Origin: Wickerhamiella versatilis
Taxonomy: Eukaryota
Direction of reading: 5' to 3'
Assembly (NCBI GenBank): GCA_030867685.1
Contig: JAQOWU010000003.1
Location: 620,001-684,000, forward strand
Length of the DNA stretch: 64,000 nt
Part shown: positions 1 through 64,000 of the stretch, piece by piece
Layout: each line of letters opens with the position of its first letter
Position numbering within the stretch: the first letter of the stretch is position 1
Notes under the pieces: model-generated
Told to the model about the DNA's origin: nothing
Seen by the model: the letters and a program-made list of their open reading frames with translations, nothing else
Databases searched by the model: none
Made by a program: the position numbers and the translations under genes

Positions 1-1
1 C

Positions 2-2818
2 ACGAAAGAAATACCATACGATATATTGGTATTAGCCACCGGATCCCGTGCGGTGCTTCCAATGAATTTGCTACCACCGAACTGCGATAATCCCGCAGCG
101 CTTGGTGTATTCAAATATCGCACTATCCGGGATGTGAAGGAAATAATTGATTTTTCTGAGAGTAAGCCACTTGGAGGCCGCGCATTTGTTGTAGGTGGTG
201 GCCTCCTGGGGTTAGAGGCAGCAAAAGCGCTCTATGATTTAGGCAGCTACAGCGAGGTGTGCATAGTACATCGACCAGAATGGTTACTCAACCAGCAGCT
301 TGATGAAACAGCAGGTGGGATGCTCGTAGAGAAAGTGCGGGAGATGGGGGTGAATGTCATGCTCTCCTCTGAAATCATTCGGCTCGACACAAGCTCAGGC
401 CACCTGACCCACGTTGAATTCAAGGATGGCTCACGTATGGATGCTCAAATGGTTGTTTACGCTATAGGAATTCGTTCTAGAGATGAGCTTGGTCGTGAAG
501 CTGGCCTTGATATTGGGCCTCGTGGGGGATTTGTTGTAGATAATGATCTTCGTACGACGGACCCATCGATCTATGCCATTGGTGAATGCGCATCTTGGAA
601 TGGCAATGTATACGGTTTGATAGCACCAGGTGTTGAAATGGCTGATGTCGTTTCTTGGAATCTAACTCAGGCCAAACATCATCAACCAAAGCACTTTGTA
701 GAGCCAGATGTTGGAACTAGATTGAAATTGATGGGTGTGGATGTAGCTTCTTTTGGTGACTACTTCGCTGATTCGCTTGGACCGAAGCGTCTGCCACCAC
801 GTGGCAAGCCTGGCACCGTTCGCGATGTGGTTGCTCTGACGTATCACGATCCTTTTGCATCAACGTATAAGAAGCTAATTTTCACAAAAGACGGACAATA
901 TCTACTTGGAGGAATTCTTTTAGGAAACATAACAGAGTTTACAAAACTCTCAGTTCTGGTATCCAAGTCAAAAAAACTGGATAAACCTCCTACGGAATTT
1001 ATGGTCGGCGCGCCTTCGTCTGCTGAAGAAGATGCCTCGGAGCTCCCTGATGATACAGTTGTTTGCTCTTGCAATCAGGTAACAAAGGGCTCTCTCACGG
1101 AAAAAGTAAAATCTGGAGATTGTAGCTCTCTGGGTGAGTTGAAAGCTGTCACAAAGGCGGCGACATCCTGTGGCGGGTGCGAGGGCACAGTCAAAGCTAT
1201 ATTCCAATCAGTGATGAAATCAATGGGTGCAGAAATATCTAGCGCGCTATGCATTCATTTCTCAGAATCTCGTGCGGATCTCTTTCATAAAATAATGGTT
1301 CGCAATCTTGATTCCTTTGACAAGGTAATGCAAGAACTAGGGCGCATACCTGGCTCCAAAGGTTGTGAAGTTTGCAAACCGACTATTGCATCTATATTGT
1401 CCAGTTTGTACAACCGGCATATTATGGATAGTCAAACTGCAGGTTTGCAGGAAACCAATGACAGGTTTTTAGGTAACATTCAACGCAATGGTACTTATTC
1501 GGTAGTGCCTCGTGTATCTGCAGGAGAAATTACTCCTGAAAAACTCATTGCCTTAGGTGAAGTTGCCCGAAAGTATAATTTGTACACGAAGATTACCGGT
1601 GGTCAAAGAGTTGATTTATTTGGTGCCCAAAAACAGGACCTACCAAATATCTGGGAGCAACTTGAGTCGGTGGGATTTGAATCAGGACACGCATATGGCA
1701 AGTCTCTACGCACAGTGAAAAGTTGTGTCGGAACCACCTGGTGCAGATACGGAATTGGTGACTCTGTTGGAATGGCTGTCCGGCTGGAAGAACGCTACAA
1801 GAGTATAAGATCGCCGCATAAATTCAAAGGTGGTGTTTCCGGCTGCGTTCGTGATTGTGCGGAATTCCATAATAAAGACTTTGGACTCTGTGCAACTAAG
1901 AATGGCTTTAGCGTATACGTGGGCGGAAATGGAGGAATGAAACCAACTCACGCTAAGTTGCTACAAGAGGATGTTCTTCCAGATCGTGTCATCCCTCTTC
2001 TTGATCGTTACATTATGTTTTACATCCGCACAGCAGATCGCCTACAGCGCACAGCCAGATGGTTGGAAAACTTACCAGGTGGCCTTGATTATCTTCGTGA
2101 GGTGATTATAGATGACAGGTTAGGAATCTGTGATGAGCTTGAGACGCAAATGAACAAATTAGTCGGTAGCTTCCATGATGAATGGGCGGAGGCAGTAAAG
2201 AACCCTGAGTTGAGGAAGGATTTCCGACAATTCGCCAACACTCCACGAAGAGTAGAAAATGTGGAGATCGTTTATGAACGTGGACAGCCTCGTCCAGCAG
2301 ATTGGCCAATAGATGAAGAAGCCGGTGAGGCGAAAGAGGATTTCAAAGATAAGAAATGGACGACTACAGAGTGGACCGATGTATGCTCTTCTGATGACTT
2401 GCCAAAGGTTGAGGCAGGGTCATCTACAACGGTATTAATTAGTGATTCGCAGATTGCAATTTTCCGCTTGGATGATAAGCTGTTTGCCAGTCAAAATATG
2501 TGTCCGCACCGTCGTGCGTTTGTATTGAGTCAGGGAATTATAGGAACAGGTGAAAAAAATGAGCCTTATGTATCCTGTCCGATTCACAAACGCAACTATA
2601 ATCTAGAGAGCAATGCGGGTTCCTGTAAAAACGATCCTCTTTTGTCGATTGCCACTTTTGATGTTAAAGAGGAGGGAGGAAGGATTTTCGTAAAGTTGCC
2701 ACCAGCAAACGAGCTTGACGATCTGCTTTCGACGAACAAGTGGAAGGTAAGAAAAGGAGAGGTAAAAAAGCCCCGCCTTGCTGACGTTGACGCGAAATAC
2801 TCAAATACCTTTGCCTGA
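2..2818 (+). CDS. YNI1: Assimilatory NAD(P)H nitrite reductase, 5'-truncated by the window edge; true C-terminus may extend to 2864 in the +1 frame
   Basis: Frame is open from base 2 (TKEIPYDILVLATGS). Contains VGGGLLGLEAAKA, two BFD-like [2Fe-2S] motifs (CSCNQV..CGGC; GCEVCKP), siroheme/[4Fe-4S] ligands KSCVGTTWCRYG and GVSGCVRDCAE, and a C-terminal Rieske domain (CPHRR..CPIHK). Confidence 0.97.
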   Translation, partial: TKEIPYDILVLATGSRAVLPMNLLPPNCDNPAALGVFKYRTIRDVKEIIDFSESKPLGGRAFVVGGGLLGLEAAKALYDLGSYSEVCIVHRPEWLLNQQLDETAGGMLVEKVREMGVNVMLSSEIIRLDTSSGHLTHVEFKDGSRMDAQMVVYAIGIRSRDELGREAGLDIGPRGGFVVDNDLRTTDPSIYAIGECASWNGNVYGLIAPGVEMADVVSWNLTQAKHHQPKHFVEPDVGTRLKLMGVDVASFGDYFADSLGPKRLPPRGKPGTVRDVVALTYHDPFASTYKKLIFTKDGQYLLGGILLGNITEFTKLSVLVSKSKKLDKPPTEFMVGAPSSAEEDASELPDDTVVCSCNQVTKGSLTEKVKSGDCSSLGELKAVTKAATSCGGCEGTVKAIFQSVMKSMGAEISSALCIHFSESRADLFHKIMVRNLDSFDKVMQELGRIPGSKGCEVCKPTIASILSSLYNRHIMDSQTAGLQETNDRFLGNIQRNGTYSVVPRVSAGEITPEKLIALGEVARKYNLYTKITGGQRVDLFGAQKQDLPNIWEQLESVGFESGHAYGKSLRTVKSCVGTTWCRYGIGDSVGMAVRLEERYKSIRSPHKFKGGVSGCVRDCAEFHNKDFGLCATKNGFSVYVGGNGGMKPTHAKLLQEDVLPDRVIPLLDRYIMFYIRTADRLQRTARWLENLPGGLDYLREVIIDDRLGICDELETQMNKLVGSFHDEWAEAVKNPELRKDFRQFANTPRRVENVEIVYERGQPRPADWPIDEEAGEAKEDFKDKKWTTTEWTDVCSSDDLPKVEAGSSTTVLISDSQIAIFRLDDKLFASQNMCPHRRAFVLSQGIIGTGEKNEPYVSCPIHKRNYNLESNAGSCKNDPLLSIATFDVKEEGGRIFVKLPPANELDDLLSTNKWKVRKGEVKKPRLADVDAKYSNTFA

Positions 2819-3010
2819 ACGCCACGCTACAAGTTGCACAGGAGGTGAAGAGCTAGCATGGTAGTCTCAAATGGACTTTCTAACTAAAACAAACATTATT
2901 ATATTCTTACTAGGTAGTTAATACTCCTATGTCGATATCTACAACAAAATTTACAGGCGATAGCGACATGTCACAAGAGTCATCTAGATGTACGTGGAAA
3001 ACATAACTCG

Positions 3011-3814
3011 TTAGAATCCTTGAAAAGCGGCGTCTACAAAGGGCTGATATGGTAGGACCTCGAAGGGCTGTTTCCCGTTCGACGATTCAGAACCAGCACT
3101 GGGATTAACCACAGTTTGCGTTTGGCCTGGAGACCGCTGTGGGGCTTCCTGCTTAGTTGCTAGAACGTCAGGCACTGCCTCAGAGGTGCCAGTGGGGGGA
3201 GATGATACCGAAGTGCCCGTAGTATCAGCCAGGGTATTTGGCTCCCTCTCTGAAGTGCTGACCGGAGCTTCTGCATTCCTTGCCACTATACCGCTATCTG
3301 CAATATCTGTAGAGATCTGATTCGAGTCAGGTGTTGAAGCTGAAGGTTGGTATTTCCGTGATGGAAGTGCTTCTTCTCGAGGGACAATGTCAATCAAGAA
3401 ATCGAAAAGATCACTTTTTTGAAGAGCCATAGCAATGTCAGATCTCTGTAGCGTACGGCGTTTGTTCTCTTCAGCATGTATCCAGGCGCGCATCGTTAGC
3501 TCTGTGATGAATATGTCGCAACCCTTTGCGAAAAGTATTGGTGCTTCAGCAGATATCATACGCACCGCGGAGTCCATCTTCATGACTTTCTTAATACGAG
3601 CTAAAGGTAGAGCGGCACTCTTAAATACCTCCTGACTACTCTCACCAGTTTCATCAATGCGCTCTATGCTGTCAATGATATTTTGCCAGTAATCCACGAG
3701 CGCCTGTCTATTTTCACCTGTTAGACCTTGTGCTATATTGGCGAATGCTGCCTGAATATCCTGACCGGCTTCTCCAGAAGCTTCGTAGTCGTCGTAGGAA
3801 GGCTCGTCTTCCAT
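3011..3814 (-). CDS. HAP5: CCAAT-binding factor subunit Hap5 (NF-YC)
   Basis: Histone-fold LPLARIKKVMK..MISAEAPILFAKGCDIFITELTMRAW..KRRTLQRSDIA. Confidence 0.96.
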   Translation of the reverse strand: MEDEPSYDDYEASGEAGQDIQAAFANIAQGLTGENRQALVDYWQNIIDSIERIDETGESSQEVFKSAALPLARIKKVMKMDSAVRMISAEAPILFAKGCDIFITELTMRAWIHAEENKRRTLQRSDIAMALQKSDLFDFLIDIVPREEALPSRKYQPSASTPDSNQISTDIADSGIVARNAEAPVSTSEREPNTLADTTGTSVSSPPTGTSEAVPDVLATKQEAPQRSPGQTQTVVNPSAGSESSNGKQPFEVLPYQPFVDAAFQGF

Positions 3815-3967
3815 CTCCGACTAGTTTAGATGAGCCGAGGTTTTAGTCAGAATCGACTAACCGATATTCGGAACTCAGTCTTGACTTGAGAAGAATGATT
3901 ATGACTACTTAGATTGCCAAATATTGGTTTCTTAATTTCAAGTAAATTTTAATTTGTAAATACCATA

Positions 3968-4504
3968 TCAGTTAAACCACTGAGGGCGCTGAGAACGCTC
4001 AGCTCGCAACTCGCTTTCGCGAGCCATAAAGCGACCGAGAGGATCAACTCTTCCATGTGTAGGCTGTGCGACAGCAGCAGCCTCAGTAGAATCAGGCAGA
4101 GTATAAACGGAAGTCCATGATGAACCGACTGTAACTGGCGGGTATGTAGTAGTGGAAGTGTCTGCAGTCGCATATGTCGAGGCATACGAGGATTGAGATT
4201 GATAGTATATTGTGGAAGCGTATCCTGGCATAGTTACATATGATGTGTCTGTTTCAAGTGATACTGATGATATCACTTCGGTAGAAGGCTGTACGTCTTG
4301 TGTAGAGTACATGGATTCAGACTGGTATCCACCACCCCACATCTTCTTCTTCCCTAAACAGAGTTCAACTGGTCCTGTGGGGGTAGGTTCCATGTCCTGA
4401 TCGTCGACACTATTCTGGGGCTGGGCTTCAATGGTAGCAACAGTGTTCAAAGCCGGACCGGCCAAAATAACAGCAGTGAGTGATGCGAAAATCAAAGAAT
4501 TCAT
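3968..4504 (-). CDS. Hypothetical secreted Ser/Thr/Tyr-rich protein
   Basis: First ATG at 4504 gives signal-like MNSLIFASLTAVILAG, followed by an S/T-rich body. No family recognised. Confidence 0.65.
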   Translation of the reverse strand: MNSLIFASLTAVILAGPALNTVATIEAQPQNSVDDQDMEPTPTGPVELCLGKKKMWGGGYQSESMYSTQDVQPSTEVISSVSLETDTSYVTMPGYASTIYYQSQSSYASTYATADTSTTTYPPVTVGSSWTSVYTLPDSTEAAAVAQPTHGRVDPLGRFMARESELRAERSQRPQWFN

Positions 4505-5017
4505 CTCGTAGATATCGTTAAATTCTCGCGGGGGCCTAATATATAGATAGAGAATAAAAAGATCCAAAACTACAGATGGTATCTAAATGTCATCAATCTG
4601 AGGCAGATTAGATTTGACTTCTGATTGATCCTCTTAATGGCAACAATAAGCAATATGCACAGATTATTCTACAGCAATAAAAGGTTACTATCCCCTGTAT
4701 GTTAAATGCTTTTAGAAATAAGATACTTCTTCAAATCGTCTCTAGTAGTCAAAAACTGACTAGATTAAGCTCATGTGCGTTGGATCACAGAGTATGCAGG
4801 GGCAGTTTTCAATTATGAAAAAGTTATCAAAGTGAAATCCGAAGAGAAAGTTGATACAATATTCAGGTGGCGTGGGACTTTAAAAATGCTAGTTACTCGG
4901 ATCCTGCATACCAAAGTAGACAGAAATGTCGGATTGAAAGTGGAATCATACCATTCAAGAATTGAATTCTATTGATTCATGCAAACAAAATAAGCTCGCA
5001 GATATTTGTGGGAAAAA

Positions 5018-6109
5018 TCAGGATGCAGTTTCAGTAGTGAGCCGTCTGACAGCCTCAGTACGTCCCCAGTTTTTTAGATTTTCGACAAGCGTATCAAGGT
5101 TACCACTCATTAATTCTTCTAAGTGTAATGATGTCCATCCGCAGCGATGGTCAGTTACACGGTTCTGTGGGAAGTTATATGTACGAATCCTGTCACTGCG
5201 ATCGGTAGATGAAACCTGTGCAACACGAGATTCTCTGTCATCCTGTGCCTTTTTTTGTCTCTGTATTTCAGCAAGACGAGCTTTCAAAACTCTCATGGCC
5301 TTTGCTTTATTTTTATGCTGTGATCGTTCATCTTGACAGGTTACAATGAGGTTGGTTGGAACATGAACCACCCGCACGGCACTCTCTGTAGTATTTACAT
5401 GTTGACCACCACTACCTGATGCCCTCATGACGTCAATACGAAGATCTCCGGGTTTAATGTCTATCTCTGAGTTGTCGTCGGCACCCATGTCAGGAAGGAC
5501 GAGCACAGCCGCGGTTGATGTGTGAACGCGGCCCTTTTGCTCCGTTGCAGGGACCCGCTGGACACGATGAACTCCGGCTTCATATTGAAAATCTGAAAAA
5601 GATCCTGGTTCAGTGACATGTAGAACGGATTCCGATGTGGACTCGCTGATAACCTTGCAATTCCATTTATGGCGCAAGCACCATTGCTGATACATATGAA
5701 TGAGATCTTTTGCGAACAAGCATGCCTCCCCACCACCAACTCCTGGTCTAATTTCAATAAGACAAGCTTTAGAAGCGAATGGATGCTCAGGAATAAGCAT
5801 AGTGCCGAGGCGATCCTCTATCTCTGCAACGAATTTTTTGGTTGTCTCGAGCTCCTTGTCAGCCTCTTTCCCAAGCTGAGGATCCTTAGATAGCTCCCTC
5901 AGCTCGGTGACCTCGTTTTCAAGCTTTTGCAGTTCTTGGTAACTCTCAATCACCGGAAAAAGACGACCATGGCGGATAGCACGTTCTTCAGAATACGTTT
6001 TCGATATTTCATTTTCGAGTCTTGCGTACTCATCGCATAGATTTTTAACTCGAGATCGTAGAGCTGGATGAAGCCATCTTCTACCCACTCTAAATACACG
6101 CCTATACAT
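5018..6109 (-). CDS. MRF1: Mitochondrial peptide chain release factor 1
   Basis: Arg-rich presequence, EAGVHRVQRVPATE..GRVHTSTA, GGQ motif (SGSGGQHVNTTESAVR), IRTYNFPQNRVTDHR. Confidence 0.96.
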   Translation of the reverse strand: MYRRVFRVGRRWLHPALRSRVKNLCDEYARLENEISKTYSEERAIRHGRLFPVIESYQELQKLENEVTELRELSKDPQLGKEADKELETTKKFVAEIEDRLGTMLIPEHPFASKACLIEIRPGVGGGEACLFAKDLIHMYQQWCLRHKWNCKVISESTSESVLHVTEPGSFSDFQYEAGVHRVQRVPATEQKGRVHTSTAAVLVLPDMGADDNSEIDIKPGDLRIDVMRASGSGGQHVNTTESAVRVVHVPTNLIVTCQDERSQHKNKAKAMRVLKARLAEIQRQKKAQDDRESRVAQVSSTDRSDRIRTYNFPQNRVTDHRCGWTSLHLEELMSGNLDTLVENLKNWGRTEAVRRLTTETAS

Positions 6110-6779
6110 GTATATTAGTCATATGATCCCTTCGTTGATCCGAAGAGCACCATTATTTCCAAAATACGCAGTTTCCTCTTCTCGACAAAGCAAAGCACTC
6201 AATTATACTAGAGCCATGAATCCTGGTCCACTTGTTTGGATCGATTGCGAAATGACTGGGCTAGATCCCAAGACAGACAAGATTATCGAAATATGCTGTT
6301 TCGTTACGGATGGTAAACTCGCACTTCTCGAGCCTAATGGATACCAAAGTGTCATTCATTGCTCACAGGAGAAACTTGAAAGCATGTCTGATTGGTGTAA
6401 GAATACCCATGGCCGGTCAGGGCTTACAAGAAAAGTGCTGGAAAGTCAGAAAGCAGCACCGCAGGTTGAGACGGAGCTCTTACAATACTTAAAACCGCTG
6501 GTTAAGCCGAAGATGGGTGTTCTAGCTGGAAATTCAGTGCACATGGACCGAATATTTCTAATGAATGAATTTCCAAAGCTCACAGACTTTTTGCATTACC
6601 GCCTGGTTGACGTATCATCTATCAAAGAGATAGGCTATCGCCACAACCCCGAGTTGATGCGACAAGTACCGAAGAAAAAACTTGCACATACAGCAAAGGA
6701 AGACATCTTGGAAAGTATAGCAGAGCTGCGATGGTATATGGACAACTATTTAATACCGCCCAAGTCCACTAATAGTTAG
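6108..6779 (+). CDS. REX2: Oligoribonuclease (DEDDh); alternative starts at 6123 and 6216
   Basis: PLVWIDCEMTGLD, LAGNSVHMDR, LHYRLVDVSSIKE, HTAKEDILESIAELRWY. Confidence 0.95.
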   Translation: MYISHMIPSLIRRAPLFPKYAVSSSRQSKALNYTRAMNPGPLVWIDCEMTGLDPKTDKIIEICCFVTDGKLALLEPNGYQSVIHCSQEKLESMSDWCKNTHGRSGLTRKVLESQKAAPQVETELLQYLKPLVKPKMGVLAGNSVHMDRIFLMNEFPKLTDFLHYRLVDVSSIKEIGYRHNPELMRQVPKKKLAHTAKEDILESIAELRWYMDNYLIPPKSTNS

Positions 6780-6864
6780 TAGTCCTCTAAATCGATCACT
6801 CCGTTTCTTGTTACAAGATGAAGAGACATAGATATGGGCAGATAAAGAAACTTGTAGGTGCAAT

Positions 6865-7683
6865 TCATTTACGCGACCCAAACATATCGAGAAGCGACCG
6901 ATTGTTTGTCACTTTCATTTTTTTAGTGTTACCAGCAGGGGCTGAAGCTGTGCGCTTTGATTTAGCCGTTTTCATAGAATTTTTGTTAGAACCTTCACTC
7001 ATGGCTCGTACGGCCCGCGCTTCAGCCTGAGCAAGAGAAATTTTGCGGGCTTCCTCACTGGCCCGACTAGTATTATGCTTTGACTCATACCACTCTGCAA
7101 CCTGCGGTGGAAGCCACGATCCAAGGAAACAGAGGGCAGCATGCAACTTTGCCTCTTCACAAATAGCGGGGTCCACATCCTCAGTCGGGTCCAAAGGAGT
7201 GACTGCCTGTAAAGTGTGTGCAGCTATTGACGGAGGCAAGTTTCTCAAGGAAGCCGAAAATTTCGTGTTTAACCAATCCTGCAGTTTTTCCAAGTTCAAT
7301 TGAACACTCAAATTTTCCTTAACGTCACATAGTACGTCAATTCGCGGCTCCATAATTTCGATAGGAGGCGTTTCAGCCTCAGAGCCACTACTTAACTCCA
7401 AAAGAAATTCTAGAGGCAGCATCCTTTGTCGATTCAGCCATAGAACGCGTAAGATTAGGAACAAAGGATCAAATCGAACTAATATGTCAAACGTTGGATC
7501 AGAGACAATACGTTCACCTATCATGAGAGAGCGTTTATGATTGCGAGGACTTATGGTCAGGACTTCCCACAATTTCCCTCCCTCTAACACGAACCTCGAT
7601 GGACTATTAGACTTAGGATGACAGAACTTCACTATACCAAACGATTTCTCCCGAAGCTCGTCGGGTAGCAGTAGGATTGGCAT
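6865..7683 (-). CDS. RNH202: Ribonuclease H2 subunit B
   Basis: ILLLP..F-x-HP N-terminus, RSLMI, FDPLFLIL, and a C-terminal PIP-like SLLDMF. Confidence 0.8.
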   Translation of the reverse strand: MPILLLPDELREKSFGIVKFCHPKSNSPSRFVLEGGKLWEVLTISPRNHKRSLMIGERIVSDPTFDILVRFDPLFLILRVLWLNRQRMLPLEFLLELSSGSEAETPPIEIMEPRIDVLCDVKENLSVQLNLEKLQDWLNTKFSASLRNLPPSIAAHTLQAVTPLDPTEDVDPAICEEAKLHAALCFLGSWLPPQVAEWYESKHNTSRASEEARKISLAQAEARAVRAMSEGSNKNSMKTAKSKRTASAPAGNTKKMKVTNNRSLLDMFGSRK

Positions 7684-7930
7684 TCGGAGAAGCTCAGCAA
7701 AAGTGCCCTAACCCGTGGTCACTGGGGGTTCGTCAACGCCCCCCACTGGGATCATCTCGATAGTCCATTAAAAAACAAGTTTCTCCGGGAGCACTAGATG
7801 AATTCAAATGAGGAAGAAGTTGTGGGCTCACAAAATTTAGTTTATAAACTTAATACATTCCCAAGAAGGGTACTTAATCGTCCAAGTTGCCTTAGATCTG
7901 GTTACGTTATCAAGGTATCGTCTCAGTTAT

Positions 7931-8446
7931 ATGTCTAGCGAGCACACAGGACTACCTGAAGGCTGGGAAGTATGCACTTCTCAAAGCCGCCAATTACCCT
8001 ATTACTTCTGCGCTGCGACGAATGATTCACGCTGGGAGCCTCCTGAGGGCACAAACCTTGATATGCTTAAACCTTATGTGGCAGCACACTTCAAGTCGCC
8101 CGACAATACCGGTAAAATTCGAGCTTCGCATCTTCTAATAAAGCACAAGGATAGTAGAAGACCGAGTTCCTGGAAGGAAGCTGAAATTACTCGTACCAAG
8201 GATGAAGCGAAAGCTACCATATTGGGTCATGAAGCCCGTATCCGGTCTGGTGCTGCAACGCTTTCTGATTTGGCAAAGACAGAGAGTGATTGCTCGTCGC
8301 ATAAAAGAGGCGGTGATCTTGGTTGGTTTGGTCATGGCGAGATGCAAAAAGAATTTGAAGATGCTGCGTTCGCATTGAAACCAGGTGAGCTTTCGCATCC
8401 AGTGGATACTGCTTCTGGAATCCATCTGATAGAAAGGACTGCTTGA
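7931..8446 (+). CDS. ESS1: Parvulin peptidyl-prolyl isomerase (Pin1)
   Basis: WW domain (LPEGWE..YYF..SRWEPP) plus IRASHLLIKHKDSRRPSSW and SDCSSHKRGGDLGWF. Confidence 0.97.
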   Translation: MSSEHTGLPEGWEVCTSQSRQLPYYFCAATNDSRWEPPEGTNLDMLKPYVAAHFKSPDNTGKIRASHLLIKHKDSRRPSSWKEAEITRTKDEAKATILGHEARIRSGAATLSDLAKTESDCSSHKRGGDLGWFGHGEMQKEFEDAAFALKPGELSHPVDTASGIHLIERTA

Positions 8447-8567
8447 ATGAGACCACTATCAGTTTACTGATGTTGATGCTGTCATTATAGCTCTCCTTGG
8501 ATTACTCTATTTCAATAGTAAACTCTATTTTAGTGTAGTGAATTAGGGGTAGACATTTCATAAAAAT

Positions 8568-11500
8568 ATGGCAGCATCGGATGACCCGTTTATATATGTT
8601 TTGTGGCAGGCAGCTACTGTGTGCATAAACAGGGAGTTTAATTACCTCCCTTTGTTACACGGACAGACACCCCCGCCCTCAGGTAAGCAAATGTCCGACT
8701 CGGGCAGTGGGGAGGTGGAAGATTTGGTAGCCGCTAGTACTCCTCATGGTATAGTTTTGGAATTGAGTCTTGACCAACGCATACGATATGTTTCTCCACA
8801 GTCTGGAGAGGCTATAAACCTAACTGCAAGCGAGTTACAAGGCAAACATATATCAGATTTCATCGCAGGTACTAGTGAGGACAAACGGGTTTTTGAAAGG
8901 GCACATGAAGAGCTAAGGGGCTCAGACGAATCAATGACAGTCACGTTTGCATTAGGACGTCCCGATGAGGACTTAGTTATGATGCTTGATGCCCAAGGGA
9001 TACTACTTGAGGACTATTCATTATGGTTTGTTACACACCATGTGCAAAGACCACCTGTCGCTGTCGAGCTTCCAGAAAAGCTAGTACACACTTCTGGATT
9101 TGCGACAGAGGTCTTTGGCCGGTTCCTCGAGGATTTGATACGGGCAATCCGAAGTGGGGCACCTGCGATACCCGCCCCTCCAATTGAGCTTTGCAGAATA
9201 TGTGAAAGTTTTATAAAAACTTGGTGGTTTGAACGGCATTCTTTACTTTGTGCAGGTGAACAAAGGTTGCAGGGTCGCGCTAATGATACTTTTGAGAGAT
9301 TACTGGAATTTCGGGTTCAGCTCTCACAAATCCTGAATAGCCCTGGACGTGTTACATATAAAGGCCAACTTCTGCCTAACATATCATTGAAAACTTCAAT
9401 ATCTCAACGGAATCACTCTGGTCTTCCAGTTGTTAGAGTCTCTTCTCCGTTGGCTGAGAGACCGATGTCACCAGGGAGACAAGTTATATGCGAATTGGTC
9501 GAGGGTATTGACCTTGCGCTGACGCTAGATGCTTCGGATGGGGCCAGGTCATTCCTCGAGAGTTCCAGTGATATAATGAACGATGTTCGGCAGATTTTCT
9601 CCCTAGCAGCGCCTCCGGAAGCACCAGAATTGGATGTTCTGCTTCAAGATGGAAAGACATTTATTGCTTGCCTACTGGATACTGTTGAGCGTCTCCAGTC
9701 ATTCATTCGTTACGCAGATCAATTAAATAGGGAAGTGGATGCTCAGGTACGGGAAACAATTGAGACTGTGGTTGAAGCTACGGAGTGGGCTGGCATGGCT
9801 TCTGATGTGGAACCACACCCAGTGACAATAGAAATGCCTCAGTATGCTGTCCCTAACTTGGAAGATTCTAGGGATGATAATGTATTTGAAGACACAATGC
9901 AATCTAGAAAATACCAACCATTCGAAACAGACCCGCCACTACAACCAGCAGGCCATCGGCTATCGGAAACTCCATTAAGGTCAAGTCCCAGTCTGAGCCC
10001 ACGAATGAGCCCACGAATGAGCCCCCGAATGAGTCCACGGTTGAGTCCGCGTCTTTGGCCCTCCACGCCCACGGATAGCTCGCGGCGTAAGAGCTTTACC
10101 AGTCTCAGTGTGGCAAGGGCACAGGGGTTTAATTTATCCTCGTTACAGCGACGAAGAAGCACGACTTCAAGTGTTAAGAGTGATGATAGTTCAGTGAGTG
10201 GTGCCAGGGCAGCACCCCCGTCGATCCGAGACTATGAGGTCGTATCACCAATAAGCCGTGGCGCATATGGAATGGTTTATTTGGCACGAAAGAAGCTGAC
10301 AGGAGAGCTTTTTGCTATCAAGGTATTGAAAAAGAGTGATATGGTGGCTAAAAATCAAGTCTGGCATGTTAGAGCTGAAAGACGTATCCTAATTACTACA
10401 GCGCAGTCTCCGTATGTTGCGACGTTATACTTTACATTTCAAAATCGGGATTATCTCTATCTTGTTATGGAATATGTACCAGGTGGAGACTGTGCCTCAC
10501 TGCTGAAGAACGTTAGCATTTTGGATGAATCTTGGGCCCGTCAATACATTGCTGAGGTTATTGTCGCTGTAGATTCCTTGCATCAATTGGGTGTGCTCCA
10601 CAGGGACATCAAGCCTGATAATCTTTTAATTGATTTGCGTGGACATCTGAAATTAAGTGATTTCGGGTTGAGCCAGCAAAGAAAAGTTACGGAAGAGTAT
10701 ACTCGTCGGCTTGGAACGCCAGATTATTTAGCGCCAGAAACTATTCTTGGCAGTGATCAGTCTGATGCTACTGATTGGTGGAGCGTTGGAATAATAACAT
10801 TCGAGCTTCTTTATGGAATTCCCCCATTTAACGCAGACACACCTGAGGAGATTTTCGATAATATCTGTTCTCTAAACTATAAGTTCCCACTTATACCTGC
10901 TTCTGAAGATGTCTCTAGCGAAGCAAAAGACTTAATCACTCGTCTTTTGGTTTTGGACCCACGTCAAAGATTGAATTTTCAAGAACTTCAGCAACATCCA
11001 TGGTTTGATACAGTCAATTGGGAGACACTTTTTTCAGGGAGTGGCCCATTCGTACCTCATGTAAAAACGCCTACCTCAACCGAGTACTTCGATACCCGAG
11101 GAGCTCTTCCGGCAATGCCAATGGACGATGACGATACAAATTTCGCGGATGAATTTGGAAATTTTAGTTATCGTAACCTCCCTTTGCTGGAAAGAGCTAA
11201 TCATGATGTGATAATGAAACTTCGTACGTCTCGCGGGTCAGATGCAAGTGCAAACTCACCAACACATTCAAGCTCGAGCTCTACACCGGTGGGAACCCCT
11301 GCACCTGTAACACCCACAATGACACCATTGAGGTTTTCTCGGAGGAATCACCAATTGTCCTATGGCTCACCAGCAGTCCTTGTCTGTGGTTTAGGACTGG
11401 AGGGACCTCTGGCATCATTGGAGTGCCGAGTAGTAGTTGCAAAATCGGCGGACGAAGTAATCCGTCGTGCATCTGGTTCCGTCCGTTTCAATCTGATTAT

Positions 11501-11756
11501 GCTAGTCTCCACACCTGGAGAGCTCGCAGACGACGAAGTTTGCCGCATCATAAAGTCGACTATCAATCCAAATCATGATACCCCTATTATTAGTGTGGGC
11601 GCCAATAGTAACAGAAGCGATAAGTTGTTTTCCGACTATATGCCTGAAATCACCATAGAAGAGCTTTTAAGAGTTCTTCGTGAACACTGCGATTGGGAAC
11701 CCCGAGGAGAATCTCATGGGTCAGATACTACCAGTGAGAGCGTCATTATAGATTGA
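8568..11756 (+). CDS. RIM15: PAS-kinase-receiver Ser/Thr kinase Rim15; start may be 8691
   Basis: N-terminal PAS, CRICE..H..C zinc motif, PSIRDYEVVSPISRGAYG, HRDIKPDN, GTPDYLAPE, EFGNFSYRNLPLLERAN, and a degenerate receiver domain. Confidence 0.94.
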   Translation: MAASDDPFIYVLWQAATVCINREFNYLPLLHGQTPPPSGKQMSDSGSGEVEDLVAASTPHGIVLELSLDQRIRYVSPQSGEAINLTASELQGKHISDFIAGTSEDKRVFERAHEELRGSDESMTVTFALGRPDEDLVMMLDAQGILLEDYSLWFVTHHVQRPPVAVELPEKLVHTSGFATEVFGRFLEDLIRAIRSGAPAIPAPPIELCRICESFIKTWWFERHSLLCAGEQRLQGRANDTFERLLEFRVQLSQILNSPGRVTYKGQLLPNISLKTSISQRNHSGLPVVRVSSPLAERPMSPGRQVICELVEGIDLALTLDASDGARSFLESSSDIMNDVRQIFSLAAPPEAPELDVLLQDGKTFIACLLDTVERLQSFIRYADQLNREVDAQVRETIETVVEATEWAGMASDVEPHPVTIEMPQYAVPNLEDSRDDNVFEDTMQSRKYQPFETDPPLQPAGHRLSETPLRSSPSLSPRMSPRMSPRMSPRLSPRLWPSTPTDSSRRKSFTSLSVARAQGFNLSSLQRRRSTTSSVKSDDSSVSGARAAPPSIRDYEVVSPISRGAYGMVYLARKKLTGELFAIKVLKKSDMVAKNQVWHVRAERRILITTAQSPYVATLYFTFQNRDYLYLVMEYVPGGDCASLLKNVSILDESWARQYIAEVIVAVDSLHQLGVLHRDIKPDNLLIDLRGHLKLSDFGLSQQRKVTEEYTRRLGTPDYLAPETILGSDQSDATDWWSVGIITFELLYGIPPFNADTPEEIFDNICSLNYKFPLIPASEDVSSEAKDLITRLLVLDPRQRLNFQELQQHPWFDTVNWETLFSGSGPFVPHVKTPTSTEYFDTRGALPAMPMDDDDTNFADEFGNFSYRNLPLLERANHDVIMKLRTSRGSDASANSPTHSSSSSTPVGTPAPVTPTMTPLRFSRRNHQLSYGSPAVLVCGLGLEGPLASLECRVVVAKSADEVIRRASGSVRFNLIMLVSTPGELADDEVCRIIKSTINPNHDTPIISVGANSNRSDKLFSDYMPEITIEELLRVLREHCDWEPRGESHGSDTTSESVIID
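9994..10053 (+). repeat. 12-bp coding tandem repeat (5 degenerate units) encoding SPR(M/L)
   Basis: tgagcccacgaa x2, then tgagcccccgaa, tgagtccacggt, tgagtccgcgtc. Confidence 0.9.
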
Positions 11757-11836
11757 ACTCGGGTACTTATTTATTATTGCTAGTCATTACAATAAATTAG
11801 ATTGTTAAAATTATTAACCTGATCTAAGGAACCAAG

Positions 11837-12361
11837 CTAGATTAAGTTTCTCTCACGAAGTACACTTTCGATAGACTCATTTTTCCCCATATTATGTAGT
11901 CTGCGTCCTCTCTGGATATAGGCCAAGTTGGCAGGTATCTCGGTGTTGTAGTCTAAAAGAGCATCGCATTCAACAATATCGTCTTCGAATTTTTTAACGT
12001 CTTCGGTATTCATATCTGTAATAATGAATTTGGTTTTACCGGAATCTATAAGGGAAGGTAACTCAGCTGGAGCTTCGGAGGCCTTCAAACATGTAAATTT
12101 ATTGCTTTTTGCGAAATCGAGTGGTACCTTACCGGCGTCCCCCAACACGAATACCACGCAAATATGAGGTTTAAACAAGTCCATAGCGGGTGATGGTGCT
12201 GTTCGTGATGGTTTAATTAACCAGCTTCCGAAAGCGAGACTACCTAGCAAAACTGCAAGTCCTGTCCGAGATATGCTCGGGCTTTTCTTAGGAGGTGGCT
12301 TGGTCACAGGACGAGGTGCTTTGGGCCTGACGGCAATAAATAGCGCCCGACTAAGTCTCAT
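11837..12361 (-). CDS. Mitochondrial membrane protein with a degenerate UMP-CMP-kinase-like domain (Aim36-like)
   Basis: Basic presequence, one TM segment, then VVFVLGDAG resembling Ura6 VIFVLGGPG with the P-loop lost, plus KFIITD and FEDDIVEC. Confidence 0.55.
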   Translation of the reverse strand: MRLSRALFIAVRPKAPRPVTKPPPKKSPSISRTGLAVLLGSLAFGSWLIKPSRTAPSPAMDLFKPHICVVFVLGDAGKVPLDFAKSNKFTCLKASEAPAELPSLIDSGKTKFIITDMNTEDVKKFEDDIVECDALLDYNTEIPANLAYIQRGRRLHNMGKNESIESVLRERNLI

Positions 12362-12548
12362 ATGGTAAATCCCTCCTCTAGCAGATTATGTTATGCCCCC
12401 CCTATTCACTAACCCATTTTAAGAAAAATATACACAGTTACCACTATTTTTAGTTTATTTATTTCATTTTGATTCAACTGAACTATTGATCTTAGAGGCA
12501 ATTGTGCTATCATGCTCAGACGTAATCCATATGCCATACATGTGAACC

Positions 12549-13274
12549 TTATGAGAATGAGCTGAGTTTTGGGTCGTCATAACGAAGATACTGGCCAGAG
12601 AGATCACTCGTAGCCCCTAATACCAGATTTGCATACAAGCGACCTGAATCTTCGGGCTTTACCAGCTTATTCTGAGCTTTCAGGTTCAAAAACTTTTGCT
12701 CATCCTTTGCATCCAATTCACCCGTTCCAACATGCTTATCGCGAATCAAAGTTTGCATATCAGTATCTACGACGCCAGGTGCTACGGAAAGAGAGACGAT
12801 GTCAGGTTCTTCATGTGCAAGAGTTAGAGCGAACAAGTTAATTGCGGCCTTGGATGCTCCATAGGGGGACCATGCAGGATACCCGCTACTTGAGGCACCA
12901 CTAGAAACGAATATTGCACGTCCTCCACCTCGTAGAAAAGGCACTAATTTGCTGGTGAGAGCGACTATACTGAAAACATTGATATCGAACACATCCTTAA
13001 AGTTAGCCATGCTCAGGTGCTCAATACGTTGCAAAGCTCCCAAAACCCCAGCATTGAATACAACACCATGCAACTTGTCTAGTTTCTTGACTGCCAGAAT
13101 GATAGCCTCTTGCGTATTCGCATCACATAGATCCCCCTGAATTTGAGTGAAATTCGGATTTGAGATATTAGTTGGACGTCTAGAGACTCCAATTACCGGA
13201 ACATTCTTGGACAATAGAGTCTCTGTTATGTTCAATCCAATACCAGCACTGCAACCAGTGACCAAAATACTCAT
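12549..13274 (-). CDS. Short-chain dehydrogenase/reductase (Irc24/YIR035C-like)
   Basis: TGCSAGIG, NAGVL, VSSGAS, YGASK, APGVVDTDMQ. Confidence 0.92.
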   Translation of the reverse strand: MSILVTGCSAGIGLNITETLLSKNVPVIGVSRRPTNISNPNFTQIQGDLCDANTQEAIILAVKKLDKLHGVVFNAGVLGALQRIEHLSMANFKDVFDINVFSIVALTSKLVPFLRGGGRAIFVSSGASSSGYPAWSPYGASKAAINLFALTLAHEEPDIVSLSVAPGVVDTDMQTLIRDKHVGTGELDAKDEQKFLNLKAQNKLVKPEDSGRLYANLVLGATSDLSGQYLRYDDPKLSSFS

Positions 13275-13750
13275 ATTAGTAAGAAGCGTATCCTATGGGA
13301 TTGTCATTTCCTAAATCAATGCATCTGATAACGCCTCAGATGTACCATTTAAAATCCACAAGTGGGACTGCGGTGAAAAATGGCCTTTAGTTTTTGGTCA
13401 GGGTCATAATATGTAAGAGGTGCCTGAAGATTCGATGCTACGGATATTAAAGACTTATTAGAGCCTGAAACATGCCATATGTGTGTACACTGACCGTGTA
13501 TTATATCATTGCTCTGCTGCAACTTTTTCAATACATGGGAGTATCGATATAGTACTTAAAGAGCCCGTCAAACCTTCTTTGCGGTGAGGCCACAGTGCTC
13601 TTGACATCAAATTTCTAATGCTAAGCTCATTTTAATTAGCTAGTAGAGGGAGAATTGCAAAACCACTGGTAACTTTCCAGCGACCTGCTAGATCTAGTCT
13701 GATTATTTGATTACAAATCAAAATTTGCGGCTAGTGGAGGCCGCGAGGCG

Positions 13751-15322
13751 ATGTCGAAAAGACATGAATCTGATACGAGATTAAGACCGGATAGCCCTTC
13801 ATTTCGGCCAGCGAGTGCACCGATGGTACATTCGCCACCAGCAGGACCTAGTGGTAACTTAAGTCCTGGAATCAGTGGTCAAAAATGGAGTCCGCGTAGT
13901 CGCGGTGCCCGTACTCGATTTAATCCTAGCCGTACGTTTCATATGGCAAATAAAACCAGCAAGTTCAATCCTAAGTCTACCTTCAGTCCGTCAGCCACCC
14001 CACCCACTGACCAGGTGGGTGGTACGGTGGATGGCGCGTTCACAGATCTCGTTCCCAAGTTCAATCCACTGCTTGCAGATTGGTCCGCCCTATATCATCC
14101 ACCTTTGCATCCATTGCAGTATAATCTCTATGCCCCGGCTCCGTTTCGCGTAAGGCCGGCTTTGGAGGAACACCAACGTGTTGCAGATGATCTATTCATA
14201 CCTGCCAAGCTCAGGGATGAGCTTGTTGAGCGCAACGAAGCAATACTACAGGTTCTACCTACCTCTAATCTACCCGATTTTGTTCATGTTTACCACAGCC
14301 TCCTTCCGTTGGATTTGAAGCCATCGACGTCACATAAATTCGGTGAATATCCATATTGGCGCTATAAGGTGGTTTCTGCTACTGATGGGCGTACCTATTG
14401 TTTGCTACGTATAGGGGGGTTTACGCTGCCCAAAGAATACTCGCTTCAAGCAGTCAATAAATGGAAGCGGTTGGCTTCTGCTGGTGTCGTTGGCGTGGTC
14501 GAGGCATTCACGACACTAGCCTTTGGGGACCATAGCTTGGTAGTTGTTCACGAGTACTGGCCGCTTGCACGGCCAGTGTGCGAAGTATACGAAGTTCCAC
14601 CCCCTGAGGGACTTATGTGGTCGTTGGCCGCTCAGTTATTTGGTGCCGTTCAAGCAATTCACAAGCAGAAACTGGTTGCAAGGATTATAGACTCCAAACG
14701 GGTCCTAGTTACCAGTAAGGATAGACTTCGTATTGGCTCTTGCGGTGTCCTGGATATTGTTGATTTTGACGAGCCGGTCGACCCTAGTCAGGATTGGAAG
14801 GATGTAGGAGCTGTTCTCAAGGACATCGGATCCACATCTAGTGGAGTATTCAATTACTCTCCAGATTTCAAGGCATTCATAGAATCTCTTGATTCTGGTC
14901 ATTCTGACGTCGAGAAATTGGCTCCCCATTTATGGCGCGTCTTAGATGGCTCCTTGAGCTTTGTTGATGAGCTTGAAAGCCAGCTAAGCACTGAACTTGA
15001 AAATGGACGTCTTGTACGCCTTTTAGCCAAACTAGAGTTCGTATTTGATCGTCCGGAATATGAGCACGATCCGGAGTGGACACCTCAGGGGTCCAAGTAT
15101 CCTCTGAGATTATTCAAGGATTTTGTTTTCCATCAAAGTGACGATCAAAATCACCCATCCATGGATCTCGCTCGAACTATAACCTATCTTAACAAGCTTG
15201 ACGCAGGTATTGATGAAAACATCTTACTTACGAGCCATGATCACAAGTCTCGCATAATAGTGAGCTATAAAGATTTGAAACTGCAAATCGAGCAGATTTT
15301 TCGAGAACTTATGGCTACATAA
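13751..15322 (+). CDS. PAN3: Pan2-Pan3 deadenylase pseudokinase subunit
   Basis: PLQYNLYAP, YHSLLPLD, EAFTTLAFGDHSL, ELENGRLVRLLAKL, LNKLDAGIDE. Confidence 0.95.
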   Translation: MSKRHESDTRLRPDSPSFRPASAPMVHSPPAGPSGNLSPGISGQKWSPRSRGARTRFNPSRTFHMANKTSKFNPKSTFSPSATPPTDQVGGTVDGAFTDLVPKFNPLLADWSALYHPPLHPLQYNLYAPAPFRVRPALEEHQRVADDLFIPAKLRDELVERNEAILQVLPTSNLPDFVHVYHSLLPLDLKPSTSHKFGEYPYWRYKVVSATDGRTYCLLRIGGFTLPKEYSLQAVNKWKRLASAGVVGVVEAFTTLAFGDHSLVVVHEYWPLARPVCEVYEVPPPEGLMWSLAAQLFGAVQAIHKQKLVARIIDSKRVLVTSKDRLRIGSCGVLDIVDFDEPVDPSQDWKDVGAVLKDIGSTSSGVFNYSPDFKAFIESLDSGHSDVEKLAPHLWRVLDGSLSFVDELESQLSTELENGRLVRLLAKLEFVFDRPEYEHDPEWTPQGSKYPLRLFKDFVFHQSDDQNHPSMDLARTITYLNKLDAGIDENILLTSHDHKSRIIVSYKDLKLQIEQIFRELMAT

Positions 15323-15339
15323 TGGTTCGGTTTTTGATC

Positions 15340-15492
15340 TTACAGCTGAGGGGAGAGATACTCAGCAAGTGGCGACTGGAGGAACGCGACGCCAGCAATA
15401 AACAAGGCGCTGTTGACGATTATAGGGCGCGCGGGACCTTGCAAAACAGCAGTTATACTAGACAAAATGGACGTTTCTTGTTCCTTGACCAT
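15340..15492 (-). CDS. TOM6: Mitochondrial import receptor subunit Tom6 (50 aa, not in the ORF track)
   Basis: Manual translation gives MVKEQETSILSSITAVLQGPARPIIVNSALFIAGVAFLQSPLAEYLSPQL*. The tail matches the Tom6 signature N..FF.AGVAFIQSPL.D.LAPQL. Confidence 0.92.
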   Translation of the reverse strand: MVKEQETSILSSITAVLQGPARPIIVNSALFIAGVAFLQSPLAEYLSPQL

Positions 15493-15546
15493 TTCTGAAG
15501 AGCAGTGAAAACTTGGGTGAGTCGAGGTTGTGATTATTCAGCACAA

Positions 15547-15719
15547 TCACTGAAGAAGGTGAAGAATTGCGAAAGCTGTCTCCGCAACCAAAACTACAAG
15601 TACGGGAATAAAACAAATGGCCCCGAGAAAAATCTTAGTTTAGTTAGCGTTACCAGATGCACTTATATTAAGCCTTTTTTGACTCAATCACTTACGAAGA
15701 CCGCGCTTGCGGCAGCCAT
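15547..15719 (-). CDS. Putative two-exon 36-aa hydrophobic micropeptide (exons 15719-15696 and 15633-15547)
   Basis: aagtATGg start followed by a phase-0 intron. Spliced product: MAAASAVFIFLGAICFIPVLVVLVAETAFAILHLLQ*. Confidence 0.5.
15634..15695 (-). other. Putative 62-nt spliceosomal intron
   Basis: 5' GTAAGT (15695-15690), branch GCTAAC (15648-15643), first AG 9 nt downstream (an AAG acceptor, less common than YAG). Confidence 0.55.
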
Positions 15720-15750
15720 ACTTGTCGGATAGGTTATTCAGCAAGGTACT

Positions 15751-16506
15751 ATGCTCGATCGTCTTCAAAGCTGGTTGGGTGGTGGCAAGGCCATCAGCAA
15801 ACTCTTTGTCGTATTTAATAATCGTCGGCTTGGTGTAACGTTTGGTGATGAGGATTATGACGGAAAAGATATCAAGCTAGGGAGTCTAAGGCTGAAGCTT
15901 GCTGAGCAACTGGGCGTTCCTGCAGACGAGCTTCAGTTGTATCAAGTTGAGCCACGTCGGAAACTCACCAGTGATGGTGCTGGTCTACTGAGTTTTGGAA
16001 TAAATAACAATGATGAACTTCTAGCTGTGCATAAACCCAAGCCAAAGCCACAAGGCCCCAAGGAGCAAATTACATCGCTCGTTCAAGATATTGATATTAA
16101 ACTCGGGGAGCGTATGCGCAAATTTTGTGCTGCACCTCCTCAGGACAAGGAGCAACGTGAAACCGAGTATCGGATTTTAACCGAAGTGATTTTGGCAGCG
16201 ATGATCAAGCTTGATGACGTCGATGCTGCTGGGGATCCTGAAATTAGAGCCAGCCGTAAAGAGGCGATTAACAAGTTGAACGTATATAACAAGGATATTG
16301 ACGACGCCAATTCGCAGCCCTTCCAAAACCAACCAAAAAAGGATAGTGACAACATCAATCCTGGCCAGGCCGGAAGCCAGACAGAACAGAATAACAAGAA
16401 GGGGAAGAGTCGACGTGGACGTGGTAATAATAAGGGTCATAGAGGCGGGGGCCATCGAGGTGGAAATGGTTCCCAGCATTCTTCCCGCAAGCATACACCA
16501 AAGTAA
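15751..16506 (+). CDS. Ubiquitin-like + BAG domain Hsp70 co-chaperone (BAG1-like)
   Basis: Ubl-like LAEQLGVPADELQL..LLSFGI, BAG-like ILTEVILAAMIKLDDVDAAGDPEIRASRKEAI, and an R/G-rich tail. Confidence 0.85.
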   Translation: MLDRLQSWLGGGKAISKLFVVFNNRRLGVTFGDEDYDGKDIKLGSLRLKLAEQLGVPADELQLYQVEPRRKLTSDGAGLLSFGINNNDELLAVHKPKPKPQGPKEQITSLVQDIDIKLGERMRKFCAAPPQDKEQRETEYRILTEVILAAMIKLDDVDAAGDPEIRASRKEAINKLNVYNKDIDDANSQPFQNQPKKDSDNINPGQAGSQTEQNNKKGKSRRGRGNNKGHRGGGHRGGNGSQHSSRKHTPK

Positions 16507-16608
16507 AGGCCATAATAATGATTTTGTAGCGAAATGAGATGTGTTAGATTTGAAAGACTTACTGAACTGGTGGACATATATAAATGAATCATTATATGTA
16601 TATATATA

Positions 16609-17238
16609 TTATCTCAATGCCTTCTCAACCTGCTGTGGCGACGTGAGAAATCCTGCCAGCATTTCGAGCTGACAGAGCTTAGCCACACCTGTTTTACCCT
16701 GGCGTTGTAGAAGCCTTTTATTAATTTCTGATGCCAATTCAATTTTTCGCGAGGGAGCCAATAGCTCGGCCGCCTCTGCAACTTTCGATTCTGGATAACA
16801 TATGAGCGACATAACCGTATTCAGCCGATCTAGAAGGACTTCCCTAAAGTTTCCATCATTTTGTTCCTCTACTAGGGGAAGTAGCTGTGATTTAGCGAAT
16901 TCGACCAACGGAAGTACCTCCTCAATATTATTGTCCAAGTCGACCTGACGGATCATCTCGACTAGCTGAAGTCGCTGAATTTCGAAAAGATCATCATGCT
17001 TTGTCAAAAAATATAGCGGGTCAAACTCTGCAACTAGCTCTAATGCATCGGAAAACCTGCCGTCTACTATTGCTCGAGTGATATCCCGCCTCATCCCGAT
17101 CTCCTGTAAGTCCACATCCTCAGTGATCATAGCCTCTTTAATCAATGCCTCAGCTACCTCCTTTTCCCCGCGCACAATGAGATAGTCAAGCACGAGAGCA
17201 TTGAGCTGCGAGGCGGTAAGGCCTGATGTGTCGTCCAT
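16609..17238 (-). CDS. GID8: LisH-CTLH-CRA protein of the GID complex
   Basis: LisH LNALVLDYLI..VAEALIKEA, CTLH ITRAIVDG..ALELV, LQLVEMIR, and a CRA-like end. Confidence 0.8.
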   Translation of the reverse strand: MDDTSGLTASQLNALVLDYLIVRGEKEVAEALIKEAMITEDVDLQEIGMRRDITRAIVDGRFSDALELVAEFDPLYFLTKHDDLFEIQRLQLVEMIRQVDLDNNIEEVLPLVEFAKSQLLPLVEEQNDGNFREVLLDRLNTVMSLICYPESKVAEAAELLAPSRKIELASEINKRLLQRQGKTGVAKLCQLEMLAGFLTSPQQVEKALR

Positions 17239-17601
17239 TGATTATATAACCGGATTTCGCTATCAGACGTACTTGTAGAATGGTGGTAGAAGTGGTGAAC
17301 AGGCAAAATGAGATATCGGAAAAAAGTATCAGAAAAAATATTCCGCACAATTGTAATTGGCTTGTTGGATGGGTCAATAGAAATTCGAGATATCGCATCT
17401 TGTTATATCTGGTCTATAGGGCCTGACATTGAGGACTTGTATTTTTCCTGACAGCTTCAAGTGCAAATTGGTCATAATTTACTTTTTGCAGCTTGCTGCA
17501 GCTAGGATTAGTTATAAGATATGAACCACATGAAAAATGCCAGTGGGCTATTTATATTACTTAATAAAAAAAATTACAGGCCTTCATCCTCACACAAAAA
17601 T

Positions 17602-18654
17602 ATGTGCGACGGACAAATGGAGAAGTTTTTGCGCGAATTGCCCAAATGTGAGCATCATCTCCATATAGAGGGTACTATTGAACCATCCCTAGTGTATGAT
17701 CTTGCACGGCGTAATAATATCTCACTACCTGATAAATTCCCGAGCACTGTTGAGGCTTGTGAGCATAAGTACGCTAATTTCGAGGATCTCCAAGACTTTT
17801 TAGACCACTATTACATTGGAATGAGTGTTCTCGTTACAGAAAATGACTTCTATGATCTTGCTATGGCCTATTTCGAAAAGATGAAGAAGGATAATTGCTA
17901 TCATTCTGAGATATTTTTCGACCCCCAGGCCCACACTGAACGTGGGATTGATATAGACACTGTTGTAAGGGGGTTCAATCGTGCAAGCGAGGATGCGGAA
18001 AAGAAGTTTGGTAATTCCTCGGTTCTTATAATGTGCCTTCTCAGGCATTTGTCTCCTGAATCAGGACTGGCCACCTTGAACCTGGCAAGTAAATGGTATG
18101 ACCAGGGTATCATTCAAGGTCTGGGTCTTGATTCTTCCGAAAAACCATTTCCACCACATTTCTTTAAAGATTGCTATAACCTGATGCGAGAAAAGCATCC
18201 CAACGCTCACTTAACTGCTCATGCAGGTGAGGAAGGGGGCTACCAGTACGTGAGAGAATCTTTGGAGGTTCTAAAGGTGGAACGAATAGACCATGGTGTT
18301 CAGAGTATGAATGATATGGAACTTCTCAAGTACTTATCAGAGAAAAAAATCATGCTTTCGCTATGCCCATTGTCAAATGTCAAATTGCGTGTCTTTGATA
18401 GTCTTAAAGAACTACCAGTGCGGTTATTCTTAGACATGGGTATAAGATTCTCCTTGAATTCTGACGACCCTGCTTATTTTGGTGGCTACATTCTCGACAA
18501 CTACCTGGCGGTGCAATCAACTTTCAATCTCAACTACGGCGAATGGCGAACAATTGCTCTTAATGCGATAGAAGGCAGTTGGTGCTCTGATGATCGCAAA
18601 AATAAGTTGCGCCAGCAAGTTCAAGATGTTTACCAGAAATATACTAGTACATAG
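17602..18654 (+). CDS. AAH1: Adenine deaminase (upstream in-frame ATG at 17521)
   Basis: LPKCEHHLHIEGT, TAHAGEEG, RIDHG, CPLSNVKL, NSDDPAYFGGY. Confidence 0.96.
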   Translation: MCDGQMEKFLRELPKCEHHLHIEGTIEPSLVYDLARRNNISLPDKFPSTVEACEHKYANFEDLQDFLDHYYIGMSVLVTENDFYDLAMAYFEKMKKDNCYHSEIFFDPQAHTERGIDIDTVVRGFNRASEDAEKKFGNSSVLIMCLLRHLSPESGLATLNLASKWYDQGIIQGLGLDSSEKPFPPHFFKDCYNLMREKHPNAHLTAHAGEEGGYQYVRESLEVLKVERIDHGVQSMNDMELLKYLSEKKIMLSLCPLSNVKLRVFDSLKELPVRLFLDMGIRFSLNSDDPAYFGGYILDNYLAVQSTFNLNYGEWRTIALNAIEGSWCSDDRKNKLRQQVQDVYQKYTST

Positions 18655-18710
18655 ATAGACTTATAGAATTTAGTGACTTCCTCGTGGTACCCGTTTGGTC
18701 TTTGTCATCA

Positions 18711-20240
18711 ATGCCATCAGATGAGAACATGGCCGATGCAGCTGTGAACTCCAGCTTGGCCGACAGACCTGCCGAAAAGGAGGCTTTTAAACCACCTCAG
18801 GATGATAAAGGGGTGGTTAAAGTCGCACAAGAATACCTAGCCCAGCAAATATATCGTGTTATCATTCCCAGCTATTCACGGTGGTTTGATCGCGATTCTA
18901 TCCATGATATAGAGCGAAAATCTCTTCCAGAGTTTTTTTCTGGTAAGACATCCTCGAAGACTCCTGAGGTATACCGTCAATACCGTGACTTTATGATAGA
19001 CGCGTATCGACTAAATCCGACGGAGTATTTGACGGTGACAGCGGTTCGCAGGAACTTGGCAGGGGACGTCGCCGCAATATTGAGGGTACACAAGTTTCTA
19101 GAGCAATGGGGACTAATCAACTATCAGATAGATCCGGAGACAAGGCCGTCAATTCCGGGCCCCCAGTATACCGGCCATTTTCAGATAACTTTGGACACAC
19201 CCCGCGGGCTTGAACCTATGCTTCCAGCACCAGGGTCCTCTGAAACAGAGGATGGTAAGCCTCTGGGTATTGCACCAACCGATGAAAAGAGTGCTGGTCC
19301 TTTGAACCTTGAGCTTCGTAAGAACGTATATGACTCTGGTGCAGATGCCATGGCGTTGGTTGATGAAAATCATCGTAAATTCCAAGCATTGACTTCTCGG
19401 CAATACAACTGCTTTACCTGTGGGGACGATGTCACAAAGGTTCGGTATCATAACCTGCAGTCGAAACAAGCAGTATCAGCAACAGCTTTCAAGAACGGAA
19501 TGTTCCCGTCTAATTTTACCGCGGCGGACTTCGTGAAAATAGAAAATTCACAGGCCGACAAGGCCCAATGGTCTGATCAAGAGATACTATTGCTGCTTGA
19601 GGGAGTTGAGATGTATTCGAATGACTGGGATGGAATTTCTTATCATGTTGGGACGCGATCTCGTGAGGCCTGCGTGGCTAAGTTTTTGCAACTTCCAATT
19701 GAGGATACTTATCTGGTGCGTAATGCGAATGCAAAGAAAAATACAGACGTCGGTGACCAATCGACCAAGCAGCTCCTCGCCAAGGTTGTTTCCTTGTTGG
19801 AGAGTGGTAAGTCCCTATCGTCACAAGCCGATGCGGCCAGTCATGAAGTTGGAAATACGGAGTTTGCCCTTCTCAAAAAGGTTGTAATGTCAGAAATTGC
19901 GAAGTTAAATTTGAAGCTTGAAAAATTTGATCTCCTCGAAAAAACTCTCGATGCGCAACGTCGAGAGGTTGATCAGGCGCGTCTGGATGTCATGCTGGAC
20001 CGTCTTAGTCTTAACAGTCAAACTGACCAGGTAGTGCAGGCACTGCGCCAAGCCGCGCAGTGTGAAGGACAAGAGGCCATTGAAATTGCTGAACATGCAC
20101 GCGTGCTGGCGCGCAAGACGCCCAAGCTTACCACAATTGATGATACATCAGAGGCGGCGAAGGAACATCATATGCCAAACCCGAATATTCGACCATTAAG
20201 TGTAGAGGAACCTTACACATATAAATACTGGTCAGCTTAA
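18711..20240 (+). CDS. RSC8: RSC complex SWIRM-ZZ-SANT subunit
   Basis: SWIRM IIPSYSRWF..WGLINYQID, SANT WSDQEILLLLEG..FLQLPIED, and C-terminal YKYWSA. Confidence 0.94.
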   Translation: MPSDENMADAAVNSSLADRPAEKEAFKPPQDDKGVVKVAQEYLAQQIYRVIIPSYSRWFDRDSIHDIERKSLPEFFSGKTSSKTPEVYRQYRDFMIDAYRLNPTEYLTVTAVRRNLAGDVAAILRVHKFLEQWGLINYQIDPETRPSIPGPQYTGHFQITLDTPRGLEPMLPAPGSSETEDGKPLGIAPTDEKSAGPLNLELRKNVYDSGADAMALVDENHRKFQALTSRQYNCFTCGDDVTKVRYHNLQSKQAVSATAFKNGMFPSNFTAADFVKIENSQADKAQWSDQEILLLLEGVEMYSNDWDGISYHVGTRSREACVAKFLQLPIEDTYLVRNANAKKNTDVGDQSTKQLLAKVVSLLESGKSLSSQADAASHEVGNTEFALLKKVVMSEIAKLNLKLEKFDLLEKTLDAQRREVDQARLDVMLDRLSLNSQTDQVVQALRQAAQCEGQEAIEIAEHARVLARKTPKLTTIDDTSEAAKEHHMPNPNIRPLSVEEPYTYKYWSA

Positions 20241-20427
20241 GGTAATTATCCACGACTAATTTAGGATACGGCATCATATAATGAAGTGAAGTTTTTTGGT
20301 GAAGACCCACCCCAACCCCAACCTCTCACCCTAATCCCCCGTGTCACTGTTAAACCCACCAGTGCAATGACTTATATGTATTTAGTTATGGTGGGGGGTT
20401 CGACCTTCAATTGATCGAGAAACCATC

Positions 20428-20745
20428 ATGTTTGGTCTCAGGAGAAATCATAAAAAGGAGCAAACTAGGCAGATGATGCAAGGGTTGGACTCGGCCCTTG
20501 ATACCTTGGCACAACTAAAAGAGCAGCACTCTGAATGCGAAGCTCAATTGCAAGCCTGGTCGTCCAAATGCAGTGATGGGATAAAGGCGCTCCGGAACCA
20601 TGATATAGTGTTCGACCATTCTCCAGACACGACTGCTGCAAGCGAGATCTCTGATCAGTATTTTTTGAAAGATACATCATCGATCCATACAGTTGATACT
20701 TTTTTTTTCGACCAACATGCGCTTTCTCAGATACGTTATACATGA
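20428..20745 (+). CDS. Hypothetical 105-aa protein with a coiled-coil N-terminal half
   Basis: ATG-initiated ORF filling an intergenic gap, with heptad-like LDSALDTLAQLKEQHSECEAQLQ. Confidence 0.5.
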   Translation: MFGLRRNHKKEQTRQMMQGLDSALDTLAQLKEQHSECEAQLQAWSSKCSDGIKALRNHDIVFDHSPDTTAASEISDQYFLKDTSSIHTVDTFFFDQHALSQIRYT

Positions 20746-20972
20746 GATCCGCTACTTGTGACATGACTTATTTGCCAGTAAGTGAGCTAGTGTACGAATG
20801 TAGGTAGGTAGGTGGGTATTTAGGCAGGAGTCGTTTACTCTGTAGTTGTAATGTATTTCCAGATATAGACAATCGCTTATTTAGTCTCATCTCAGATAGA
20901 ATATCTCAGAATGACCATTGCGTTTAGCGGAATTGGACATGTCCTGGTCAATAAAGCTTCTGTGTCAGCAGC

Positions 20973-22130
20973 ATGTGGACCACTAGCCTGGTTCTGCTTT
21001 CCGGACTAATCGGAGCTTTTGGACACGGGCAGGGCCACGGATCTGAATATGCTCTCAATATTGAGGCGCTCATAGATGAGCTGGACATTCTGAAGCCACG
21101 TCATCTAAGAGACGTCATGAAAATCGCCGAGCGGCATTTTGACGAGCCACCTGCAGAAATTTCTGAGAATTTGACAGTGCTAAGTGCCATATTTAAGTTT
21201 TCGCCTTCAGTGAATGCTATACTAGCAGTATTTCTGCTTTCTGCGCTAATGGCGTTCGCACTTGCGATTTGTCCGCCGCTGGGGGATCGCACGTCTGGGT
21301 TCCTTGTTGCTTTTGCTCTTGGAAGTATGCTCAGTAGCATCTGGTTGCAGTCAGCGGTCGAAATGGTGGAGACCTCCAATCCACGGATGTTTGGGCTAAT
21401 AGTCACCTCTGCTTTTTGTTTTCTTATCGTTATTGACATTGGCTTAAACAACACTGGCGGTAATTCCAGCTCATCACATCAACATCAGCATCATCATAGC
21501 CATAGCTCTGCAACTGACGTGAGTGCCACTGCTGTAAATGATGCCAGTGGATTGCGGCGTCGTAAGTCAAAGTCCAAGGATAAGAAAACGAAATCCTCTT
21601 CGCCCATTGCATCGGATGAAAAACCAAAATCGAACACTCAAATAGAGCTTGCTGCTGTCCTGAACGTAGCAGCAGATGCTCTCCATAATGTGGCAGAAGG
21701 AATGTATGTTGCTCTTGCATTCCAACGCGGCTCGGTTACCGGTTCATTAGCCATTTCTCTTATGGCCCTTCATGAGCTACCCCACCAATTCGGTGACTTT
21801 GCATTGCTTTTGAAGGGTGGAATCGATCGAAGCACTGCCATTAAGGCCCAGCTGATTGCTGTATCCGGTACGTGGATTGGCGTGGCTTTGACCATTTTAC
21901 TCAACCATTTGACCTACAGCAGACAGTGGTCTCTTGCTGTGGATATACTGGGCGGCTCGCTAGAGTTCACAGAGGTTGTCACGCCCCTAACTACTGGTGT
22001 ATTCTTGTATGTAGCAACAGTTGGGGTTCTTCCAGAATTGATGTCCCATGACGGTGGAAGCTCACTGGCGTTAATACAAATTGTTGGTATTGTACTCGGA
22101 GTCTCGTTTACTTACTTTTTGGGGGAGTAA
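20973..22130 (+). CDS. YKE4: ZIP/LIV-1 family ER zinc transporter
   Basis: Signal peptide, His-rich loop, LNVAADALHN, HELPHQFGDFALL, FLYVATVGVLPEL. Confidence 0.88.
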   Translation: MWTTSLVLLSGLIGAFGHGQGHGSEYALNIEALIDELDILKPRHLRDVMKIAERHFDEPPAEISENLTVLSAIFKFSPSVNAILAVFLLSALMAFALAICPPLGDRTSGFLVAFALGSMLSSIWLQSAVEMVETSNPRMFGLIVTSAFCFLIVIDIGLNNTGGNSSSSHQHQHHHSHSSATDVSATAVNDASGLRRRKSKSKDKKTKSSSPIASDEKPKSNTQIELAAVLNVAADALHNVAEGMYVALAFQRGSVTGSLAISLMALHELPHQFGDFALLLKGGIDRSTAIKAQLIAVSGTWIGVALTILLNHLTYSRQWSLAVDILGGSLEFTEVVTPLTTGVFLYVATVGVLPELMSHDGGSSLALIQIVGIVLGVSFTYFLGE

Positions 22131-22632
22131 ATACAGCATTGTTCCCGAAATTCAATTTTTTTAAGTTTCTAGTGTTCCCTTAAAAATAGGTCTACTTTAC
22201 CATTCGATCTAGTAGAAAAAAAGTTCATATTCTTATGTCCGAAATAGAATTTTGCACTACTGAAGTTCCGCTTTCGGTAGTAGGTGCATTACGACATAGG
22301 CAGCAATGCGCCCAGGAATGCAAAAACAGGAAACCATGAACCCCTCACTACTCCAAGTAGTAGCATCCCAAAATAGAATTTTTTGCGATGTCGTTTGCAC
22401 ATCGTGGTACGTCATAGTCCATTGACCGTTAAACTATATCATCCTATGTTGCTCCATAATTATGCTGCTTTGGAATTTTCTTTTTTTTTCAAATGTTGGT
22501 TACGATACCGGTATTCAAGACACGCGAAATCTTATTAACTGTTGTTCTTACCCTTACCTACAGCACACTCAGCAGAATTTCTGACTGTAAGCAACTTCGC
22601 GGGGCCTTCACAGTGTGTGAATCAGTTAGAAA

Positions 22633-23922
22633 ATGCGTCACCGTAGGGAAGTGGCGGCATTAAGCATTGTATACTCATTGATTATTGGTGTAAATGCTCA
22701 GGGTGGGGGTGGAACAACAAATGCTCTTAGTCTTTGCTCGAATGATAATACGGGATCATCGTCCGGAAGTCACTTCGACATATACAATTCCTATGGTAGT
22801 TGTACATCGCATTGCAGTGGGTATTCATTTGCAATTATGCAAGGAAAAAACTGCTGGTGCTCCAATTATGCTCCTGGCTCCAGCGTATCCGTCGGTCAGT
22901 GCTCGGATAGTTGTCCCGGGTATGACAGCGACAAATGCGGTAACGCAGATCAAGGGCTTTTTGGTTACGCACAAATTGCGGAAGCTTCTGGTACTGTGGG
23001 TGCGTCGTCGTCGTCGGTTTCTTCAACGTCCATTCCTACTACGACTACGAGCAGCAGTACTACGAGCAGCAGTACTACGAGCAGCAGTACTACGAGCACC
23101 ACCACAAGCATTTCCTCCTCGACATCGACATTAATGTCTACCTCAACGTTGGTGTCGAGCACTAGCATATCAACAACGTCAAGTTCCTCTACCTCCGCGT
23201 TGTCCTCCAGTAGTTCTTCAGAACCTACGAGTTCGTCTGCAGAGACGACATCGCGGGAGACTAGCAGTTCCGGACCGGCAACAGTATTCATTACGCGAGG
23301 AGGTTCTGATAGCTCGAGCAGCTTTTCGGTTGAGACTGTTTTTCCGTCATCGACGAGCCACTCGCCAGTATCTTCAACCTCATCTTCGTCGGCTGCTAGT
23401 TTTACAGGTTCTTCGGCTAATTACAGCAAACAGCATAAGGGATTCTGGAACAACACTAGTGCTGTGGGTGGTGTGTTCGCTGTTGTTGGAATTGTGGGCG
23501 TAGCATTATTGTGTTTAGTGGCCTTTTTCATATGGCGTTATTGTCGAAACAAGCGTAATTCTAATAATATTATTGGAGCTGATGGTAGCGATCCTAATAA
23601 CGGAGCAGGTGGAGGAAAGCATGCGTATAAAACTTTCGCAGGTGCTGGTGGTGAGTCGGAATCTAATCCCCAGCATACATCAGCTGCAAGTCCCCAAAGC
23701 CTAGGCCATGTTCGAAACAGCTCCAGTGCATTTAGTGACTCGGACATGAAGCTTGTACCTATATTCGACCAACGCGTGGATCCCAATCAGCTGTACATGC
23801 GTTGGGACCAAAATGCATCAGCTACCAGTCTACAGGATAACGAGGATTATTCGCGGAGAGTGCTCAGGGTCGCTAATCCTAATGAAGACAATGAATCACT
23901 TGAGGATGCTGAAAGGAGATAA
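22633..23922 (+). CDS. WSC1: WSC-domain cell-wall integrity sensor (Wsc1/Slg1 family)
   Basis: Signal peptide, Cys-rich WSC domain (CWCSN, CPGY), S/T stalk, one TM segment, and tail SLQDNEDYSRRVLRVANP. Confidence 0.9.
   Translation: MRHRREVAALSIVYSLIIGVNAQGGGGTTNALSLCSNDNTGSSSGSHFDIYNSYGSCTSHCSGYSFAIMQGKNCWCSNYAPGSSVSVGQCSDSCPGYDSDKCGNADQGLFGYAQIAEASGTVGASSSSVSSTSIPTTTTSSSTTSSSTTSSSTTSTTTSISSSTSTLMSTSTLVSSTSISTTSSSSTSALSSSSSSEPTSSSAETTSRETSSSGPATVFITRGGSDSSSSFSVETVFPSSTSHSPVSSTSSSSAASFTGSSANYSKQHKGFWNNTSAVGGVFAVVGIVGVALLCLVAFFIWRYCRNKRNSNNIIGADGSDPNNGAGGGKHAYKTFAGAGGESESNPQHTSAASPQSLGHVRNSSSAFSDSDMKLVPIFDQRVDPNQLYMRWDQNASATSLQDNEDYSRRVLRVANPNEDNESLEDAERR
23044..23098 (+). repeat. 15-bp coding tandem repeat (about 3.7 units) encoding TTSSS
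   Basis: actacgagcagcagt repeated perfectly 3 times plus a partial unit. Confidence 0.92.
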
Positions 23923-24271
23923 TTTATCTCTTTACTGTGAATCCTATTGTAACATATCACTTAATGCTTTATACCCTCTCTAATATTTCATAATGTTTCA
24001 GAATTTAAATTAAGTCTAGCTATTCATGAATATATCCCGTTATAGCCACAAAGACGCTAGAATTCACTCGATTTCAATAATACTATTCAAAAATTACAGT
24101 AAGTAATCTATTTTACACGGCTCAACCAACTGATGCTGGTTGAAAAAGTGAGCGTAGCACGGTAAATATTATGACCTAGTCATGAATACTTCCACAAATG
24201 ACCTCGAAGTCAAGTCGTGTTCAAGTTAGATGGCAACAAGTTATGAATCATAGACAATGGCAAATCGTAAG

Positions 24272-24673
24272 CTAGGGCGCCACCTCTGAATACTCACCAG
24301 CAGCTACTCTATCACGGAACTTCTTTTCAACAACATCACAGACATCAATAAGATCGCTCAAGCCTTTACGGAAAGCCTCTATAGCGGTCGTTTCCCCATA
24401 TGTTTGAACTCGTAGATGCATTTGCGATTCGGAGGGGTGAGGGATTGAGTATCCACAAAATTCCACATCGGGATTTTTCATGATCATAAATCGCAGAGTG
24501 TTTCCCAGTGTGTGGTCTTCATATTTGATTTGAAAACTTGCCGCTGTGCCATCAGAAGAGGCTCCAGGCAGTATGGTGATCTTGTCTAATTTTGCGTTCT
24601 CTAGCGTTGGATCTGCTGTCGCCTTATTGCTATCAGACTGAGTCGCATCGTTCATATTAACATCATCTGCCAT
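24272..24673 (-). CDS. RPC19: RNA polymerase I/III subunit AC19
   Basis: EDHTLGNTLRFMIMKNPDVEFCGYSIPHPSE. Confidence 0.97.
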   Translation of the reverse strand: MADDVNMNDATQSDSNKATADPTLENAKLDKITILPGASSDGTAASFQIKYEDHTLGNTLRFMIMKNPDVEFCGYSIPHPSESQMHLRVQTYGETTAIEAFRKGLSDLIDVCDVVEKKFRDRVAAGEYSEVAP

Positions 24674-24876
24674 CGTGAACGAAAGAAAATTATTATATAA
24701 TCATTCAGAACTGGGTCAGCTGTCACGAATGACCTTGGCACGATCATAGTATTACGAATAGTTAAGAAGATATATGTGCTAGATTGCAAAACAAGTTCAC
24801 AGTGGTTCCCAGCTGATCTCAAAGTAATTCATAGAACTCCTGGTTTCATCGCTGATCTAATCAGAGAGAGGAGCCC

Positions 24877-26562
24877 ATGGATTTTGTCGCGAAGGCTCTG
24901 GGAATAGGACTGCCTTTTTCTCAGGGAACTGAGATTCCATCGACCAACCGGTTTTGGAAGCTGTACACGGGAACAATCAGAAAAACTAATGAGCCTTGTA
25001 CAGTATTCGTGCACCAGGGCACCGATCAGAACGCATCGCTAGCTCAAAACTGCTCAAATGTTCTGCGCAAGCTGAAAATCCCAGGTGTTATAAAATTACT
25101 CGAGACTTGTGTAGTCGGGGATGCGATATACATTGCCACTGAGTCTGTAAGACCTGTAAGTGAGGATATGAACCCTGAATCAGTGAAATGGCTTCTTGCG
25201 ACAATATTCAGGACCCTGCAGAATCTTCACGAATTTGCTAAATGTACACATGGCAATATAACACCATCAAATATTTACCAGAAGCAGGGTACTGGTGAAT
25301 TTGTATTGGGTGGCTTTGAGATTGCCTCGTTCCCTTCACCCAGTGAGCAGTTTTTAAGATATGGTCCCTTAATAGGTGCACCGGAGCCAAAAGGAGGCTG
25401 GTCGCATATTAATGAGCTCATTGATACAGATCAGTTCTTTGCACTCGTTAAACACTTACTTCCCTATCAGCGCTTACCAGCAAGAAGGCCCCTTGAAAAG
25501 CTCCCAGAATTCTTGTCATCCCCAGTCGTGGATATAGCGTCACAGGTAGATTCCATTCTTCTGATGGGGGAAGTAGACTTTGTTGCATTTTTGCGCAAAG
25601 TGTCCGACTGTGTAGACAGCTTGCCAAGTGAATTTATTGCGGGACGGATAATTCCAGAATTGGTTAAAACAGAAGGTAAAGGGGGGATTGCGCTTCCTAG
25701 GACTATCTTAAAACTTACAACACGCCTCTCGCCCGAGCAAGCTGCAGATTGTGCTGCGCCGTACATCGTCAAGCTGTGGAGCTCACTGGATAGAGCTTTG
25801 AGGTTAGAGCTTTTACGAGAATTACCAAACTATGTAGATGTATTGTCTCCCAGCAGCGTCCAGAACAAGATAATGCCTTGTCTATCGACAGGCTTTGGGG
25901 ATTCCGAGGTGCTCGTTCGTCGAGCTAGTTTAGCATCGGTGCCTACTCTCTCTGGAAAACTAACCTCACGGCAGCTCAACGGAGAGCTTTTACGGCTATT
26001 GGCTAAAACACACAATGATCTTGATCCCGAAATTAGGGCCCAGACAGTTGAAATATTGGCTTTACTCGCAATGCAGTTGGCCGCTGATTCACGTAGTCAG
26101 GTAGTTCCATCTGCCTTGGGGAAAAGCCTCAAGGACCCAGCTGAAATCGTTCGTCGTGCAGCGCTCAAAGGTGTCCGAGCGACCTCAGAACTTTTAAGTC
26201 CCAAAGAGGTGGCAGAAAAGCTGGTGGGACCCTCCGCGACCGCAGTCTTGGACTCAAATCCGACCGTAGCCTTTGACGCTTCCAAAGTTCTCGATGCGTT
26301 GGTTCGCAAGGTAAAGTCTGCCCAGAAGCCTCTGCTTGAGAGTCAAGATGTTAGTCCATCCCCGAAGTTGGAGGATGCTCTGCGAGGTGTCTCATTGAAG
26401 GAATCCGAGAAACAAAAAGGTGGAGTGATTGTTGAGGATGCGACCTTCAGTCATCATGATGATGTTGATGAAGGCGGAGATGGCTGGGGTGACTGGAACG
26501 ATGAAATAGACGAAGGTGACAAAAGCACGGAGGGTGAAGAGGAGGATGCATGGGGATGGTAA
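24877..26562 (+). CDS. CEX1: SCYL1-like pseudokinase-HEAT protein
   Basis: Pseudokinase (YIATE, HGNI, LGGFE), HEAT repeats (LNGELLRLLAKTHND..IR), and acidic W-rich tail DAWGW. Confidence 0.85.
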   Translation: MDFVAKALGIGLPFSQGTEIPSTNRFWKLYTGTIRKTNEPCTVFVHQGTDQNASLAQNCSNVLRKLKIPGVIKLLETCVVGDAIYIATESVRPVSEDMNPESVKWLLATIFRTLQNLHEFAKCTHGNITPSNIYQKQGTGEFVLGGFEIASFPSPSEQFLRYGPLIGAPEPKGGWSHINELIDTDQFFALVKHLLPYQRLPARRPLEKLPEFLSSPVVDIASQVDSILLMGEVDFVAFLRKVSDCVDSLPSEFIAGRIIPELVKTEGKGGIALPRTILKLTTRLSPEQAADCAAPYIVKLWSSLDRALRLELLRELPNYVDVLSPSSVQNKIMPCLSTGFGDSEVLVRRASLASVPTLSGKLTSRQLNGELLRLLAKTHNDLDPEIRAQTVEILALLAMQLAADSRSQVVPSALGKSLKDPAEIVRRAALKGVRATSELLSPKEVAEKLVGPSATAVLDSNPTVAFDASKVLDALVRKVKSAQKPLLESQDVSPSPKLEDALRGVSLKESEKQKGGVIVEDATFSHHDDVDEGGDGWGDWNDEIDEGDKSTEGEEEDAWGW

Positions 26563-26739
26563 GTTAAGATGGCTATTTATTAGATATGGAAAGCTTTAAT
26601 CTGCAATCTTTTCTTAAGTTCACAGTATATGCCGTACGCTCTCATAATAAGCTCAATAGATAATCTATAATTAACAGATTTTTTTTCATGAGGACCACCT
26701 TTAGTTACAATTGCTTGTGCCAAAGCGAGGCTGCCCATT

Positions 26740-28455
<1,716 letters not shown>

Positions 28456-28763
28456 TTACATATATAGGGCAAGGGTTTGTGATGAAAACAGTTTTTTTTT
28501 ATGACGATTTTTCCCGTGCTCGATAGTTGTGAGGAAATCTTAGGCTACTTGAAGCGAAATAGATATGCCAGTAAGCTTTTAATATCGAATATAATATGTC
28601 AATCTTTCATTCCAGGGTACTCATGCACTATATAGTTCAATTCAAATTTCTGCTACATACTACTTCAAGTCTCATCTGTGACACGAACCATACTAAAACG
28701 GTGAAACTAATTAAAAAGATAAACAAGCAAACAAGAGACAAACAAACTTAAGAGTGAACACCG

Positions 28764-29162
28764 TCACTGTAATTCGAACAATTCTTCGTCTTCCTCCACC
28801 ATAGGACCCTTTCTCGATCTCTCATGCTTAGATAGAAACCAATTAGACTCATCTTCGGACAAATCCTCATCCACGTCATCGGCTTCGCGTGGGGTGCTGG
28901 CAGGGGTGTCCTCTTCGTCACTGAAGTCGAAACTTTCCTTCACAGGCGTTCCGCATGTAGGACGACGAAACTTTGATGGCTCGAAACGGCTAGGTTTAGG
29001 ACAGTCGAAATGTAGAGGCTTGCTCCAGTTTGATATAAATTCTCTCTGTTCGCTTTTCACGACAAGAATTTGCTTAGGCTGTGCCTGGGTGAGTGGGCCA
29101 TCGCCTGTAATAGGCTGGCAGCCCTTAGATGTAACAACGGGGGTTCTTGAACACAATAACAT
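28764..29162 (-). CDS. Hypothetical disordered acidic protein
   Basis: ATG at 29162, several TP sites, and acidic C-terminus ..EEDEELFELQ. No family recognised. Confidence 0.6.
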   Translation of the reverse strand: MLLCSRTPVVTSKGCQPITGDGPLTQAQPKQILVVKSEQREFISNWSKPLHFDCPKPSRFEPSKFRRPTCGTPVKESFDFSDEEDTPASTPREADDVDEDLSEDESNWFLSKHERSRKGPMVEEDEELFELQ

Positions 29163-29735
29163 AGATCGCTTCTCGAGTAAATGCACGACTTCACTGATGG
29201 TTCGAAATTGCCACTCAATATTGCATTATACCAAAATAATCCTCGGAATGCGATTGAATAAGTCAGTTCACTGACAGAAGTGCTAATAAATATAGCTTGA
29301 TTGCCGGTTAGAAGAAAATGAGGAAAAAAAGAAGGGATTAACTTGGGAGATTATACTGCACGTGTCAACCTCTCTTGTCATTAGGGCGACGATGACTGGG
29401 CATTAGTAATATATGAACAACATTGCTTAGGGCTCGCAATACGACGATGATGTCATCATGTTTAACGTTCGCCTGAACGGCACAATTGTGGTTGAAACAT
29501 GACGTTAATACGCTAAACATGCAATATATTAATTTATACATACATTCTAGGGTTTTGTGTCACATTCTTGGGAATGTAAGGAATGATGCCTTTAGTGAAG
29601 TTTTACTTTGGTGGTACAGCAGTTTGATGACAGAAGACTCTATAACCGAAATAATTTTAATGAGTTTCAAATTGATACACGAACGGAATTATTGAGATTA
29701 CTTTTTTCCATTTCTTATGAATTGAGCCAAAATTA

Positions 29736-29746
29736 AAAATTTTTCA
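29736..29746 (-). promoter_or_regulatory. RRPE-like element
   Basis: AAAATTTTTCA, the reverse complement of TGAAAAATTTT, about 190 bp upstream of the UPF0652 ATG. Confidence 0.4.
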
Positions 29747-29937
29747 ACGGAGTGAACAGTGACCAAGCAAGCGCACTGAGGGTACCGTGCCTCTTTGGTA
29801 AATAACTATAATGGAATAGTATATGAAAATTCTTTGGGCTTTTCTATCTTATGGAGGTGCTAGACTAAGATAAGGCGCTTGACAAGTTCATGGTCTTCTC
29901 GTGAGGTCACTTGAGGATTACTGATACGTATGGGGAT

Positions 29938-31704
29938 ATGGTAAAGCGGCCGCTTCGAGAACTTTTGACCGGTGCGGAACCGTCAAGCGATGAAGAAATG
30001 GAGATGGAAGTGGAGGACGACTTCAGCAATGATGAAGTCAACCCTGATCTGTGTGTAGAGTGTGGAGACCAGCCTCGTGAACTCGTTTGCCTGGGGTGTG
30101 ACGAAGGGTTTTGTGAGGTTTGTTTCGGGTATTTACATCGTACAGGGAAACGACGTCATCATTCGAAAAAGTCACTGGTGGTAAATTCGAAACCAGAGGC
30201 TACTGGTAAAAGTCAGTCATCTGAAAAAGAGAAACAGCCTGATTCCCCGCATGAGGATGAGGATGAGGATGCCGAAGACGTAACTCTCGAAACTACGCAT
30301 GTTGACAAGGCAGCAGTATCAGCAAGATTTATGAGCCTTGCCAAATTTGTTCCCATGCGCTTAACATTTGAAGAGAGAAAGCTATTTAGGCTGCTTGAGG
30401 CTGCGCTCAATGTAAGTGAGTATACCGACAAGGTGGATATTTACGCTGGAGGAAAGTCACGGGCACGCAGACAGGTTACGCAGCTGCGAGAAGTTTGCAC
30501 TGTACTGACGGGCCTAGTAGTGGCAAATGGCATGGAGACTGGATTGCGGTTGGTCACCGATAAAGAATTCGCGGTTAATGCCGACTGGTACAAAGGTGTT
30601 TTTGAAATAGGCCGCAGATATAAAATCATGAATCCTGAGCGAATGCGGAGTAGTTTTGGAAAGTTAATGTATATGATCCAGGACTCAAGACTACCAGAGG
30701 TTAGAGAAGCTCTTGAATTCGACCTATGGAAACCAATAGTCACAGTTCACGATTACCTTAGTGACAAAAAATCCCTTGCAGTTCTTGAGGATTCTGATAT
30801 TCTTGATGCAACTATGGAAATTCATTCGAATGGGAAAACACGTAGGCAGATTCAACAGGAAATTAGAAGAAAAGAAACTGCGATCGAAAAACTATCGAGG
30901 CGCTATGGTGAGAATGTCAGGGACGCACTGTACTCAATTGGTGACTTTCATTCTTTCTTGAATGCCAATCGGAGTCCGGTTGACGCAATGATTCATCGAC
31001 TAAAAACTCAGTTTGACCGCGACAATGTGGGTGAATACTCACTTGGAATTTCCATGGGCCGTGGTGGTGCGCGATTAAGCCATGGGCATGCTAAACAGTA
31101 TCAATATGTGCTACAGTCTCTTACATTGTGGTCTGAAATCATGCAGGAAATGTATCGTCTATGGAAGCTTTCTGATGATGACCTACTTAGTACCGATACT
31201 CGGTATATATTGGCTGATACGGGACAAGGTTTAAATCGCATAAAGGCAAGTCCGCGACTTTATAGAGCCATGCATAATATTATTGCCCAAGCTCAGAAAA
31301 ATACGGGCAGTTGGGTCGGGTCAAGTGTAGTACATTTAGGTGATCATGCGGTGCCTAACTCGTTGTTTTTCCTTGACAAGTACTTGCAGGTTCCCCGTAT
31401 TCTCAATCCCGTGAATATTGCCATCAAGTTACTCCCATCATCGCTGGAAAAAGATACATATGCATATGAGTGGGTGAATAACCAATTTGGCTCCATCGAG
31501 ACCCTGGAAAAGGTGATTCTTACTGATTTTTTCCGTCACGCATTTGATGGCTCTGGTGCAGACAACTTCTATGACGCCGGGTCATGCATTGACGGTCGTC
31601 TCACATCAGCTTGGAATTGGGCGAATTCGATTGCAAGCAAGCCTTATTACAAGCATTTCTTAATTACGGGATTTGTGGGATTTGATGGAACCGAGGGATT
31701 CTAG
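29938..31704 (+). CDS. UPF0652/DUF2009 protein with an N-terminal B-box zinc finger
   Basis: CVEC..C..C..C..C..H..H, LNVSEYTDKVD, GRRYKIMNPE, GGARLSH, FDGSGADNFYDAGSCIDGRLTSAWNW. Confidence 0.88.
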   Translation: MVKRPLRELLTGAEPSSDEEMEMEVEDDFSNDEVNPDLCVECGDQPRELVCLGCDEGFCEVCFGYLHRTGKRRHHSKKSLVVNSKPEATGKSQSSEKEKQPDSPHEDEDEDAEDVTLETTHVDKAAVSARFMSLAKFVPMRLTFEERKLFRLLEAALNVSEYTDKVDIYAGGKSRARRQVTQLREVCTVLTGLVVANGMETGLRLVTDKEFAVNADWYKGVFEIGRRYKIMNPERMRSSFGKLMYMIQDSRLPEVREALEFDLWKPIVTVHDYLSDKKSLAVLEDSDILDATMEIHSNGKTRRQIQQEIRRKETAIEKLSRRYGENVRDALYSIGDFHSFLNANRSPVDAMIHRLKTQFDRDNVGEYSLGISMGRGGARLSHGHAKQYQYVLQSLTLWSEIMQEMYRLWKLSDDDLLSTDTRYILADTGQGLNRIKASPRLYRAMHNIIAQAQKNTGSWVGSSVVHLGDHAVPNSLFFLDKYLQVPRILNPVNIAIKLLPSSLEKDTYAYEWVNNQFGSIETLEKVILTDFFRHAFDGSGADNFYDAGSCIDGRLTSAWNWANSIASKPYYKHFLITGFVGFDGTEGF

Positions 31705-32093
31705 GATACTAGATTTGAAATTCTAGTTGTGGATATCGAATGTTCTTATATAGTTCTCCTGTTCATTGTGTATCCACTGCCATGAGATTATCTTTCATAG
31801 AATATTGTGCCTCAATTTCGGATCATTTGAGTGACAAAAAAACCTTAGAATATACACGTATCCGATATAGATATAGAAATGTATAATAATTACGCCTTGC
31901 AAACCACCAATTGGCGGTACAGTGTTTATGTACTTACTAACAATGTGGTACCTATCACTCGATGACGTAGCTATAATATAGGATGGTGGGTAATTTATGT
32001 CAGGGTACCACAGTTCTTACTCACGGTGGCTAGGCCATATAACAATGGTAAGTTGAGTAGCTAAACCTGATATTCTCTTCTCTTACCTTAGGA

Positions 32094-33035
32094 ATGGCAA
32101 CCCAAGTAAAGACCACCACTACCTCCAAGAGACTTCTTGCATCCCAACAACACCAGAGTAGAAAGATAAATTTTGGAAACGACTACAGTGATGCCTATGC
32201 TCGTACTTCCATTTTCCCCCAAGCACACCTCACAAATATCCATGACCCACAGATAGGGTATCCTAAGCGTCAAAGACTCCACGAACTGAAGAAGCTTCAT
32301 ATGAAAAAGCATTTTCAGCCAGCGGCAGGCCTAAGAGCCAAGGTCGAAGACCAAGAAGCCGTTTTACGACAACTGAGTGATCAAGGGGCGCAATTTGATG
32401 TTGTAATGATACATGGTTGCATTGAAAAGTATCCGTCTGTCGAGGAACTCAAAAAGTTACCTATCGGGTTGCTGACGCCCAAGCCGAGTCTGTTGTTTGT
32501 TTGGGCACCTGCCGAGCGTTTAAGTGAAACTCGACAAGCAATGGAAAGTTGGGGGTTTCGTCGGGTAGAGAATATTGTTTATGCAATTGCCTCGGCGAAT
32601 TCTATGCACAATCCAGAATCTCAAAGTCAGAACTGGTTGACTCAACAAGTATTAAAACGCACAACGTGGCATTGTCTCATGGGCATGAAGGGGACATTAA
32701 GACGATCTGAAGATACACATGTCATTAACTGCAACGTGGACACAGATCTGCTCGTTGAGAAGACTGGTTCCTTACCAGGAATAGTCCCTGAAGAGATTTA
32801 TTCTATCATAGAGAATTTCACGAATATGAATCGTCGATTGCACGTTATCCCAGCCAAAGCACCTGAAACGCTGCCAGTGAGACCAAGAAAAGGCTGGGCG
32901 ATTGTGAGCCCTGACATTTTGCTCTCCAACCTAAATGCATCAAATTATCAGGAGCGCCAACTTGTTCCAGTAAACTACAAGATAGACGAGCTCAGGCCTC
33001 GAACGCCTCTCGCTCGTGACTATGTCATGCATTAA
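32094..33035 (+). CDS. KAR4: Karyogamy protein Kar4 (MT-A70/METTL14-like)
   Basis: NDYSDAY, GYPKRQRLHELK, WGFRRVENI, WHCLMGMKGTLRRSEDTHVINCNVDTD. Confidence 0.92.
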   Translation: MATQVKTTTTSKRLLASQQHQSRKINFGNDYSDAYARTSIFPQAHLTNIHDPQIGYPKRQRLHELKKLHMKKHFQPAAGLRAKVEDQEAVLRQLSDQGAQFDVVMIHGCIEKYPSVEELKKLPIGLLTPKPSLLFVWAPAERLSETRQAMESWGFRRVENIVYAIASANSMHNPESQSQNWLTQQVLKRTTWHCLMGMKGTLRRSEDTHVINCNVDTDLLVEKTGSLPGIVPEEIYSIIENFTNMNRRLHVIPAKAPETLPVRPRKGWAIVSPDILLSNLNASNYQERQLVPVNYKIDELRPRTPLARDYVMH

Positions 33036-33400
33036 TTACGAACAACCATAGCGACTGTATACTCACCATCATGACTCAAAGTCAGTAGAACTGTATCATC
33101 CCGTAGATCGTCGGACACAAGCCTAAGCTGACCATCGACCCATGCTTTTCTCCACTTATTAAAGCGACAGTGCTTTTGTTCATTTCTATTAAGACTTTTG
33201 TACAAGGCCTCCTTGGCCGCCCAAGCGGATGCCAAACTTTGGACTACAGATTCCGCTGTGACCTTGCTCTGCTCCTCAGGATGTAGTATCCTCTGGCAAA
33301 TCCTTTGCTCGCGTGACGGACGTCGCTTTAAAATCTCCCTAAATCTCGCTATGCGCACGATATCTACCCCTATCCCACGAACCATCATCCACTTACTCAT
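33032..33400 (-). CDS. PPT2: AcpS-type phosphopantetheinyl transferase
   Basis: GIGVDIV, WAAKEALYKS, LSHDGEY. Plausible starts at 33400, 33388 or 33385. Confidence 0.88.
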   Translation of the reverse strand: MSKWMMVRGIGVDIVRIARFREILKRRPSREQRICQRILHPEEQSKVTAESVVQSLASAWAAKEALYKSLNRNEQKHCRFNKWRKAWVDGQLRLVSDDLRDDTVLLTLSHDGEYTVAMVVRN

Positions 33401-33409
33401 ATTTTTCGA

Positions 33410-34351
33410 ATGACTCGAAAGTTGCCTGAGAGTAGATACGACCTTAACACTTATTGGGGCCGTGTACAGCATTTTGCTGAGGTCTCTAACCCAGTTATGT
33501 TGTTTCATAGCAATGAAACAATCAAACGCGCACAACAGGCACTCAGGGAATACGAGTCAGGAAAGCGCGAAGAATCTAAAGAACTTTGGAATGATAAACT
33601 ACTTGTTGACTCTTCCGTTCATCCAGATAATGGTGAGATAGTTCTTCTGCCTTTTCGCATGTCATCTTACGTCCTCAGTAACTTGGTAGTCACTGTGGGA
33701 ATGCTCACGCCTAACCTAGGCACAGCAGGAACTTTGTTCTGGCAAATTGCTAACCAAAGTCTTAATGTCGCTGTAAACACAGCAAATGCAAACAAAAGTC
33801 ATCCACTTAGCACATCCCAACTCATCCAAAACTATTTAGCCGCTGTCACTGCTTCGTGTGGGGTAGCCTTGGGGCTGAACGCCTTAGTACCTCGTCTCCG
33901 GCGAGCCAGTCCTGGTCTCAAAGCCATTCTCAAGCGCCTTGTTCCATTTGCGGCTGTTGTTAGTGCCGGGTGGCTCAATGTAACCCTTATGCGCAGCTCA
34001 GAAATGGTGAAAGGCATAACAGTTTTCGATAAGGACACTAACGAACCTTTAGGCAATTCAAAGGCTGCTGCAAGACGTGCCGTTTTCGAAACTGCTGCTA
34101 GTAGAGCATTTAATGCGATGCCTATAATGGCGGTTCCTCCACTCGTACTTATGAAATTACAGAAAACACGCTTCTTACAAGGACGTTCGAAGCTTGCTGT
34201 AAATGCAGTTAACGTCGGCTTAATTGCTGCCACATCCTTTGCAGTGCTGCCTTTTGCACTGGGTGTATTCCCTCAGAGACGTGTTATTTCGGGAGATAAA
34301 CTTGAACCAGAGTTTTATGGGAAGACAGTGTCATTCAATCGTGGCGTTTAG
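33410..34351 (+). CDS. FSF1: Sideroflexin
   Basis: SRYDLNTYWGRV, SSVHPDNGE..LPFRMS, FWQIANQSLNVAVN, FNRGV. Confidence 0.96.
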   Translation: MTRKLPESRYDLNTYWGRVQHFAEVSNPVMLFHSNETIKRAQQALREYESGKREESKELWNDKLLVDSSVHPDNGEIVLLPFRMSSYVLSNLVVTVGMLTPNLGTAGTLFWQIANQSLNVAVNTANANKSHPLSTSQLIQNYLAAVTASCGVALGLNALVPRLRRASPGLKAILKRLVPFAAVVSAGWLNVTLMRSSEMVKGITVFDKDTNEPLGNSKAAARRAVFETAASRAFNAMPIMAVPPLVLMKLQKTRFLQGRSKLAVNAVNVGLIAATSFAVLPFALGVFPQRRVISGDKLEPEFYGKTVSFNRGV

Positions 34352-34676
34352 ATGATACAAAAAAAATACTATTCTGTATAAAAAAACCTTAGTAGACCTT
34401 AGTTTCGATCTGTTCTGTTTTCATAGTCGATAACAGGTACTATGGAATAACGTAATATGGACGTAATATTCCATAAAACGTGAGGAAAAGCACTGTAATG
34501 ATCGCTGTGGAGATCCAAGTATACGATGAAAAGGTGGAATTTGTCCATGGACACCAGAATTAGGATCAAAATAGTAATGCATTTATCTATAACGACCCAA
34601 AAAACCTCAACATTATGATGGTGATGTATATCATCTCTCGAAGAGACAAAGATGCAAATTAACAGAGTAAAGAATT

Positions 34677-35045
34677 CTAACCCATTTTTGAGGACCAGTC
34701 TGGGCCAAGTCCTAGATCCTCACCTGTGATTTCCCCATCCCTTATCATTCTGGCGTCGACCTTCTCCAATTTGGTAGTTGGTTCTTCTGTATCGGTGGGA
34801 GGCGCAGCAGTCGAAGCTAGTACAAACTCATTATCACAATGAGGGCAGAAACTATCCGTGTCAGTATCCCAATCAGCAATGTTCTTACGAAAAGCCTTAC
34901 GACATTTTTTGCAGACAAGAGTTACCTCTAATGTTCTTTTTAAAGGATGTGTTTCAGCTTCTACATGACATTGGGGGCAATCATAGAATTTTCGGCAGCA
35001 AGCAGTTCGTACAGTTACTTGCGCGTCGGGGAAATGCCGGCACAT
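34677..35045 (-). CDS. CHY-type zinc-finger protein
   Basis: MCRH..CCRKFYDCPQCH..H..CKKC..CPHC. Confidence 0.88.
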   Translation of the reverse strand: MCRHFPDAQVTVRTACCRKFYDCPQCHVEAETHPLKRTLEVTLVCKKCRKAFRKNIADWDTDTDSFCPHCDNEFVLASTAAPPTDTEEPTTKLEKVDARMIRDGEITGEDLGLGPDWSSKMG

Positions 35046-35109
35046 CTTTGCAAAACAATAGAAGTCTAGAAGCGTGTGGCTGACAAATACATATATCGAA
35101 TTTCATCAA

Positions 35110-36075
35110 ATGGTGGATCTAGTAGAAACGCCACCCGAACATTGTCCGGGTCCTGAGAGCAATAAGGCTGGACTTGATTCGAATTGCGTTGGTTGTCCCA
35201 ACAAAGAAATATGTGCCAGCCAGCCTAAGGGTCCCGATCCGGATATCCCAGCTATCAATGAAGCTTTAAAAAATGTGAGACATAAGATTCTCGTTTTGAG
35301 TGGTAAGGGAGGTGTTGGTAAATCTACTTTTTCAGCATTGCTTGGTTGGGGGTTTGCTTCAGATCTCTCGAAGGAGGTTGCGATGGTCGATCTCGACTTC
35401 TGCGGACCATCACTCGCCCGAATTCTGGGTACTGAGGGCGACTCTATACATATTTCCGCTTCTGGATGGTCTCCAGTCCTTGTAGATGATAATATGGGGC
35501 TTATGAGTATTGCATTTATGCTGGCCGACAAAGATGATGCTGTTATCTGGCGAGGGCAGAAAAAGAATGGGTTGATCAAGCAATTTTTGAAAACTGTCGA
35601 TTGGGGTGTAGACGAGATAGACTATATGATATTTGATACACCTCCTGGGACTGGTGATGAACATATTTCGATCAATCAGTATCTCAAGCCCAGTGGTTTA
35701 GATGGCGCTGTCATTGTCACGACACCCCAAGAGGTGGCATTGCTAGATGTCCGCAAAGAAATAAATTTTTGCAAGAAAGCCGGAATTCCGATACTTGGAC
35801 TAGTGGAGAACATGGCTGGATTTGTTTGCCCCAGTTGTGGGGGAAAGTCAGATATATTTATTCGGACAACTGGTGGTGGTGAACAGTTGGCAAAAGAACT
35901 CGGTATAGCATATCTTGGGTCAGCTCCCCTTGATCCACGTATTGGTCAGTGTAGTGATAATGGATTGAACTTTGTCGATGAGTATCCCCAGTCACCGGCA
36001 ACACTTGCAATTCAGACAATAATTTCGAACATAAAAGGGCGTCTTGAAGTACCTTCACCAGCATTGTCACCGTAA
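35110..36075 (+). CDS. NBP35: Cytosolic Fe-S assembly P-loop NTPase
   Basis: EHCPG..CVGCPNKEIC, VLSGKGGVGKST, DTPPGT, ENMAGFVCPSC. Confidence 0.96.
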   Translation: MVDLVETPPEHCPGPESNKAGLDSNCVGCPNKEICASQPKGPDPDIPAINEALKNVRHKILVLSGKGGVGKSTFSALLGWGFASDLSKEVAMVDLDFCGPSLARILGTEGDSIHISASGWSPVLVDDNMGLMSIAFMLADKDDAVIWRGQKKNGLIKQFLKTVDWGVDEIDYMIFDTPPGTGDEHISINQYLKPSGLDGAVIVTTPQEVALLDVRKEINFCKKAGIPILGLVENMAGFVCPSCGGKSDIFIRTTGGGEQLAKELGIAYLGSAPLDPRIGQCSDNGLNFVDEYPQSPATLAIQTIISNIKGRLEVPSPALSP

Positions 36076-36428
36076 TTTGGATCTAGAATTTAATTCCTAC
36101 AACACAAGTATAGAAACATGTATGTACTCATATCTCCCTAACCTGAAGTCCAAATGGTCTTTCCTATTTGGGTTCTTTGCATATGAAATGGGTTTTTGGC
36201 ATATAGAAGACCTTAAAGGCTTCTATTTAAGTGGCTGTTCATCAATATATACAAATAGACTATTGTCTTAAATTTGCTTTCTTCAGTACAGCCCAGTTCT
36301 TTGATTTTCTATGAAGTGATGGTGATCACCTACTCCACTAACACAAAATTGCCTAAAGGGGTTGCATGCATCTGGCGAGGTAAAAATACTATATAATTTG
36401 CAATAAATCCTGTTCTCAGTAACTAATA

Positions 36429-36698
36429 ATGAAATTTCTCTACACGCTTCTCCTCTCATCAACCTTTGCTGCACCCACTGTTCAGGCTGGCGAACCATCG
36501 TCAGACCTCGGGGTTCGATCTGAAAGTTTAGAGGAAATTGCGAATTATATTAAGCTTCCTACAACGGAATTTGCCAAGCGCCTCGGCCTCAGTATTGACG
36601 GTGAAGACTCTTCAATCTACAGGCGATCCCCTGACCCCATCTTTTATGTCAAGAAGGGCGGTAGCTTAGAATACAGTCCTTGGGCACCAAGCTTTTAA
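36429..36698 (+). CDS. Putative alpha-type mating pheromone precursor with a single peptide copy
   Basis: Signal peptide MKFLYTLLLSSTFA-AP, pro-region EEIANYIKL, Kex2-type RR, Ste13-type SP-DP, then IFYVKKGGSLEYSPWAPSF*. Confidence 0.7.
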   Translation: MKFLYTLLLSSTFAAPTVQAGEPSSDLGVRSESLEEIANYIKLPTTEFAKRLGLSIDGEDSSIYRRSPDPIFYVKKGGSLEYSPWAPSF

Positions 36699-36987
36699 GG
36701 TACATTAAAGATTTCCTTTCGCGAATATACTTATCCAATGTCCTTTTAATTAGTTATTAGCGTGCGACAAGTCGTCTGACACTATAGATAGTAATAATTA
36801 TCAGGGCCGAAGGTCATCACACAATAAGACCATAATAGTGGGCTGAAAAGGCCTAGCTGGTATGCTACATGGGATTTCTTAATATGCAATCATTTAAACT
36901 AAAATCCCTGGTAGAAACCGAGCCGAGACATTATGATATGAACTAGAACTACTCCAGAAAAAAGCATCTGTGAATTAGCTAGTGAAA

Positions 36988-38139
36988 TCACTCCTTATTA
37001 AACGGATATACCCATGGCAAAGCTTTGAATTCTTCAAGACTTTTTGGAACCGAGTGGACTTCACATACACCCACACCTGGCCCACCAACGGCCGTTTTTA
37101 TAACATTAAACCCCTTAAGGCGTGATTGCAATGCATCTATTGACACGGAGTCATCATTGAGAAGCGTTATTGCGCACCCTCCCCCTCCTGCTCCTGTCAA
37201 CTTTGTATTTCCCAATCCCAGCTCTGCGGTGGCATGTCTTACTTCTTCCAAGGCAGGATGGCTCACACCAAGACCAACTAGCATTCCATGATTGATTGAT
37301 GCCAGTTCACCCAGCTTCAGAGTAAGATCTTCTACTGGAAGAGGATGAGCTAGAAGTTCATCAGCTTCCAAAGTTACGGCCTTCATAGTATCCATTAAGG
37401 AATCAAATAGGCGCGGCCAGCGCTTTTTTATATTCGATACATGATTAACGAGCTCAGAAGTCATTCGAGGAACATGAGTATCCACTAGCAACAATCCTGT
37501 AGATGGAATGTTTGAATATGGAACCAAACTGGCAGGCTTTCCTTGCACTCTGGAAAAGTGTACAGCTCCTCCATATACAGCCACTGCATTATCTATTCCC
37601 GAGGGTTTTCCATGAATGCAACACTCACCCATAAAGCTCCAGTGCAATACCTCTTCTTTTGTGAGAGGTCTGTCGGCAATATGCATTATCGCGGTGGATA
37701 GGCATACAGAAAACCCAGCACTAGAGCCAAGTCCAGCACCTATAGGGAGCCCACTACGTACTGTGAAACGGTATCCACCTTGAGCGCCAGGCCCAATACA
37801 CGCGTAGATGTATAAAAATGCAAGCGCAGCTTTATAGGAAAAACTATCGAGCTTCCATTTATCTAAAGTACTCGTAAGAGCCTCAAAGAGTGTTTCGTTC
37901 AATGAATTATCCCTAGAAGATTCTTCTTTGGCCAAATTAAATGGGATTTCAGAAACACGAATACTAAATCGAAGGTCAACATCTGGAAAATCTAGTTCGA
38001 CATGATCTTTACTTTCGTAATTATCAACACCACAGTATGTACGTAGCGAGACTGCTCCTGCTATAGCGGGTACCCCATATACAACTGCGTGTTCGCCGAA
38101 AAGAATAACTTTGCCAGGTGCACTGACTGTGAATGGCAT
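36988..38139 (-). CDS. ERG12: Mevalonate kinase
   Basis: SAPGKVILFGEHAVVY, LPIGAGLGSSA, HGKPSGIDN, TKLTGAGGGGC. Confidence 0.97.
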   Translation of the reverse strand: MPFTVSAPGKVILFGEHAVVYGVPAIAGAVSLRTYCGVDNYESKDHVELDFPDVDLRFSIRVSEIPFNLAKEESSRDNSLNETLFEALTSTLDKWKLDSFSYKAALAFLYIYACIGPGAQGGYRFTVRSGLPIGAGLGSSAGFSVCLSTAIMHIADRPLTKEEVLHWSFMGECCIHGKPSGIDNAVAVYGGAVHFSRVQGKPASLVPYSNIPSTGLLLVDTHVPRMTSELVNHVSNIKKRWPRLFDSLMDTMKAVTLEADELLAHPLPVEDLTLKLGELASINHGMLVGLGVSHPALEEVRHATAELGLGNTKLTGAGGGGCAITLLNDDSVSIDALQSRLKGFNVIKTAVGGPGVGVCEVHSVPKSLEEFKALPWVYPFNKE

Positions 38140-38477
38140 GGATTATGTCATGTGAGGCTACCACCTAGATCTTTGAAGCAAGTACGGGGGAGTTGACAGT
38201 TTATCGCAAATTCCTAGTTCTTGATTTGGCAGGACGTGGGTCACGCTCTTCTGCACCTAATTTGAACTATTTTGGATCAATAAGGACTTACAAGGAAAGA
38301 AACCAAAGTATCCTGCTAAGATAACCCATGGACCATTTCCATTCTGAATTTCTAAGTCTATGTTATCTCGTTATATATGATACAAAAGTTACCAGAGTGC
38401 ATGCGTAGTATAATCCTATCAGAGTTTGGGTTGACCGTTCTTAGTCACAGATCTTCGCCATCACTATCATCTAGGAT

Positions 38478-39542
38478 ATGGGACTCTTTAAGGATACACG
38501 GCCTTATACAGCTATCAGTGCAGATATAGACGCCTTGACCGTAGGTGGAGATGATGATGATCCAGCACGGTTGTTGGACGTAATTGAGTTGATTCAGGGA
38601 AATCGAGTAGGTGGTTGCGCTGAGGCAGGACGTGCCCTTCGTAAAAAGATCAAGTACGGTAGTCCTGGGGAACAGCTACGAACGCTGAACTTAATTTCAG
38701 TACTTGTTGACAATGGTGGTAAAAGCTTGTTTCCTATGGTTACTGAAACTGGCCTTGGGGACCAACTCGTCCAACTGGCTCGTGCGCCCAAGGATAGCCG
38801 TCAGACAAAAAAAGCCCAGCAGCTGCTACTTAGCTGGAGTAGCAGAGGCAATCGCTTAAGCGGCTATTTTACACAGGCTGGACTTAAAGAAGCGAAGCGG
38901 GGTAGAAGACGCGGGGATAGTAGTCAGTCGTTCTCTCAAAGTGGGGATGAACCCAATGCCCCATCCCTACCTCGCAGACCTATTGGCAACACTAGCAACA
39001 ATTCAACTGCTAGGGAGCCAAGTAGATCGCCAAGCCCCATAAATCTACGAGGTGCTAGCCTCACCACAACTATTGCCACGGCACACTCAGTAGCAACACG
39101 TCTCCTGAATTCACTCATCCTAACAAATCAAAACCCTTCAAAATCTCGAGAATCACGCGGATATTGTCGTCAGGCGAAGCAAATACGTCATAACTTGATA
39201 CAACTTATTAGTGATGAAGACCCCGAAGTACAAGCTTACCTGGCCCAATTGATTCAGGCTAACGAGGAGCTAATTAATTCTATACGTGCTTATGATCGAG
39301 TGTTGAGCGGTGATAAGCTAGATGCTGATGATGGGGTAGAGCCTCTCCCGGAAATCAGACCTTTGCGTACAGCCCCTAGTCCACAGGCATCCACGAGGTC
39401 CATTCACTCACCGTCCAGGGATAGTGTGTCCATCAGCAATTCGGATGAAGAAATTGAGGCCTCAGCTGGAGAAGAGGAAAATAACCCTTTTGATGATGCT
39501 AATGAAGATACGTATGGTCCAAAGCATACACCAATATGGTAG
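38478..39542 (+). CDS. LSB5: VHS-GAT-NPF endocytic protein
   Basis: EAGRALRKKIKYG, GAT-like LIQANEELI, and C-terminal NPFDD. Confidence 0.88.
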   Translation: MGLFKDTRPYTAISADIDALTVGGDDDDPARLLDVIELIQGNRVGGCAEAGRALRKKIKYGSPGEQLRTLNLISVLVDNGGKSLFPMVTETGLGDQLVQLARAPKDSRQTKKAQQLLLSWSSRGNRLSGYFTQAGLKEAKRGRRRGDSSQSFSQSGDEPNAPSLPRRPIGNTSNNSTAREPSRSPSPINLRGASLTTTIATAHSVATRLLNSLILTNQNPSKSRESRGYCRQAKQIRHNLIQLISDEDPEVQAYLAQLIQANEELINSIRAYDRVLSGDKLDADDGVEPLPEIRPLRTAPSPQASTRSIHSPSRDSVSISNSDEEIEASAGEEENNPFDDANEDTYGPKHTPIW

Positions 39543-39680
39543 CTGTTAATGCTAGAAAAATTAAGTCATTGATTTGTTATTATTATGCTAAATAGGATCT
39601 CATTAATATCACGTTGTGCATATGTATATCTTAAACATCTCACCGTGAGTTTGGCATGCATTATTGCAAATAGTACAGGA

Positions 39681-40088
39681 TTATTCCATTACTTTGAATC
39701 CTCGGATTTTTCCATTGAGCGAAGAAGACAGCTTTGCGGCCACTTCGTACAACCAACCCCATGTGTCTTTTTCCGTTGAGCCAGCCACAATCAGGAGCAA
39801 ACTCTCCACTGCCATAATGATAATTCTTATACCACTAACATCAAATCCAACCCATTTGGCATCAGGTTGCATTTCCTGCCAGATCACGGCGCTATACAAC
39901 CCATATATTCGTGTTTGCAGTCTACTTTTGATAGGAAAATCGGAATCATTGTTCGATGGGTTTTGGCCAGTCTTTTCAGCCTGAAACAGGACTGTGCCTT
40001 GCGGCGTCACTAGAGCACACGCTAGTATATTAGCCAGATCTCTAGCAGATTCCAGTTCCGGTCGAATCTCCTCATCATTGAGAAGCAT
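39681..40088 (-). CDS. Roadblock-fold EGO/Ragulator subunit (Ego3/Slm4/LAMTOR2-like)
   Basis: MLL start, ALVTPQGTVL, LLLIVA..WGWL..L..IRGFKV pattern and size fit Ego3/LAMTOR2. Confidence 0.6.
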   Translation of the reverse strand: MLLNDEEIRPELESARDLANILACALVTPQGTVLFQAEKTGQNPSNNDSDFPIKSRLQTRIYGLYSAVIWQEMQPDAKWVGFDVSGIRIIIMAVESLLLIVAGSTEKDTWGWLYEVAAKLSSSLNGKIRGFKVME

Positions 40089-40323
40089 GATGACTCAGTC
40101 ATAGGGAGAGGAATCCAGCAGTTTTGAATGGCCTGCGAACCTGTCTTTCGATTCTCGTGTTAGTTTCTTTCATCTTATTATTTCTAGAAAAAAATAGATC
40201 GTACCGCTCTCTCGATGATATTACTGGACACAGGAATAGTCTAGACATTCAGTCTCACTTAATTCTCTTACAAACCGTTATCTGCTTACGTGATGCTCTC
40301 TAGATCGCCTTGGTACACCCGCA

Positions 40324-41310
40324 ATGGCCCTTGTGATTAGTCATATACATATAGTATTTATAATGCAGCGCTTGCAGCAAGTTTCTAAGACACTGAAAAT
40401 GACGAACCCAATGTTGAACCACACGATGTTGAGGATTAAGGATCCCTCGGTAAGCTTGCCTTTTTATGAAAAGCATTTCGGAATGAAATTGCTCACCAAG
40501 CTTGAGGTACCCGAGTTAGGTTTCACAAACTACTTCCTTGGACTCACAGGGGACAAGTCTCTCTGGCGTGACACTCCCTGGTATGCTCGTGAGGGTGTTT
40601 TGGAGCTCTGTCACAATCATGGATTGGAAAAGACTGATTGGAAAGCAAACAATGGCAACGTCGAACCGCACAGAGGATTTGGCCACATTTGCTTCAGCGT
40701 ATCAAACTTGGAAGAATCTTGTGAGCGTCTTGAAAGTGAAGGTGTGAGCTTCAAGAAGAAGCTGAGTGATGGTAGACAGAAGAACATTGCTTTTGCACTT
40801 GATCCTGATAATTATTGGATTGAGCTAGTGTCAACCAGTAGCCCAGATGTGAGTATCCGCTTCAACCACCAGATGATTAGAGTCAAGGACGCAAAAGAAT
40901 CACTTGATTTCTATACTAATAAGCTGGGCATGAAGTTGATCGATACGAGGGACTTCCCTGATGCAAGCTTCACCTTGTATTTCCTTTCGTTTGAACCTCA
41001 GCCAGATCTTGGCCGTTGGGATCGAGAGGGTATTTTGGAACTTACCCACAACTACGGTACAGAGAAGGACTCTAGCTTTGCGTACCACAATGGAAACGAC
41101 GAACCTCAAGGTTTTGGACATATTGGTATCTTGGTTGATGATGTTGATAAAGCCGTGAATTCATTGGAAGGCCAGGGTGTCAAGATTTCTAAACGTCGTC
41201 TGGATGGTAAGCTTAAGTTCATTGCGTTTGTACGTGATCCCGATAACTATTCGGTGGAACTCTTGCCGAAGGCGGATGCGCCTGCCAACATTTTCGAGGC
41301 ATGGCCATAG
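40324..41310 (+). CDS. GLO1: Glyoxalase I (two-domain); in-frame ATGs at 40324, 40363 and 40399
   Basis: NHTMLRIKDP, LELCHN, GFGHIC, DPDNYWIE, repeated in the second half. Confidence 0.97.
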   Translation: MALVISHIHIVFIMQRLQQVSKTLKMTNPMLNHTMLRIKDPSVSLPFYEKHFGMKLLTKLEVPELGFTNYFLGLTGDKSLWRDTPWYAREGVLELCHNHGLEKTDWKANNGNVEPHRGFGHICFSVSNLEESCERLESEGVSFKKKLSDGRQKNIAFALDPDNYWIELVSTSSPDVSIRFNHQMIRVKDAKESLDFYTNKLGMKLIDTRDFPDASFTLYFLSFEPQPDLGRWDREGILELTHNYGTEKDSSFAYHNGNDEPQGFGHIGILVDDVDKAVNSLEGQGVKISKRRLDGKLKFIAFVRDPDNYSVELLPKADAPANIFEAWP

Positions 41311-41437
41311 ATCCATAGAACCTGGTCTTGGATGAAGATAATTCACCAGGAAAAGATACTTAGCCTGAGGTACTTCACAAAATTTAGTTCTAGAGCTAAA
41401 AAGCACACGAAAATAAATTTGATTACAAATTAGACAA

Positions 41438-42979
41438 ATGAAATTATCTGCCGGTAGGGCGTCTTGCCCAATATGGATGTCAAAACGGTATTATGCACTT
41501 TCAGCACCACAGCAGCTAGGGAAACTTGTATCTTCTGATGATAATAATGTCATAAGTACAGCTAGTGAGGAAGCATTGCCACGCCCACGATTACATCCAA
41601 AGACTGAGGAAGCAAGAACGCCTGCGCCGGGATTAATGTACCTTCCTGAGTCTCTATCTACTAAGATCTCAGAATTCACGTTAAGATGGCATCCACAGCA
41701 GCTCCGCCAAGTTGTTTCGAAAGACTACCGAGCATTTCAAGAAGGTCAGGCTGCCTCACCTTCTTTGGAGTCTATAGATGTCGAGGCACATATTACAGGC
41801 CAGTTTTTGCAAAATTACGCCTCTATCAAATCTGCTCTGTTAGAAGTAAAGAAAAGAACCCCTGATTTTATACCAAAGAGGATACTGGATATAGGCTATG
41901 GACCAGCAACCGGCTTGCTGGCAGCTGCTGATGTCTGGGGCTCCATCGACAGGCCTGTTGCAGCAATAATTGGACATATTCGCATGTGTAAAAGAGCAGG
42001 AGAACTTCTTCGAGGCTCGGGTATCGAGAACTTTGTTATAAAGAGGCAGCCGCCTTCAAGAAATAGTCAAGGCACGTATGATTTAATAATTTGTACTCAG
42101 CAGCTCTACAGCAATGGGGAGTATGCGAAACAAGTCGTTGATTCTCGTGCAACACACTTGGAACGCCTGCTATCCCCTGATGGAGTTTTATTATTTGTCG
42201 AAAGAGGTGATCCTCGAAGCAGTGAAGCAGTAAAACAGGCGAGACGTGCGTTATTAGATCGCGGTGAGCTAAATGCAGTAGCCCCTTGCGCACATGAAAA
42301 AATGTGTCCACTTCAGTTTGGCTTGCTCAATCGTCAAATCGTAAAAAATCCAGGATTCCAAAACTGGTGCAGGTTTTCACAGAAAGTACAAAGACCTCGT
42401 TTTCTTCTTGAACTGAAGAAGGGACAATACCTTTCTCAGCCCTGGATTGATGACTCTGAAGACCCGAAGCCTTATGGTCGCGGCTCTGGAGGACGCAAGT
42501 TAAGGGGAGGGGGACGACCGGGTGGTCAAAGTTTCGAAGTTGCTAGCTACAGTTACGTTGCACTCAGAAAGTCAGCCCCACAAAGTAAGCCAGCACGAAT
42601 ATTGAAGCAACCATTAAAGCGCCAAGGCCATGTGACTCTAGAGGTTTGTTCTCCTACTGGTGATGTAGAACATTGGACGGTTCCTCGAAGTCAGGGTAAG
42701 CAGGATTATTATGATGTTCGTAAAGCGCGTAGCGGCGACCTTTGGGCATTGGATGCCAAAGTGAAAGAGCGACGCGGTGGGTTAAAAGAAGTTGAACCAT
42801 TGAAGATGCCGAAGTCTCACGCACCGAAGCCACTAGACTGGTGGTCAGAGACTATTCAGGTAGATGATGAGGTCAGTAACCTCTCTCAAGCAGCAGAACT
42901 GCTACAAGGTGATGGTAAAGATTCTCGGTTCAACAAACTGGATGGTCGTGAACGTCAACGTAAATTTGAAAAATGGTAA
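41438..42979 (+). CDS. RSM22: Mitoribosome SSU assembly methyltransferase-like protein
   Basis: FLQNYASI, ILDIGYGPATG, APCAHEKMCPLQ, PLKRQGHVTLEVC, RKARSGDLW. Confidence 0.93.
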   Translation: MKLSAGRASCPIWMSKRYYALSAPQQLGKLVSSDDNNVISTASEEALPRPRLHPKTEEARTPAPGLMYLPESLSTKISEFTLRWHPQQLRQVVSKDYRAFQEGQAASPSLESIDVEAHITGQFLQNYASIKSALLEVKKRTPDFIPKRILDIGYGPATGLLAAADVWGSIDRPVAAIIGHIRMCKRAGELLRGSGIENFVIKRQPPSRNSQGTYDLIICTQQLYSNGEYAKQVVDSRATHLERLLSPDGVLLFVERGDPRSSEAVKQARRALLDRGELNAVAPCAHEKMCPLQFGLLNRQIVKNPGFQNWCRFSQKVQRPRFLLELKKGQYLSQPWIDDSEDPKPYGRGSGGRKLRGGGRPGGQSFEVASYSYVALRKSAPQSKPARILKQPLKRQGHVTLEVCSPTGDVEHWTVPRSQGKQDYYDVRKARSGDLWALDAKVKERRGGLKEVEPLKMPKSHAPKPLDWWSETIQVDDEVSNLSQAAELLQGDGKDSRFNKLDGRERQRKFEKW

Positions 42980-43454
42980 TTTGGAAACAATGAAGTTATT
43001 CATATGTTTGACGGACACTCCATGACATGAATTGGTCAAGATGTGATTTCTATTTTGATAATGTGCCATGGAATTGACAATTTGAATCGAATCAAAGGAA
43101 CTCTGTATATATTTCATATTTCTCGTAGCATCTTCTACATCTTAGCATAAAATATTAATCGTCATTAGTACAAATACACAAAAAAGTGCCGAGATCTGTA
43201 ATCCAATCACCTCAACGGTTATTTATTCTTTACATTCTTTCTGCTATCTGAGCTTCTGAACATGTACCTGACAATATTCTCAATCCTTACAATAAAATTT
43301 GATCATCAATTTACGTTGTAACCACAGAGAGGACTCTAGTACCGCAAATCATTCTATGTTTATCACCTGCAACAAAAATGGTATGCCCCAGGATCAAAAA
43401 ATACAGACCAAAGCGCTAAACTAAAGCCGCGAAATGTCTTATTGCTGTATTTAC

Positions 43455-44009
43455 CTATTTCTTTTGTTTCAACGCATTTTCATATGTACGTACCAGGTTG
43501 CGTACCCAGGCATTGAGACCACCACAAACGCAGACGAACAGCGTGGATTTTACATCATCGATACTGAAAAAATCCTCATCAGCTGTCCTCTTTAGCAATG
43601 AGTAGCCCATGGCTGCCGTGACGAGTAAGAAATATGGCTCTAACCCAGCCCCAATTTCAACACCATTGAACTCCATGTATGACAGAACAAATGCAAAAAG
43701 CATACTGAGAAGCGAGACCGTGGTTGATAGTGCGTTGAAAACATTAGGCCCATTCAAAATTACCGTCACAACATATATCATCATGAGCGCAAATTTCAAA
43801 TGTTGACGTGGTTGCTTGACGGGACCGTCGGTCGTGAAGTTCGAGATCTGCCCTACCATATAGCATGCCCAAGCAACAATACCCAAAGATAGGAGAAATT
43901 GGATACGACAGTAACTCAAATAACCATCGTCTTCAACCCACTTGGTGTCGTCAGGACAAAGCAAAGCATCAGAAAATAGAGCTTTCAGCTGTTCAACTGG
44001 GATAGACAT
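43455..44009 (-). CDS. 184-aa multi-pass membrane protein resembling a stand-alone ABCC TMD0 domain
   Basis: About 5 hydrophobic segments. LC..DGYLSYC and SLLSMLFAFVLSYMEF resemble the Ycf1 N-terminus. No ABC core follows. Confidence 0.6.
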   Translation of the reverse strand: MSIPVEQLKALFSDALLCPDDTKWVEDDGYLSYCRIQFLLSLGIVAWACYMVGQISNFTTDGPVKQPRQHLKFALMMIYVVTVILNGPNVFNALSTTVSLLSMLFAFVLSYMEFNGVEIGAGLEPYFLLVTAAMGYSLLKRTADEDFFSIDDVKSTLFVCVCGGLNAWVRNLVRTYENALKQKK

Positions 44010-44180
44010 GGTTCTTACATAATATAGCAAGGGTGTGATTTTAAGAAGTGAATTTTCCTGCCTCAACACGGTACTTGGAAATGATATCAGAGGTTTTTCT
44101 ATGAAATAAGCTGGCTTTTTGACATTTCATTTGGACTTCAGTTTCTCTTCTCTACTATTGCCTGTCAATCTATAGGTAAT

Positions 44181-44212
44181 ACCAAAATTTTGGTGTGATT
44201 TTGGTGTGATTT
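44181..44212. repeat. 14-bp palindrome overlapping an 11-bp direct repeat in a divergent promoter
   Basis: ACCAAAATTTTGGT (44181-44194) and ATTTTGGTGTG x2 (44187-44208). Confidence 0.75.
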
Positions 44213-44752
44213 ACTAATTATAATTCCATAGGCTTATTTCTTGTTCAACCCACGGATCGAATAATATCAGGGAATTGTGAGGTCCATCATAAACCCCCAG
44301 GTTCACGGTCCCCACCACGTGTGATGTAGAGTGTTTATGTGAGGTACGTTCTCCCCTACCACTTTGGTGTTATCTGGTCTGAGTTTGAGTACGAGGGCCA
44401 CATTACGAGCCTGGATTAAACGGTGGAACTTACATATATGCTTCCTTGTGTTATATTGCCTTTGTACCTATCCAGATTTAAATTGAATATAAGGGGTACC
44501 TATTACTGAATCCTTTAATCGTGCATACGGTCCTTACCCTAGCTGATGCTTGGTACTTTAATTTCAACAACGAAAACACCTAGGTGAATTAATACCGGTG
44601 GAATCTATTTCACACACCTGTGCAAGCCCAATTGTCAGTTAATAACTCTCAATATGAGTATCTGTGTCGAAATGTAGTTTGATCCCCAACCCATATAAAG
44701 AAACCCTCAACACAAATAAGTAGAATGCACTATCGCAACAGAACTAGCATAC

Positions 44753-45622
44753 ATGAATACACTTCCTGCATTCGACAACACTACAATCATTCCCCCACAC
44801 CCACTAGAGTCTCCCGAGCTGGAGCCCTTCACCTCGAAAGACGACCAATACACGGGCAACCTTTATCATCATTTCCAGTGTACTTTTCCGATAGGGACAG
44901 AATTGTCAACCCCCAAAACGTATAGCCATAAGATGCGAGATCGACCGTCTCCGATAACTCTTTGTGACAATGGCATTGAGCCTAAGCTCGTTAACGACTT
45001 ATTTGCAGTGACGCCGCTCACGAAAATGATTATCGAGCTTCCATCGCCAGTACTTGAGACAAGAACTAACGCACCAAGTCTATGCTCCCCACAAGACCCT
45101 AAAGCTGTCAATATAGATGGTGGATTCAGAAAGATGCAAGACTTAATCACAAACGAGGACTTGGGGACTATTTCACAACCCAGCACACCATTTTCAGTTC
45201 CAAGATTATTGTTCAATCAAATTCAGACTGAATCTTCGCAGAGCCAGCCTCAAACAATGACAATAGCAGTACCAGATATTACATCGAGTACTGTAAATAA
45301 TAATAGTAAGGACTTTACAAACCTGGAACGGATCACAAAAAACTACGATTCAGCCAACATCACCGAGGCAGTCAAAAACATTAGGGCCATTCTACTACCT
45401 AATGGTCGATACAAGTGCTCAGAATGTTCTCGGACATATAAGCATGCAAAACACGTCAGGCGACACTCCACTGTTCATGCTATGAGCAGGCATGATCTGT
45501 ACACATGTCAGCAATGTTTTCATAGATTCACCCGCTGTGATGCTCTCACACGGCATGTGAAAAGTCATCAAAAGCCCAAAAAGCGAAGCCAGATTGCAAG
45601 AGTCAGCAAAACGGAGAACTGA
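44753..45622 (+). CDS. C2H2 zinc-finger transcription factor with two C-terminal fingers
   Basis: YKCSECSRTYKHAKHVRRHSTVH and YTCQQCFHRFTRCDALTRHVKSH, followed by basic KPKKR. Confidence 0.88.
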   Translation: MNTLPAFDNTTIIPPHPLESPELEPFTSKDDQYTGNLYHHFQCTFPIGTELSTPKTYSHKMRDRPSPITLCDNGIEPKLVNDLFAVTPLTKMIIELPSPVLETRTNAPSLCSPQDPKAVNIDGGFRKMQDLITNEDLGTISQPSTPFSVPRLLFNQIQTESSQSQPQTMTIAVPDITSSTVNNNSKDFTNLERITKNYDSANITEAVKNIRAILLPNGRYKCSECSRTYKHAKHVRRHSTVHAMSRHDLYTCQQCFHRFTRCDALTRHVKSHQKPKKRSQIARVSKTEN

Positions 45623-45708
45623 GACTAGCCTATAGACACACTCCTTCATCTAGAAATATTTAAACAATCTAGATAAATGGTCAAAAAAACACTACCAAGC
45701 CAAGCATC

Positions 45709-47064
45709 TCACGCCTCAGTACGTTCAATAAGCTCGATACCGTAGTCCTTCTTCAATTCCTCAAGTAGAGGCAAAGCTATTTCAGGTGTCAATGGAGCAT
45801 AGATACCAGGCTCTTTGAAGAGCCCACGGAAAACCTGCTTGACTGCAACAGCACACGGAACGCCAACAAGACGAGCCATAGCGGAATAGCCACCTGGCTG
45901 ACCAGTAGGATCACCATATGCAACTAAAGTTGAAGTGCGAACTTCGGTAGTCTTATCAGCCCACTCCACACCAAACTTGTGTTGCAAAATAACGAGGTCC
46001 CGTTCACCCTTTTCATACTGCATGAGCTCTTCGAGACGGGCACATAGTGTATCAAGCGGGTTTCCACGTGGTTGGATTGGAGTTTCTGTAAACAGGCCTA
46101 GCCATCTAAGGCCACGCAGAATCCTTTCCTTGCTTTCTTCAGACTTGAAAGTTGCTTTACTTTCAACCGCTTCGAGAAGTCTCGACTCTGACGCATCCTT
46201 GGCACCGATCACGGAGGCGAATGCCTTATTCCATGGACCAGGCTTCGCGAGTTCTGGAATAGGAGTTTCTTTAAGGAAACCAATATCGACAAGAACCTTT
46301 ACAAACTCTGGGAAGCCCTGGAAACGGAGTGTACCCCTAACTACATTTTCCGCCTCAGGAATCTTGTAGAGCTCCTTGTAACCGGTCGAGTCACGGTTGG
46401 GGTAGGCAAGTGTTGCATAACCAGGATAGATCAGATAGGGCTTAGCAGTATCCATCAGATCGACACCATCAACCTCTTTAACTTTACCATTCTCATAGAA
46501 GCGTGCAGAGTTCCTCAATGCAAGTAGAACTCCACGAGAACTCCACGAGAACTTGTAACCCAATGGATTTCCACTGTCCTCTGGTGCAGGTAGCCCACCA
46601 CAATAACTCAGGAAGCTTTTGACTTTGCCGCCCGCATTATGAATGTCCTCGATAGCCTTGACAGCATAAAGATGATCCACGCCAGGGTCCAGGCCGATTT
46701 CGTTCATCACAACGATCCCAGCTTCTTTAATCTTTGGCTCCAATGCCTTCATCACTGGCGAGACATATGACGTGGTGACAACATCGGCCTTGCAACGGCA
46801 TGCAGACTCAATAACGTTTGCATGGAAAATATATGGGATGAGCGAGATAACCAGATCATGTTTGCTAACAACTGCATCCAAAGCATTCGCATCAGTGACA
46901 TCCACACTAACGCTCTTGGCGGCAGATCCTGCGAGTTTCTGTGCGGCACTAAGCGTGCGACAGCCGATAGTAACCTCAATATTGGGGTCGGCTGATAATA
47001 TATCAACAGTAGGCTGCGCTACAAATCCTGATCCGAGTAGGAGAACTGACTTGGATTGAGTCAT
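45709..47064 (-). CDS. LYS9: Saccharopine dehydrogenase (NADP+, glutamate-forming)
   Basis: LLLGSGFVA, NEIGLDPGVDHLYA, SYCGGLPAPE..NPLGYKFSWSSRG, RGTLRFQGF. Confidence 0.97.
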   Translation of the reverse strand: MTQSKSVLLLGSGFVAQPTVDILSADPNIEVTIGCRTLSAAQKLAGSAAKSVSVDVTDANALDAVVSKHDLVISLIPYIFHANVIESACRCKADVVTTSYVSPVMKALEPKIKEAGIVVMNEIGLDPGVDHLYAVKAIEDIHNAGGKVKSFLSYCGGLPAPEDSGNPLGYKFSWSSRGVLLALRNSARFYENGKVKEVDGVDLMDTAKPYLIYPGYATLAYPNRDSTGYKELYKIPEAENVVRGTLRFQGFPEFVKVLVDIGFLKETPIPELAKPGPWNKAFASVIGAKDASESRLLEAVESKATFKSEESKERILRGLRWLGLFTETPIQPRGNPLDTLCARLEELMQYEKGERDLVILQHKFGVEWADKTTEVRTSTLVAYGDPTGQPGGYSAMARLVGVPCAVAVKQVFRGLFKEPGIYAPLTPEIALPLLEELKKDYGIELIERTEA

Positions 47065-47494
47065 AATGGTAACTTACTAACTTGTAGGGGAGGGTACTTT
47101 TAAATGTTGACTAGGAACATATGATGTTTTATTGGCGTTTGATTCTCAAAGCCTATTGTCTAATACTTGATACTGATGTGGTTTTGCGCATGCGTACAGT
47201 ACAGTAGCATGTAATAACAACCCAGCAAAGCTCTCTACTGGTAGGTCGACATATATGTGCAGTCATTAATATCTAGTTGGTATTCGTTATTGAAAATACA
47301 GCAGATTCTGTGCTACTCTCTACACTAAATCGATGTTGCTGGCGATGGGAGTGCGACATACTAAATCGTGCGAGGAGTAAGAAATTTCTGTTTCGCATAC
47401 ATGTATATGGATTTTAAATTCATAGTATTTCAATTAAGCCAACTCTAAGAATCAATTTGGTGGTCATATCTGAAGCTTGGCCCCAATAAATTAT

Positions 47495-48814
47495 ATGGCT
47501 GATGACAAAACTATAGCCGCCCACTGTATGGTAACGCTACCAGACTCTAGGCTCAAAGAACAGTTCAGAGAGGACCCTAATAGACTTTCTCGTGCTCTCT
47601 CATATCCAGAAATATGTGAGTGTGACCATATCATCGCAGGAATTGGGTATCGACTGTCAAAGTTGATTCAGAGTTCTCATGATTTCCCACAATTCATAGA
47701 CACCCAGTTATCGTTGTGCAATAGTGGTGATTTAGAGGACCAAAGCTTTATTAAGAAATTGAGGGTTTGTCTAGCGCAACAGCTGCTAGAGGAGTGCCAA
47801 TCACAAAGAATGTCTTTAGTTGATTATATCTTGGAGACACAGCATCCACATAAAAACATACAGCAACTGCAATCCCCAACTTTTCAATTGAATGCCTCGG
47901 GAACTGATGAATTTGCATCTTTGTTACTTCGTTCTTTGACTGCTGAGTTCAGCAAATCTCTAACTGTGAATACAAAAGAAAATTGGGAGGCACTTGACAC
48001 CGTTCCAAACATAGATCAAGGTAATTGGCCTCCGCCTCTTCCAGACATCGATGATCCGGTCTTACTGCGCCAGATATTCACGCATCGTTCTGCCATACAA
48101 TGCTCACCGCCACGCCCAGCTTCAGAACTTCAGCAGGTTGTAAATGAGCGTCTTGAGTATAAAGGAGATTCTCTGTTGGATCTTATTATTGTCAACAAGC
48201 TTTGTGCAACTTTTCCTACTAATTCAGAGGGCGATCTTACGAAATTTAAGGCGGCCCTGGTGAACAACAACCAACTGTGGGAATTCGCAATGATTTACAA
48301 ACTCGCCGATCGTCTTCACGTTGGGGTCGATTCAGTGTCAAGACCGCATATGCCAGACGGTCGTAAAAATAAGGCACTAGCTGATACGTTCGAGGCTTAC
48401 ATCGCGGGTGTTGCAATCAATAAGGGGTATGGCTTCACACAGAAATGGCTACTTAGCCTTTATGAACCATTTATTCAAATGCTTCAAGGGAATAAGTTCC
48501 AATCAAATTCACCAATATCAGAAGTTCCAGCTTCTATCTCTAGCTCCCTGCCTTTGAAAGTTGAAAACTATAATAAAAATGCGAAAGCCGAGCTGTACGC
48601 ACTAGTTGGTTCTGCTGAGCAGCCAATTCAGTATCACGTGGAGAATAAAGAATCACCATTTAAGGTGACTTGCGTGGTGAATAATGAAATTTTAGGAACC
48701 GGAATTCATAATAATTCCAAAATTGCAGGGACTATGGCTGCTATGGAAGCATTGACTAAAAATGATACTCTTGCTAGGCTATCGGATGAGCGCCGGAAGC
48801 AAAGGCAGAGGTGA
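47495..48814 (+). CDS. RNT1: Ribonuclease III with a single dsRBD
   Basis: WPPPLP, FTHRS, NERLEYKGDS, ADTFEAYI, and dsRBD NAKAELYALVG..LGTG..KIAG..AA. Confidence 0.9.
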   Translation: MADDKTIAAHCMVTLPDSRLKEQFREDPNRLSRALSYPEICECDHIIAGIGYRLSKLIQSSHDFPQFIDTQLSLCNSGDLEDQSFIKKLRVCLAQQLLEECQSQRMSLVDYILETQHPHKNIQQLQSPTFQLNASGTDEFASLLLRSLTAEFSKSLTVNTKENWEALDTVPNIDQGNWPPPLPDIDDPVLLRQIFTHRSAIQCSPPRPASELQQVVNERLEYKGDSLLDLIIVNKLCATFPTNSEGDLTKFKAALVNNNQLWEFAMIYKLADRLHVGVDSVSRPHMPDGRKNKALADTFEAYIAGVAINKGYGFTQKWLLSLYEPFIQMLQGNKFQSNSPISEVPASISSSLPLKVENYNKNAKAELYALVGSAEQPIQYHVENKESPFKVTCVVNNEILGTGIHNNSKIAGTMAAMEALTKNDTLARLSDERRKQRQR

Positions 48815-49118
48815 AACCCATTAAAACTATATATATTTAACTTGCGCTAACAATCACCCGATTTTTTGAGAGTCAAAATCGTATGCATCTGGTATTGTTC
48901 TCTTGAGGTCAGTACGATTTATGTGATCTACACAAACGTAGAGGAGATTAGGCTAAAAGTTTGTTCTTTTAAACACTATGCCTTGGTTTTCGTTAATAAA
49001 TGGAGAAACGCCTCAGGTGACGAATCTGCTACCGTCATCAGTAACAACTATGCGACGAGTTCATATCTAAACCAAAATATTTCACATTGTCTTCAGTGGT
49101 GATTTAATGAGCGACCTA

Positions 49119-49475
49119 TTAAACACCTCGGCCGCGAGCTCTCCTGAAACCTCCCCTGCCACGTCCCCGACCGCGAATTTTTGATTTGGCAGAATTAATA
49201 GGAGCAGTCTGCCTGGGACGACGCGAATCATCTATCAATAGAGAATCAAGGGGTAGCGATTCTGGTAAAATATAGTTTCTGATAGTTGAGCCGCGGATAT
49301 TGATATTCTCAAGTCGTACAGGCTCTTCATCCTTTAAAGTCATCTGTACGTTGCGTAATGTGGTATTCATATTGGGACTTACACTTACTATGGTTCCCGA
49401 TATCACCGTGCCGTTCTTCAGTTCAACCTGCACCTGCTCCGATGCCAGTTTCATCAGAAACCGCACCAGCTGCAT
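49119..49475 (-). CDS. SMD1: Sm core protein D1
   Basis: [33 protein letters not shown], and an RG tail. Confidence 0.96.
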
Positions 49476-49527
49476 AGACACAGCTATAGATTAGTCATTC
49501 AACCGAAAGTAAATCTTGTCACTACTT

Positions 49528-50823
49528 CTAGGAATATGTTTTACATGAATTGGCCTCTACTGCAGCTGTTTCCTTGTTGATAGCAAATGTAACTGATCGC
49601 TTGTGCCTCGTGTTAATCTCTAGTCCTGGTGAAGTACCTGGTGTATCTTCTTCTGGATCGGAATTAAACATTGAAACAACTGAGGCGGGTGATGGATCAT
49701 CATGCGGTCTGAATGCTAAATTCGAAGTACTTGCATGAAACATTGCTGTATCAACATCCGTTAACGTTCCCAGTGGCTCCTTGGGCTCGTTAAACAAAGT
49801 ATTTCTCTCTTCGATATTATCTGACAGAATAGGACTCTCCGACTTGGAGCTATGCACAAACTCTTCCTCTATATAGCTCCTATCGGTTTGATAGCAAGTG
49901 ATTGGCGCGCTATTGTAACCGCCCGCCTCACGCGCTAGAGTAGCCAAGCTTGTCGAAGGGTTTCTTGTGGTACCATAGCCCACGGGGATGTCAAGCACTA
50001 CCCCATCCATTGACCGCCAGGTTGTTATCTCTGGTGCTTCTCCAACACTTTCTTCCTCACTTGAACTTTCAAGGGGAGTGACAAGCTCTCGTCGAATTTC
50101 ACGTACGACGCTATTATAGTAATTCTCATACACCCTCCATGCATCTTCGTAAATATGGTGAGGGGGATTCATTAGCTTTAGTCGCAAAGCGCTAATTTCT
50201 CTGCGCACATGGTCAAGCATTCTAGCTCGGCCTTCGTTAACTCTGGCCATCTCTGCCTTATGCTGTATCAAGTTGTCCCGTATTTGTTCCAAATTTCGAA
50301 CATGGTTTCTTGCTCTCCTCAATGACCAATACTCCCTAAAGTGGTACTTTTGTCGAAGTTCACGCCACTTTTGCTCGATTCGCATCCCCAATGGCGTAGC
50401 TTTCAGTTGTGGCATGTTAGCGACTAGTCTTACAGGGCTTTTAAGCTTTCTGTGACGCCGTATATCGGACTTTACCGAGTATTTAAATCTTTCTGGATTT
50501 GATTTTGCTCGCTGTAAATCGAATATTATTGTATCTCTTAGCGCACATGCGCGCTCCCGAAACTTGTCTAATGCTCGTTGATGACCTGTTCGCTCCAAGC
50601 TGAGAAAAGCCGCAAGATCCCGTACGGCTTCACCACGTAGTTGTACATCAATGTAGCCATTTATTTCTTCGACAAGGCGCTTGATGTATGAATTTGTTGC
50701 AGCTAACATTGTTTTTCGATCAGGAATAAACTGGTTTGTATCCTCTTCATTAGCTTCTTCTTGCTCACCTGCAGGTGCTGGCAATAGAGCACGTCGAGGC
50801 ATTGTTAACTGCTTTGTTGTCAT
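49528..50823 (-). CDS. Hypothetical Arg-rich coiled-coil protein (weak Dep1/Sds3-like impression)
   Basis: 431-codon ORF with a helical charged centre and an acidic S/T-P C-terminus. Family not securely recognised. Confidence 0.65.
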   Translation of the reverse strand: MTTKQLTMPRRALLPAPAGEQEEANEEDTNQFIPDRKTMLAATNSYIKRLVEEINGYIDVQLRGEAVRDLAAFLSLERTGHQRALDKFRERACALRDTIIFDLQRAKSNPERFKYSVKSDIRRHRKLKSPVRLVANMPQLKATPLGMRIEQKWRELRQKYHFREYWSLRRARNHVRNLEQIRDNLIQHKAEMARVNEGRARMLDHVRREISALRLKLMNPPHHIYEDAWRVYENYYNSVVREIRRELVTPLESSSEEESVGEAPEITTWRSMDGVVLDIPVGYGTTRNPSTSLATLAREAGGYNSAPITCYQTDRSYIEEEFVHSSKSESPILSDNIEERNTLFNEPKEPLGTLTDVDTAMFHASTSNLAFRPHDDPSPASVVSMFNSDPEEDTPGTSPGLEINTRHKRSVTFAINKETAAVEANSCKTYS

Positions 50824-51563
50824 TGTGCGCGCAAGAGAATAGAGGAATTGTGGGCCCTTACGTCAAAACCTTACCCATATGCTTCTTAAGGCATTCGAGT
50901 ATTAAGTGCCAGAAAAAGAACTCCTGCCGAATGACTGCAACATTATAGTTTTCGGGCTAAAAGCTCTCGTCATTCTGAGATGTTCGTTGTTATTTATCTG
51001 TAGATTTATAGTCTGTGGTGCCCTTTTTGTTATCCTTTGTGATTTAGAGTCTATAACACGCGTCGTACTAGAACTCTAATTGCATTGATTTAGCTACTTT
51101 TTCAAGCATGCTTAGGCTGATATTTAATATTTTGATCTTTTAGTCTTATATGATACAGAATTGAGTTCAGAGGTTTTTCCTTAGATGGCAAGCTGCGACA
51201 AATGACTGCGTCACAAAGAGAATCCTACTTATCGATAAAGATGAGCTATGCTTGCTCACATTAAAATGCTATAAGTTTTAGAATGCAACACTAAAAAAAG
51301 AATGTGCTCAATTATTTATATTCTTTGTGTTGATGCGTAAAGACACTACTGCTAGTGCGCTATCTTTCATTGTCCAACCAGTCTCAGGTAGGAAATCTCT
51401 AATTCAATCAATTGAAACAAAACAAATACCATCTGGAATTCGCATTTATTCCATTTGCAATATAATCATACTCAAATTCCTACAGAAGTCCCCTTCCGCG
51501 TCACTCGTTATTTCCCATCCCAGTAAATCGAATCAATTACCGTAGTCTGACGTAAGCGTGCCC

Positions 51564-54500
51564 ATGATGCACCTGAAGTCTCGCGACAAGGAATGGACGC
51601 TTCATGTACCTATTTGGGTACAGATGCTCCTTTTTTTCGTCGTGAGTGGGTTTTTATACCTTCTAATAATGGTGGCAGTGACTGCGGTGCGGACATACCA
51701 GTACTCTCAAGAAATAATGGGTCAGCGACTTGCAAATTATGCTGCTATGTCTGCTCTCGAGACAGAGGACATATCAAACTCATTTCTATCTAATGCCCGT
51801 AATTTGGCTTCATCTAGAGATGTTGTCATTTACCTTCGATCATTAATGTCGAATAACGCGACCCAGAGTTCTCAAGACCTAATGAAAAGTCAAATAAGCA
51901 CTTGGGCCGAATCTTTTAGCGATGTTGAAGCCATTCTTGTTTACTCGGCTAATAATGAAACGTCGACTGTATACGCTTTGGGTAAGTCCACAGAAGAGGT
52001 GACCGTCCAGCGTCTTTTAAGGTCAGTAGGCTCGTTATTGCCACTAAGCGATGGTGATTCCTCTGATCTCGAGAATTTCCTAGATGAGCTGACGAGGAAA
52101 GGGGTGCTTCTTAGTGGCCCACGTCCAGTAGTACCCGATAGCGTTGTCTCGCCTTACTCACTAAGTATAACGGTTCCTGTCACTACCTACAATGAGAATG
52201 GAACACTTTCTAATACGACAAGTATTTCTGGTGGAGATAATAGTATACTGAGCGTTGGATATATAACGGTCGTGTTATCGGCAGCGAGACTTTATCCTAG
52301 CACTGATGCTGCTATGTACAGTCCAGACAAAGCTAATGTGTATCTCATAAGATCATTGGATGATGGTTGGACTTTTTTCATACCACCTGGAAACAACACA
52401 CAACTCAGTGATGTGTATGACGACTCGGTTTTCCCGGCAATCAAGGTCGCGGAGCGTCTGAAGCAAAGCGAGAACAAGAGTACCTCAAGCTCGCAATCCT
52501 CTACATCTACTATATCGCTTGCTACTGCGACTTCTTCTGCAGGTGCTGCAAATGCTATATATCAAAATATAAGCACTGGAAAACCACGAAACAGAAATTC
52601 TATTATGAGTACAGTCGCTCCTGGTTGTAAACAAGCAAGTATAGGCTTTTCGTACGCTTCTGTCGTTGGAGATGTTGTATATACTTTTGTGGTAATGCGT
52701 CATAGTGATGCTAACCATGAAGCGTCTCATTTACGGAAGATAGTGATTGGTGTGGCGGCTGGAATATTTGGTGGGCTTCTCCTTATTGTAATACCATTGA
52801 CACGCTGGCATACGCGTACCCTATACCTTATCTATGATGGCATGCAATTGAGACCGTCAGGTTCTAGCAGTACCGAATCATCTGATAGCGATGGCGGTAA
52901 ATCATTGATGCTTGATACTTCAGAAGGCTCTATTCCTGCGCGTCTGAAAGAGCTCAAGCGCCCATGGCGAGATGAACTCGATGAGCTCGTAGATGGTTAC
53001 AATAATATGGTTGATAGACTCAATCAGTACTACTATTCTCTTGAGGATGAAGTCAGGAAGCGAACTGCAGAGGCTCAGGAAGCTATGCTTGTGGCAGAAG
53101 CGGCCAACTTGGCAAAATCTAAATTTATTGCGAATATCACGCATGAATTGCGTACACCATTGAATGGAATAATGGGAATGACCTCTGTATCCGTTGAAGA
53201 GAAGGATCTAAGCCGTATTAAGGCATCACTGCATACGATTATCGAATCAGGAAAGGTGCTGATGGAATTGCTTAACGAATTGTTAGCATTTTCAAAGACG
53301 CAGATTGACTTTGATCCTGTGTTGAAGGAATTTACGGCAGAAGAACTTTTGGATTCGCTTGGTAACATGTTTGAGACACGAGCTGGTGCGAAGGCTATTA
53401 GCTTCACAATGGGCTGTATACCACCCTCAGTAGCTGATATCAAGCTGAAAGGCGATATTCAGAGAGCAACTCAGGCATCACTGAAATTTCTATCGAACGC
53501 TATGAAGTTCAGCGACCATGGCAGTGTATCTGTTCTAGTTTATTTACGACCTCGTATCGACCCCTATGTTTCACTTGAGCCATACAAACGCTCCGGTCAG
53601 ATGTTAGAAAACCCCATTGCCATGCTGGAAGTTGCCGTGACCGACACTGGTTCAGGAATATCGCGCGCTCAGCTCAGTAGAATTTTTGACGTTTTTGTTC
53701 AGGGTGATGATTCTTTATCCAAACGCTATCGAGGAACAGGCTTAGGTATGTCTATGTCGAAACAGTTGGCAGAGGCAATCGGTGGCTACGTTGGTGTGTA
53801 TTCAGCTGAAGGCGTTGGCACTACAGTAATATTACGATTCCCTGTCCAATGCATAGGTCAGTCTGCATTCAACTTGGCTGCACTCGATGGTCCACCCATA
53901 AGTTTTGCCGCTCGAGAGGTTTGGTCTACAATAAGCCCGAAAGCTGGACGCGTGTTTCGTATTGAAAGGTCAAAAGCTCGCTCCAAGCCACCCGTGCTTG
54001 GAAATGTCAACGGTACACAAGCTAGGTGCTTGCAAGTAGCACACAGTAATGCACCAACTTCATATACCCCACCTCCATTTAGTACCTCGAACTCGAAAAA
54101 CAGCAGTCGTACCAGCCTGACTGTGGAAAAAGAGAAAGACACTGCAAGTCTAAATGCTGCACATGGAAGGTCGCAGTCTGATATAAGTGGCACGAATAAT
54201 AGTCTACGCGTTCATGAAGCAACGCGTGTTCTTGTTGCCGACGATAATGCGCTGAACCGGCAAATTCTTATACGTATGTTACGTCAAGTGAATGTGAAAC
54301 ATATTGATACGGCAGCTACTGGTGCGCAAGTTATCAAACTTGTTGAGAAATCAATCATAGATGGGCGATATTATGCCGTTATATTTATGGACCTCCAAAT
54401 GCCGGATACTAATGGCATTGAGGCCACGCAGGTTATTCGAGGTACTCTTGGATATCCTTATCCTATTGTGGCATTGACAGGATTTTCCGATGCAGAGACC

Positions 54501-54599
54501 CTAGAGCTATGTCACAAAGTCTCGATTCAAGAGGTTCTCAGTAAGCCTGTAATGAAGGAACATGTTATGAGAATTGTTGCTCGATATGTTTACGTTTGA
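51564..54599 (+). CDS. SLN1: Osmosensing hybrid histidine kinase
   Basis: Two TM segments flanking an extracellular region, HisKA FIANITHELRTPLNG, N/G boxes (SNAMKF, DTGSGI, GTGLG), and receiver IFMDLQMP. Confidence 0.93.
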   Translation: MMHLKSRDKEWTLHVPIWVQMLLFFVVSGFLYLLIMVAVTAVRTYQYSQEIMGQRLANYAAMSALETEDISNSFLSNARNLASSRDVVIYLRSLMSNNATQSSQDLMKSQISTWAESFSDVEAILVYSANNETSTVYALGKSTEEVTVQRLLRSVGSLLPLSDGDSSDLENFLDELTRKGVLLSGPRPVVPDSVVSPYSLSITVPVTTYNENGTLSNTTSISGGDNSILSVGYITVVLSAARLYPSTDAAMYSPDKANVYLIRSLDDGWTFFIPPGNNTQLSDVYDDSVFPAIKVAERLKQSENKSTSSSQSSTSTISLATATSSAGAANAIYQNISTGKPRNRNSIMSTVAPGCKQASIGFSYASVVGDVVYTFVVMRHSDANHEASHLRKIVIGVAAGIFGGLLLIVIPLTRWHTRTLYLIYDGMQLRPSGSSSTESSDSDGGKSLMLDTSEGSIPARLKELKRPWRDELDELVDGYNNMVDRLNQYYYSLEDEVRKRTAEAQEAMLVAEAANLAKSKFIANITHELRTPLNGIMGMTSVSVEEKDLSRIKASLHTIIESGKVLMELLNELLAFSKTQIDFDPVLKEFTAEELLDSLGNMFETRAGAKAISFTMGCIPPSVADIKLKGDIQRATQASLKFLSNAMKFSDHGSVSVLVYLRPRIDPYVSLEPYKRSGQMLENPIAMLEVAVTDTGSGISRAQLSRIFDVFVQGDDSLSKRYRGTGLGMSMSKQLAEAIGGYVGVYSAEGVGTTVILRFPVQCIGQSAFNLAALDGPPISFAAREVWSTISPKAGRVFRIERSKARSKPPVLGNVNGTQARCLQVAHSNAPTSYTPPPFSTSNSKNSSRTSLTVEKEKDTASLNAAHGRSQSDISGTNNSLRVHEATRVLVADDNALNRQILIRMLRQVNVKHIDTAATGAQVIKLVEKSIIDGRYYAVIFMDLQMPDTNGIEATQVIRGTLGYPYPIVALTGFSDAETLELCHKVSIQEVLSKPVMKEHVMRIVARYVYV

Positions 54600-54724
54600 A
54601 CATATATATTTGTACAAAACAAAAAATATTAGTTTTATCTTATTCTAGTCTATAATATGCATACATTTAAACCACCCAAGTACTAGACATATTTGCCCAC
54701 TGCCGTTCTGTTGCTGATAAATCA

Positions 54725-55678
54725 ATGACAATTCGCGTTGCGTTAAAGCCTAAGGGGAAGGTTTCCAAGCTTCAGCCCTATGTTGAACTGGACAAAAATG
54801 ATGACGCTGCTGCTTTGCTAGAGACAATAGCGCGTCATACAGGCTTGAGTAAAACTCGGATCCGTATATCCACGAAAACCCCAGATGCGGCAGAATCTAC
54901 AGGTGTAAAAAAGGACTATGTCCTTCATCCTTCAGATTCACTCCATAAATTCGCAAATAATGATTATCTGCTATGTTATGTGCGCGACTTGGGCCCACAG
55001 ATCTCCTGGCGTACAGTGTTTCTGCTAGAGTATTTGGGACCGTTGTTGATACATCCGGCTTTTTATTTCGGATACTACGGGCAGACTGAGAAGACTCTTG
55101 TGCAGAAGATTGTATTCGTCTGCATCATGCTCCATTTCATTAAGCGCGAGTTGGAAACTGCATATGTTCATAAATTCTCCTTGGCCACTATGCCGTTACG
55201 CAACTTGTTTAAGAACTGTGCTCACTACTGGCTTCTTTCAGGCTTCTTGGTTGCTTTTTTCATACATGCACCCTCCGAATGGACTAATACAAGCGATCTT
55301 GACGCGTTTCTATATTCATCAAACGTTTTTCAATGGGATAACATAACTGCATTCGCTCTTGCGGGTGTCTGGGCTTTTGCTGAAATTTCAAACGGTATCG
55401 TTCATTTGAACCTAGCTAGTCTGCGTCCTGCAGGCTCTACTGAGCGTAGGATACCATATGGCTACGGATTTGACAAGCTTTCCTGTCCCAATTATTTCTT
55501 TGAAGCCTGGGGGTGGTCTATCTTGTGTGTACTCTCTATGAATTGGTCTCTCTGGGTATTTAATGCCGTCGGATCGCTTCAGATGTACTTCTGGGCAGCT
55601 AAAAAGCACAAGCGGTACCTTAAGGAGTTCCCAGACTACCCGAAAGATCGTAAAGCATTCCTTCCTTATCTTGCTTGA
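54725..55678 (+). CDS. TSC13: Very-long-chain enoyl-CoA reductase
   Basis: DLGPQISWRTVFLLEYLGPL, ETAYVHKFSLATMP..NLFKNCAHYW, CPNYFFE. Confidence 0.96.
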   Translation: MTIRVALKPKGKVSKLQPYVELDKNDDAAALLETIARHTGLSKTRIRISTKTPDAAESTGVKKDYVLHPSDSLHKFANNDYLLCYVRDLGPQISWRTVFLLEYLGPLLIHPAFYFGYYGQTEKTLVQKIVFVCIMLHFIKRELETAYVHKFSLATMPLRNLFKNCAHYWLLSGFLVAFFIHAPSEWTNTSDLDAFLYSSNVFQWDNITAFALAGVWAFAEISNGIVHLNLASLRPAGSTERRIPYGYGFDKLSCPNYFFEAWGWSILCVLSMNWSLWVFNAVGSLQMYFWAAKKHKRYLKEFPDYPKDRKAFLPYLA

Positions 55679-55828
55679 AGCCGCTGCCTATATGTGATAA
55701 GCACCCATATCATGGTATATTTAGATGCACCATAGTATTACATTTGCTAAATTGTCGTAGCACAAAATTCCAAAGATTGAAAGTACATAAATGAATGTTT
55801 TGTAGTAATACGTTGTTGACTAAACGCC

Positions 55829-56221
55829 ATGTCCTCGGTATGGGGTAAGTTGCGTGGTGCTTCTGAACATTTGCGTGCTAGAGGAGATCATGATGCTTCA
55901 GAGAACGATACTGCAATTTTGAGAGCGTTAGAAAGGTTTTATGAGGGTGCGGGACCAACATGGTTAGGTACTTCTCAAAATGAACCACAGACAGCACAGG
56001 ACGCACGAATTCCTACTACAGCAGCACATCGTCCAGCACGTAATGATATAAATACAAAATATGAAGCACCAGAGTCAGGCATTTCAAATTCCACTTCATT
56101 GCAAGACATTCTCCAACGCTCAAGTGCCTCATCACCAACTCCTCAACCGGAGTCACCACTCCACAGACCAGAGCGTACTAGATCGGGATTAGCGAGCAAA
56201 CTAAAAAGAGCGAACTGGTAA
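55829..56221 (+). CDS. MSO1: Sec1-binding exocytosis protein
   Basis: SENDTAILRALERFY..PTWL resembles the Mso1 Sec1-binding region; also SLQDI. Confidence 0.7.
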   Translation: MSSVWGKLRGASEHLRARGDHDASENDTAILRALERFYEGAGPTWLGTSQNEPQTAQDARIPTTAAHRPARNDINTKYEAPESGISNSTSLQDILQRSSASSPTPQPESPLHRPERTRSGLASKLKRANW

Positions 56222-56309
56222 TAGTTGCGACAATTAGTATAATTTATGGGTTGGAAAATACTAAATAGATAAAATCTAGATTGCATTGATAACCTCATTA
56301 CTATCTATT

Positions 56310-57521
56310 TTATTCCACGGATTTGAGAGCCAGTTCTAGAATGTCAAGACCTTTTTCAACTTCTGCCTCAGATACTGTCAACGCAGGTACCAGCCTCAAG
56401 GTGTTTGTGCCACAAGTGATTAGGAGGAGACCATTCTTACGGGCTTCTTCGAGTATAGGAGCAGGATTTTGGTTTAACTGAATACCTAAGAGAAGTCCAC
56501 GGCCCCGGAAATCGGTGACAGCTTCAATATTGTTTTTCCAGGATTCAGCTCTTTGCAGGATTTGGTTAGATCTTTCACGAACATTTTTCAATAGAGCAGG
56601 CGACGAAATCTGGTCAAGTACATAGCACGCGACACGAGAAGCCAGTGGATTTCCACCGTATGTAGTACCGTGATCGCCTACTTGAAGAGCGTCATTTACC
56701 TTTTCAGAAATCAAAGTTGCACCAATGGGAAACCCATTGCCTAAAGCTTTTGCCATCGAAAGGATATCAGGAGAAACACCACTAGCTTTGTGTGCCCATA
56801 GGTCACCAGACCTTCCCAGACCACACTGAATTTCATCAAATATCAAACAAGCGCCTACCTCATCGCACCTCTGGCGAACATCATGGAGCCATTGAGAGCT
56901 TGCTGGATTCACACCACCTTCGCCTTGAATCGGCTCTACAATAACGCCGCAAGTGTCTGCGGTTATGAGATCTAATGCTGAAGGATCATTAAGCGTTCCA
57001 TAGCTAAACCCTGGCACCATAGGTCCAAACGGGGCCTGATATTTTGGATTGCAGGTCGCTGTCAAAGCACCATAGGTGCGGCCATGAAACCCACCCTTGA
57101 AAGCGACGAAGTGATTCTTCGACTCAGATTGTAAAAGCCCCATTTTGCGTGCAAATTTTATTGCCGCTTCATTAGATTCAGAGCCAGAATTGCAAACAAA
57201 TACACGATGAGCCTCGGGCATTGTTCCACTCTCCTTGGTTTTTCGCACTAACTCCTCAGACAGCCGAGGAGTCCATTCGTTTAGAAACAAGTTAGAGCAA
57301 TGCACCAGAGTAGAGCTCTGTTCTGAAAGGATTTTTGATACTTCCGGATTGCTATGGCCTAAGGCTGTCACCGCAATGCCACTCGTGAAATCAAGGTACT
57401 CCTTGCCCGACGAATCCCACAGCTTTGATCCCTGACCACGTGCAATTACAATCGGCGGACGTGCATACGTGGTCGCCATGAAATTCTCAGCATATTTGAA
57501 GATCTTAGCTGATGTTGACAT
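56310..57521 (-). CDS. ARG8: Acetylornithine aminotransferase
   Basis: TTYARP, DFTSGIAVTALGH, FHGRTYG, EPIQGEGG, DEIQCG, AKALGNGFPIGA, HGTTYGGNPL. Confidence 0.96.
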   Translation of the reverse strand: MSTSAKIFKYAENFMATTYARPPIVIARGQGSKLWDSSGKEYLDFTSGIAVTALGHSNPEVSKILSEQSSTLVHCSNLFLNEWTPRLSEELVRKTKESGTMPEAHRVFVCNSGSESNEAAIKFARKMGLLQSESKNHFVAFKGGFHGRTYGALTATCNPKYQAPFGPMVPGFSYGTLNDPSALDLITADTCGVIVEPIQGEGGVNPASSQWLHDVRQRCDEVGACLIFDEIQCGLGRSGDLWAHKASGVSPDILSMAKALGNGFPIGATLISEKVNDALQVGDHGTTYGGNPLASRVACYVLDQISSPALLKNVRERSNQILQRAESWKNNIEAVTDFRGRGLLLGIQLNQNPAPILEEARKNGLLLITCGTNTLRLVPALTVSEAEVEKGLDILELALKSVE

Positions 57522-57614
57522 TCTAAGTAGATCTTACAAAAACAAGAATCACTTATCTGACTCTTTTCTCGATAACCAATTTTTTCGGCATTATTAGGTA
57601 ATCATCGTTGAACA

Positions 57615-58160
57615 ATGAGACCGACGAGTGCTGCGTTGCGGATCCCCCGCAGGCTGGCCTCAGAGGTATTGCGCAGTGCAGAGAGTTCCGATACAAATCG
57701 TAATAAGTTCTTTGCCCAGCTACCCGCTGTTCTCCAGGGTTTTTTTGAGAAATACCCGCCTCCTCCATTTGGTCAGTACACCGACAAGCCAACTTGGACT
57801 AATGCAGAAGACGCAAACCCCTTTTTAGCGAATAGGCACCCTGTGACGCTAAACTGGCATAAGCCAAAATATTCTATGCGACGCCAAGCTGACCTTTGGA
57901 AAGCAGCATATCGCTTCGGCATTGATCATCTTATGCCTCGACTTATGCATGGCAAAACGTTCTATGAACATCGATACGAAACACGTCCTCCAGTAAGGGG
58001 TGCTCAGTTTTTCAAGCTCAAGAAGGGTGAGCGTCTTGCCCCGCAAAGAGAGAAGGAGGTTATGCAGGCACTGGGCCAGGTGGACGAGAGACTTGCCGAG
58101 CGCAAAGGTAAGAGATTCCGACAATTTATGGAAAATAAGGACAAAACTAGCTATGTGTAG
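57615..58160 (+). CDS. MRPL25: Mitoribosomal large-subunit protein mL59
   Basis: LP..L..FFEKYPP, NPFL..HPVT..WH.PKYSMRRQADL. Confidence 0.92.
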   Translation: MRPTSAALRIPRRLASEVLRSAESSDTNRNKFFAQLPAVLQGFFEKYPPPPFGQYTDKPTWTNAEDANPFLANRHPVTLNWHKPKYSMRRQADLWKAAYRFGIDHLMPRLMHGKTFYEHRYETRPPVRGAQFFKLKKGERLAPQREKEVMQALGQVDERLAERKGKRFRQFMENKDKTSYV

Positions 58161-58306
58161 TGAAAGGCTTTGCATATACTTACTTGCTATCATGCGTTTT
58201 TCCTATTGGGTTGGTTTGGGTGGGATTAGAAGCAAAAGTACATAAGGGTTTTAAAAGTGAAAAATGATACATTAAAACAATTTTTTTGGTCATAGAATTA
58301 TTATAG

Positions 58307-58951
58307 CTATTCCTTCCATACAAACCGATCTTGGGCCTCTTCTCCCACGCTCTCGCGCATACTCCTGTAAATGGAATTCGTTAAGGACTCAGCAAGTTCT
58401 ATAGCCTTTCGAAGGATTTGCCAGCTAAAGCTTCCATTGCTTTCACAAAATGTAAGTTCCTGTACTAATTCGTCCGGTCCATTAGAAAATTTGAACGCTA
58501 TCGTATGCTGCGCTTGTGCATCCTGAAAGGGTCGTTCAGACGCATGAACATCATCTGTCCACACAGTGACCGCAGCAACTAGAGCTTTTAAAGGTATACC
58601 AGCACTAACTAGTGCCAGGGAAAGAACATTTATGCAACCAGAAAGTTCTCGCCAAAGATCTCTTCCTTCCAGTACTTGTATAACCACTTGAACCAGGCTA
58701 CGTGGTATGGCATCCCGAAGCATAATGGCATCAATGCATTTGAAAACGCGATCTTGAAGCCAAACTTCTCGAAAGGTAGGCAAGCCTGTGGCTGGTCGGA
58801 TGATGAGCTCCACAGACGCCTGCGTCGGTAGCTCATCACGGTACTTTACCTCTAAGGGACCATTTACGCTCGATATAAGCCTTATGTCTGGTAAAGTCTC
58901 TGTTTCAACCCTCCATTCGCTACTGCCATCGCTATTCCTTAGAACAGCCAT
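58307..58951 (-). CDS. RRP46: Exosome RNase PH-like subunit
   Basis: LRNSDGSSEW, SVNGPLEV..DELP..ELIIRP..G, PRSLVQVVIQVL. Confidence 0.9.
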   Translation of the reverse strand: MAVLRNSDGSSEWRVETETLPDIRLISSVNGPLEVKYRDELPTQASVELIIRPATGLPTFREVWLQDRVFKCIDAIMLRDAIPRSLVQVVIQVLEGRDLWRELSGCINVLSLALVSAGIPLKALVAAVTVWTDDVHASERPFQDAQAQHTIAFKFSNGPDELVQELTFCESNGSFSWQILRKAIELAESLTNSIYRSMRESVGEEAQDRFVWKE

Positions 58952-59016
58952 GACTAAGGGGTAGTGTGAGCCGCGAAAATTAAATTCATTTAATCTATAG
59001 ATAATCCTTGATATCT

Positions 59017-61440
59017 TTACATTAAATCATAAGACCTTGCAATGAGCTCCTTTAAACGTGCTAGTGGGCCACTATGCTTTCTTCTCTTAGGCCGCTGCTG
59101 CTGTACCGACTCTGAAGATGAATCTCTAATCGACTGAGACGCTGGAACATGCACAGCATCAGCATGAATAACTGTATCTGGGCTTGCATTGGATACGGAA
59201 TGCGGTTCGTCACCTGAGCTTAGGAAGATGGATGGATTGATAGAACGTAACCGCTGTCTTCGCAAAGAGGAATAGTATTTCGTACTATCATTTTCGGACA
59301 GCCTTTGTCTCTTCTTGCCTGTTTCTTGGTTTTCCGAAGAGGAAGGGGTTTTATCAGCAATAGATTTTAATCTTTCACAAAGTATTGCCACAGCCTCCTC
59401 CTCACTTTCAGCTTGCGTGGCATCAACCACAAAAGGTGCTTTAGGAGTGATATTAAACCCAGCCAACTTACGATGAAACTTAGCATTTGAAGGTAATCTT
59501 AAAGAGGCTTCAAAGACTCCTAAAGACCTTGCATGTTTTATAGCTTGCTCCAACTCAGTGCCGCTCCAAGGGTCACTGGTTTCAGACACCTCCGTCTGTG
59601 AAGGTGTCGACAAGGACTGGCTTCGCCTCTTTGTCCACAGGTCTGATACTTTTGGCTGGCTGGAAATCCTACTGGATAATCCCTGAATAAATGAATGCTC
59701 TTCTGTAACCCTTCCACGATGCCGTCTGACTCGCTCCAAGATTTCTTTTACACACCATTTCACAATATTGCGGGTTCTTTTCTTATTCAGGCGCTCCGAT
59801 AGTATTATTTGGCGCGTGTCATGTAAAATTACGTCGCGAAAAAGCTGATTATATGTTTTGTTCACAGTAGCAGTGATGAATTCATGCCGCTTAGCTCTTC
59901 TTGCACTATTTTGTCGCAAGATTTCTTGTTTACGCTCGTTCTGTTTACGCTGTTCCTTTTGTTGCTCCAATCTTAACCGCTCCTCGAGCAACCTTTTCTT
60001 CTCTGTCTCAATACGCTCTTTCTCCTGTTCTCTCAATAATTTTTGGCGTTCTAATTCCGAGTTTTTAAGCTCTTGTTCTTTTGCTTGCTTATTTTCAGGC
60101 AATGCTACTCCTTTAAACGAATTTTCCGCTACATTAGACCGGAATGCGCCCCCATCAGGCAGGTCTACTTTAACATTCATTTGTTTCGGCCAAACAATAT
60201 CCTGGAGACCTGGGCCCGCATTAATTCGAATCCATGATGAACATGGTTGAGCAAGCGGTGATCTGTCACGGTAAGCAGATTCATTCCAGGTTCGAATATC
60301 TACGTCACCTTCAGATATAATTAGCTTGTGGTGTTCACAAAACGCGCGGGTTTCTTCAATGTTATCAAAACTCAGATATTCCCTGAATCGGTCTTCTGGA
60401 TATTTGCCATTACGGGTGTGAAGGGACCGCCAAAGCTGACGTACTGCCACAACACGCAATTGATTGAAGTGGATCTCCATAACGCATTGAATTAGCGGTG
60501 GGATATTTTGTTCACAGATCACTCGAAATAGTTTGTTTATTAAAGCGGTTATGTGAAATGATCTTACCATGGACCTCAACTGACGCGCTAGCATAACAAT
60601 AGGATGCCTTGCTACATAGCTGGGAACAGACAAGTAGTCAAGTGAAGGGTCAGAAAGCCTCGAAAGCAGCTGGTAAGCCCTCATCTCCGGTTCAAACGGA
60701 AAATCATCAAGCTTACGGTTTGGATATAATGCGTAGAGATCATTCAAAGTTTGCAATGTTTTGTTGAATTGCTCCAATTCTTGCTGTCGTGAATACTCAC
60801 CAGGATAGCCAGCCATTATATGCAGTGAGACTATATGAATGCGTGCTATCACTTCACAGCACTGAATAGCCTCAATACCACCATAATTTTGATAGGTAAA
60901 ATCCTGACGGATAGATCGAGTACGATCCCACAAGAAATTGTGTAATGATGGCAATTGAGGAAGTGCAGTATCCACCAAATACTTGAGAGTCTGCAATAGA
61001 ACCCTCGGTGGCCTGACATCACTAGGAAGGGGCGGTGGCTGACCAGCTGCAGGCCTGGAGAACGCCTTAACTGCACGCTCACCTGAGATTTTTCCAGTTT
61101 CATCCTTTTCGATGGAGGATACATTCCGCTCAATGCTACGACGCACTCTTTCAACAGCTGGACACATGGTATGGCAGCTTCCTTGAAAGGCAAGAGCCTC
61201 GCTCAAATTTTTGCGAACATTTTGACGATCTACAAGGCCACGAGACTCCATTTCCTTACGTTCCTTCTCACGCATAACACGAAACTCGTCATATATTTCT
61301 TGGAACGGACGACCGCTGGATGCCAACCTTTCCATCTTGGCCTGATTCTTTGCATCCCAAGCATCGACTTTTTCCTCTATCGCTGTTATAGGAAGAACCT
61401 TATGCTGTAGCTCATTGCATATTAAGGGGTACGAGCTCAT
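59017..61440 (-). CDS. SAC3: TREX-2 scaffold (SAC3/GANP domain)
   Basis: GSCHTMCP, AVKAFSRPAAGQPPPLPSDVRPP, FLWDRTRSIRQDFTYQN. First ATG at 61440. Confidence 0.94.
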   Translation of the reverse strand: MSSYPLICNELQHKVLPITAIEEKVDAWDAKNQAKMERLASSGRPFQEIYDEFRVMREKERKEMESRGLVDRQNVRKNLSEALAFQGSCHTMCPAVERVRRSIERNVSSIEKDETGKISGERAVKAFSRPAAGQPPPLPSDVRPPRVLLQTLKYLVDTALPQLPSLHNFLWDRTRSIRQDFTYQNYGGIEAIQCCEVIARIHIVSLHIMAGYPGEYSRQQELEQFNKTLQTLNDLYALYPNRKLDDFPFEPEMRAYQLLSRLSDPSLDYLSVPSYVARHPIVMLARQLRSMVRSFHITALINKLFRVICEQNIPPLIQCVMEIHFNQLRVVAVRQLWRSLHTRNGKYPEDRFREYLSFDNIEETRAFCEHHKLIISEGDVDIRTWNESAYRDRSPLAQPCSSWIRINAGPGLQDIVWPKQMNVKVDLPDGGAFRSNVAENSFKGVALPENKQAKEQELKNSELERQKLLREQEKERIETEKKRLLEERLRLEQQKEQRKQNERKQEILRQNSARRAKRHEFITATVNKTYNQLFRDVILHDTRQIILSERLNKKRTRNIVKWCVKEILERVRRHRGRVTEEHSFIQGLSSRISSQPKVSDLWTKRRSQSLSTPSQTEVSETSDPWSGTELEQAIKHARSLGVFEASLRLPSNAKFHRKLAGFNITPKAPFVVDATQAESEEEAVAILCERLKSIADKTPSSSENQETGKKRQRLSENDSTKYYSSLRRQRLRSINPSIFLSSGDEPHSVSNASPDTVIHADAVHVPASQSIRDSSSESVQQQRPKRRKHSGPLARLKELIARSYDLM

Positions 61441-61498
61441 TGCATTTTGACACCGGGAAAGATTCTCTGAATAATCAACATACACACGTCACGCTAAC

Positions 61499-61699
61499 AT
61501 GGCCCAATCTTCCATCACTGACGCGCCACTTGAGTTCATACGTGAAAGCCACAAATTCATCTCTCGTTGTTCGAAGCCAGATAGGACCGAGTATTTTAAC
61601 ATTGTTCGCGCCGTGGGAACTGGGTTTTTGGCTATGGGTGCTCTTGGCTACGTTGTCAAGCTTGTTCACATTCCTATTCGTCACCTCATTACCGTATAA
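61499..61699 (+). CDS. SSS1: Sec61 gamma subunit
   Basis: PLEFIRE..CSKPDRTEY..AVGTGFLAMG..GYVVKLVHIPI. Confidence 0.95.
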   Translation: MAQSSITDAPLEFIRESHKFISRCSKPDRTEYFNIVRAVGTGFLAMGALGYVVKLVHIPIRHLITV

Positions 61700-61965
61700 T
61701 CCGTGTTCATGGTATTTGTTGAAGTTTGGGTATGACTTTATTTTTTACGCTCCCCTCTCCTCCCTCATTTGAGGTAAGTTTTAAGCCAGAGGTGGATAGT
61801 GGGACCACTCAAGTTATCTCTGAACTTAGAGCTCTAAATCGTATATAAGTCAAGCTAAGCTTTTTATATGTGTTTTTATCGCGGGGTTTGCTACAAAGAT
61901 TTAGAGATAGCTGCCGTATACTTTGAACCAGCTTGAGCTGAACATTAGATGAGGTAAGCATTATA

Positions 61966-62217
61966 ATGAGTACTGCTCCGTCTTCACAGATCTCTGGCAA
62001 CAATGCCGCGTCTGATTTCCTCAAGGAGATAAAAGGTCAGCCTGTTGTGATTAAGCTCGTATCCGGGACTGAGTACCATGGTAACTTGCAGGCTGTTGAT
62101 GGCTTTATGAATATCAATCTTAATGAAACCAAAGAAGTCTATAAAGGGACAACAGTTGCTGATTATGGCAATGTATTTCTCAGGGGTACCCTTGTCACTT
62201 ATATTTCGTCAGCTTAA
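61966..62217 (+). CDS. LSM6: Sm-like protein Lsm6
   Basis: SDFLKEIKGQPVVIKL.SG.EY.G.L..VDGFMNI.L..YGNVFLRG. Confidence 0.9.
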   Translation: MSTAPSSQISGNNAASDFLKEIKGQPVVIKLVSGTEYHGNLQAVDGFMNINLNETKEVYKGTTVADYGNVFLRGTLVTYISSA

Positions 62218-62300
62218 TGCCTATATGTACAAACCTTAGCATTTTTCTCACATCGTCGTATTGAAGATTCTATTTTATTGGAACAAAAATGCCTATGACG

Positions 62301-63308
62301 TTATAAAAGGTTTAAAATGAGAAGTGCGAGCAAAAGAAAGACGTTATAGTTATTCTGAGGTCCTTTATTAGACAATAAAGGGGCTTCACCGCCAAGGGAA
62401 GTTGATAAAGAGGCTTGAGGATCTGGATAAGTACCATTCCCTTCGAAAAGGCTTGGAGTGGCAGATAGAGCTCCAGATCCATAATCTGCTTGTGAATGAT
62501 TGGTGTTCAAGCTCTTAGAGCTACTAAATGTATTCGTAGTGTATGCGTCCTCTGCACTTTCACTGGGACTGGCAAGGCTTGTCTTCTCCGTTGTGGTTAT
62601 GGTGGTGTCCGGTAAAGGGTATTCTGAAGATATGCTCGTGGCAGAAATAGCCTGAAGAACACTAGGATAAGTTGGTTGTGTGCTTGGAAAGGAAGTAATG
62701 GATTCTAATGGCGAATCGGAAGTACTTCCTTCGTCAAATGCGGACTCACCTCCACTCAGATAGGGCACTGTGGTGGCGGTTTCAATAGCCTCACCACTAT
62801 CAGTCAAATCACTATATGATGGGGAACTCTTTGCTGTGTTCGACGAGGATAAAGGGACCTGTGATTGCACCTCCGGTGATAAGGATGCTTGGCCTGTATA
62901 AGTTGGTGCTGACGACCTGTCAGAGAAAGAGAAAGTAGAAATTAGAGAAGCAGATGTTGTAGAGGTCAAAGATGAATCGGAAGTTTGAAATGCTAGAGGC
63001 TGAGATGAGGATGGGTATGTTGGAAGTACACCACCACGGGGGTCACTTGCTAGTGATAAAGTACGGCTCTCAGAGACTGATGAGACAGGAAGCGTAGAAT
63101 CACTTAACGCTGTAGTAGCTGTGGCAGTAGCTGTGTTTTCATCTATGCCTTGAGCGGTAAGAAGTGATGCTGCTGCTGGGTTGATCGATGAAGCTGCTGC
63201 TAAAACTGACGGTAAAAGTCCTGCATCGGTGGCTGTTTCGTAAATTTCGAGGATACTCGAGAATGCTTGGTTCCCAAGAAGCTCACCAAGGACATCAGAT
63301 TCCACCAT
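62301..63308 (-). CDS. Ser/Thr-rich probable GPI-anchored cell-wall protein with a disrupted or unresolved 5' end
   Basis: S/T-rich body and hydrophobic C-terminus (SNKG..VFLLLALLILNLL). A signal peptide appears only upstream, across an in-frame TAA. Confidence 0.7.
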   Translation of the reverse strand: MVESDVLGELLGNQAFSSILEIYETATDAGLLPSVLAAASSINPAAASLLTAQGIDENTATATATTALSDSTLPVSSVSESRTLSLASDPRGGVLPTYPSSSQPLAFQTSDSSLTSTTSASLISTFSFSDRSSAPTYTGQASLSPEVQSQVPLSSSNTAKSSPSYSDLTDSGEAIETATTVPYLSGGESAFDEGSTSDSPLESITSFPSTQPTYPSVLQAISATSISSEYPLPDTTITTTEKTSLASPSESAEDAYTTNTFSSSKSLNTNHSQADYGSGALSATPSLFEGNGTYPDPQASLSTSLGGEAPLLSNKGPQNNYNVFLLLALLILNLL

Positions 63309-63885
63309 TGCAATAGCCTGAAGTGTTTAGTAGGGTAGTAGTATGATAATAATGTAAAAAATGTGGGTCATGTATATAAGTGAGATAAAGTTTGGTGATG
63401 CTTCTTAGTCTGAATAATTTTATAAGCTTTGACGTCACTGCATATATAGCGAGAAGGATTGTGGATTGTTGTGCACCATTCTGGTCCGCTTGCACATTAC
63501 ATACTTCACATCACAACTTGAGATGCGTTGGCATAGACAAATCTTCAATTGGAAAACCGAAGAATCTGAACAGACAAAGCTCGATGAAAGCAATAATATT
63601 ACAAAAATACAGTACATGTTCCACCTAATAAAAGAATTGCGCACATTATGCATTGCAATGTTTTCTAAGTCTGTATTATAATGATTTAAAGAGAATAATA
63701 AAGTGTTCCACTTCTGACATACATTTGATACTTGAAACGCACATACGCTTGTGATCACGAATTTCTGGAAAAGAATAAAATCTATTTTTTTTTCGTTTTA
63801 TAGTTGGATTACTCCTGGCCATTTCCAAAAAAATGTCAAATGACCCGGATTGGTAATCACACTCACCCAAAATTTAGTACTGCAC

Positions 63886-64000
63886 ATGGATAAAGCTGAG
63901 GATGAGATTGATCGAGCTCTCGCAAATTCATCGGATACTAGCTCTTCCTGGGAATCTTCTTCTGAAGAATCAGATTACATAGTAGAAGACTCTCGCATCA
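63886..64000 (+). CDS. 5' end of an unidentified gene running off the window
   Basis: MDKAEDEIDRALANSSDTSSSWESSSEESDYIVEDSRI, open to the window edge. Confidence 0.55.
   Translation, partial: MDKAEDEIDRALANSSDTSSSWESSSEESDYIVEDSRI

Follow-up and report, generated by a model that had tools for sequence, protein, structure and literature searches.

The candidate gene lies in a 64,000-nucleotide stretch of DNA, referred to here as the window, which is gene-dense (41 open reading frames (ORFs) of at least 150 aa when simple ATG-to-stop frames are counted), has a GC content of 44% and looks like the DNA of a budding-yeast-type lineage lacking an annotated close relative. Most occurrences of window DNA are in metagenomes from food and food fermentation, with some in sediment samples. 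A gene for an NAD(P)H-type assimilatory nitrite reductase with Pyr_redox_2, NIR_SIR, BFD-like 2Fe-2S and Rieske_2 matches runs off the window start (2-2818, forward strand) and suggests a yeast using nitrate or nitrite. Rfam and tRNA scans of the 64-kb window gave no matches.

The ORF under study, P0001, occupies the interval between NBP35 and ERG12 to which it had originally been assigned, and the identity of both flanking genes was upheld by Pfam, that of ERG12 also by named homologues: a P-loop NTPase of NBP35 type lies upstream on the same strand and a mevalonate kinase lies downstream in convergent orientation. The NBP35-type protein carries cysteines at positions 12, 26, 29 and 35, a spacing which we take to be the N-terminal four-Cys pattern of Nbp35. 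The closest ERG12 proteins found were 97% and 73% identical (the latter being P0015), and the nearest named ones, from Wickerhamomyces ciferrii, Sugiyamaella, Trichomonascus, Lipomyces and Pichia and thus from several yeast orders, were 43-47% identical. KAR4 had also been placed about 3.4 kb away; a KAR4-like ORF recognised by the Pfam family MT-A70 does end at 33035, 3.4 kb upstream of the candidate, but this proximity is evidence for nothing. The longest frames of an ACPS phosphopantetheinyl transferase (33032-33508, reverse strand) and of a sideroflexin (33410-34351, forward strand) share 99 bp at their 5' ends, so one of the two true starts is probably a downstream ATG. The features of the locus, together with the small ORFs found in other gaps of the window, are listed in Table 1.

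Table 1. Features of the NBP35-ERG12 interval and small ORFs in other gaps of the window (positions in the window)
Feature	Position	Strand	Basis and remarks
Possible orphan small gene, in gap	20428-20745	+	105 aa; codon score 0.134; no Pfam match
RNA polymerase Rpb11/AC19-type subunit, small ORF in gap	24272-24673	-	RNA_pol_L_2, E 2e-31
Possible orphan small gene, in gap	28764-29162	-	132 aa; codon score 0.211; no Pfam match
NBP35 orthologue, upstream same-strand neighbour	35110-36075	+	Pfam ParA/NUBPL, E 1.1e-85
TTTCCTATTTGGG, Mcm1-like half-palindrome with CC-N6-GG spacing	36160-36172	+	257 bp upstream of ATG; sole match in window
Two 16-nt direct repeats, TGGGTTCTTTGCATAT and TGGGTTTTTGGCATAT	36169-36204	+	20 nt apart; overlap the Mcm1-like site
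TATATAA, TATA-like box	36390-36396	+	Sequence; 33 bp upstream of ATG; putative function
Candidate prepro-peptide gene P0001	36429-36698	+	89 aa; ATG at 36429, stop at 36696-36698
Signal-peptide-like segment, residues 1-20	36429-36488	+	MK, 13-residue uncharged hydrophobic core, P-T-V-Q-A; passes hydrophobic-window heuristic
Acidic pro-region, residues 21-51, ending K50-R51	36489-36581	+	Sequence; pI 4.14 for residues 21-49
13-residue acidic inter-peptide and R65-R66, residues 52-66	36582-36626	+	Sequence
S-P-D-P, residues 67-70, two X-Pro dipeptides of Ste13-removable kind	36627-36638	+	Sequence; predicted processing
Proposed mature 19-residue peptide, residues 71-89, abutting the stop	36639-36695	+	Sequence; predicted product
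Mevalonate kinase (ERG12), convergent downstream neighbour	36988-38139	-	Pfam GHMP kinase domains; homologues named 'mevalonate kinase'
LSM-domain protein, small ORF in gap	49119-49475	-	LSM, E 2.4e-16
Possible orphan small gene, in gap	55829-56221	+	130 aa; codon score 0.205; no Pfam match
LSM-domain protein, small ORF in gap	61966-62217	+	LSM, E 1.5e-18

The frame of P0001 contains a single methionine, the ATG at 36429, which is the sole possible start of the ORF because an in-frame TAA precedes it at 36420-36422; an A occupies position -3. The protein has neither cysteine nor N-glycosylation sequon. The original prediction described a signal peptide ending FA-AP, and the residues F13-A14-A15-P16 are indeed present. 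However, signal peptidase favours small residues at -3 and -1, and a proline at +1 is unfavourable. Judged by this rule, cleavage is most likely to take place after V18-Q19-A20 rather than at FA/AP, since the former meets the small-residue requirement and the latter would leave a proline at +1. The segment EEIANYIKL, said to parallel the pro-region of MFalpha1, was located at residues 35-43, but the likeness itself went unbacked: P0001 gave no Pfam match at E <= 1 or E <= 10, the families MF_alpha_N (PF05436) and MF_alpha (PF04648) included. The remaining landmarks were all read as predicted, namely K50-R51, R65-R66 followed by S67-P68 and D69-P70, and a tail of 19 residues running to the stop codon. 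The inter-peptide between the dibasic sites is dissimilar to the C-terminal peptide, so that the two sites flank unrelated peptides, and a repeat search of the ORF DNA found no internal direct repeat. As had been remarked, a single copy and a length of 19 aa are unusual; alpha-type pheromones are quoted at 9-14 aa in the text consulted of PMC6265332.

Should the ORF be a genuine small gene whose product is a secreted prepro-peptide, this precursor would enter the ER, where signal peptidase would remove residues 1-20. A Kex2-type protease would then cut after K50-R51 and R65-R66, freeing the 13-residue acidic inter-peptide as well, a Ste13-type aminopeptidase would trim S-P and D-P, and the 19-residue peptide (71-89) would be secreted as the product. 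Because this peptide ends at the stop codon, it would need no C-terminal trimming. Lys-Lys is a poor Kex2 site; a 13-mer (77-89) would arise if K75-K76 were nevertheless cut, and a 23-mer (67-89) if the X-Pro pairs stayed in place. The computed monoisotopic masses are 2175.104 for the 19-mer, 1396.630 for the 13-mer and 2571.269 for the 23-mer. The proposed mechanism is modelled on the alpha-factor processing pathway as outlined in PMC6265332. The length of the predicted product, 19 aa against the 9-14 aa quoted there and 13 aa only if K75-K76 is cut, counts against a pheromone.

Searches for relatives of P0001 were carried out in protein, structure and literature collections. In a word-indexed search of 5.8 billion clustered proteins, the ORF's own cluster alone was recovered at similar length, and none of 159 candidates for a homologue among longer proteins scored. 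A HMMER search against 1.84 billion representatives returned the ORF itself and P0014 as sole matches. The latter was rejected as a homologue: residues 16-47 aligned to it in six places, with 24-27 bits and 34-38% identity, and its E-value was discounted as chance because it was inflated by the six copies of a 24-27-bit match. P0014 is a 422-aa protein in which a unit of about 67 residues, with RRGRR at its end, occurs six times. No PDB sequence match was obtained at E <= 10. In the ESM Atlas, an alpha-factor precursor cluster, with MF_alpha_N in 99% and MF_alpha in 74% of its members, ranked fifth overall and second among named clusters with a score of 0.76; as a score of 0.9 was needed for more than a lead, this match was retained as a weak lead towards a pheromone. 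The Atlas recognition value of P0001 was 1655, below the 2300 reached by 91 of 100 proteins of known families.

A single-sequence AF2 model of P0001 reached a mean pLDDT of 61.1 and a pTM of 0.46, with pLDDT values of 78-80 over residues 31-50. At this low confidence the model places a strand at 29-32, helices at 34-40 and 45-52, and strands at 61-66, 71-76 and 79-83, the last two predicted to form a hairpin around K-K-G-G. When the model was compared with the PDB by Foldseek, no structure matched at E <= 0.001 (best E 0.34), and these predictions, taken together, favour neither a folded protein nor a cleaved precursor.

The locus was also sought in relatives and in the literature. Searches found no relative of the P0001 ORF from the species with the 73%-identical ERG12 (P0015). 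When JGI metagenome contigs were scanned with NBP35, 80 loci were retained, with 60% identity for the best of them; ORFs were read in 11 of the 80, and no small ORF downstream of NBP35 there combined a signal-like start with dibasic sites. In the searched literature, which covered neither supplements nor subscription journals, the peptide and signal-peptide fragments were absent; nor did the literature searched contain a paper joining NBP35, pheromone and synteny, or one joining alpha pheromone, single copy, Kex2 and mating. Srikant et al. (bioRxiv 10.1101/2021.09.28.462209, text consulted) argue that homology between pheromones fades once about 100 million years have passed, and that the usual mark by which alpha-factor genes are identified is their repeats. 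With this rate of fading, and with the nearest named ERG12 as distant as it is here, missing pheromone homology is expected.

Whether P0001 is a gene or a chance ORF was assessed by feature content, spacing and codon usage. The feature criteria consisted of an early basic residue, an uncharged hydrophobic window, a last KR or RR, one to three X-A/P dipeptides and 9-25 aa to the stop. Among the 76 ORFs of 60-200 aa in the window only P0001 shows this combination, which counts for a real gene, with the proviso that the criteria were set post hoc with P0001 already seen. In 200 block-shuffles of the 64-kb window three qualifying ORFs appeared, or 0.015 per window. The pattern alone is no proof of a gene, because a genome of 10-15 Mb is then expected to give about 2-3 such ORFs by chance.

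The spacing from NBP35 to ERG12 without the ORF is 912 bp. Of the 14 convergent gaps counted in the window it is the largest, the remainder measuring -4 to 713 bp; with the ORF placed, the interval splits into gaps of 353 and 289 bp. Other large gaps in the window hold real small genes, namely the RNA_pol_L_2 ORF and the two LSM ORFs of Table 1, and this too counts for a real gene. The codon score of P0001 is 0.13 per codon, at the 19th percentile of 381 segments of 89 codons from real genes (0.198 +/- 0.077). Spurious overlapping ORFs (n=43) scored -0.009 +/- 0.113, with 3 of the 43 at 0.13 or above, so that P0001 lies closer to real genes than to spurious ones. Among the small genes, the three confirmed by Pfam scored 0.236, 0.235 and 0.163, and an ORF antisense to the candidate (36283-36498) scored -0.023. 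The absence of cysteines and of an N-glycosylation sequon, and the lack of a match to any solved fold, were also counted on the side of a real gene. On their codon scores, the ORFs at 28764-29162, 55829-56221 and 20428-20745 may be orphan small genes.

Four variants of the ORF were available for comparison. The frame is open at 89 aa in the cluster members P0002 and P0003, which differ by P23S and S61A, and a further contig (X19) is 98% identical to the window, with 54 base differences and one gap over about 3 kb. The 40 differences listed for this contig appear to run in order of position, so the ORF portion looks complete; among them, six substitutions and no indel fall within the ORF, and the single insertion, at 36792, lies outside it. 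Read by codon, three of the six are synonymous (L8, I56, D57) and three are replacements (S10T, T45P, I71M). Among the differences listed, the divergence of the ORF (6 in 270) stands beside 10 in 353 for one flank and 8 plus one insertion in 289 for the other. Residues 72-89 are identical across all four variants seen. That the frame stays open in all four counts for a real gene, but with three synonymous against three replacement changes they lie too close together to reveal purifying selection.

Two RNA runs available as raw reads and labelled with the same species gave a summed depth of about 0.4-3 over the ORF against about 60-140 over NBP35 and ERG12, or about 1-3% of the neighbouring genes, in runs that state neither mating type nor culture state. 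Depth in these runs was zero at 36221-36442. The library behaves as unstranded, and the few reads over the ORF could stem from a weak ORF transcript or from 3' read-through of ERG12; the depth is compatible both with transcription of the ORF and with its absence. A third run (X20), consisting of food metatranscriptome contigs, was uninformative for the ORF, its coverage being limited to parts of ERG12.

Upstream of the ORF, the TATA-like TATATAA lies in a plausible place; its distance of 33 bp from the ATG would imply a very short leader, which counts against the pheromone-gene reading. The S. cerevisiae Mcm1 motif is given as TTTCCTAATTAGGAAA in a table of PMC1779545. Compared with it, the putative site TTTCCTATTTGGG retains the motif's left half as well as its CC-N6-GG spacing and has no right-hand AAA. 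Mcm1 sites of alpha-specific genes show such asymmetry. Exact matches to the pattern are expected by chance at 0.03 per window, and the pattern was found in 3 of 100 shuffles. As it was derived from the Mcm1 P-box and chosen with the site already seen, the Mcm1-like site is a lead only; as such it counts for the pheromone reading and adds an argument that the original prediction did not contain. Both of the 16-nt direct repeats at this site have T-rich cores (TTCTTTG and TTTTTGG). By eye, no exact Ste12 site (TGAAACA) was present in 36076-36428, where one-mismatch forms only were seen.

A second argument absent from the original prediction comes from the neighbourhood of MFalpha2 in S. cerevisiae, where YGL089C is MFalpha2 (PMC3737163) and YGL091C is NBP35 (PMC1457003). 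Their systematic names place them two ORFs apart and on the same strand; in the window, the candidate directly adjoins NBP35, likewise in the same orientation. By the S. cerevisiae naming convention MFalpha2 presumably lies upstream of NBP35 with one gene between them. The likeness is therefore one of neighbourhood and not of collinearity, because the candidate lies downstream of NBP35 and MFalpha2 upstream. We put at <1%, as a rough figure, the probability that one of the dozen or so neighbours of MFalpha1 and MFalpha2 recurs among four flanking genes. By this analogy the NBP35 neighbourhood counts for the pheromone reading.

Three readings of the ORF were weighed. It may encode a one-copy precursor of an alpha-type pheromone, that is, an unmodified peptide sensed by Ste2; we regard this as possible and favour it tentatively, stopping short of calling it probable. 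The original prediction had offered a divergent Ste2 ligand or else another Kex2-processed signalling peptide, and this stands as the best available reading; the architecture is present, but there was no profile match, no homologue in the searched collections and a near-zero transcript. These findings count against a pheromone, as do the lack of repeats and the post hoc nature of the criteria. Several of them would equally be expected if P0001 were an ORF that had arisen by chance in a long stretch between genes, its signal-like start and dibasic pairs being coincidental and no protein being made. The searched collections gave neither homologues nor a family match; RNA depth was about 1-3% of that of the neighbours, from reads that could be ERG12 read-through; the Atlas recognition value fell below 2300; the codon score of P0001 is equalled or exceeded by 3 of the 43 spurious ORFs; the polymorphism looks neutral (three synonymous and three replacement changes), with the divergence of the ORF close to that of its flanks; and at 0.015 per 64 kb a whole genome should contain a few comparable ORFs, this one having been picked in a scan of very many windows. 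However, a chance ORF would leave the NBP35-ERG12 interval as the largest convergent spacer in a window whose other large gaps hold real small genes, and its codon score would still lie nearer to real genes. The match of its NBP35 neighbourhood to that of a known alpha-factor gene (<1% by the rough estimate above) and the plausible placement of the A at -3, the TATA-like box and the unique Mcm1-like site also speak against coincidence, and we consider this explanation unlikely.

The evidence of gap size, codon score and feature combination bears on a real gene as such, and would serve as well for a secreted product acting outside mating, either a small protein or a peptide released by Kex2, be it a signalling, antimicrobial or cell-surface product or an uncut small fold. 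The lack of repeats, the missing MF_alpha_N match and a peptide longer than usual alpha-factors fit such a product, and the regular structure in the AF2 model could mean a small fold instead of a cleaved precursor. Against it, a small secreted fold would have no cysteines to hold it together, and the best fold match had E 0.34 against a threshold of 0.001; the position beside NBP35 and the Mcm1-like site would be left unexplained; near-zero expression in the sampled culture would be unusual for a constitutive secreted protein; and non-pheromone Kex2-processed precursors are rare in budding yeasts as described in the text consulted of PMC7329392. The same source counts Kex2-processed repeat precursors in budding yeasts (Saccharomycetes) at 1.35 per strain, with alpha-factors among their types. 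A product of this kind also seems unlikely to us, and the alpha-type pheromone precursor is carried forward as the preferred reading.

In its fullest form the preferred reading is that of a single 19-residue alpha-type pheromone with a basic Lys-Lys-Gly-Gly turn in mid-peptide, still beside NBP35 like MFalpha2, a combination that we put forward with more reserve than the pheromone assignment itself. The usual ways of finding alpha-factor genes, through tandem repeats or homology, both fail for the candidate. If the reading is true, the linkage of MFalpha with NBP35 would be far older than the Saccharomycetaceae, and searches based on repeats or homology would systematically miss one-copy alpha-factor genes, for which NBP35 adjacency could then serve as a means of location across deep divergence. 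A real gene of this type would present the alpha-factor class in an unusual form of one copy and long peptide. As a pheromone it would open a way to study how a yeast of food fermentations completes its sexual cycle and, for the peptide-Ste2 pairs used in engineered cell-cell signalling (PMC6265332, text consulted), an unusually long single-copy ligand. If it is not a pheromone, it would be an ordinary orphan ORF.

Among known systems, the fission-yeast P-factor (map2) belongs to the same class of unmodified pheromones and clearly exceeds 13 residues; it differs from the candidate in having several copies in its precursor and in belonging to a distant lineage. The fungal KEPs, as described in the text consulted of PMC7329392, share a signal peptide and dibasic-delimited peptides with the candidate but are defined by repeated core peptides, of which the candidate has none. 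In the excerpt of PMC5106798, MFalpha2 of Saccharomycopsis fibuligera is an ORF of similar size (306 bp) for which Kex2 and Ste13 processing is likewise proposed, and it encodes three copies of an 11-residue peptide in contrast to the single 19-residue tail of the candidate. MFalpha1 and MFalpha2 of S. cerevisiae differ from the candidate in their tandem copies of a 13-residue peptide against one copy of 19 residues, and the candidate lacks both a profile match and an N-glycosylation sequon in its pro-region; the order of signal peptide, acidic pro-region, dibasic site, X-Ala or X-Pro dipeptides and a peptide running to the stop is nonetheless alike (architecture as given in the text consulted of PMC6265332). 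The short ORF of Saccharomycopsis fibuligera counts as a precedent for the pheromone reading, and so do the predicted single-peptide precursors of the filamentous ascomycetes Ceratocystis, Davidsoniella and Endoconidiophora (Ceratocystidaceae), likened to the candidate by description only, for which the text consulted of PMC13037118 reports predicted alpha-pheromone genes encoding one peptide each.
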